The translations under genes and the position numbers were made by a program. A stretch of DNA of 64,000 nt from Heptranchias perlo. Lineage: Eukaryota. Position 1 is the stretch's first letter. Every line of letters starts with the position of its first letter. Below the pieces are notes generated by a model. It was not told the DNA's origin, did not search any database, and worked only from the letters and a program-made list of their open reading frames with translations. The stretch is taken from positions 21,638,001-21,702,000 of the forward strand of contig NC_090336.1 in assembly GCF_035084215.1 (NCBI RefSeq), in the 5' to 3' direction. Positions 1-64,000 of the stretch are shown here, piece by piece.

Positions 1-11897: not shown

Positions 11898-12024
11898 CCA
11901 CATTCTGACCTGTATGGGCTGATTCAAGTGATGATAGTCATGTTTGGGGAGGAGCCTCCAGTCTTTTCGAGGCCAGCTGCACCTCCAACATTTCCACAGT
12001 ACCAAGCCACAGGACCTCCAACCA
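11898..12024 (+). CDS. TSG101: TSG101 coding exon 5 (end of UEV, start of proline-rich region)
   Basis: ttcag|CCA...ACCA|gtaag; 127 nt; PHSDLYGLIQVMIVMFGEEPPVFSRPAAPPTFPQYQATGPPT. Confidence 0.95.
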
Positions 12025-14174
12025 GTAAGTAGCTTTCTGAGAAAGACTGTGTGTGATTAAAACTGCATGTAGGGTAGATTAAATTTTATTCTTTTGAATC
12101 CATGAACATGTAAGACTGTCTCTTGGTAGCTTCTGACCTATTTCTTTTGCTTCATTTTCCTCCCCTCCTGTTGTGAGAGTTCAATAACTCATGTTGAGGT
12201 GCATATCCATAGTTGAGCTCCAAGACCGTGCCTAAATGGTCATTCTTGATGTGAAAGCCTAGGCAGTAAGTATTAGCGGGCTAATTGACAACGAAACCTA
12301 ATCCTGTCTGTACCCACTAAATCAACATGCCCCTTTTTCGTCGAGGCCAGTGGACAGCTATCAGCAGAAGAAAGCTTCAGTGATTGACTCCTCCCTAACC
12401 CATGAACACTGAAGCCAATATTGGCAATAGTGCTGCTTCGGCTGAGATCAGCTAACTTAATACCAATGAGGAGTAGCACCTGGACCTTTTTGGTCTGGAT
12501 GGCTCAGTTACACACTGGCTTTACATGTCTCGGATTGCACGTGTTACCCTTTGAAGACTTTGGTTCTCAGTTTTACTACAGAGCTATAAACTGCTAGTAA
12601 TTTTTAGCTCTGGCTTACACTGCACCTTTTATTATCAGCTGAATATATGGAAAAATCCCAGGGGAGAGTGGGTCCTGGAAAATCCTGTGCTTTTAAAAGA
12701 TATTGAGATAGAATTTCCGTGAGAGTTCTTCAATCTCCCTCTTATGCTGTTTCTCCAGGGTTTCTGACTATCTTCCACTGAAGTACAGTGGGACATCAGG
12801 AGAAGCCCTATAATTACTGACTCTTATATCTTCAGCTCTGCAAACCTCCTCCTGCGATGCTTCCTCGGTTGCTGTTTCCTGTCAGGATCCATCACATTTG
12901 GGGTTCCCCCACAGATGAAAGTGGTTCTGAAGGTGGTTTATATTCGCTTTTTTAGTGTTCTAGTCTGTGCCTACCTATACTGCAGTGATTCGTTGTTGGG
13001 TGCTGGGCTTTGTTGTGCAAACAGAGACTCGATCGCAGAAGAGCTCCAGACGAATCCTTAATCTTTTACCTTAGCTCCACGCCAAGGCACCATTTGGGGT
13101 TTACCATTTAATTTATGCCTATGCGTTAATGATGCCTGAATTTTGCTCACCAAACTGATCTAGGTCAACCAATTCAGATTATATTAGTGTTTACACTGCT
13201 AACCTCCCATCAGGATCTGCTCAGGTGCTGAGTGAATGAATTTTTCTTGCCAATTATCAAGAAGTCATCAGACAACAAAGTCAAACACTTGCTTATTAAC
13301 CTCAGAATCATAGTTAGCAGCCCTCAAGTACATAGTATGCAAATAATTTGTAGATGGTGTTAATTTACAATAAATAATGGATTACAAAGACAGTTCAGTT
13401 TTCACATTAGAACAGCGTGCAGCCACTCAGAAGGTAATGTTTAAGGGCATTGTTTATCCAATACCTACAAAGGTAGTTCAGTTATGTCATATTAATTCAG
13501 CATTAACTGCTTGCTTAGGAACATAGGAATGCTGATAAATTTATAGTTGAGATCAGTGTCTGGGATTGATTTAAGATTAGACTCCTTAGATAGCTGACAA
13601 GTTAACAGTATTAGATAGCCAGTCTAATAAATAGATTAAAATTTATATGCTTGTAGATAGCAATGTTTCCAGAACTTATACGACTTTGTGCTTACGAGCT
13701 TGTGTGGACGAACTGGTTGCCTCGCTTTCCTCTGGGAGGATGATCTTAGCCTTCTGTGATCAGAGTGTTAATCTTCCATCTGTAGAGATGCTATTAGTTC
13801 CTCCGTTCCTGGATATATTCCATGTTGGTACTGTAACTGTTTTAAATCTCACTTTCCTTGATCTCGGGGGAAAACGTACACATCTAAGTGACACATGCAT
13901 CTAGCTGCTTTATCTGTATAATCTTAACTTCTGTAACATTTCTCTCTTCCCTGTTGGAGTTGCATTTTCAATTTTGCAGAGACGCCCTTCTACGTGTACT
14001 AGACAAAGTACTCCTACACCGACTATTACAAAGACTACTTCAAGAACTACTAAAAGAACTAGAAATAAATTAAGAACTGTAAGACTGAAGACTGTAGTGT
14101 CAAAAACACTATCGTATATAACCTTAATTTCCATAGAAACCTCCTCTATTCTATTGACTGGTCTGAGTGACACA

Positions 14175-14912
14175 TACATAGAATTACATAGAATGTACAG
14201 CACAGAAACAGGCTGTGCAAGTGGAAACATCTTCTCCAAGTCTACCCTATCAAACCCTTTCAAAATTTTAAAGACCTCTATCAGGTCACCCCACAGTCTT
14301 TTTTCTAGAGAAAACAATCCCAGCCTGTTCAATCTTTCCTGATAGTATAACCTCGCAGTTCTGGTATCATCCTAGTAAATCTTTTTTGTTCCTTCTCCAG
14401 TGCCTCTATCTTTTTTATATCTTGTTATGGAGACCAGAACTGTTCACGGTACTCCAAGTGTGGTCTAACCAGGGTTCTATACAAGTTTAAAATAACTTTC
14501 CTGCCTTTCAATTCTATTCCTCTAGAAATGAATCCCATTGCTTTGTTTGCTTTTTTAATGTCCTTATTAACCTGCGTCACTACTTTTAGTGATTTGTGTA
14601 TCTGTACCTCCAGATCCCTCTGCTCCTCTACCCCATTTAGACTCTTATTTTCCATGCAGTATGTGGCCTCCTTATTCTTCCTACCAAAATGTACCACCTC
14701 ATACTTATCTATATTGAAATTAATTTGCCAAGTACATGCCCATTCTGCAAGTTTGATGTCTTCCTGTGTTTTGTCGCAGTCTTCCTCAGTATTAACTATG
14801 CGCCCCCCCCCCCAATTTGGGGTTGTCCGCAAATTTTGAAATTGTACTTCCGATTCCCGACTCCAAATTGATTATGTAAATAGTGAAGACCAATGGTCCC
14901 AGCACCGATCCT
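14175..14912 (-). mobile_element. CR1-type LINE fragment
   Basis: YRTLVRPHLEY...QFWSP and LGLFSLEKRL motifs; ATTCTATGT-type tail. Confidence 0.85.
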
Positions 14913-17427
14913 TTGTTAGAAGAGTTCAGCCCTTCTGGTGTCAGTCACCTCACATAGCTCTGTTGGTACCCTTGATGACCTTCAAATCAATGAAGCAGCA
15001 GCACCTACATATGCCAAGTCACTTGTTTACTCCCTGGCTTTTCAGGCCTTTGCTGAAAAGAAGTCCCTCATAGGCCCAGATAAAGCAGGATATCTTTAGG
15101 TCCACCTAACGAGCCGCCTCCAGCCCTGTGGGTCTTGATAGGTTGTCTTCTGTCCCTGGTAAGGAATGTTTTGTTTGTATAAGTATTCATGGCTTAATTA
15201 GCATTAGCCCTTTCCTAACATTCGGTCTGACTACTGACTCCATTTTGAGGACACATTTTAATGCAATTTTTGGGGCAGTTCTCCTACAATGAGTCATCTG
15301 GTGTCTGCTGGCTGACCAAGTTGCTGCTGTTCTAGTTTCAGGTTTGAGATCAGTGGCAGGTGAGGGCTGCAAGGTTGTGGTCCTTTGAGTGAATGGTTAT
15401 GTGGGCTGCAGTTGTAGTCCCAGAGTCTGAGCTCTGGATGTAACTACTTGTGGAGTGGCAGTTGGTCAGGTTTCTGGTCAGGTTGTTTCAGAGAACAGTC
15501 TTCACAGTGGTCTGAATCTGTTGGGATATCTGTTTTTCCTTTGCGTGTTGTCTGGGGGCTTGTTTAGTTGCTGTCACTGTTGAGCTGGGGAAAATGGAAT
15601 AGAAGACCTTTAACTTCCCGATTGTCCATGTTTGGATTGGGATTGGTGTTGGGGTGCTCATTCGATCACTACATCCACTTGGTTAAAGTCTGGTAGGGTT
15701 GTTTGGGTGATGGGGACTGTTACTCGGCTGACCACTGTTTTCTTGACTGAAGATTCTGATTGTGCTGCTTCTCTCCTGTTGTCAAGACTATCCAGTTTCT
15801 GCGTGACCATTTGGTCCATGCCATGCCTGTGTTCCAGCCTGAGTAGGCAGTCTTTGATTGCATTGCTTCATGCCTCTGTCGTTTCTGTATGGTTCTCCAT
15901 TTGCCATTTCTGTACATATGGCAGGCAGTCATCACTGCTGTAAATTATCTGGTCTCGGCAAACATTGCTGCAAAGCCCCAGTGGGCTGAGTCCGGGCGTT
16001 AGTGCTTCCCTTTGAGTGCTAGGTGGAATGCTCCGGCGAGGGCAGAGTGGGTCTTGTGGACCTGTACCTATGCTTTCTGCCAGCCCTGGAGGCAGTCAGA
16101 TGAGGTGGTCCTGCACTCCCATTCAGCTGTGTCAGCTGCTTGGCTTACGTTGTGTTGTGTTGTGCTGTGCTGGGGTTGGTGGGTCTTTGCTGATTTCTGA
16201 AGTCCCTGTTATGTTGGTAGATGTTTTGGTGCTCTTTGTGGGAGGCCCTGATCCTGAATTTTGCAGGGGTAAGGGAGAACTCCGCTGGATTTTGTTTGCA
16301 GCTTCTTGGATAGACGCAGTTAGGGTGGTGGAGCCGGGTCAACATGTACTCACTGTTGCTCGGATCACACCAGAACTCCACTTACATTCCTTTTTAAAAA
16401 AAAAGGAATGTAATTTGAGAATGAGGTCCAACTTACAACAGGGCAGGAATGACATAATAAAAGCCGAGGACGACAAAGGGTTGCTAGGTTCAGTGAAGCT
16501 TTTTTTAAAATCAAGGCTGATCTTTGAACATTGTGCAAGAGCAACACAGGGTGCAGATTAGTGAGGATATGTTGGGTTCACAAAACAGACTACTGATATG
16601 ATCCCTTGGTTGCTTATTTACCAGCACAGAACTTATTGCCTATTTATTTTATTGACCTTTTCTTCCCCAATACCTTTCTCATGTTTATGGCTAGACTACA
16701 GTTCCCTAACTAGATTGAGTCTCTGTTCCCTGCTGGGTGTGGATTGTGTTGTCATGATAACGATTAACCTTGTAAATCCCTTACTGACGATATGTGGGAT
16801 GTCCACTGTGTTCTCTCGTCACCTCAGAAGGCTGAAAATGGCACCTTTCTAGGCAACTGTGCATAGGCTAAAACTACAGTTGAGATTTATTTCTAGATAA
16901 AAATTATACACAAAAGCAGAAAGGTAGATTAAATAACAACAGTACAATAATTAAACTTCCATTTCACAGAAAGTAGGTTGACTGTACCGAAAAAGTGTCT
17001 TGCAGCTCTTCATAGTACTTTTGAACCAATCAGCTGAGTTCCTTTGAATGACTTTATTTGCAGATCTTCCAAACAAATGCAATGGACAAATATTTCTTGG
17101 AAAAGGAGTAGCTATTTGATCCCTACTGGTTACATTATGTTCCTGAATTACGTGAGCGTCTCTTCCATAGAGTCGCATTGTGTTTCTGCACCTGGTGCAG
17201 CTCGATCAAAATCAAAACTATCTGAAATATCATTATCCAATTCTTGTCGCCATAAAACCCTTTTGAATTGCAGTCTCATCTTTAAGAAGTCAGTGTGCAA
17301 GCCCAACGCAATACCTGCTCAATTCCCACTACATTCACCAATTGCAAACACAAATCGCCCCACGGTGGCTATCTGCGGTATTTGCTAAGAATTGTCAATA
17401 GGCAGGGTCTACAGTATAGACTACTAA

Positions 17428-17900
17428 TCATAGAATCATAGAAGTTACGGCACAGAAGGAGGCCATTTAGCCCATCGTGTCTGTGCTGGCCGATAAAGAG
17501 CTATCCAGTTTAACCCCACTTTCCAGCACTTGGTCCATAGCCCTGTAGGTTACGGCAAATACTTTTTTAATGAGTTGAGGGTTTCTGCCTCTACCACCCT
17601 TTCAGGCAGTGCATTCCAGACCCTCACCACCCTCTGGGTGAAAAAAAAATTCTCCTCAGCTCCTCTAATCCTTCTACCAAATGCTTTGAATCTATGCCTC
17701 CCGGTCACTGACCCCTCTGCTAGGGGAAATGGGTCCTCCCTATCCACTCTATCTAGTCCCATCATAATTTTATATACCTCAATTAAACTTCCCCTCAGCC
17801 TCCTTTGTTCCAAAGAAAACAACCCAGCCTATCCAATCTTTTTTCATAACTAAAATTCTCCAGCCCTGGCAACATCCTCGTAAATCTCCTCTGTACCCAA
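17428..17900 (-). mobile_element. CR1-type LINE 3' fragment
   Basis: FSLEQRRLRGSLIEVYKIM...FFTQRVVRVWNALP; TTCTATGA tail. Confidence 0.85.
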
Positions 17901-18967
17901 TGTATTCTGGTGACAGTAATGATTGTGAAGAAAAGGATAGTAGAGTTTGTCTCATTAATGAAAATGGCTTGACCCCACCAGAAGGATTAAAAAAACATTT
18001 AATTAAGAGCAAACCAAACTGTGACCAAATGGAGTTTTTTTGGCCATGAATTTTTTTTGTAATTTTGAACCAAGCACTCATCCTCAGTAGTTTAAGTGGA
18101 TGTAGTTCGTTCTTGATAGCTACAATTAAAATATTAAGCGCACTTTTTTTTGTCAGAGTTTCTAAAGTGGTTTGTACTTTAGACAATACATTGGCTTAAT
18201 AAATTCAAAGCTTCCAGCTTTAGGAGGGCCTTTTCAAACTAAGAAATACTGCAAAGAAATACAGAAAACTAAACCATGGACAAAATACTCCATTTTTGCC
18301 ACAGTTGGTTTGCTTTTATTTAAGTAGATTTTTGTTGTCTTTCTAGTGGGAACAAGTTTTTGGTTCTTTAATAGTGCTCACAAATGCTCAGAGGTTCCAT
18401 GGCTACAACTAGCACTTGCTGATGAGACGGTGTGTAACCTGTACTTCTGGTGGCCCATCATGTTGGGCAGATGCTGTCTGCTGTGAAGTAATAGGGTGCA
18501 TGGTTGTGGCTGCAACCTCCACACACACGAGGCAATTTGCAGAGAAAAGACGCTATCGCATAGGGAAGGAAACATCAAAGGAGAATCTACTCGGGCAATG
18601 TTGCATGTCTTCTGGAAGCTTGTGATGGTGTGTAATGTGAAAGGAACCTGCGAAAGGGAATAGGAGAGAAAATACCTTCAAAATGAACTTCCCGCTGGAC
18701 CAAAATAAACTAACTATGGCCAAATAATTATGATCAGGTTGGTGGTATTTGCAGGTGATAAGTTCTTTATTCCATATACATGGGGTAAAAGTTGGTCTCA
18801 TCTGATGTTCTGAGCCATACGCACTGTATAAGTGTCTAATGCACAGCACATGACGAAGTTTTTGGTAAGGTTACCACTGAAAAACTTATTGTGATGATTT
18901 TAGATATGCAGACAGTTGCGTGTGCTGTTTTAATGTGTATTGCTGAGTTTTTTTTTCCCTGTTTCAG

Positions 18968-19031
18968 CTTCTTACATGCCTGGAATGCCAGCTGGAGTCG
19001 CACCATATCCGTCAGGCCACACCAATACTGG
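18968..19031 (+). CDS. TSG101: TSG101 coding exon 6 (proline-rich region)
   Basis: tttcag|CT...TGG|gtatg; 64 nt; SYMPGMPAGVAPYPSGHTNTG; phases fit exons 5 and 7. Confidence 0.92.
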
Positions 19032-20386
19032 GTATGATTTATGTTTACCAGAGCTGTAATACAGATTTGTATTTTAAAGCTATGTATGCATTTATTTATT
19101 TGAGTGCCATATTTGGGCACATAATCTAGGCTGATATTCTCCAGCACAGTACTAACGGAGTACTGCATTGTTGGATGTTAAACTGAAGTCCCCTCTACCT
19201 GTAAAAGATCCATGGTACTATTTGAAGAGTGGTCAATCCTCCAATGAAGGCTAGGCTCACCATGCTTTGAGCAAGATCATCAATAAACTGGTGTAAAACA
19301 CTGTCTTTCTCTTGAAAATAATTCAGCCTGACCCTAAAGGATCGCTTTAACAGCTGGCAGTGTTTTAGAACAGGGCTCAGTGAAAGCAAATCCACAACCT
19401 TAAGTCCTCAGAGTCAGAGGTCAGGAAGGAGGTGAATGGTTACTGCTATGATAGCATTTTCTTGACACCCCATAGCCCTGGACTTTCTGCTGTGAAAGTG
19501 GGGTCTGCTCTCAGTAACCAGTATTCAGAATATCTCTGCTGTAGGAACTCTTGATTCTTTCATCAAAGATCCATACCCTTTGCTATTGCACTGCTGCCTG
19601 TCCTTTTTTTTAAATTCATGCTTGGGCTGTGGGCATCCCAAGGTTGGCCTTTATTCCCCATCCCTAGTTATCCTTGAGAAGGTAGTGGGCTGCCCATCTG
19701 GTGAAGGTGCTCCCACAATGCTGTTAGGTAAGGAGTGCCAGGATTTTGACCCACTGACAATGAAGGAACGGTGATATATGTCCAAGTCAAGATGATATGA
19801 GACTTGGAGGTGATGGTGTTCCCATGCACCTGCTGCACTTTTGCTAAGTGGTGGGTTTGGGAGGTGCTGCTGAAAAAGCCTTGGCAACTTGCTACACTGC
19901 AGCCACAATGACTCAATTGCAACACCTGTTCACGTTGACACAGTTTTAATTTTAGTTGTATGTGTGCAAATGCTACTTGCAGCTCAAGTTCTGTAGCTGA
20001 TCCAGCATCTGCCGGAATGATTTTGCAGGCTACGGTTAGATTTAACATACAGAGATGCAGACACTGTGGTGACGACCAGCTTATCAAATATTTTTTTTTA
20101 ATGAAATTGGTGCTGACGTTTCCTTGATTATTTTCCAGTTGCTGAATGCTTGTGTGCTTTAACAATACAGTTAGAAGCTGCATTGAAAACAATCCATGTT
20201 GATCATGCAGTTGTGTAGTTGTTGGGCCCTTGTATCTTTCACAATCTTGCTTAATGTTTCTCTCTGACAGCTGGTGCCCGTGCCAGCCTGCTGCTCAGGT
20301 GTTGTACTTCGCTGTATTTTTTCTTTGTCGTGTTTTAATGGCGCAACAATACTTTCACTCTTTCCATTTTTCCTTCCTGTTTCCAG

Positions 20387-20490
20387 TGGGTTTCCTGGAT
20401 TTCCATATCCCCCTTCAGGCTCATATCCACCAACCACAGGCGCTGCACAGCATCCTCCGTATCCCAGCCAGTCTCCTGCCGCAGGTGTTG
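20387..20490 (+). CDS. TSG101: TSG101 coding exon 7 (proline-rich region)
   Basis: ttccag|T...GTTG|gtaag; 104 nt; GFPGFPYPPSGSYPPTTGAAQHPPYPSQSPAAGV(G). Confidence 0.92.
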
Positions 20491-20604
20491 GTAAGAGAAA
20501 AGAAAGCCTTCATTTTATACGCTAAGTAGCTGGAAGTAATTGTGTTGTAACAAAGCAGAAATGTGATGAAGTCTTATCAGCTTTTTTTGTTCGCAGTTTG
20601 ATCT

Positions 20605-22150
20605 TTGATAAAAAAGGAGGTACTAGAAAGGCTGGCTGTACTTAAAGTAGATAAGTCACTCTGTCTAGATGGGATGCATCCTAGGTTGCTGAGGGAAGTA
20701 AGGGTGAAAATTGCAAGGGTGCTGGCCATAATCTTCCAATTCACCTTGCATATGAGGATGGTGCCAGAGGACTGGAGAATTGCAAATGTTCCACTATTCA
20801 AAAAAGGGAGTAAGGATAAACCTGGCAACTACAGGCCAGTCAGTTTAACCTCGGTGGTGGGGAAGCTTTTAGAAACGATAACCCGGGACACATTAATAGT
20901 CACTTGGGTAAGTGTGGATTAATTAAGGAAAGCCAGCATGGATTTGTTAAGGGCAAATCGTGTTTAACTAACTTGATTGAGTTTTTGATGAGGGCAATGC
21001 AGTTTGATGTTATGTATATGGACTTTCAAAAGGTGTTTGATAAAGTGCCACATAATAGGCTTGCCATCAAAATTGAAGCCCATGGAATAAAAGGGGCAGT
21101 GGCTGCATGGATACGAAATTGGCTAAGTGACAGGAAACAGAGTGTAGTGATGAACGATTGTTTTTCGGACTGGATGAAGGTTATACAGTGGTATTCCCCA
21201 GGGATCCGTGGTTGGACCACTGCTTTTTTTGATATATGTTAATGACTTGGACTTGGGTGCACAGGGCACAATTTCAACACTTACAGATGACACAAAACTT
21301 GGAAGTGTAGTAAACGGTGAGGAGGATAGTGATAGACTTCCAGAAAATATAGACAGGCTGGAGGAATGGGCAGGCATATGGCAAATGAAATTTAACAGAG
21401 AAGTGCGAAGTGATACATTTTGGCAGGAAGAATGAGGAGAGGCAATATAAACTAAATGATACAATTCTAAAGGGGATGCAGGAACAGAGCGACCTGGGGA
21501 TATATGTGCACAAATCTTTGAAAGTGGCAGGACAGGTTGAGAAAGTGGCTTTAAAAAAAGCACACTGGATCCTGGGCTTTGTACATAAAGTACAAAAGCA
21601 AGGAAGTTATGTTGAACCTTTATAAAACACTGTTTCTGCCACAACTGGAGTATTGTGTCCAATTCTGGGCATCACACTTTAGGAAGGATGTGAAGGCCAT
21701 AGAGAGGGTGCAGAAAAGATTTACTAGAATGATTCCAGGGATGAGGGACTTCAGTTATGAGGATAGACTGGAGAAGCTGAGGTTGTTCTCCTTTGAGTAG
21801 AGAATGTGAGAGGAGATTTGATATAATTGTTCAAAATCATGAAGGATTTAGATAAAGTAAATAAAGAGAAACTGTTCCCATTGGTGGAAGGGTCAAGAAC
21901 CAGAGGAGACAGATTTAAGGTGATTGGCCAAAGGCGACCTGGACCTGGAATGTGTTGCCTGAAAGGGTGGTCAAAGCAGATTCACTCGTGGCTTTCAAAA
22001 AGGAATTGGATAAATACTTGAAGGGAAAAAATTGGCAGGGCTACAGAGAAAGAGTGGAGGAATGGGACGAACTGGATTGGTCTTACAAAGAGCCGGCATG
22101 GTCTCGATGGCCCGAATGGCCTCCTGGCCTGTAACCATTCTATGATTCTA
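20605..22150 (+). mobile_element. CR1-type LINE, 5'-truncated, frameshifted RT
   Basis: NYRPVSLTSVVGK, SQHGFVKGKSCLTNL, DFQKVFDKVPH, TDDTKLG; ATTCTATG tail. Confidence 0.9.
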
Positions 22151-22336
22151 TAGGACAGTACACAGGCTCGGGTTGCTTTTCCATTTTGGAGGGAAAGGGT
22201 TTGCAGCTGCATTTAGTATTGGCAAGTGTTAGAACCCGTCTCCACCAATGACGGTCAGGACGGCCAGTCTGTCCAGAGTGTTGCTGGCTCTGTCAATATT
22301 TTTCCACCAATTTTCTCACCTGAGAAAAAAATTCTT

Positions 22337-22467
22337 ATTTTTCCTTCCTGTTTCCAGTGAGTTTCCTGGATTTCCGTATTCCCCTTCAGGCTCATATCCC
22401 CCAACCACAAACAGTGTACAGCATCCTCCATATTCCAGCCAGTCCCCTGCCAAAATCACTTGTTGAG
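22337..22467 (+). pseudogene. Partial duplicate of TSG101 exon 7 with its acceptor; ends in an in-frame TGA
   Basis: 22337-22451 aligns without gaps to 20366-20480; 21-nt acceptor tract identical, 12 mismatches in 94 exonic nt; original donor absent; TGA at 22464-22466. Confidence 0.85.
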
Positions 22468-24557
22468 GTGCAGTCCCATTGGCGCAGAATCTCTCAAGTA
22501 TCTTGCCAAGTGGGCGTTATTCGTTTGTGAGCTGAGGCAGTGAGTGTTGGCTGACTGTTTGATCATGTAGGCAAAGCCAGTTCCTACCTGTCCTCATCTG
22601 ATGTCCACATTTGCATTTTCCTGCAGGGATCAGGAGCAAGAACCTTTGCTGATTTTTCTTTTCCTTCCCTTCCTTAGCCCAAGAGTCTCGAGTCCTATTG
22701 TGATACCTTAATTAGTACCCTGACTGAGATCAGCTAACTCATCAAATGAGATCAAATCTGCGACCTTCTGATTTATATGGCGCAGCCTTTAACCACAAGG
22801 CCATTGAGACAGCTTCTTAATGTCACTGTGCTATATTGGGAGCTGACCTCTGGCTTCCGACAGATCATGCATCAGAAGCCGATTAAGTTTAACAGAAAGG
22901 AATCTTCTGCATTCTGCTGAGTCTAGTAAGCTTGTGCGACTGCAGCAACCGATCTGCACTGGATAACTTGTCTCTCGTTCTTAAAGCAACTACAACACAA
23001 TGTACAGAAATCCCGATTGAGATTGGCCCCTAGTGTAAAACTAGCAATTCTAAACCACTCTATTTTTCATATTTCTTAGAATAGCTATTTGCTTTAATGG
23101 AAAATCAAAGAGGTAGGGTCATTCCAGGAGTTTTGTTTACTCTGAACTCATTTAAGGATCATGCGATGATTCCTCTCCTCCTTTCCACACCCCCTCCCCT
23201 CCACTTTTCACTGTAAAGGAGTCCACACAAGTGCTTTTTTTCTAGTCAAGAGTGGGATTTCACTGACACCAGTTCTTTAAAAGCCTTTCATTTTCAACAT
23301 TGTTTGATTTGATTCTGTATTGTACCTTTGACCTGGTCAAAGGGTATTTTTAAACACTTATATTTATTTTTCATTTATTGACCATCCCACAGTTGAGAAG
23401 CTAAAAGGGCTCCAGTTCATGCCCATCCCAGGGTTTTCATTTTGTGTTTCCTGCCACAAGGTCCTTTCAGCAACAGGTGATCATTCAAAGTTACTTCATT
23501 GTCTTTCATAGAAACACAGCATCAAAGATTATGAAGTTTCACACAGTTCTCTGAAAGTTTGTTGAAGATAACTGCAACACTGAAAGATAATGGGCTTCGC
23601 TCTGTGCGTTTCTCCTGACACTTTTTCAGAATAAGACCTGCAGTGGAAATGTAAAAAAGGAAGCTAGGCACTTCAGAGACTGCAGTATTGTGGGACTGGT
23701 CCTGCTTTGAGAGCACAGATTGAGATGGGCTGTATTATTGTCCAGCAGAGAAAGCAGACGATTTTTCTGCAGCCTAGCATCTTTTCTCTGGCTCTTATCC
23801 TAATCCCTTGGTATCTTTGCTGTGTGGTGCGAAGTGCATCTGGCTTTGAGCTCCTTGGAGAGAGGTTGATGTCACCTTAGATGTTGTGCAAGTATTTCTG
23901 GCTGGCTCAACGGTCAAGAGTTGCAGCACAGAAATCTCTCAAACTGGGTCCGTTGATCTTGCTGCTCTGAATGACACGTGGCTGGTGGTCCCCATGGTCT
24001 TGAATTCTCTGTTGCTCTCCAAGTGATTCAACAAGTTTATCCAGTGAGTAGCTGATTTACAGAGATCTGGAAGGTCCACACTTCAGTCACAAATGTGTAC
24101 TGAGTTAGCTGATCTCAGTTAGGCTGCTATGTTTGGTCTGAGCACTCCTGAATTAGGACAGTAAAAATCGACCTGATCACAAGTGCATGTGTGTGTTGAT
24201 GTTGGATGAGGACACGATTGGCTCGACTGCGATGGCCCCAATGATCAAATAGGCTGCAGATACCCACCGGTGAGGCCACTTGGGTGAGGTACTGGGTGGC
24301 AACTTTATGCCCATGGAACCGTACCCTGGCAAGGAGTCATTTCCTTTGGGGGGTGGGGACGTGGGGAGGGGAGTGTGAAATGACCAGGAAAGAGAGGGAA
24401 AAAGTCATAATTTGGAATCTGCTCTAAATCTCAAGCACAGTAGGTTGAGGTTTCCAACAATGTTCAAAGAACTGCCTATATAAAAAAAAATAGACAATCA
24501 ATCAGATCCCAGGGTATTTGACGGCAGTGATGGGGCAATATGCTGTTTGTGTTACAG

Positions 24558-24760
24558 GTCCTGCCAGAGATGCCACCATCAGCGAGGATACGATCCGTGC
24601 TTCTTTGATCTCTGCGGTTAGTGATAAACTGCGCTGGCGGATGAAAGAAGAAATGGATCGTGCTCAGGCTGAACTTGATGCCCTCAAACGAACAGAAGAG
24701 GACTTGAAGAAAGGCCACCAGAAGCTGGAGATGATGGTCAGTCACTTGGACCAAGAAATG
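24558..24760 (+). CDS. TSG101: TSG101 coding exon 8 (coiled coil)
   Basis: ttacag|GT...ATG|gtaag; 203 nt; PARDATISEDTIRASLISAVSDKLRWRMKEEMDRAQAELDALKRTEEDLKKGHQKLEMMVSHLDQEM. Confidence 0.97.
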
Positions 24761-25607
24761 GTAAGTCTGAACCACTGAACAGGATTGCTAAGCCTTTCAA
24801 AACCGGTAATCTCACATAATGGTGGCTGGTCTCATCAGCAATACCACAGTTCAGAGACTAGAAAGACCATGTCAATCATTTAACTTACTTCTGATCCAAT
24901 TTTACCAAGGCAGATTCTAAAGGTCATAGTGACACTCTGCAATTCTTTTCCCTTACTAAAGATGCATCCTATCAGTTGGGATAGTCATGATAGAGGGCTG
25001 TTTGGTCAACAATTGTGTGAGCATATTTGATCAGAGAATGTGAGAAGAGCCTTCTCCTTTGTACAGAGATGCCACACAAATCTAGGATTTAGTATGTGCA
25101 ATAATGAATGTCTGGAGAAGCCCTATAATTTGGAACATAACAGAATTACTCAACTCTCAGCCAATTTATGTACATGTCTGGCATTGGCTGACGGCACCAG
25201 CAAAATACCCTAGTTGCAGAATTAAGCAAATTTCCTTAGCTTCCCCTCTTCCTTTCAAAGATTGGCTCACAATTTGGGATCCAGTCTCATGGCAGCTCTG
25301 TTCGATTACTAACCTCTATCCTTCACTCTACATTCCATTTATCATAAAGCTTTCCTCAGAGGAAAGAGGATAGAGCAAGTTATTGGACTGATGTAGGCAT
25401 GACTCAGGGTAGCACTGTCAACAGACAGCTCTGAATTGATTCTCAGATGTTTTTGAAATTTGTCCCATGAATGTCCATCTGTGTGGTTTGTAAATTATAT
25501 TCCTGTAATGTGTCATATCTACTTCACAACCTTTTTATAAAAATCTGATTACTCCAGCTGTTGTCATGTTTGAGAATTCATAGACTCAAAGTCTGTCACT
25601 TTCCCAG

Positions 25608-25847
25608 TCTGACGTAGACAAGAATATTGAAGTACTGAGGAAGAAGGACGACGAGCTGAGCATCGCACTGGAAAAAATGGAGAACCAGTCTGAAAATAAT
25701 GACATTGATGAGATTGTCGTGCCAACAGCTCCCCTCTACAAACAGATCCTAAATCTTTATGCAGAGGAGAATGCCATTGAGGACACCATTTTCTACCTGG
25801 GTGAAGCACTGAGACGTGATGTCATTGATCTGGAAGTCTTCTTAAAG
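25608..25847 (+). CDS. TSG101: TSG101 coding exon 9 (PTAP motif, Vps23 core/steadiness box)
   Basis: cccag|TCT...AAG|gtaat; 240 nt; SDVDKNIEVLRKKDDEL...VVPTAPLYKQILNLYAEENAIEDTIFYLGEALRRDVIDLEVFLK. Confidence 0.97.
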
Positions 25848-26654
25848 GTAATTGAAGTCTGAACTGATGTGGTAACTATTCTCTCTTTCCCACCCCCCCC
25901 CCCCCCACTTGGGGGGGTGAGGTCTCAGTATATCTAACATTATTAGTGTCAAAAGTGGTTGTGTTACAAGAAGGGAGGGCAGTGGAGTCCCGGCCATGAT
26001 TTACTGAAACCAAGTTTAAAATTGCCAGCACCTTGTTAGGACCAAAGAACTGTGTCTGTATTGAGGCCCTGTATTGTCCACCTCCATCTCCCTAGTCCAA
26101 TTTTGAGAGCAGCGTCTGGGTCTGCACATTCGTTCCCTGGAGCAATACTGTTTGAGCAGCCCAGTATCTGTCCACTCCCTTCTCTGATGAGTACAGTGCG
26201 AGGCAATATTGTTTGCCCAGAGGGTGTGTGGTATGTCTAAGTTTGGTGTTTGAGGAATATACATCCTTAATCTGCAGAAACCATGGTGATATCCTATTGC
26301 ATGCGGTTATCCCTAGCCCTGTCATTTTCAGGGGAGATGAGAGACCATGTTTTCCAAGTTCTGTGGGACACACTAATGCAATTAACTACTGCTATAAGTG
26401 CCTGCCGAGCGTTCTCTCTGAGGGCTGTGATTTCCTGACCGTGTTAAGCACAGTAGCTATTAGCAGGATTTGTAAACTGATCTAAAATGTCTTTTATTTC
26501 TTGAACTGTTGGTTTGTTAGAAAAATGTGGCCCAGTAAGTAGCTGTTTAGGATTAAAGAGATGACCATGTCTACTGCCACCACTATGGATACTATGCACA
26601 ACGCTAACACTACCGAGTTCAGAGAATGCGCAGCGCTGACACTACTGAGTTCAG

Positions 26655-29140
26655 ATAAGGGGCGAGGTCATGGAGTGATTTCAACATGAGGATGAGAATT
26701 TTAAAATCAAGGTGTTGGTGGACCGGGAGCCAATGTAGGTCAGTGAGGACAGGGGCGATGGGTGAACAAGACTTGCTGCGAGTTAGGATACGGGCAGCAG
26801 AGTTTTAGTTGAGCTCAAGTATTTTGAAGATGGGAGGCCGTCTGGGAGAGCATTAGAATAGTCAAGTCTAGAGGTAACAAAGGCATGGATGAGGGTTTCT
26901 TTAGCAGATGAGCTGAGGCAGGGGTAGAGATGCATGATGTTACGCAGGTGGAATTAAGCGGTCTTGGTGATGGAGCGGAGGTCATCTCAGTCAAACAGGA
27001 CGCCAAGGTTGCAAACTGTCTGGTTCAGTCTCAGACAGTGGCCAGGGGAAGCGATGGAGTCGGTGGCTAGAGAAGGGAGTTTGTGGCAGGAACTGAACAC
27101 AATGGCTTCGGTCTTCCCAATGTTTAGTTGGAGGAAATTTTTGCTCATCCTGTACTGGATGTTGAACAAGCAGTGTGACAAAACAGAGACAGTGGAGGGG
27201 TCGAGGGAGGTGGTGAGGTAGAGCTGGGTGCCGTGAGCGTGCATGTGGAACCTGATGTTGTGTTTTCAGATGATGTTGCCGAGGGGCAGCATGTAGATGA
27301 GAAATGGGAAGGGACTAAGGATAGATCCTTGGGGGACTCCAGAGGTAACGGTGAGGGAATGGGAAAAGAAGCCATTTGCAGGTGATTCTCTGGCTCTGAC
27401 CGGAAAGATAAGAATGGAACCAAACGAGGTCAGTCCCACCCAGCTGGACAACGGAGGAGAGGCATTGGAGGAGGATGGTGTGGTCAACCATGTCAGGCTG
27501 CAGACAGGACAATAAGGATGATGAGGGATAGTTTACTATGGTCACAGTCATATAGGATGTCATTTGTGATTTTGATAACGGCCATTTCAGTACAGTAGCA
27601 GGGGCGGAAACCTGATTGGAGGGATTCAAACATGCGGGAAAGATAGGCATGGATTTGGGTGGCAACAACACGTTCAAGGACTTCGGAGAGGAGAGGGAGG
27701 TTGAAGATGGGATGGTAGTTTGCAAGGACAGAGGAATCAAGAGAGGGTTTTTGACGAGGGGGTGATGACGGCAGATTTAAAGGGAAGGGGGACAGTACCT
27801 GAGGAGAGGGAACCGTTAACAATATCAGCTAACATGGGGGCCAGGAAGGGAAGTTGGGTGGTCAGCAGTTTGGTGGGAATAGGGTCGAGGGAGCAGGAGG
27901 TGGATCTCATGGTCAAGATGAGCTCGGAGAGGGCATGAGGGGAGATAGGAAGAGAAACTAAAGAAAGGTGCGAGTCCAGGGCTAGGGCAGGGGAGAACCA
28001 CAGGGGAAGTTTGGCTTGGTGTGCTGGGGGAAGGAAGGGAGGCAGCTGAATGGTTGGTCTCAATCTTAGTGACAAAGTAGTCCATGAGCTCCTTGCGTTT
28101 GTTGTTGGTAAGGGTGGAGGAGACAGGGGTGAGGAGTTTAAGACGACGGTTTGTAGTGGAAAAGAGCAGGCGAGGATTATCTTTACGTTCCTGGAATAGT
28201 GAGCAGTTTTGGCAGAGGAGAGCAGGACCCGATAGTGCTTTATGTGGTCCAGCCAGATCTGGCGATGAATGGCTAAACCAGTTGTCCGCCATAAACATTC
28301 AAGTCTGCCACCCTTGGACTAAGGGAGCGGAAATAGGGCCCTACCAGGGAGAACGACCAGGGCGAGAGAGAGTAATGGTTTTAATGGGCATCAAAGTTGG
28401 AAGTGCAGGTGTGATTGAGCAGATGTCGTGGTGAATGGTGGGGCCAAAGGCTAGGCAGTTGGGAATTCAAAAGTGCCGTTGTAAGTGACCCGGGGGAGAG
28501 TTTTTTTTCCAGGGGCGAACGCAGAAGCAAGTGGGGTTGGGAGTGGGAAGGGGGATGTGGGTGGAGAGGGATACAAGGAAGTGAGCAGAGATGGCCTTAT
28601 CAGTGATTGCACGATGGGAGTAGAAAGGCCACGTGAGCTGGCAAGGTCGAGGGGGTGGCCGTGAATATGGGTAGGGGAGTTTATATGGAGGGAGAGATTA
28701 AAGAAGGATAGGAAGTCAGTGAACTCAGGAGAGGGAGCATGATGAGTTGAGACGGAGGTTGAAGTCACAGAGGATGAGAAGTCGCTCGGTGCAGAGGCTG
28801 AGGGAGGAAAGCAGTGAAGGTATTTCGGTGAGAAAGTTGGCATGGTACTTGGGTGGGTGGTAGAGAACGAGGATTTTAAAGGAGAGGTGAGAGGGGTAGA
28901 ACAAGGTGAGATGCTCAAAGGAGAAGGTGCCAGAAGAGTAGAAGGGCCGACCAAGGTGTGATTTGGTGATAAGAGCCACACTGCCACTGGGGCAGTCTGG
29001 ATGGGGCAAGTGGTGGACGATATAGTCAGGCAGAGAGGCTTCATTTAAGGGGGAAGGTGTCATCACCATGTTTCATGAAGGCCATGATGTCGATGCAATC
29101 ATCCACAATAAGCTCATGGATGGCAAGAGCTCCTGCACTC
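26655..29140 (-). mobile_element. L2-type LINE (decayed endonuclease + RT)
   Basis: LILCDFNL, SCSLDPIPTKLL, QSGFRPCYCTE, SGVPQGSILSP and LQLNIGKTEAI motifs across broken ORFs. Confidence 0.85.
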
Positions 29141-29639
29141 CGGTGCCTGCTCCCATGCCCGGTCCCCCACTCCCACGTCCCCCGCTCCCGCGCGCCCCCT
29201 CCCCCCCCCCCCCCCAGTGAAGTGTTATCAAACCAACCTTAGCATTTAATGTCGCCATTGCTGTTCTCTAAGTGGCAGATCACCTATCCAGGTACAACCT
29301 GTGTGCTCCTATTAAATTGCAAAAAATAAAATGATTTGAGGTAAAATGTTTGCACGAGACGGGCTCAGATGAGGACTGTCTTGCCAAGTTCCAATGGTTA
29401 AGTTTGTTCAAGAAATGACTGCAATATTGACTAAGGCTCCTAAGGCAATGCTCTTGCTACTGTAGATACTTTTGCAACAATCTGCAATTGATGGCCTTAA
29501 TTTAGTGGAGTTTTTGCATCTCAGCAATCCAGCTCCATTGACACACCCACGATAAAAAAAATTCTGATTTTCCAGTAGGTGCAAAGGTTTGAGATTCCTT
29601 TTCAGGAAAATATGGGTTGGGGAGCTTCCAGAGGAGGAA

Positions 29640-29900
29640 GTGTGTACACTGTGGGGCTGTTCACACGGTAACGATCGAGGGAGGGAGTGTGTACACAGTG
29701 GGGCTGGTCACACAGTAATGATCGGGGAGGGAGTGTGTACACAGTGGGGCTGGTCACACAGTAATGATCGGGGAGGGAGTGTGTACACAGTGGGGCTGGT
29801 CACACATTAATGATCGGGGGAGGGACTGTGTACACAGTGGGGCTGCTAACAGTACTGATCAGGGAGGAAGTGTACACAGTGAGGCTGCTTACATAGTACT
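29640..29900. repeat. About 46-bp minisatellite, roughly 6 diverged units
   Basis: unit GTGTGTACACAGTGGGGCTGGTCACACAGTAATGATCGGGGAGGGA. Confidence 0.9.
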
Positions 29901-31111
29901 TAGGTGGAGGTGAAGCAGGAGGATTTTTAAGAAGCACTAGCAGATGCTGAAAACTGTCCCTAGCACGATCATTACCTGCCTTGCTGCCATCAGAGTTGCT
30001 AGTAGGGAGCTGGATGTTTTGGTGCGGCAGACTGTCCAGGAAGGTTGCCCCTTGCACTTCATTAGGATCGCACATTTTGGTGAGTAACTGGTTCAGGAAG
30101 GTTGGAAATTGTTTCTATTAAGGTTTGTGACCTTCATGCTCTGTTGGGGGATCCATTATTAAGACTGTCCTATTTAAATCCCCCCCCCCCCACCAGAATT
30201 GCTGAAGTTTATGCCAAATTGAGTTTTTTATCTCATAAGTAAAACTTCAACACTGTCATTTTGCCACCATGTGTTTTGTTGGAAAGTATCATTTTGTTGA
30301 TTGCAGAACTTTAGCATTCCAGCTATTTTTTTGGTTCTATAACAAAACTTTAGATAAAGCTGTCAGGTAAACACATCCACTGAGCAAAGCAGCGGTCCAT
30401 TTTACGTGTGACACATGATTGGTCAATATGCAGGGGATTCCTGAAGTGATCAGGATGAAAGGCCTGAGAGATTCCGTGAATGGTCAGCATCAAACTGCTA
30501 CATAGTATTCAGGGACCTTGTGTCTAGTCAGTTTACGTGGACACAGCAGATGCAATTCTTATTTTCCTATCTTCTGAAAGGGTGGGGAGTAGTTAAGTTA
30601 GTAATTACTGTAAATTTACAATGTATCATTGTTGTTTTACTGTTAGGCTATAAACTGCCAGATATGTCAGTCCAGCAAATGTTTATTCTACCGCCGCCCA
30701 ACGTTAAAGGTCACATGTGAGCACGATGTAATCAGTAAGCCAGAATACAATAACAAAGGTTTTTTGTTCGATCCTAGGGCTCTAGATGTTGGGCAAGTAA
30801 AGGCTTTATTTTATACCTAACTGCCTTAGGAAGTTGTGCTGCATTGCCCAAGACTGGCATCCCTCACAATGACTAGGACAAACTTTAATTAAAGAAAATG
30901 CAGAGCAACCTGGTTGATGACCTTTCAGCCCAGACACAATTAGCATTTGAGTTCAGTTACCATTCTGAGAATTTAGAAAGCAATCTATATCTCTAACCTA
31001 ATACCACAGAGCACCTGACTTTGAATCGTGGCACTGTCTGTGCGTGAACTTGGATTTTCTAATTTGTTGCCACTGCAGAAGTCACTAATGTATTTTTCCC
31101 CCTCTCTACAG

Positions 31112-31201
31112 CATGTGCGCCTCTTGTCTCGCAAACAGTTCCAGCTTCGAGCATTGATGCAGAAAGCAAGAAAGACAGCTGGCCTTAGTGACTTGTACTG
31201 A
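31112..31201 (+). CDS. TSG101: TSG101 last coding exon 10
   Basis: ctacag|CAT...TAC TGA; HVRLLSRKQFQLRALMQKARKTAGLSDLY*, the canonical TSG101 C-terminus. Confidence 0.97.
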   Translation, partial: HVRLLSRKQFQLRALMQKARKTAGLSDLY

Positions 31202-31422
31202 GCGATTCCTTGTGTGACTCTAGAGCTAGGTCTGGCTCCTTTTCTCTATTATTTGTCTGTCTGCATCCAACCAGTTTCATAGAAAGAAGAAAGGATAAGT
31301 TATTGCATATTCCAGCTGTAAATTATGTTGACTTTCTGATTTTTTTTTTCCCTTTATAAACAGCTTTTTGTTAAGGCACTTTGTATTTACCTGTAACAGT
31401 CAGAAAAAAATGTAGGAATTGG

Positions 31423-31428
31423 AATAAA
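31423..31428 (+). terminator. Probable TSG101 polyadenylation signal
   Basis: AATAAA about 220 nt after the stop, following an AU-rich 3'UTR. Confidence 0.6.
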
Positions 31429-32089
31429 GATTCTTTAAATTCCAAGCTTATTGACAGCTGGAGTGTGTCGGGAGGGTTTTATCCAAGTTATTCATTCTAA
31501 CTGTTGTAGTATTTAGAAAGAAAAATATCCTTGCTCATTGTATTGAGTCATACAGAATAATTGGTATGTCCCGTTGATCCTGGCCTTTGCTGAATCAGCT
31601 GACTTCTTACAAGACTGTTGCTATGGCATGAAAATTCACCTTATCACCCCCAGCAAAGGAGGGGAAAGATCAGGCAAGACACATTGTGACCCCTGCTGAA
31701 AAGTGCTTGTGTGGTCATTGGTCGAGGACAGGATGAGGCTCAGCTGTAATGCCCCCCACGGTCGCACAGCCAATAAACATTCGTTAATGAAAAACGGCTG
31801 CTTGGGTGAAGTACTAGAGGACAACCAACACCAGTGGAACCATTACCCAGCAAGAGGCAGAGGGGGAAAATTGGATGTAAAAAGTTTTAAAAACCTGTAA
31901 GAAGGGAGTTTCTTGGGAGTTGCTGCCCTGGGACACTGTCTCAATGTGCATGCTTGAGCCTTACCACTTCCATAACCACATCAATCCATGAACCCATTCA
32001 AAACAATACGTTCTGTTATGTTGCTATGCCATGGCAGCATTGGCTGTATTATCCTCCTCCATCACTTTATTGTCCAGCTCTATGGGACT

Positions 32090-32910
32090 GCCCCTTTGCC
32101 AGTCCATATTCAGCTATAACTTTTCCATTCCCCCTGAAGTCCCCTCTAGAATTCCTCAAGGATTTTATCCTTAGTCTCCTGCTCTTCCATTTACGTGCTG
32201 CTGCTTGTTGACACTATCTGGGGACACAGAGGCAGTTTCTGTGATGTCAGACTGCCTGCACCTTGTGGATGAGCTGAAATGTCATCCAATTGAATGTTGG
32301 GAAAAATAAAATAATTCCAGGCCCCCTGCCCACCATACTCCCTTATCATTGACTCTTTGCACTTCCTGGTTACTCACTCAAGTTGAATCTTGAGCCATGC
32401 AAAACCTTGCATCCTGTTTGAACATGAGCCAAGCTTCAAACACCACAACTTATCAAGACATGGCTCACCTCTGCTCCAATCACTGCCAAAACTCTTATCC
32501 TAACTTTTGTCACCTCTGGACTCAATTTCTGCAATGCCCTTCATAAACCCCAACATGTCCAAAATTCTTATCACCTACATTCTGTGCCACATAAGTTCAC
32601 TTGCTCATCATGCCCTATCCTTGTTGGCTCCCTGTGTTCATTGCCTTGAATTTTAAAATCCTGCGTGTCCTCTTCAAGTACCTCCATAGCCTCACCCCAC
32701 CCTACTTCTGCAACCTACTGCAGTATGGTATCCCCCACATCTGCCCGTTGATTTTCTGATTCTGGCCTGTGAATTCACCCCTCCACTTCTGTCGCCCACC
32801 ATTGCCTCAGCCCTACTTTCTAGAACTCCCTTGCTAAATCTTTCCATATCATCTTCTCTCTCCACCTCTAAAAGCCTCTTTAAAATCCACGTGTTCAGTC
32901 AGGCTTTTAA
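32090..32910 (+). mobile_element. Highly decayed L2-type fragment
   Basis: residual similarity to 60480-60640 and 63170-63950. Confidence 0.6.
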
Positions 32911-32944
32911 TCTTTTAGTTAAGGAATAATTTAGCTTTTAGTTA

Positions 32945-35330
32945 AGAAATAATTCATAATTCTCAATGACTATACATTCCCTTGAGGAATAAAAACTCCA
33001 CGGGAAAAGTGATCCAACCGTGGCTAACTAAAGAAGCTAAGGATAGTATTAGATTAAAAGAGGCTTACAATGTTGCCAAAGAGAGCAGTAAGCCTGAAGA
33101 TTGGGAGGGTTTTAGAAATCAGCAAAGGATGACCAAGAAATTGATAAATGCCTCGCCAGCAACGTCCATATCCCATGAATGAATAAAAAAAGTTTCTACA
33201 GTTATGTAAAAAGGAAGAGATTAGTGAAAGTAAATGTGGGTCCCTTAGAGGCAGAGACAGGAGAAATTATAATGGGGAATAAGGAAATGGCAGAGACATT
33301 AAATATTTTGTATCTGTCTTCACAGTAGAAGACACAAAAAACATACCGGAAATAGTGGGGAACCAAGGGTCCAATAGAGTGAGGAACTTAAAGTAATTAA
33401 GATTAGTAAAGAAAAAGTGCTGGAGAAATTAATGGGACTAAAAGCTGACAAATCCCCTGGACATGATAGCCTACATCCTAGGGTTTTAAAAGAGGTGGCT
33501 GCAGAGATAGTGGATGTATTGGTTTTGATCTTCCAGAATTCCCTAGATTCCAGAACAGTCCCCATGGATTGGAAGGTAGTAAATGTAACCCCGCTATTCA
33601 AGAAAGGAGGGAGAGAGAAAACAGGGAACTATAGGTCAGTTAGCCTGACATCAGGGAAAACGCTGGAATCAATCATTAACGGGGCACTTAGAAAATCATG
33701 TGATTAGGCAGAGTCAACACAGTTTTATGAAAGGGAAATCATGTTTGGCAAATCTATTAGAGTTTTTTGAGGGTGTAACTAGCAGGGTAGATAAGGGGGA
33801 ACCAGTGGATGTAGTTAGTATATTTGGATTTTCAAAAGGCATTCGATGAGCTGCCAAACAAGAGGTTGCTACACAAGATTGGCACCCCATCCACCACCTT
33901 AAAGATTCACTCCCTCCACCACCAGCACACCTCCCAAACCTGCGACCTTTACCACCTAGAAGGAACAACACCACCTGCACGTTCCCCTCCAAGTCACACA
34001 CCATCCTGACTTGGAAATATATCACCGTTCCTTCATCGTCGCTGGGTCAAAATCCTGGAACTCCCTTCCTAACAGCACTGTGGGAGAACCTTCACCACAC
34101 GGACTGCAGCAGTTCAAGAAGGCGGCTCACCACCACCTTCTCAAGGGCAATTAGGGATGAGCAATAAATCCTGGCCATGACAGCGATGTCCGCATCCCAT
34201 GAATGAATTTTTAAAAAATTAGGGCTCATGGGATTGGGGATAATATATTAGCATGGATTGAGGATTGGTTAGCAGAACACTGAGAGTAGGAATAAATGGA
34301 TCACTTTTGGGTTGGCAGGTTGTAACTAGTGGGGTGCCACAAGGATCAGTGCTTGGGCCTCAGCTGTTTACAATCTATATCAATGACTTAGATGAGGGGA
34401 CTGAGTGTGATGTATCCAAGTTTGCTGATGCTACAAAGCTAGGTGGGAAAGTGAGCTGTGAGGAGGACGCAAAGAGGCTACAAAGGGATATCGACAGGTT
34501 AAGTGAGTGATTGGGAAGGTGGCAAATGGAGTATAATGTGGGGAAATGTAAAATTATCCACTTTAGGAGGAAGAATAGAAAAGCACAATTTTTTTTTAAA
34601 GGTGAGAGACTAGTAAATGTTGGTTTTCAGAGGGATTGGGTGTCCTTGTACACGAATCACAGAAAGTTAACATGCAGGTACAGCAAGCAATTAGGAAGGC
34701 TTTAGGAAGGTATGTTAGACTTTATTGGAAGGGGGTTGGAGTAAAAGAGTACGGAGGTCTTGCTGCAATTATATAGGGCTCTAGTGAGACCACACCTAAG
34801 TACTGTGTACAGTTTTAGTCTCCTTACCTGAGGAAGGATATACTTGCCTTAGAGGGGGTGCAATGAAGGTTCACTAGATTGTTTCCTGGGATGAGAAGGT
34901 TGTCCTATGAGGAGAGATTGAGTAGAATGGGCCTATACTCTCTGGAGTTCAGTAGAAGGAGAGGTGATTTCATTGAAACGTATAAAATTCTTAGAGAGCT
35001 TGACAGGGCAGATGCTGAAAGGCTGTTTCCCCTGGCTGGAGAGTCAAGAACTAGGGGTCAGTCTCAGGATAAGGGATCGGCCGTTTAGGACCGAGATGAG
35101 GAAAAAATTTCTTCACTCAGAGGGTTGTGAATCTTTGGAATTATCTACCCGAGGACTGTGGATGCTCAGTTGTTGAGTCTGTTCAAGACTGAGATCAATA
35201 GATTTTGGGACACTAAGGGAATCAAGAGATATGGGGATAGGGCAGGAAAGTGGAGTTAAGGTGGAAGATTAGCCATGATCTTATGGCAGAGCAGGCTCGA
35301 AGGGCCTATTCCTGCTCCTGTTACTTAGGT
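32945..35330 (+). mobile_element. CR1-type LINE with nested 3' fragments (about 33145-33190 and 33877-34210) of the 60640-63168 family
   Basis: [33 protein letters not shown]...FADATKLGG; nested pieces match 62745-63168. Confidence 0.88.
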
Positions 35331-36547
35331 AAGTCATCTCTCCCAGCTCTTTCAGTATGACTTGACAGCTGTTCCCTTTTTCCCCCTCAGTAAAGCACCT
35401 TGGCCTACTTTTCTACATTAAAGGTGTCATACAAATGCAAGTTACTGTAAAGAGGATTCATCTGAATTGTTAGTCAAGATAATTGGTGCAAAGGATTTTG
35501 GGAAATATAGTTCCTTATTGGAAGAGATTTGAGCCATGTAAAACAATTTTTAAGGAATAGATTTTCACCTTTGTCCTTCTGAATGTATTTGGTTTCCAAT
35601 ATAGCTGCAGCTGTTATCCCCATTAATGTTATTACTGATGCCTCTTGCTAACTTCCACTATTTCAATAGCTGTAACAGCAATACGCAACAAAACATCACA
35701 TCCAAAATCGATGTTGTTCCAAAACAGGACCTGCATTGTTGCCTTCCCTTACTGCTATCCTCAGGAATGGAGTCCCATAGCATCAACATTCAGGAGTCCA
35801 CTCCACAGGCTTGCTATCACAATTGTTATACACAGCATTTGCATGGAGTAGATTTATTGGTTGCCTTTGTATTCCATTTCCTGGGAGGTATTACCCAGGA
35901 GGTGAACCTATTTTGTAGGATCGTCAACAGGGTTGGTAAGAAGCCAGTAGTTGTAATCACAATGTAACTTCGAACTGAAGGTGCAATCAGATGAGGTTTG
36001 AGGGTTTATGAAGGTAAGGAGAAAAATAGTGGTTTGAAAATGGAATTCCAGCAGATAGGGATGTAGTGGCTGAAAGATAGAGTTGAGCTCTGAATGTGGG
36101 ATCGATGAGCAGAAACCTGGAGTCAAAGGAGTGGAACGTGCAGACTGAAAAGGATTTCTAAAACAGGGTAGAGAGGGGGACTTGAAGAGGAAGACAATTT
36201 TTTTGTGGTCCATAATGTTGATATGTTAAACCTAAACAGTTAGAATGAACAAAATTATTAATTTCAATATGGTGCAGTCTTGATATGTTCTAGGTCAGTG
36301 GCAGGGTGCAGCATGAATTATGATTACAATTAGAAGGCAATTGAAAAGTAGTTTAGGTCTCACCTCAACCATAATTATCTCACAACTTTGGTTTTAATAT
36401 TTATTCCTTAGTTTCATGGGCTGAGCTCAAAACAGATACTAATTCAAAGGCAGATCAGAGATTCATGAAGTAGCAGTGAAAAGTAATTCCTCTTCCAACA
36501 CGACAGTCCACACCATCATAGGTCATATGTCCTTCCATAAGGCAATC

Positions 36548-37435
36548 GTAAGAACATAATAGGAGCAGGAGTCGGCCATACGGCCCCTCGAGCCTGCTCT
36601 GCCATTCAATAAGATCATGGCTAATCTTCAACCTCAACTCCACTTTCCAGCCGGATGCCCATATCCCTTGATTCCCCTAGAGTTCAAAAATCTATTGATC
36701 TCAGCCTTGAATATATTCGATGACTCAGTATCCACAGCCCTCTGGGGTAGAGAATTCCAAAGATTCACAACCCTCTGAAGAAATTCCTCCTCATCTCAGT
36801 CTTAAATGGCCGATCCCTTATCCTGCAACTAGGCCCCAGTTCTAGACTCCCCAGCCATAGGAAACAACCTCTCAGCATCTACCCTGTCAAGCCCCCTAAT
36901 AATCTTATATGTTTCAATGAGATCATTTCTCATTCTTCTAAACTCAAGAGAGTATAGGCCCATTCTACTCAATCTCTCCTCTTAGGACAACACTCTCATT
37001 CCAGGATTCAATTTAGTGAACCTTCATTGCACTGCCTCCAAGGCAAGTATATTCTTCCTTAGGTAAGGAGACAAAGACTGTTCACAGTACTCCTGGTGAG
37101 GTCTCACCAAACCCCTTTACAATTGTTGCTCTCTTCCTTTTCATATACTTGTAGAAGCTCTTACAATCTGTTTTTATATTTCTTGCTAGTTTACTTTCAT
37201 ATTCTATTTTCTCCCTTTTTAATCTTTTTTTTGTCATCCTTTGCTAGTTTCTGAAACTCTCCCAATCCTCAGGCTTACTACTTTTGGCAACATTATAAGC
37301 CTCTTCTTTTAATCTAATACTATCCTTAACTTCTTTAGTTAGGCATGGATGAATCACTTTTCCCATGGAGTTTTTTTTTCCTCAATGCAATGTATATTTG
37401 TTGAGAATGTTGAAATATTTCTTTAACTGTTTGCC
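36548..37435 (-). mobile_element. CR1-type LINE fragments
   Basis: similar to 10297-11040 and the complement of 32950-33200. Confidence 0.8.
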
Positions 37436-38592
37436 ATTAGATCAGATCCAGAACACATCCTATCAAGGTACTGTATTGCTGTACTTCAAAACTACTCCAC
37501 ATTGGTGTGAACAGTAAGCCAACAGCTGAACTGGAGGGTTGACCAACACTGGAGGTTGTTAATATACAGCCTCCCTCCATTTATGAAAGCGTATGCAGGT
37601 TTTATGGGTGTACCTTCCCTCATACCCAATTCTTCAAGTAAGCTGGAGGGATAGGGTCCATGTGCACTGAGGTAAACTTCACTATTATTTCTTTAAAAAT
37701 CAGCTTTAACACCAGCAACTTCCCATCAGTCTTTGCTGGAGTCCCAGCAATGAGAGATCACTGTAGACTGCAGTATCTTGAATATCCCACAGGCTGCATA
37801 GACATTTGCCAAACAGAGTTAAGACAGCAGAAATTTACTCCAGCAGGTTCTTGGGTTTACTTGGGAAATATGCAGGGGGTAATAGAACTACTTTGGACTC
37901 TATGGTGCCATGGCTCACTAGCTCAATGAGACACACACTAGAGGAAATTGTAAGAAACCACAGTACAAACTGCAAGTGCACTACACCTTCAGATCACCTT
38001 GCCCGTACCTGAACGGTCTGAAGTCCCACCATGGTTTCAGGGATTAAGTTTAATAATTGACAGCAGGTCTCTACGGACCAGGTAGCGCATGTGGTGAATG
38101 GGAGCATTCCCAAATATTTCTGAAGGATCAGCAGGAATCCTGCTCATTCTTTTCCCCGGATCTCAAAACTGGAACTCCTTTTGTCCCTCACCCATTCTTC
38201 CCTTCTTGCAATCTACAGGCCTTTAAAACCCAAGCATGGCACCATCTAACAATCACTATTTGATTTATACCATCTTCTCTCCTCTTCAACAGTTGGTGAT
38301 ATCAAGAGCCTTGACTTGGGTTTCTCAATAATTCAGAGAAAGGGTTCCCACAACAAAAAGGCAGCCTTTGCAGCTTAGATTGGTTTGGAGAATTCCATCA
38401 TTGATGAGTGAGCACCAGCTTATTATTTAAAAAACAGTTCTCCAGGATTTTAGGGGCATTGTTGCAGATTACCAGAGGGTTTCTGGGGATTGGAAACACG
38501 ATTCAGAGCTGCAAACTTTTAAAAAAAATATTGATCATATGATTAATCATAAGACAGCTTCAGAAAACAAAAGAGAATGGAGTTGATCAAAC

Positions 38593-38598
38593 TTTATT
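38593..38598 (-). terminator. Probable LDHA polyadenylation signal
   Basis: TTTATT on + (AATAAA on -) about 375 nt after the LDHA stop. Confidence 0.6.
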
Positions 38599-38973
38599 TT
38601 TTTTTCAACAGGAGATGGCTTTACTCAAATACATAGCTGCCTGCTCTACATAAATAGTTAAGACATTAACAGCAGTGAGGTGCTCAGGTGAGGAAGACGA
38701 CATGGTCTGATTGGTAAACACTGTCATTACACAAAATACTGACGAACTCCCTCCCAGTAATACTGAGAGCTGTTTAGCAATGCAGCATCAGAAAATACAG
38801 GTCATGGTCAGAAAAAAAAAACAAGTTATTAAAATTCACTAAAAGCAAGTGATCACAGAAATGACAGCAGACAAGGCAGCTGTCCATTTGCTAAAAGGGG
38901 CTAACACAACAAGATCACCAGTCTATGACCATTGTGAGGTTACTGCTGCATAGGAAGGCTAGAGTGGAGAGGT

Positions 38974-39138
38974 TCAGAACTGCAGATCCTTCTGAATGTC
39001 CCACAAGGTGTTGGCACTCTTCTGCAGCTGCCCTTCTTCATCTGGCTTCAGCGTCATCTTCACAATATTACAGATTCCATGGTTATCCAGAACACAAGGG
39101 AGGCTCATAAAAACATCATCTTTAATGCCATAGAAACC
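38974..39138 (-). CDS. LDHA: LDHA last coding exon (exon 8)
   Basis: cctatag|GGT...TTC TGA; 165 nt; [54 protein letters not shown], resembling dogfish muscle LDH C-terminus. Confidence 0.95.
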
Positions 39139-39315
39139 CTATAGGAAGGGAACAACAGGTTGGTCAGAGCACAGCTGCTACTCAGTTAACATTATTTCAA
39201 CTCAGGTGTAGCAGGAAGTTGTGAACGGTCCTGTTTTAATGCTTACAGCTGATTGTACAAGTCCCACTCTTCCCCATACACAGTGCACTTCAGCACCTAA
39301 CATTGCTCCTCTTAC

Positions 39316-39439
39316 CTTAACCATTGTGGATATGGGGTGCACCCTTCGCAGGTTTTTCATAATCGTTTCCGCCAGGTCTGCCACGGACATCCCAATGGCC
39401 CAGGAGGTGTAGCCTTTCAGTTTTATCACCTCATAAGCA
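39316..39439 (-). CDS. LDHA: LDHA exon 7
   Basis: ctccag|T...AAG|gtaag; 124 nt; [41 protein letters not shown]. Confidence 0.96.
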
Positions 39440-40053
39440 CTGGAGAAACAGAACAACAAGGACCACACTGAATCCCCAAACAACAATTCTTTGGTAAGAA
39501 AACCCATTAATCGCATCAATTCCCAGCCAGAGAGACAGTTTATGGTACTGTGCTACATTGTATTTCATGACTTACACTACCAGCAGCACAAAGCCGCAAT
39601 GTATCATTCTACCCTTAACTTTCTTTCCTCCTCTCCTGATGTCACTGATTCCTGCTGCTTTACAGTTCCATGGGTGCTGGTAGCACTCTAGCATCTTGTC
39701 CAAGCAACCATTCATGCATGATCCTACACCGAGTGTCTGTGCATTATTTGACTGCTCTCCATAATATAAGAAACTCTTATTTATAGCATGAGAGAAGACC
39801 TGAAATGATATTGCTGAAGAATATTAGAATTACATTGGTCTGTTTCTGTGCTGTACAACCTTTCAGCCCAACAGGTCTCTCTCCCTACTTCATCTAACTA
39901 TCATATCCTTCTATTCCTTTCTCCCTCATTTACGTACCTAGCTTCCCCTTAAATGCATCTATGCACTCAAATACTTCTTGTGGTACAGTTCCACATTCTA
40001 ACCACTCTCTGGGTAAAGAAGTTTCTCCAGAATTCTCTTCTGGATTTATTAGT

Positions 40054-41164
40054 CATGATGTGGAGATGCCGGTGATGGACTGGGGTTGACAATTGTAAAC
40101 AATTTTACAACACCAAGTTATAGTCCAGCAATTTTATTTTAAATTCACAAGCTTTCGGAGATTTTCTCCTTCCTCAGGCAAATGTTTCAAGATCTCCTTG
40201 AAGCCTACGCATTTATACATATTGAACAATAATAAATGGTGTTTACAGACTGCCTCTGCAACTGCCCGTTGCCAAGGCAATCACCGTGTTCAGACAGAGA
40301 GGTGTTACCTGCAGAACCTCCGAATACACATTCAATAAAAAAACAAACAGGGAAAAAAAAACAGAGAAAAAAAAACACAGAGAGAGGCAGAAACATCCGG
40401 AAGGCAGAGAGAGCCAGCAAATGACCCATTATATTAAAAACAGATAACATTTGTTCGCTGGTGGGGTAACGTGTAGCGTGACATGAACCCAAGATCCCGG
40501 TTGAGGCCGTCCTCATGGGTGCGGAACTTGGCTATCAATTTCTGCTCGACGATTTTGCGTTGTCGTGTGTCTCGAAGGCCGCCTTGGAGTACGCTTACCC
40601 GAAGGTCGGTGGATGAATGTCCATGACTGCTGAAGTGTTCCCCGACTGGGAGGGAACCCTCCTGTTTGGCGATTGTTGCGCGGTGTCCGTTCATCCGTTG
40701 TCGCAGCGTCTGCATGGTCTCGCCAATGTACCATGCTCTGGGGCATCCTTTCCTGCAACGTATGAGGTAGACAACGTTGGCTGAGTCACAGGAGTATGAA
40801 CCATGCACCTGGTGGGTGGTGTCATCTCGTGTGATGGTGGTATCTGTGTCGATGATCTGGCATGTCTTGCAGAGGTTACCGTGGCAGGGTTGTGTGGCGT
40901 CGTGGACGCTGTTCTCTTGAAAGCTAGGTAGTTTGCTGCGAACGATGGTCTGTTTGAGGTTGGGTGGCTGTTTAAAGGCGAGTAGTGGAGGTGTGGGGAT
41001 GGCCATAGCGAGGTGTTTGTCCTCATTGATGACATGTTGAAGGCTGCGGAGAACATGGCGTAGTTTCTCCGCTCCGGGGAAGTACTGGACGACAAAGGGT
41101 ACTCTGTTGGTTGCGTCCCGTGTTAGTCTCCTGAGGAGGTCTATGCGATTTTTTGCTGTGGCCC
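40054..41164 (-). mobile_element. Penelope-like element, 5'-truncated, inserted in a CR1 3' fragment in LDHA intron 6
   Basis: GIY-YIG ORF 40434-41006; same terminal sequence ...GTCAACCCCAGTCCATCACCGGCATCTCCACATCA; CR1 sequence continues on both sides. Confidence 0.92.
40144..40182 (-). ncRNA. Minimal hammerhead ribozyme motif (second variant), sense to LDHA pre-mRNA
   Basis: TTTGC-CTGAGGA-A-GGAG-AAAAT-CTCC-GAAA-GC-TT-GTGAA on -. Confidence 0.78.
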
Positions 41165-41765
41165 CTTATATTTATGTGACTATCTTATATTTATGGCCCC
41201 TAGTTCTGATCTCCCCCGCAAGTGGAAACATCTTCTCTACGTCTACCCCATCATTAGGACTTGCTGCTTGGACTAAAAAAGACAATTTGTCAAGCTGCAG
41301 AGAAAAATATGTCTCTCACTTGGGTTAATTACTAGATCCAGGCACCATCGAGACTCTGCAAAGATGCAGCAGTATTTTCCACTGATGAACCATCAAATTC
41401 CAACACCCCATTTCACTTTCTATACCGCAATGCACCCACCCTTTCGTCATATCCTCTAAACATTCTCTCCCAGTAAACTTCCAATTCCTGCTTGGTGTGC
41501 ATCCCTCCCTTTTCCCCTAACTTTTGCCAGTTTAAAAGTGCTAATCAAATGCAATTTACAAGCAGATCTTGACCCTCTCAGGAAGCACTCGAGTTTTCAC
41601 GGCATTTTAAAAGCATGAACCAAAATGGACTGTAACGAGCTTCTCTAACAAATTCCGTTTAGAGACCACAGCAGCCAATATGGAAGCCAATGGAGAATGG
41701 CCACACACACACACACACACACCCCGTTTAGAATTTACAATGGGTCTGATTGCTCCAGTCCTCAC

Positions 41766-41883
41766 CTGTCCACCACATCCTTGTGCACCTTCTTCCAGTT
41801 CTCTTTGTCTTTTTCAGTTCCTATATCAGGGTGGAGTTCCTTCAGGCTCACACCTGCAACATTCATGCCACTCCACACAGGCA
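41766..41883 (-). CDS. LDHA: LDHA exon 6
   Basis: cacag|TG...AG|gtgag; 118 nt; [38 protein letters not shown]. Confidence 0.96.
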
Positions 41884-42599
41884 CTGTGATAAAACAAACC
41901 AAGAAGAAAAAAAATGTAGCAGGATTAATACAAAACCAGCACCAATATCCCAACATCCATCACCCTATTATTATACAACACAAAATACTCTCTGCGAGCA
42001 CAAAAGAAGTTTGGAAAGAATCTAACTGCACTCTTGGGTATTCTCCCACAGCTCAGGATAATGGTCTGAAAATGCCACACAGCAAGCATAATGCTTCACT
42101 GAAATCTTAGTGACATACATGGCAAACTTCTGCATTGGGCAACTCATTTCAAACTGTCCAAGTTACAACTGAAAAGCTAATCTGACCCAGTAAGCCTGCT
42201 CCTTCCGTTAGTCATGTATATTCTGCATCGTCATGTATTCTCCCCAACATCTCCTCTCCACCCCCCCACCCCCATGAGTAGGGCATGAATTCATGGTTAA
42301 ACAGGCAAGAGCACAGACTGCTCATTACCCAGGTTCCTTTCAAGTCAGTTTCCAAGGTGTTCGAGGCAGGATCGTGGTTTCTCTATATAGAGACAATGCT
42401 GCATGTGAAAAGTCAGTGGAAGGTTGGACGATGCACCTTGTGGTCACCATCATCTCCTGGAGCTCGTTTTTGATCACACTGGAGAAGAATTTTCCAGAAT
42501 TCTTTTTCCCCTGAATTGGCCTAGGGTTTTTTTTAAAAATCCTTTCCCAGGAGATGACATGGCTGTAGGTGGGAGGGGAGTCATGATGCTTAATTGCAA

Positions 42600-43105
42600 C
42601 ATTGCTTAATCAGCAAAATTGAAGCCCATAGAATAAAAGGGGCAGCGGCAGCATGGATACAAAATTGGCTAAGTGACAGGGAACAGAATAGTGGTGAACA
42701 ATTGTTTTTGGGATTGGAGCAAGGAATACAGTGGTGTTCCCCAGGGGTCAGTATTAGGACCACTGCTTTTTTTGATATATATTAATAACCTGGACTTGGG
42801 TGTACAGGGCACAATTTCAAAATTTGCAGATGACACAAAACTTGGAAGTGTAGTAAACAGTGAGGAGGATAGTAATCAACTTCAAGAGGACATAGACAGG
42901 CTGGTGGAATGGGCGGACACATGGCAGATGAAATTTAAAGCAGAGAAGGGCGAAATGATACATTTAGGCAGGAAGAATGAGGAGAGGCAATATAAACTAA
43001 ATGGTGCAATTCGAAAGGGAGTACAGGAACAGAGAGACCTGGGCATATGTGCACAAATCTTTGAAGGTGGCAGGAAAGGTTGAGAAAGCAGTTAAAAAAG
43101 CACAC
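42600..43105 (+). mobile_element. CR1-type LINE RT fragment
   Basis: [19 protein letters not shown]...KFADDTKLG. Confidence 0.85.
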
Positions 43106-43619
43106 TATCTGTAACACTGTTTAACTGCAGTTACCTTCTTGGAGTGAAACCATTGTGATCCATGATGTAAACTGATCATCCATAGAAATTGGGAATTTCC
43201 AACTCCATTCTGAACTAGACATTGTGTGTTTTTAAACTGACTTACTGAAGCCTTTACTATATTCCTACTACTGAAGATTCCCATCCCCCACCAGAACTGT
43301 AATCTCATACAGGGTTGCTAATTTTGTGCTTCTGTTCTCTAGATGTATGACCCTAGTTTAAGTTCTAGTTAAAACAGATAGATTATATTACCTCAGCCTT
43401 TCAATAACTATCAGATCCCACTGGGTTACACTGAACTCAACAAGAGGCAATTCCAGTGGGAGGGGAGTAACCCCTTGTCCCGTTAATTCTGTGTAACTCA
43501 GTTCAGGGCTACATGCAGCGACAGGTAGGCGCATATCACAGTTCCCGAGTCACACTGTCTCATTACAATTGTAAACAATTTTACAACACCAAGTTATAGT
43601 CCAGCAATTTTATTTTAAA

Positions 43620-43658
43620 TTCACAAGCTTTCGGAGATTTTCTCCTTCCTCAGGCAAA
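43620..43658 (-). ncRNA. Minimal hammerhead ribozyme motif, sense to LDHA pre-mRNA
   Basis: identical to 40144-40182. Confidence 0.78.
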
Positions 43659-45225
43659 TGTTTCAAGATCTCCTTGAAGCCTACGCATTTATACATATTG
43701 AACAATAATAAATGGTGTTTACAGACTGCCTCTGCAACTGCCCGTTGCCAAGGCCATCACCGTGTTCAGACAGAGAGGTGTTACCTGCAGAACCTCCGAA
43801 TACACATTCAATAAAAAAACAAACAGGGAAAAAAAAAGAGAAAAAAAAAACACAGAGAGAGGCAGAAACATCCGGAAGGCAGAGAGAGCCAGCAAATGAC
43901 CCATTATATTAAAAACAGATAACATTTGTTCGCTGGTGGGGTAACGTGTAGCGTGACATGAACCCAAGATCCCGGTTGAGGCCGTCCTCATGGGTGCGGA
44001 ACTTGGCTATCAATTTCTGCTCGACGATTTTGCGTTGTCGTGTGTCTCGAAGGCCGCCTTGGAGTACGCTTACCCGAAGGTCGGTGGATGAATGTCCATG
44101 ACTGCTGAAGTGTTCCCCGACTGGGAGGGAACCCTCCTGTTTGGCGATTGTTGCGCGGTGTCCGTTCATCCGTTGTCGCAGCGTCTGCATGGTCTCGCCA
44201 ATGTACCATGCTCTGGGGCATCCTTTCCTGCAACGTATGAGGTAGACAACGTTGGCTGAGTCACAGGAGTATGAACCATGCACCTGGTGGGTGGTGTCAT
44301 CTCGTGTGATGGTGGTATCTGTGTCGATGATCTGGCATGTCTTGCAGAGGTTACCGTGGCAGGGTTGTGTGGCGTCGTGGACGCTGTTCTCTTGAAAGCT
44401 AGGTAGTTTGCTGCGAACGATGGTCTGTTTGAGGTTGGGTGGCTGTTTAAAGGCGAGTAGTGGAGGTGTGGGGATGGCCATAGCGAGGTGTTTGTCCTCA
44501 TTGATGACATGTTGAAGGCTGCGGAGAACATGGCGTAGTTTCTCCGCTCCGGGGAAGTACTGGACGACAAAGGGTACTCTGTTGGTTGCGTCCCGTGTTA
44601 GTCTCCTGAGGAGGTCTATGCGATTTTTTGCTGTGGCCCGTCGGAACTGTCGATCGATGAGTCGAGCGTCATATCCCGTTCTTACTAGGGCGTCTTTCAG
44701 CGTCTGTAGGTGTCCATCGCGTTCCTCCTCGTCTGAGCAGACCCTGTGTATTCGCAGGGCCTGTCCATAGGGGATGGCCTCTTTGACGTGGTTAGGGTGG
44801 AAGCTGGAAAAGTGGAGCATCGTGAGGTTGTCCGTGGGCTTGCGGTAGAGTGAGGTGCTGAGGTGCCCGTCTTTGATGGAGACCGCACCCATGAGGACGG
44901 CCTCAACCGGGATCTTGGGTTCATGTCACGCTACACGTTACCCCACCAGCGAACAAATGTTATCTGTTTTTAATATAATGGGTCATTTGCTGGCTCTCTC
45001 TGCCTTCCGGATGTTTCTGCCTCTCTCTGTGTTTTTTTTTTCTCTGTTTTTTTTTCCCTGTTTGTTTTTTTATTGAATGTGTATTCGGAGGTTCTGCAGG
45101 TAACACCTCTCTGTCTGAACACGGTGATTGCCTTGGCAACGGGCAGTTGCAGAGGCAGTCTGTAAACACCATTTATTATTGTTCAATATGTATAAATGCG
45201 TAGGCTTCAAGGAGATCTTGAAACA

Positions 45226-45264
45226 TTTGCCTGAGGAAGGAGAAAATCTCCGAAAGCTTGTGAA
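45226..45264 (+). ncRNA. Minimal hammerhead ribozyme motif
   Basis: same motif on the + arm of the 43568-45352 element. Confidence 0.78.
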
Positions 45265-45564
45265 TTTAAAATAAAATTGCTGGACTATAACTTGGTGTTG
45301 TAAAATTGTTTACAATTGTCAACCCCAGTCCATCACCGGCATCTCCACATCATGTCTCATTACAGCAAGAGCTACTGAGGATATTTGACAGCACTATGCA
45401 AAATGACTTGTACCAGCCTGCAGTCATCTTTTGGCAACAGACTGAGGGAAGCAGTGATATAGCTATCTGGTTCCAGGCCAACTGGCTCCAATATGACATT
45501 TGGCCTACTTCAATTTCAACCTTAACCTCTGAAGCATAAATTGGAGCATCTCCTGCAGGCATAC

Positions 45565-45738
45565 CGCTCGAGTCGCCGTGCTCGCCAATCACCCAGCCGT
45601 GACAGCTGGAGCTGTGGATTCCCAGTCTCTCCCCCATTAGGTATCGGAACCGAGCAGAGTCCAGGTTACAGCCGCTGCCAATAACACGGTGCATGGGAAG
45701 ACCACTCAGCTTCCACGCCACGTAGGTCAGGACATCCA
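45565..45738 (-). CDS. LDHA: LDHA exon 5 (catalytic His, substrate-binding Arg)
   Basis: cttag|TG...G|gtatg; 174 nt; [57 protein letters not shown]. Confidence 0.97.
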
Positions 45739-46599
45739 CTAAGAAAAAAAAACGGGGGGAAAAATTATATATAGATTAACCCCTAAACGAACCCCTCAGC
45801 CCACCCCCACCCCAAAACATAACCCCCAACCCTAAACAGAGAACCTCATCCTCTCAATCTGCAGTTTACTGGACAGACTGGCTGCAATTCTCCATTAAAC
45901 TGATACTTTTAACAATTTGTAGTAATAGAGGACATCAGAATCAGTGCTCAGAGTGACCTTCATTTGTTAAGTGTGTCCAAAGGAGATTTACTGCTAAGTC
46001 ATTCCTTCACATTTTAATTCCAGCACTCAAACAGTTAACAGCACAGCCGTTACTCAGTAGGATTGCTGGGAAAGCTCATTTGCCTTCAGGACTAGAGATA
46101 CATTCCTTTTAATCTTTTGTTCTAAAAACAAAACAGTAAATTCCACGGACAATGGGTAGTCTTTGTTGTGGAGGCAATTTCCACCCTGGGCCTTGTGTAG
46201 TTTCCATGGTGATGGTGTTCTGTACTCATACTATGAACAACTTGAACGGTCTCAGATGAGACTTCTGCTCGAGCGAGCTACTGCAGCCTGCTCAGCACAT
46301 TCAACCAACCATCCATTCTGGGAAATCACCCTTCTCTTCCCCCCCCCCCCCCCGCCCCACCACCGGCTCATTATCACTTCTCATTCATACTCCTTTAGCA
46401 GATAACACCCTCTTCCCTCCCTCCCCCCCCCCCCCCCCCCCCCACCATTCTACACATTTTTACTCACTTATGCTCAGAGAGGATCTGCAAGAAACCACTA
46501 AACGTACAGATTGGGGAGGAGGTAGCAGCCCTCTACCTCCTCCCCAATTATAAGGAGGATACATCAACCTGTACGAGAGGATACATCAACCTGTACCAT

Positions 46600-47780
46600 C
46601 GGTACACTGAGCCACACCACCCAGAGGTGCACCGAGGGCTCTGCCACTGAAGCAGAAGCAACAAAAAAGTCCAGAGCTGGAAGAGCAGAGGATACGTGCT
46701 GGCAAGTAGGCCTGGAGAAGGTGCACAAGCAAGGAGGTACTGTCGACAAGAACAAGGATTTTAAATTAAATGCACTGGGGACAGTGAGCCAATTGGGATC
46801 TTGGTGCCAGATATGAAATGGTGTTTGAAGCTCAGGGCAAGGCCAAAGAACTCCAAGGCTTCTGTCAAATTCAGCCAATGGAGGGGGGAGGGAAGAGTTG
46901 GGGGTTGGGAAGATAGGATGCAGACTTTTTGGCAGGAGCCCAGCAGGATGGCTTTGTTTTGTTGATGTTAACTTGAATAAACTTCTGGCTTTTCCACAAT
47001 TTGGCATTAGTCAGCAAAGTGGTGGTCACAGCATTCAGAATGATGGCAGGGTAGTAGAGCTGAGCATCAGCAGTATGCAGAGGAAAACTGACCTTATGAC
47101 TTAAAGAACTAGAGGAAACCTTTTTTTTTTAAACACAGCAAGTGGCGATGATCTGGAATGTACTGCCTGAAAGGGTGGTGGAAGCAGATTCAATAGTAAC
47201 TTTCAAAAAGGGAGTTGGATAAATACTTGAAGGTGAAAATTTGAAGGGCTATGGGGAAAGAGCAGGGGAGTGGGACTAATTGGATAGCTCATTCAACGAG
47301 CCGACACAGCCACATTGGGCCGAATGGCCTCCTTCTGTGCTGTATCATTCAATGATTCTATATGTCATCACCAAGGGGAAGCACGTTAACCAGGAATGAG
47401 AGGGCTTGGTTGTAGAAGAAGCTATCCCATGGATGGACTCGGTGATGCAAGGAATAGCCATTGCAGGAGAAGTACGGGCTACAACGAAACATGTAGGAGT
47501 GGAATCAAACAAAGCTGTGCCAGGGGATGATAATGGGATTGGTCTATCATGACGAATGCTGCAGTCAAGCAAGATAAATAGGAATAGTGTGCCACTGTCA
47601 CAAAGGACGTCAATGACTTTGACCAGAATAAGTCTCTATGCTGTGGACAGGGCAGAAATCAGATTGAAGGGATCTGAACAGGGAGTAATAGGCAAAGTGA
47701 GCATGGAGCTGGGTGGTAATGGCACGCTCAATAACCAGAGAGGTTAGAGATGGAGCAGTGAGGATGGTTGGGCCAAGGAT
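46600..47780 (-). mobile_element. Decayed L2-type fragment with a nested CR1 3' end (about 47110-47360, +)
   Basis: similarity to 26655-27750 and to 21940-22150. Confidence 0.65.
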
Positions 47781-48175
47781 AGGCTTCAGCTACAACTGAT
47801 GCAGTAATGCCCTTCAGTTTTTAAATCTTAAATTCCAATTTAACCAGATCTGTAGTCACATTTTTTTTTTTAAAATCACTTCATGGTAGGTTACAAAAGT
47901 CAGTTTGTCGGGCACTTCCCTTACTTACGATATGGAGGCATTACTTCACAAGTGAATTTGTGTCAATAACAAAGCAGATCTCAAACCATGATCCCTCCCC
48001 GACAGGCTTGAGAAAAGATGGCAACCCTTTTTCCAACTGTGCACCTCCTTGCTTGAGCGCAGCACCTTTTTAAAAGTCGGTATTTTTGAACACAGGAGCT
48101 CATACTCCTAGCCCCACCCTCACAGTGAGCCAACAAGTTCCTGATCCCTCCTGTATAAGGTTGGAAAGCACTCAC

Positions 48176-48349
48176 CTGGGTTCGACACTACCAGCATGAG
48201 GCAGTCAGGGCTGTGTTTGACGACGTTGGGGATGATGAATTTGAAAATGTTCACATTACGCTGAACAAGGTTCAGGCGGCTCTCTCCCTCCTGCTGCCGA
48301 GCACCAGCCGTGACCACAACCAGCTTGGAGCCAGCGGTCACACTGTAGT
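48176..48349 (-). CDS. LDHA: LDHA exon 4 (active-site loop)
   Basis: cacag|AC...G|gtgag; 174 nt; [57 protein letters not shown]. Confidence 0.97.
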
Positions 48350-48788
48350 CTGTGAAATGAACAAGAGGATATTTACACTAACACGAGGCAGGGTTACTCC
48401 CATAGACACCGTTACACATCTCACTGTTATCCTATGAACTCAACAGCTTGTCTGAAAGAACTGCACCACTTTTACCTCCCCATTACACACTACGTGTGCA
48501 AGAATCAAAACATTCTAGCCCCAACCCCTCGTCCCATACACTAAAGCCCCTGCATTACCACCACAGGAGGCTGGCAGATGCACATACTACAAGCCCTCAC
48601 AGAATTTACGGCACAAAAACAGGTCATTTGGCCTAACTGGTCTATGTATGTGTTTATGCTCCAATCTCAAAGCCTGGTCACAAGAGGCCCATACATGCTA
48701 TTTCCAGCATGAGCCCTGGCTAATTCTGTTTTTTTCTCCCCTCCCCACCCCCCACCCACCCACCGCCCGCCCCCAGCCTTCTACTCAC

Positions 48789-48906
48789 CCTTGCCGGCCA
48801 CAATCTTGGGAGTGTGAAGGAAGAGGCTACCATGTTGTAGATCCATCATCTCTCCCTTCAACTTGTCCTCCATTACATCCACCAGAGCCACCTCATCTGC
48901 CAGATC
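48789..48906 (-). CDS. LDHA: LDHA exon 3
   Basis: ttcag|GAT...G|gtgag; 118 nt; [39 protein letters not shown]. Confidence 0.96.
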
Positions 48907-49524
48907 CTGAAACAGGGAACTATGTGAGTCACAACTACATTCAATCAGAGTCAGCTCCCAAGGGCCTCATGCTGCCGTAAACCTTGCACTCCAGTAGTCA
49001 GGATTCGACAGTCATACTATTTCCAGTAAGCTGATCCTAGCCAGGGTAGCAGTATAGGTACTGCAATATGTCTCAGCATCCCTGGGATAGGATGGGGGAA
49101 AATTAACCAAAGTTTCTGTTCCTGATGACATATGTTGGAAAGCACATGTGGCTGTCAGATATCAGGAACTCATTTGGCTGTGATGCCCCCTGTAATGGCA
49201 CAGCCTAGCAAAACACTCCGTCTAGACCACATGGACAAGGTTAGGAACACTCCACCTGCAAGAATCAGTGTCTACAGAAGAGGAGGATAGAAAATGCAGG
49301 GGTGGCAATTGGGGGGAAAATCAAAGTTGGCAACACCATGCAACCATATATGCCCCATGGTGTTCACACTAGGGCAGACCAGATTGCCCATCCTAAGAGG
49401 CCCAGAACTGCAGAAGCCCTACCATTCTCCAATCATGGTCCCCAAAGGCCAGTCTGAAATAAATCAGAATCTCAACTTGCAGCCTAGTAGAAGCTACCAC
49501 ATTATCACCTGACCCCTGTCTTAC

Positions 49525-49653
49525 CTTCATTAAGACGCTGATGGCACATGCCATTCCTACTGCGCCCACACCAACAATTGTTATCTTGTTGTACGATCGC
49601 TCCGCCTGGGAGGTCGTCAAATGCCCGATTAGCTTGTCCTTGAGGTTGGCCAT
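49525..49653 (-). CDS. LDHA: LDHA first coding exon (exon 2), NAD-binding GxGxxG
   Basis: acceptor ggcag|CAAAA-ATG (exon starts 49658); [43 protein letters not shown]|gtaag; the seven exons sum to 1002 nt = 333 aa + stop. Confidence 0.96.
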
Positions 49654-50219
49654 TTTTGCTGCCGAAGGAAATAAAAATTTGTATCAGCTCATCGGTCGCT
49701 TTAACCCAGAAGCTCAGCATCGTAAATCAACCAGGAGAGCAGATTGATATTGGAGCCCAGCCATCACAGCAAAGTGTGCAAGTGCTGGATACAACTACCT
49801 CTTTCTCTTTCCTTTCACTCCTCACAAAAGCACAACGCAAGTCGATGAGGAGTAAACACTATTCAGCCCCTCAACATTTACTTGCTATATGATCTAACTC
49901 ATCCAACTACATCTTGAACTCTCAATATCTCATACTACTATATTGGCTGACAAATTAAATAATAAAGAGTAAAGAATGTTTCCTAATATACTGTTTTGTT
50001 TTAAATTTTAAAAAAATGTATTTCACCAACTTAAATTTACATCCTCTGACCCCACTGCCCTGACTGGCTTGAAGCAATATCTGGGATCAATTTACTCATC
50101 TATACCATTTAATCTTTTATATACCTTGATGAGGTACCCTCAGAACCTACTTTTAAAAGACTATTGAGCTCAAATTTCACTCATCTTTTCCAAACGCTCA
50201 TTCCTTATGATACGAGATT

Positions 50220-51180
50220 TCAGTAAGGCTTTGACATTATGCTACAAGTCCACAAGGCAGGAATGCATGGAATAACGGACATGCTCCCAAGGTGAACTTA
50301 AAGTTTGCAACGGCTGGTTGTGTTTGAAGCTGTCAACACGCCAAAGGATGGTGCCATAAGAATCAGTTCCAGGATTACTGCTGTTTACAGTGTATATATA
50401 AATAATTTAAAGCGAGGGAGAGAAAACACTGCACATGACAAATTTTGGGGGTGGGGCAAGGTTTCAAACAATAAGGAAGAGAGAAACCAAAAATCAAAAA
50501 GGGCTCTACATAGGTTGGGAAGATGGGCTGATGACTGGCAAGTGGTATTTAATATGGACAAACATAATTTAATGAGACTAGGGAAGGGAAATAAACAGTA
50601 CTAATACAAATTAAGTTGCTCTAGGCTACAGAACATAGGAAAGGAATCTGGGGGTGTTGGTGGCTAGCTCCCCAAGGTGGAGAGCACTAATCTCAGGTGA
50701 GAAGTCTTTGCAAAGCACTTGTACTGCCACACGTGGAGTACTGCATACAATTCTGGTCACTGGTTGTAAGGCGATCAGGCACTGGACACAGTACAGAAAG
50801 GGGTAACCAGATATCTAGTTTAAGACATGAATTTTGCAGGGTAGAGAAGCGTAGGATAGTTTACTCTGGAGAAAAGGATGGCTCAGGGAAGATATTATTC
50901 AAGATTCTTCAGGGAATAGGTAAATTGAACCCTAATAATATGTTTGATTGCCACATACTCCAGAATGAGGGGACACAGGCTCAAGCTTAGAAGTGGGAAG
51001 GTGCAGTTTAGACATAACTACGTCATGCAAAGGGTGGTAAATGTGTGGAATGGACTGTCTGGGAGGCAGATTGTGTGGAAAAATTTATGGGAGAATTACA
51101 TATTGGAGAGAGTGAGCAATATGACTAGTGTTAATTTTTTGACTGGCCAAATGGACTGCAGAGACTTTTCCAGTCCTGTT
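50220..51180 (+). mobile_element. Old CR1-type fragment
   Basis: KALVLPHVEYCIQFWS and MRGHRLKL...QRVVNVWNGL. Confidence 0.7.
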
Positions 51181-52782
51181 CTTCCCAGTGTTTCTACACA
51201 GGGATCATTCTGGTTGCTCTTCTTTCCATCCATTCCAACGCTTGCATGTTTCTTTTGGAATATGGTGACCCAGTGCATTATAAATGCTTCAGCATAACTT
51301 GCATATACTTGTACTCCATGGTCCTAGTTATATATCCTAACTTTCTATTGTTTTTTTTCTAACTGCTTCTCCATATTGTCTTATCTCACCGTTCACTGTT
51401 ATTTACTCCCAGGTCTCTTTTGAAGTCTCCTTCTGCTAATTCTGTTTCCTTTTACAAATCATTAATTGTGCTCCACTGTTCTCTACTTAACAAGTTCACA
51501 ATTGGTTTCTGCATCCAGGTCATTTATGGACGTAGTCAGTCTCCTCGCCTTCCCCTACTTAGCCCCTAATCCACTAAACAATGGAGCCCACATAGTTCAA
51601 CCAATGTCTTGCACCCCATATGTGTTTCTTGCTTTTGAGAAGTTACCATAGGACTAGTGCTTCTCTCCAGCCCCTTGAGCTAAAGGTCAACATTCCATTA
51701 GCCTTTCTGATTGCTTTTGATCCTTGCCCGCCAGGATGATCCTGAAGTAGTAGCTGGCTTTGGCCAACGCACAGTAATGCTTGATGTGATCAAGCCAGAT
51801 CGGGTGATAAATGACTGGACAAGTAGAGCAGATTACAGCATGATCCAAGTTTAATTTTCAGCAATAGGCAGCAATAAATGTCTATGGATATACACAAATC
51901 TTTAAAGTTTGCATTTGAGCACCTCATCCCAATGACTGATAAATCCTAGACCGCACCCAATACCGCAGGGTGGAATGGATTATGATATTCCCATTGACCC
52001 AACCCTCAGGTGAGGATGCCAATCCAGATTAATAGCATCAGATATATAGGATAGAGGTAATTTGATCATTCCTCCCCTTGTATTGCGCCCAGAGAACTAA
52101 CTTTTGACCCATCCCCCCACATGACCTAAATCCCTGGCAGCATTACATCAAAAACATCAAAGCTCACAATGCACCCAGCCTTAGCTTATACTGCAAGGGT
52201 CAGAATAAAATATCAAAATGTCAAAAGCTTTCAGGATTTGAATGATTGCAAGATAGCTCATCCTTTAATCCGTGTGCACAGAAAGGAGTTTACAATCTCA
52301 AGAATTCACAGAACAATTCACAATGCAGACAATCCTCTATCAAGGTAGTTCCTCTCAAGCTGCAAGTACCCCATCCTATAATCTTCCTCCCTACATCTTT
52401 TATTATTTTGAAAGCAAGATTCCTCACATCACCTCCTCCTCCTCCTCCTCCTCTTTCCTAGGACCTCAAAACTTTGGAACTCCTTATCTCCCTCAGTCTT
52501 CCCTTCCTTGTTCAACCTACTGGCTTATAATACCCAAGCTTGGCACTACCAAGCCACTACTTCCTGATTTACCCCTATCCAATTCTTTATAACCATAGCT
52601 GGATCTGGCCGTTGAACCTTCATGTGTTTTCATGTCTGAGAAACCAACAAGGGGACAATTACCACATCACACTACATCCAGGTGGGAAATAGCTTTGAGC
52701 AGTACACCCAGCCAACCCTGCTATCCCCTAACCCCTGTAAACAGTTCGCTCCCAGGCAGATGGCCCTATGTGAGAATCCTCC

Positions 52783-52917
52783 TTCACATCGTTCACCTGA
52801 GGAAGGGGGAAGCCTCCGAAAGCTTGTGAATTTAAAATAAAATTGCTGGACTATAACTTGGTGTTGTAAAATTGTTTACAATTGTCAACCCCAGTCCATC
52901 ACCGGCATCTCCACATC
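52783..52917 (+). mobile_element. Penelope-like 3' terminal fragment including the hammerhead motif
   Basis: near-identical to 2668-2803. Confidence 0.9.
52792..52830 (+). ncRNA. Minimal hammerhead ribozyme motif
   Basis: TTCAC-CTGAGGA-A-GGGGG-AAG-CCTCC-GAAA-GC-TT-GTGAA. Confidence 0.78.
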
Positions 52918-53199
52918 CTAATTAAGAACCTTCCAGAGACTCCAAGTAGATCACCCCGAGGCTGTTCTAGGTCCACAGTTTTCCAATCTGTAATAGTTAC
53001 CAGCCATGAAGCCACCAGCTTTCAGACAGGAAGTTACAGGAAAGCAAGGACTGTTAATGACCCTCAGCAATGCAGGACCACTACAGTCCCCTCAATGATG
53101 CAACTTTGTGAAACTACCACTTCATTGTTCTACTCTTATCAAACCCAACGTAACCAGCACACCAACTACACCCCCTTTCAAGTCTTCACGATCACCCCT

Positions 53200-54120
53200 A
53201 CAATGCTTGGTCCAATTAAAATAGTCCTGTTCCTCCTCTACATGCTGCCTCTGCAACATCTGCAAGCATGGCGGTCAGGTTCCACATACAAGCCAATACC
53301 CAGCCGTACCTCCCTACAACCAGACTGGATTCCCCGACTTTTGCAGTACTGTCCTATATCAATTCGTGAATAAACCAAAAAGTTTTCTCGAGCTCAACAG
53401 TTAACAGGTACAGATCAATTATTTTCAACTTTGCTGGAAACTTTGCATTTTAACCACTCCCCCACACCCTTTACTGGCATCCCTCTTCCCAACTACCTAC
53501 TAAGGCTGGATCCAAACAGTATTTTGCTCCAAGCTGGACTTCAAAGCTTAGAATCAGTCCATTGCCAAGATTGGCTAATTCCGCCTCCATGACATTACCC
53601 GTCTCTATCCTTACTTTAACTCCACACCTCTCATTTATGTCTAAGTCATCTCTAGGCACCATTTCTCTAATGCTCCACTGACAAATTCTAACATCAGAAT
53701 TCTGACAATTGCATCTTACCTAGCACTTAAATACCACTTACCAATCATCATCCTGACTCCCAACATATGGATTTCACAATCTTCGCCCTCATCTATAAGT
53801 TCCTCTATGGCCTTACCTCACGTACCTAAGAAACCTCCTCCCAGCAACCTTAATCTAAACGCGCACCTCTCCTTTTCCAACTCTGACCTTCTGTGCACTT
53901 CTTCCCCTCCCCACCCCCAAACTGTTGGTGGCAGAGCTTTCGTCCTTTTGGAACTCTCTTCCTAAAGACCTTGCTACATCTATCCCCACTTTCAAAAGGC
54001 TCCTCAAAACTTACCGTCACCTCATAACACTCCTCCCAAATGCTAGTCTTGCTTTGTAAAGCACCTTGGGACTGTTCGCAACATTAAAAAAGGCACTACA
54101 TAGGGGCAAGCTTTGGTTGT
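53200..54120 (+). mobile_element. Highly decayed L2-type fragment
   Basis: residual LFLLYMLPL motif and L2-like 3' end. Confidence 0.55.
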
Positions 54121-56904
54121 TGAGAGAAATCAAACTGGTGGCAACCAAGAGTGATTTCTACAAGATCATGCAACAGCAAACAGTGCCACGGTATTCACTG
54201 CCCATTTGAATTGAAACTGCTGCAGGTAACCCCATACAATAGAAAAACCCCAAGCAATGCTGAATAATAACATTCACAACAAGCCTCTCCTTTATCTCCT
54301 TCAACCTAAGTGAAATATTAATGGGATAGACAGCAGAGAAAGATACCGACAGTTCTAATTGCAGATACCGATCATGTAATGTGCAGCTCCAGGCCACTCA
54401 TACTTGCATGTTCCAACTTCTAATACCTCAAACATTGTAGTCTAAATAGAGTCAGCCATTGGGGGCTGGTGGGATGGGGCAGAGAGGGGAAGAAACAGGA
54501 GGGAAACGTGGAAAAGCATTCAGCTGTTTCAGAGACTATTCAAACAGATCTATTTCGAGGAGGGAGGTGGTTACGAAACCTACAAGTAATTGGTAACCTT
54601 TCACTACTGCCAATTGGCACCAGCCCAGTGAGAAATGAGGAAGAAAATTTCACAAGACAGACAGTTAAGCAAGGCAAAGAAACATAAGCGATTATTGCAC
54701 ATTGGTCACATCAAGGTTACACTTCAATGTGTTCCTTAAAATAAAGTGGTTGACAGACAAATTATCTGAGATGTCACCCACAGTCTTCTGGTATAAAAAG
54801 CAAACTGAATTTGCCAAGGAATGTTATCTGTATTAGGGATTGACCTTTCCACCACTCCCAATAATTCCAAGGCATGGTGGAGCAGGCAAAGATTACATTT
54901 AACATGAGCCAGGGCTTCTAGTGTACCATGTGTCCTGTGCTCGTCTGAGACTGGTTTTGAGTAGAGGAAGATTTGAAACTCAGCACAGTGACAGAGTTAT
55001 GTAAAATTATCAGTTACAGTTCAAGCAGTCACTGAAATCTTGCTGATGCCAAACTGCACACTGAAAGAGGAAGACATGAAGAAAACTTGCTCATCAGGAT
55101 GCTGCTGAATCATCAGCCCCTGCACTGAACCTCATGGTGGTTTTGCCATTTATAATTTTCCATTGGCAATTTCCATGCAATAATGCCACCACTTTTATCA
55201 TACAAAAGATGAATTGCACACCACCAATAGTATCCAGGACTTTAAAAAAAAGCCCCAATAGCAACTGAAGACAGCACAAAATGCATTCCAGTTCAACATC
55301 TTCACTAAGTTAACAAGTGTGAGACAAGACAATTACATTTGAATAGTATGGCAAAGATAAAAATGGGACAGGATGGTGTTGGAGAAGACCGAGGGGATGC
55401 TTGGTCATATTTTGAACTCTGATGATTCCTTTGCTGCTGTTGGACAGCTTAGGAATGAATGGTTTCATACAATGACACAAAAAGAAACAGAGAAAGATAA
55501 AGATCAGTTTTAAAATGAGACTTTTAGATTCCTAGTTACTTTATACATTTATAGCATTTTTAATAACTATTAAAATGGAATTGGATAAGTATTTGAGGAG
55601 GAGGAGTATATAAAAAGGGATATAGAGCAAGAGCAAGGAAATGAGATTACAGTAGATGGCTCCAATAGGCCAACTGGTCCCCTTCTGTGTTTATAGGACT
55701 TTCTAGTTAGGTGGTGGCCTGGCCTTCCACAGGGCATTTGTGGCCAATGATTCTGTATTGGAACTGACTTTCCTCCATGCGAAACTACACAGTAATTTTT
55801 GTCCTACCCAATTATGACAAGTATGTACCAAAGCTTTGCATGTGAAGTGACTATGTAACGAGCTCCCAACTTAAGTCCAAAACTGGACCAGGTGGCAAAG
55901 GGGAAGCATGGTTTAAGTCCTAAGATTTGATTGGCTCAAAAGATATGTTTTTACATTATTCTAATACAGAACAAAGACAGAACAGTAATGTGGACAGAAT
56001 TGGTTTAAACTGTGTTTTCGCAAATCCTGTCTTTTTCCTTCAATGAAGCGGATCACATTGGAGAGGATGAGTTTCAGGGCCGAAAATATTGTACTGTACA
56101 GACAGACATATATAAATTATTAAAATAAATAAGCTAGTTGGGTAATAGAGCTTTAATGGGTTGTTAGGATTAAAACACAGGCTTCTGATCACAGCGGGGG
56201 AGGGGCGGGAGGGAAGTGTAAGAAAGGAGATTGCTGCAATATAAAAGGCTTCTATAGAGCAGACATCAAAGGTTTTGTACAACAAAGCTACAGCTCAGGA
56301 AAAGCAACGATAAGAAGTAACAGTATGGTATGAAAAGACACGAGGCCTCTCATCCCTGTCCAGCTATCTGTTCTGAGGACTGGGGGTCATAAAACACCAG
56401 ATAGTGTTGCATCCAGCAGGAAATAGAAAATGGCATAAAAAGAGCCACAACATTTGACTCGGTAGGAGCTTTTGCTTTGCCGACAAGACCACATGCATGA
56501 ATAGGCTCGGATAAGCCATTCTCGCGATTTACGCCGAGACATTCCCTGCAGAGATAGTTTCAGACATGGGGCTAAATGTGTGCTATGCTGAATAAAATAT
56601 TAAATGATGAATGTTTTGAAGAAAGAATAAATGAAGTTAATTCTCAGACATATTACTATCTCTAGCTTTACAAATCTGTTAAAAGGATAAGGAAGGAATT
56701 ATCCAACAACAGCCATTCAGCCTATCCATCCAGAAAGAGGTCATAACAGCAGCTAAGTTATGTGATTCCAACATTTTGCTTCAAGTATCCAACCCAGGAG
56801 CCTATTCTATATATTGATCAGTCCATGTGGAGAAAAACTTCCCATCAGTCCTGAATTTGCATTTCAGTAATTTGAATCCACTCTTCTCTGCTTTGTCATT
56901 TTGA

Positions 56905-57135
56905 CAATTGTAAACAATTTTACAACACCAAGTTATAGTCCAACGATTTTTATTTGAAATCTACAAGCTTTCGGAACCTGTGTTTTAATCCTAACAACCC
57001 ATTAAAGCTCTATTACCCAACTAGCTTATTTATTTTAATAATTTATATATGTCTGTCTGTACAGTACAACTTGGTGTTGTAAAATTGTTTACAATTGTCA
57101 ACCCCAGTCCATCACCGGCATCTCCACATCATGGC
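56905..57135. mobile_element. Mini Penelope-like insertion: inverted termini enclosing 93 bp of captured local sequence; TSD of about 12 bp
   Basis: - terminus 56905-56975, + terminus 57068-~57132; TSD TTGTCATTTTGA at 56893-56904 and 57136-57147. Confidence 0.9.
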
Positions 57136-58519
57136 TTGTCATTTTGAAGCAGTGTTCCAGATTTACTATTCTTATGCTAATTACTACCTTGACTATCTCC
57201 TCCTTCCAAAAGCTGAAAAACCCAATTGTCTGCAGAATTTCCTCAAATCAATTCTCTTAACATGACAGATTGGTCTCATGACTCTATCTTGAATTCCTCA
57301 TCAAAATAATAGTTGTAACCTTTCACACAGAACTTTGGCAAAGGCTTTTTGAAAGTCTACCTATACAGTCGATTCAGGGTAAGGCTTGTCAGGCAACATC
57401 TGTCCCTTCTGGGCTACAACATAATGCAAGTTACTTTCAAGTTTACTTCCAATAATCAGTTATATTATTTCATCCCATATTCATGTCCAGATCTTTTTTT
57501 TGCAAATGGACACCATATTCACTCATTTTAACCTAGTAAGATCTCTCCAGCATTCATCACCTCCCTCAGAAAATGGTCAACACTGCACAAAACCCTTTCC
57601 TTGTCTCACTTTGTATCCTAGGATTAATATCTAATGCTGTCACATTGAGTTTTGGAAAAAAAACTTCTGAACGTCTGAATTTCCCGTCAACATCTGGACT
57701 GTGATTCAGGTGTCCAACCCATGTGCGAGAACCAACTCAGTCGCATGGCCCGCGGGCATCTTTGAACAAGCACGTGTGCCATCCTACGACATTATGGCAG
57801 CTGTAGTCTCCCGGAGTAACGAGGGGCAGTGACAAGACTACTGCTACACCTAGAGGGCATCGCACGCAGTCTGGCGATGTTGCTGTGTCTCGGATGAAAC
57901 GACTCGTCCAGAGACTGGATTAGAAGCGAGAGCGATTCCCGAGCATCGCCTTCCTGGAGCTTCACTCAAAGTCAGCACCAAGGTCGCGGCGGGAGCTCAG
58001 GTTAATTCATTTATAAATCCTCACATCTAACGGGACTCCCACTAATCAGCTATTTAAATAGCGGATGCCGCATTAAAATTGATTACTGTAAATGGAAAGA
58101 ACAACCAAAAGCCCTGCGCCATCACACCAGGAACTGGGCATTACACGACAATTATACCAATAAGCTACATAAAAACTGCACCATAAACATAATTGTATTA
58201 TATTGTACGGCTGGCAAAAGAACATTTTTTTAAAAGTAGTACAATATAATACAATTTACCTGCAAAATTTGTTTTCCTACACAAATACATTTGATATCTA
58301 TATTCAATCTTAGATAAAAACAGTGTGATACAATACATATAAACGAGGTTATGCTATATTTGACGTATTATTTTATACAAATAAAGCATCTTATCTTGAC
58401 TAGGAATGCAACATCTAATATCTCGCACGTATAGCGGCGAGGTACATGCAGCGACGCCGCTTTATTCGGGCAGCACGATCGATCGCTGTGTTTGTCGCTA
58501 CAATGTATCGACCCGTTAC

Positions 58520-58550
58520 CTGCTTCTTCTGGCGAGACTCTGCAGTGACC
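58520..58550 (-). other. LDHA: Probable non-coding exon 1 of LDHA (5' boundary approximate)
   Basis: donor GCAG|GTAACG at 58520/58519 in a CpG-rich region, about 55 nt downstream of a TATA-like TTAAATA; vertebrate LDHA has an untranslated first exon. Confidence 0.6.
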
Positions 58551-58569
58551 CGCTCCCCTCAATGACGGC

Positions 58570-58715
58570 CCTTATTTAAGCGGCACGTCATAATGCGTCA
58601 CGCTCTCATCTGCATATCACGTAACCAAGCCGCGCACAGGCGAGCGGCCGTCGTGATTACGTCGGAATGTGAGTGGCGGGGGGGCAGCTGGTCGTGCCCG
58701 GAGTCACGTAGAGAG
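58570..58715 (-). promoter_or_regulatory. LDHA proximal promoter: TATA-like box, HIF (RCGTG) cores, CRE-like sites, GC box
   Basis: TTAAATA 58573-58579; TGACGTG 58584-58590; TGACG 58596-58600; ACGTG 58618-58622 and 58705-58709; GGCGGG 58675-58680; CpG-dense over about 57700-59150. Confidence 0.7.
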
Positions 58716-59175
58716 CGGAATCGGAAAGGGGATTTTAGTTATCGTGAGGAAGTGGTTAGGGTGAGACATATTAATAAATATACTGGGGGGGGGGGGGGGA
58801 AATTGAATAGATCAAGTTGCATTTGGTGCTATATGTTATTTGCATAGTCATGATGAGTCTCCATAAAGATATGCAATAGAGATATTACTGATTGTGAGGA
58901 TCAGCCTTTGGCGGGTATTTCCAATTTTAGTAAACGCACGTCCAACCCGTCGGCATAAATGGCTGTCCTGTCCGTGTGCTGTCATCTGCATGATCCTCCA
59001 ACAGATATACGTCACCCTCGTGTAACTTCATAAGTAGCAGGCAGAGAGGATCCCAATACAAGTGCAAGGAAGTTGGTGCTTTGTGCAGTGTGTCTTATCG
59101 ACATGTTCTGTTATCCGGATACGGTGGGGATCCGCTTTGAAATGGATCACAGATATCGACACAGTCTGATCTCAA

Positions 59176-59280
59176 TTGTAAACAATTTTACAACACCAAG
59201 TTATAGTCCAACAAATTTATTTTAAATTCCACAAGCTTTCGGAGGCTTCCTCCTTCCTCAGGTGAATGGTGTGGAAATGA
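59176..59280 (-). mobile_element. Penelope-like terminal fragment (tail-less arm) with TSD and filler DNA
   Basis: matches 1020-1120; AGTCTGATCTCAA at 59163-59175 and 59290-59302, with an extra TCTGATCTCA at the junction. Confidence 0.85.
59228..59266 (-). ncRNA. Minimal hammerhead ribozyme motif
   Basis: TTCAC-CTGAGGA-A-GGAGG-AAG-CCTCC-GAAA-GC-TT-GTGGA on -. Confidence 0.75.
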
Positions 59281-59804
59281 TCTGATCTCAGTCTGATCTC
59301 AAACATTTGTTTACTTTGTCCCAGTGAATATGCATCTCTTACTCCCACCCCCCTCCCTCAACCGATTGGTTTAGTTGGCCTTTTGTTCGGCATTGTGTAC
59401 TCGTGTCCCAGGTGTGGCTGAACATTCTGTGAAATTGCCCCTGTGTAGAATTTCATTTCCTTCTCCGAACCAGGAGGAGCGAATAGGAGGGTAATTAAAG
59501 ACTAGGTCATAGAGACGGATTTTTTAGGAGTGCTTTAAAGGTGCAGGGAGAGATATAGAGGGAGAGAAATTCAGGGAAAGGTCTCAGAATATTCTGGTTT
59601 TATATCTTAGCTGATTTATTCAGAAATGAATTTTGCTTTTATCAACCTATTTAAAAATCTCAATCAAAGAGATTGAAAAAGCTTCTCGCTGGATGTGTGG
59701 AACAGACTCGAAAAGCATGTAGTAGCATCAAGGGAGCTGGATTGAAAAATTTTGAGACGAGGAATTGAAAATTATAGAGATTAATAGCAGTAGGGAGTAG
59801 GGGA

Positions 59805-60639
59805 ACTTGGTTCCCCACTTCCTTCTGTGCTCGCTCCTGGAAAAAACTCCCTTACAATGCCACTTTCATATTCCCAACTGTCTAGCCTTTGGCCCTCCAT
59901 TCACCACATTTCTGCTCAATCATATCCTCACCTCCACCTTTGATGCCCTTGTTCCGACTAAAACCATTAATCTCTCTCACCCTGGTCGTTCTCCCTGGTA
60001 CGGCCCGCATTTCCACTCCCTTAAGTCCAAGGGACACAGACTTGAACGTTTATGACGGACAACTGGTTTAGCCATTCATCGCCAGATCTGGCTGGACCAC
60101 ATAAAGCACTTTCAGGTTCTGCTCTCCTCTGCCAAAAGTGCTCACTATTCCAGGCTTCTCTTCACCACGAACCGTCGTCTTAAACCTCTCTCCCCTCACC
60201 ACCACCAAGTGCGAGGAGCTAAAGGACTTCTTTGTCACTAAGATTGAGGCCATCTGTTCAGCTGCCTCTGCCACTTCCCTTCCTTCCCTTAGCCACCAAG
60301 CTAAATTTCGCCTACAGTTCCCCCCTCCCTAGCCCTGAACTTGCATCTTTCTCTAGTTTCTCTCCCCTCAAGCCCCTCTCCCAAAGCTCATCTTGTCCAC
60401 AAGACCCACCTCCTGCACCCTCGCCTAGTTCCGTTCCTATCTATCCAGTTGTAGCCAGAGAATTATCTGCAATGGCTTCTCTTCGTGCTCCCACACCGTT
60501 ACCTCAGGAGTCCCCCAAGGATCTATGCTTGGCCCTCTCCTATTTCTCATATACATGCTGCCCCTTGGAGACATCATCCGAAAACACAACATCAGTTTCC
60601 ACATATACACTGATGACACTCAGCTCCACCTCACCTCCA
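59805..60639 (+). mobile_element. L2-type LINE (continues at 63170-64000)
   Basis: complement-similar to 27200-28600; GVPQGS...YTDDTQL motif cut by the nested LINE. Confidence 0.8.
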
Positions 60640-63168
60640 TGTTGAGCATCACTTGGAGGAAGCACTGAGGGTAACAAGGGCACAGAATGTACTCTGGGTG
60701 GGGGACTTCAATGTCCATCACCAAGAGTGGCTCGGTAGCACCACTACTGACCGAGCTGGAAGAGTCCTGAAGGACATGGCTGCCAGACTGGGCCTGTGGC
60801 AGATGGTGAGCGAACCAACACGAGGGAAAAACTTACTTGATCTCGTCCTCACCAATCTACCCGTCGCAAATGCATCTGTCCATGACAGTATTGGTCGGAG
60901 TGACCACCGCACAGTCCTCGTGGAGACGAAGTCCCGTCTTCACACTGAGGACACCATCCAACGTGTTGTGTGGCACTACCACCGTGCTAAATGGTATAGA
61001 TTCAGAATAGATCAAGCAGCTCAAGACTGGGCATCCATGAGGCACTGTGGGCCATCAGCAGCAGTAGAATTGTATTCCAGCACAATCTGTAACCTCATGG
61101 CCCGGCATATTCCTCACTCTACCATTACCAACAAGCCAGGGGATCAACCCTGGTTCAATGAGGAGTGTAGAAGAGCATGCCAGGAGCAGCACCAGGCGTA
61201 CCTAAAAATGAGGTGAAAACCTGGTGAAGCTACAACTCAGGACTACGTGCATGCTAAACAGCGGAAACAACATGCTATAGACAGAGCTAAGCAATTCCAC
61301 AATCAACGGATCAGATCAAAGCTCTGCAGTCCTGCCACATCCAGTCGTGAATGGTGGTGGACAATTAAACAACTAACGGGAGGAGGAGGCTCTGTAAACA
61401 TCCCCATTCTCAACGATGGCGGAGTCCAGCACATGAGTGCAAAAGACAAGGCTGAAGCGTTTGCAACCATCTTCTGCCAGAGGTGCCGAGTGGATGATCC
61501 ATCTCGGCCTCCTCCCGATATCTCCACCATCACAGAAGCCAGTCTTCAGCCAATTCGATTCACTCCACGTGATATCAAGAAACGGCTGAGTGCACTGGAT
61601 ACAGCAAAGGCTATGGGCCCCGACAACATCCCAGCTGTAGTACTGAAGACTTGTGCTCCAGAACTAGCCAAGCTGTTCCAGTACAGATACAACACTGGCA
61701 TTTACCCGACAATGTGGAAAATTGCCCAGGTATGTCCTGTCCACAAAAAGCAGGACAAATCCAATCCGGCCAATTACCGCCCCATCAGTCTACTCTCAAT
61801 CATCAGCAAAGTGATGGAAGGTGTCGTCGACAGTGCTATCAAGCGGCACTTACTCACCAATAACCTGCTCACCGATGCTCATTTCGGGTTCCGCCACGAC
61901 CACTCGGCTCCAGACCTCATTACAGCCTTGGTCCAAAGATGGACAAAAGAGCTGAATTCCAGAGGTGAGGTGAGAGTGACTGCCCTTGACATCAAGGCAG
62001 CATTTGACTGAGTGTGGCACCAAGGAGCCCTAGTAAAATTGAAGTCAATGGGAATCAGGGGGAAAACTCTCCAGTGGCTGGAATCATACCTAGCGCAAAG
62101 GAAGATGGAGGCCAATCATCTCAGCCCCAGGACATCGTTGCAGGAGTTCCTCAGGGCAGTGTCCTAGGCCCAATCATCTTCAGCTGCTTCATCAATGACC
62201 TTCCCTCCATCATAAGGTCAGAAATGGGGATGTTCGCTGATGATTGCACAGTTCCATTCGCAACCCCTCAGATAATGAAGCAGTCTGAGCCCGGATGCAG
62301 CAAGACCTGGACAACATCCAGGCTTGGGCTGATAAGTGGCAAGTAACATTCGCGCCAGACAAGTACCAGGCAATGACCATCCCCACCAAACTTGGTGTTG
62401 TAAAATTGTTTACAATTGTCAATCCCCAACAGGAGAGAGTCTAACCACCTCCCATTGACATTCAATGGCATTATCATCGCCGAATCCCCCACCATCAACA
62501 TCCTGGGGGGTCACCATTGACCAGAAACTTAACTGGACCAGCCATATAAATACTGTGGCTACAAGAGCAGGTCAGAGGCTGGGTATTCTGCGGCGAGTGA
62601 CTCACCTCCTGACTCCCCAAAGCCTTTCCACCATCTACAAGGCACAAGTCAGGAGTGTGATCGAATACTCTCCACTTGCCTGGATGAGTGCAGCTCCAAC
62701 AAGACTCAAGAAGCTCGACACCATCCAGGACAAAGCAGCCCGCTTGATTGGCACTCCATCCACCACCCTAAACATTCACTCCCTTCACCACCGGCGCACA
62801 GTGGCTGCAGTGTGCACCATCCACAGGATGCACTGCAGCAACTCGCCAAGGCTTCTTCGACAGCACCTCCCCAACCCGCGACCTCTGCCACCTAGAAGGA
62901 CAAGGGCAGCAGGCACATGGGAACAACACCACCTGCACGTTCCCCTCCAAGTCACACACCATCCCGACTTGGAAATATATCGCCGTTCCTTCATCGTCGC
63001 TGGGTCAAAATCCTGGAACTCCCTTCCTAACAGCACTGTGAGAGAACCGTCACCATACGGACTGCAGCGGTTCAAGGCGGCGGCTCACCACCACCTTCTC
63101 AAGGGGAATTAGGGATGGGCAATAAATGCCGGCCTCGCCAGCGACACCCACATCCCATGAACGAATAA
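60640..63168 (+). mobile_element. Non-LTR retrotransposon of the CR1/L2 group (APE endonuclease + RT), disrupted, nested in L2
   Basis: WVGDFNVHH, LLDLVLTN, SDH (APE); [30 protein letters not shown] (RT); stops at 61214 and 62009 plus frameshifts. Confidence 0.9.
62389..62422 (+). mobile_element. 34-bp Penelope-like terminal fragment inserted in a LINE
   Basis: AACTTGGTGTTGTAAAATTGTTTACAATTGTCAA flanked by ATCCCCACCA / ATCCCCAACA. Confidence 0.8.
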
Positions 63169-63169
63169 A

Positions 63170-64000
63170 TCTCTCTCGACCCCTGTCCTACATCCAGTAC
63201 TGGATGAGCAGAAATTTCCTCCAACAATATGTTGGGAAGACCGAAGCCATTGTCTTCGGTCCCCACCACAAACTCCGTTCCATGGCCTCCGAATCCATCC
63301 CTCTCCCTGCCCACTGTCTGAGGCTGAACCAGACTGTTCGCAACCTTGGTGTCCTACTTGACCCTGAGATGAGTTTCCGATCCCATATCTGCTCCATCAC
63401 CAAGACTGCCTAATTCCATCTTCATAACATCGCCCGTCTCCGCCCCTGCCTCAGCTCATCTGCTGCTGAAGCCCTCATCCATGCCTTTGTCACCTCTAGA
63501 CTTAACTATTCCAATGGTCTCCTGACCGGCCTCCCATCTTCTACCCTCCATAAACTTGAGCTCATCCAAAACTCTGCTGCCTGTATCCTAACTCTCACCA
63601 AGACCCGTTCACCCATCACCCCTGTGCTTGCTGGCCTACATTGGCTTCCCGGTCCAGCAACGTCTCAGTTTTAGAATTCTCATCCTTTTTTTCAAATCCC
63701 TCCATGGCGTCGCCCCTCCATATCTCTGTAACCTCCTCCATCCCTATGTCCATCCTAGATCTCTACGCTCCTCCAATTCTTGCCTCATGTGCATCCCTAA
63801 TTTTAATCACTCCACTATTGACGGCCGTGCCTTCAGCTGCCCAGGCCCTAGCCTCTGGAATTCCCTCCCTAAACCTCTCCGCCTCTCTCCTTTAAAGTGC
63901 TTCTTAAAACCTACCTCTTTGTCCAAGCTTTTGGTCACCAGGCCTAGTATCTTATGGGGCTCGGTGTCAAATTTTATTTGATAACGGTTCTGTAAAGCGC
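63170..64000 (+). mobile_element. L2-type LINE 3' part
   Basis: QYWMSRNFLQ...KTEAIVFG, VRNLGVLLD, LWNSLP. Confidence 0.82.

Follow-up and report, generated by a model that had tools for sequence, protein, structure and literature searches.

Locally templated host DNA at the centre of a short Penelope-like insertion near LDHA in Heptranchias perlo

A short insertion of a Penelope-like element (PLE) at positions 56893-57147 of the window, which denotes the complete 64-kb stretch of Heptranchias perlo DNA analysed here, carries between its two inverted PLE ends a 93-bp piece of host DNA that has an exact donor close by. This structure is confirmed, and insertions of the same family whose centres were copied from their own surroundings recur in the genome, with donors on both sides and in both orientations. 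We consider it probable that the filler is a DNA-templated patch synthesised at integration, which would make the LDHA-locus unit a dead-on-arrival insertion of Penelope/Poseidon type closed with nearby host sequence.

Anatomy of the insertion and its gene context

The features of the window that are relevant to this study are as follows, with the strand given where one applies.

43565-45357: family reference, a longer copy of the insertion's PLE family, also head-to-head, with a C-terminal ORF (putative GIY-YIG)
48177-49653, minus strand: first three LDH coding exons, with the ATG at about 49653; best PDB match M4 (A-type) LDH
55941-56708: older, unclassified dispersed repeat around the donor, about 770 bp long and 74-89% identical to 12 fetched copies
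56089-56181, minus strand: filler donor, located 711 bp to the left of the target-site duplication (TSD)
56893-56904: left TSD copy, 12 bp, the last 4 bases of which also match the PLE end
56905-56975, minus strand: left arm, an inverted and tail-less PLE 3' end that stops within the hammerhead-like motif
56976, plus strand: single extra A, part of neither the PLE nor the exact core, within a 5/6 imperfect match to the donor flank
56977-57069, plus strand: filler (core) of 93 bp, an exact inverted copy of 56089-56181
57068-57135, plus strand: right arm, a forward PLE 3' end that carries a tail of about 35 nt and overlaps the filler by 2 nt (AA)
57136-57147: right TSD copy
58520-58710, minus strand: putative LDHA promoter and short non-coding exon 1, with ACGTG sites, a TATA-like box and a GT donor at 58519

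The 12-mer TTGTCATTTTGA that forms the TSD is present in exactly two copies across the 64 kb of the window (56893-56904 and 57136-57147). Both arms are shorter than 100 bp. The left arm is 90-92% identical to five other copies in the window over 56901/56905-56975, the first four bases of this match overlapping the TSD, and the right arm with its tail (57068-57135) matches other PLE copies of the window at 97-98%. All 93 of the 93 core bases agree with the reverse complement of 56089-56181, and the identity stops at both borders. Comparison within the window therefore bears out what a first, sequence-only reading of this DNA had described, namely TSDs around an inverted and a forward PLE terminus, a 93-bp core that is a perfect reverse complement of the nearby segment, and a 2-nt AA overlap at the junction with the tail-bearing arm. 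Three details are added here: the extra A at 56976, the left junction, where the arm end TCGGAA and the donor neighbour TCAGAAG match in 5/6 positions with one base skipped, and the position of the donor within an older repeat.

A genome search with the core returned 359 candidates, of which 40 were scored. Only the core itself and its donor were exact among these, the remaining 38 being 80-86% identical, so that the local copy alone can be the exact source. Twelve fetched core-like copies align onwards into the donor flanks (55941-56708) and not into the PLE arms, which rules out that the core is a piece of a PLE subfamily consensus. This concern had been raised together with the original observation, as a core that is a high-copy part of the PLE; the repeat that was found to be dispersed is that of the donor, and only its local copy is exact among the 40 scored.

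MITEs and Pack-MULE-like capture elements have TIR-like ends, a TSD and a host fragment inside, all of which are common to the LDHA-locus unit. The latter differs in being made by retrotransposition, in its asymmetry and in showing no sign of remobilisation. Its ends are not symmetric TIRs abutting the TSD, as the tail of about 35 nt is found at the right end only, and no near-identical copy of the complete unit with its interior was found elsewhere. Since none of the 40 scored candidates beyond the donor is a further exact copy of the core, the unit was not remobilised, and a MITE or remobilised unit is ruled out with the core exact only in the unit and the donor (40 scored of 359). The earlier description of the unit as MITE-shaped can be dropped as well, its shape being the routine insertion form of the PLE family (16,097 units, see below). 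The best reading of the LDHA-locus unit is that of a dead-on-arrival retrotransposition scar.

The host gene was assigned from the exon at 48177-48350, whose best match is M4 (A-type) LDH, and from TSG101 (UEV domain), which lies convergent to the LDH gene in an order that we take to be linked to LDHA. The promoter-like signals listed above lie upstream of the insertion, as does a CpG-rich stretch. Judged from these signals, the insertion probably lies within an 8.9-kb first intron of LDHA behind a putative non-coding exon 1, and an exon 1 at 58520-58710 or a transcript start nearer the ATG are both possible. Three runs guessed to be RNA have zero cover at 58506-58800, and one contig of run X5 extends unspliced from 49628 to 49968. 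Spliced LDH mRNA is present in the same run, as seen from the exon 2-3 junction.

Seven sequencing runs are available from one sample, possibly the source of the assembly, and contigs of runs X1, X5, X6 and X7 were compared to the locus. X1 contigs cover both flanks of the insertion, one of them running unbroken through the donor. None of the contig pieces listed for these four runs bridges the insertion, whose arms are found at very high depth, and no empty-allele joint is among the joints listed; the read contigs thus neither confirm nor refute the insertion at the LDHA locus. By itself the locus shows no sign of function, and the insertion is ordinary.

The PLE family and the recurrence of local cores

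The longer family copy encodes a 338-aa C-terminal ORF (43912-44925) with a GIY-YIG Pfam match at an E value of 0.0018 and 19 bits, which is under the cut-off of 22.6; the RT core is absent from the truncated PLE copies of the window. A hammerhead-like CTGAnGA...GAAA core with stems I and II folds in the copy at 52787-52850. This designation relies on what we take to be the minimal hammerhead pattern, and an Rfam search gave no hammerhead match. As in EN+ PLEs, the LDHA-locus unit contains an inverted 5'-truncated copy with inverted-repeat ends and a TSD, and its tail stands on one side only, an arrangement shared by 48/50 units of a genome sample in which exactly one side carries the tail. 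By these structural features the element fits the Penelope/Poseidon type. Inverted pLTR ends with a one-sided tail are reported as standard for PLEs (PMC8557442), and Penelope/Poseidon elements (PMC8557442; PMC11167929) share the inverted-repeat layout, the tail of 30-40 nt at one end and the TSD; the putative GIY-YIG C-terminal ORF in longer copies and the hammerhead-like motif of the pLTR may correspond as well.

Genome-wide, 16,097 short head-to-head units were counted in which two PLE ends face each other 20-300 bp apart, compared to 0 for a reversed-pattern control, and exact PLE tails number 34,107. The 50 units listed among the 16,097, an unselected sample, were all examined with flanks of 1.5 kb (15 units), 2.5 kb (15) or 0.3 kb (20); they correspond to 48 distinct units because three represent one duplicated copy. 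The TSD has its modal length of 12 bp in 26/50 units and measures 12-15 bp in 44/50. Many core-free units are near-perfect palindromes. In some units of the family, such as L021 and L143, the two arms are of differing subfamily sequence, which suggests that two RNAs may contribute to one insertion. A non-PLE centre of at least 25 nt was found in 2 of the 48 distinct units (about 4%), one without a local source (L018) and one copied from the surrounding satellite (L025). Extrapolated with a wide margin to the genome (2/48 x 16,097), this would correspond to about 670 units with a non-PLE core.

A targeted core screen was performed with four patterns, which hit 92, 2,073, 1,223 and 679 places, and the 92, 50, 50 and 100 places listed for them, respectively, were inspected visually. 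Forty candidates were retrieved together with flanks of about 4.8 kb in both directions, and eight of them were excluded, six as PLE-internal (L120, L121, L129, L130, L132, L133), L156 for its unparsed arms and L144 for an unclassifiable 21-nt centre. Among the 32 cores retained, 26 have an exact match of at least 20 nt in their own +/-4.8-kb flanks and two show weaker local matches of 15 and 16 nt. The other four (L124, L134, L137, L149) have no source within 4.8 kb; the core of L137 has one other copy 39 kb off in cis on the same contig at 98% identity, and that of L134 belongs to a high-copy repeat, none of whose 40 scored copies is an exact donor. Extrapolation from two of the patterns (11/50 x 1,223 + 8/50 x 2,073) gives about 600 units with a mappable host patch, again with a wide margin.

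The 26 donors lie 6 to 1,960 bp from their unit (median 430 bp), with 24 of them at no more than 1.1 kb (binomial p ~1e-13 against a uniform distribution) and none at 2-4.8 kb, and donor-core identity is mostly 96-100%. Side and orientation are mixed, ten donors being direct and to the right, six direct-left, six inverted-right and four inverted-left. When the cores were compared to the other loci as a control, the median best match was 0 for all but two cores, and the match in the own flank exceeded every control in 21/26. L135, L155 and L157 are exceptions to this test, their control being 0 under another mask. L119, L138, L139 and L145 lie in common repeats, where another locus matches as well or nearly so and the donor is ambiguous. 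The mapping of sources for non-PLE cores between paired PLE termini, as proposed by the sequence-only reading, yields for these cores strong enrichment within about 1 kb in mixed orientation, and supports its suggestion that PLE insertion captures local sequence in cis.

Template and timing of the filler

At the LDHA locus a copy of nearby DNA, short microhomology and an intact TSD occur together, as in a locally templated insertion. In one unit, L157, the nature of the template can be read: the left arm folds back, makes an inverted copy of itself, of the TSD and of some 40 bp of flanking DNA, and then joins the right arm, with two mismatches in the recopied stretch of about 130 nt. As the new arm-flank junction lies beyond any transcript, a DNA template is required in this case. 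Fold-backs, restarts and slips are also found at the junctions of L118, L122, L140, L141, L150 and L155. Out of 54 junctions, 20 have an overlap of 2-6 nt and five one of 0-1 nt, and 29 contain extra bases. Repair synthesis copying local DNA, which had been named as the second option when the unit was first noticed, is supported by the local donors of mixed orientation and by the DNA-only case of L157.

In the mechanism that we favour, the endonuclease would cut both strands about 12 nt apart, and both target 3' ends would be reverse-transcribed from PLE RNA, one from the tail start and the other from an internal start. Both cDNAs would stop early and leave two same-sense flaps that are unable to anneal with one another. 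One of these flaps, in the simplest case that on the left, may then pair over about 5 nt with DNA roughly 0.8 kb back on its own strand, be extended by 93 nt and join the right flap via the 2-nt overlap. Such patching would close the insertion by snap-back or synthesis-dependent microhomology-mediated joining, with a host repair polymerase or the PLE RT as the enzyme. If the left arm primed, the template would be the plus strand, which is antisense to LDHA and is the strand carrying the left flap; the microhomology asymmetry is a weak indicator of the priming arm.

Several observations count against DNA patching. The template strand is mostly unreadable directly, and the side-by-orientation pattern predicted from resection is a weak test, being post hoc with 19 vs 7 cases (p=0.03) and reaching 14/21 (p=0.19) in the clear cases, some gaps being SNP-inflated. 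Furthermore, L128 joins pieces of both flanks in an order contrary to simple 5' resection, and donorless or ambiguous cores have to be counted here as well.

A broader version of patching at integration, which we regard as possible at a tentative level, holds that PLE integration routinely consists of reverse transcription from both strands, sometimes of two RNAs, after which the telomerase-related PLE RT itself and not a host polymerase would hop to host DNA within about 2 kb, or to nascent RNA at transcribed sites, and so close the gap. If this were true, PLEs would keep supplying the germline with short local duplications and inversions by the hundreds, and the gap in the PLE cycle at its closing step would be filled.

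The sequence-only reading had put first a jump of the RT in the tail-bearing arm from PLE RNA to nascent LDHA pre-mRNA, or an R-loop, which would have been copied over 93 nt before joining the other arm. Read from the tail arm the core indeed has LDHA sense, its overlap of 2 nt is clean, and an LDH gene with spliced mRNA in run X5 probably harbours the locus in its first intron; both pieces of L128 can derive from one strand, and the L137 donor is 39 kb off in cis. Transcription-coupled templated insertions at breaks (10.1101/2022.09.30.509517) and jumps of the R2 RT to other RNAs (PMC11371274) have been reported. However, LDHA sense requires priming by the tail arm, and the left junction primes about equally well, from the antisense strand. 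Moreover, LDHA transcription runs through the cut before it reaches the donor, so that the donor would be missing from the RNA of a polymerase stalled at the break. Because either arm can prime, the left junction matches in 5/6 positions and the source lies downstream of the cut, the sense argument for an RNA template is not diagnostic. With donors that end at about 2 kb on both sides genome-wide and with L157 requiring a DNA template, we consider the RNA jump improbable and no longer take it as the lead reading.

Just as unlikely in our view is an addition of the core after insertion, in which a head-to-head palindrome broke at its centre by hairpin or cruciform cleavage and the gap was filled from nearby DNA. 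Such repair predicts the same local, two-sided donor spectrum, cores are always found at the palindrome axis, many of the core-free units are near-perfect palindromes, and unspaced inverted repeats are described as prone to breakage (PMC3300023). On the other hand, 46/48 units persist as palindromes without a core, and the intact TSDs and outer arms together with the mostly 96-100% identical donors would place a second event soon after insertion. L1 and R2 are furthermore reported to form such junctions during integration.

It is highly improbable that the core is an artefact of assembly or matches a common repeat by chance or in trans: the donor does lie in a repeat with hundreds of copies, and no listed contig piece spans the insertion, with one X1 contig unbroken through the donor, but the local copy alone is exact against at most 86% identity for the other 38 scored copies, the perfect TSD has the modal length of the family, dozens of independent loci are built alike, and short-read contigs are expected to break at arms of very high depth.

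Relation to known integration junctions

During polymerase theta-dependent or synthesis-dependent microhomology-mediated end joining, an end primes synthesis on itself or on nearby DNA before it is joined. The 3' ends of R2 cDNA are likewise reported to snap back onto the cDNA or nearby rDNA (PMC11371274, PRINT 5' junctions). Fold-backs, restarts and overlaps of 2-6 nt are shared between R2 snap-back junctions, polymerase theta junctions and the PLE units, the latter being distinguished from R2 PRINT as a natural germline record of a different retroelement class with longer reach.

In L1 twin priming and templated insertions (10.1101/2024.08.27.596794; PMC11702581), cDNA ends are also joined by microhomology. 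Genomic templates of L1 are given as shorter than 250 bp and typically within 15 bp of the site, with 22 templated cases compared to about 3,600 solo insertions (10.1101/2024.08.27.596794), whereas in the PLE family about 4% of units are affected, the donors have a median distance of 430 bp and extend as far as 2 kb, and both arms begin at the element's 3' end.

For PLEs themselves, the anole Poseidon protein is reported to cleave and extend both strands, with two RT start sites bounding the tail, and how an insertion is completed once reverse transcription is over is described as not validated (PMC11167929). Compared to the Penelope/Poseidon insertions described there and in PMC8557442, the LDHA-locus unit has arms below 100 bp and a centre of host DNA from less than 1 kb away; the passages of these two articles drawn on here describe neither locally templated centres nor their frequency. 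Solo pLTRs of Adineta vaga (PMC3846280) share non-PLE sequence between pLTRs and a TSD around the whole unit. The best example among them is an entire gene with introns that was moved in trans, for which the parts of that article used here report no local donor, in contrast to the short patches of the shark units, which were taken up in cis from within 2 kb and were not remobilised. The literature searched, comprising main texts with few from subscription journals, did not describe PLE insertions with locally templated cores. On this comparison, a templated-junction process like that of L1 and R2 appears to operate in the PLE class, here with a donor cut-off near 2 kb.

The approximately 16,000 young, short, TSD-bounded units preserve on a large scale how PLE integration closed in nature, and donor distance, side, strand and overlap are countable in them and can be tested against gene direction. 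They also illustrate that units with TIRs, a TSD and a host core, which look like capture MITEs, can be one-off scars of retrotransposition.

Probable templates of the cores and junction fillers

Among the short head-to-head units of Penelope/Poseidon-type elements (PLEs) in the Heptranchias perlo assembly (G000), the clearest case of DNA-templated copying is L157 (contig C1, ~89.819 Mb), in which a fold-back of the left arm has given a second copy of the arm, the TSD and ~40 bp of flank. The 59-bp core of unit L137 (C2:146938200) has a unique match at C2:146977630, 39 kb away in cis, far above the 2 kb usual for such cores. In a one-armed PLE copy within the LDH gene (window 40051-41175), the 5' junction holds 11 bp of filler, for which there is a match ~20 bp to the right. 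Four further units (L025, L026, L027 and L172; C1, 3.9-4.0 Mb) are located in a satellite array, where one was copied three times along with the array and the core of one derives from the satellite itself.

Composition and ends of the PLE arms

In units L021 and L143 the two arms of a single insertion belong to differing subfamily variants, which suggests that two separate RNAs were used in one event. A minimal hammerhead-like motif is present in the PLE terminal repeat (pLTR) at window 52787-52850 and in every sufficiently long PLE arm; Rfam gave no match. Many arms end less than ~30 nt 5' of it, a position suggesting that the reverse transcriptase frequently stops at the hammerhead-like structure. 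The PLE family is young and dense: the window holds seven or more PLE ends in its 64 kb, and two longer head-to-head insertions (1019-2804 and 43565-45357) contain ORF fragments ~99% identical to each other.

Surroundings of the LDHA insertion

The window also contains two tandem arrays:

3488-4025, 33-bp unit, 16 copies, 97% matches
29633-29898, 46-bp unit

An unclassified dispersed repeat of ~770 bp occupies 55941-56708; its copies number in the hundreds and are 74-89% identical. Compared with the assembly, sequencing run X1 shows differences at 56195, 57251, 57281 and 54349 that are probably allelic: an 8-bp insertion adjoining the donor of the 93-bp core and three A>G changes. A contig from a presumed RNA run (49628-49968) reaches ~310 bp upstream of the supposed acceptor of LDH exon 2, a hint that the start is nearer or that an intron is retained.
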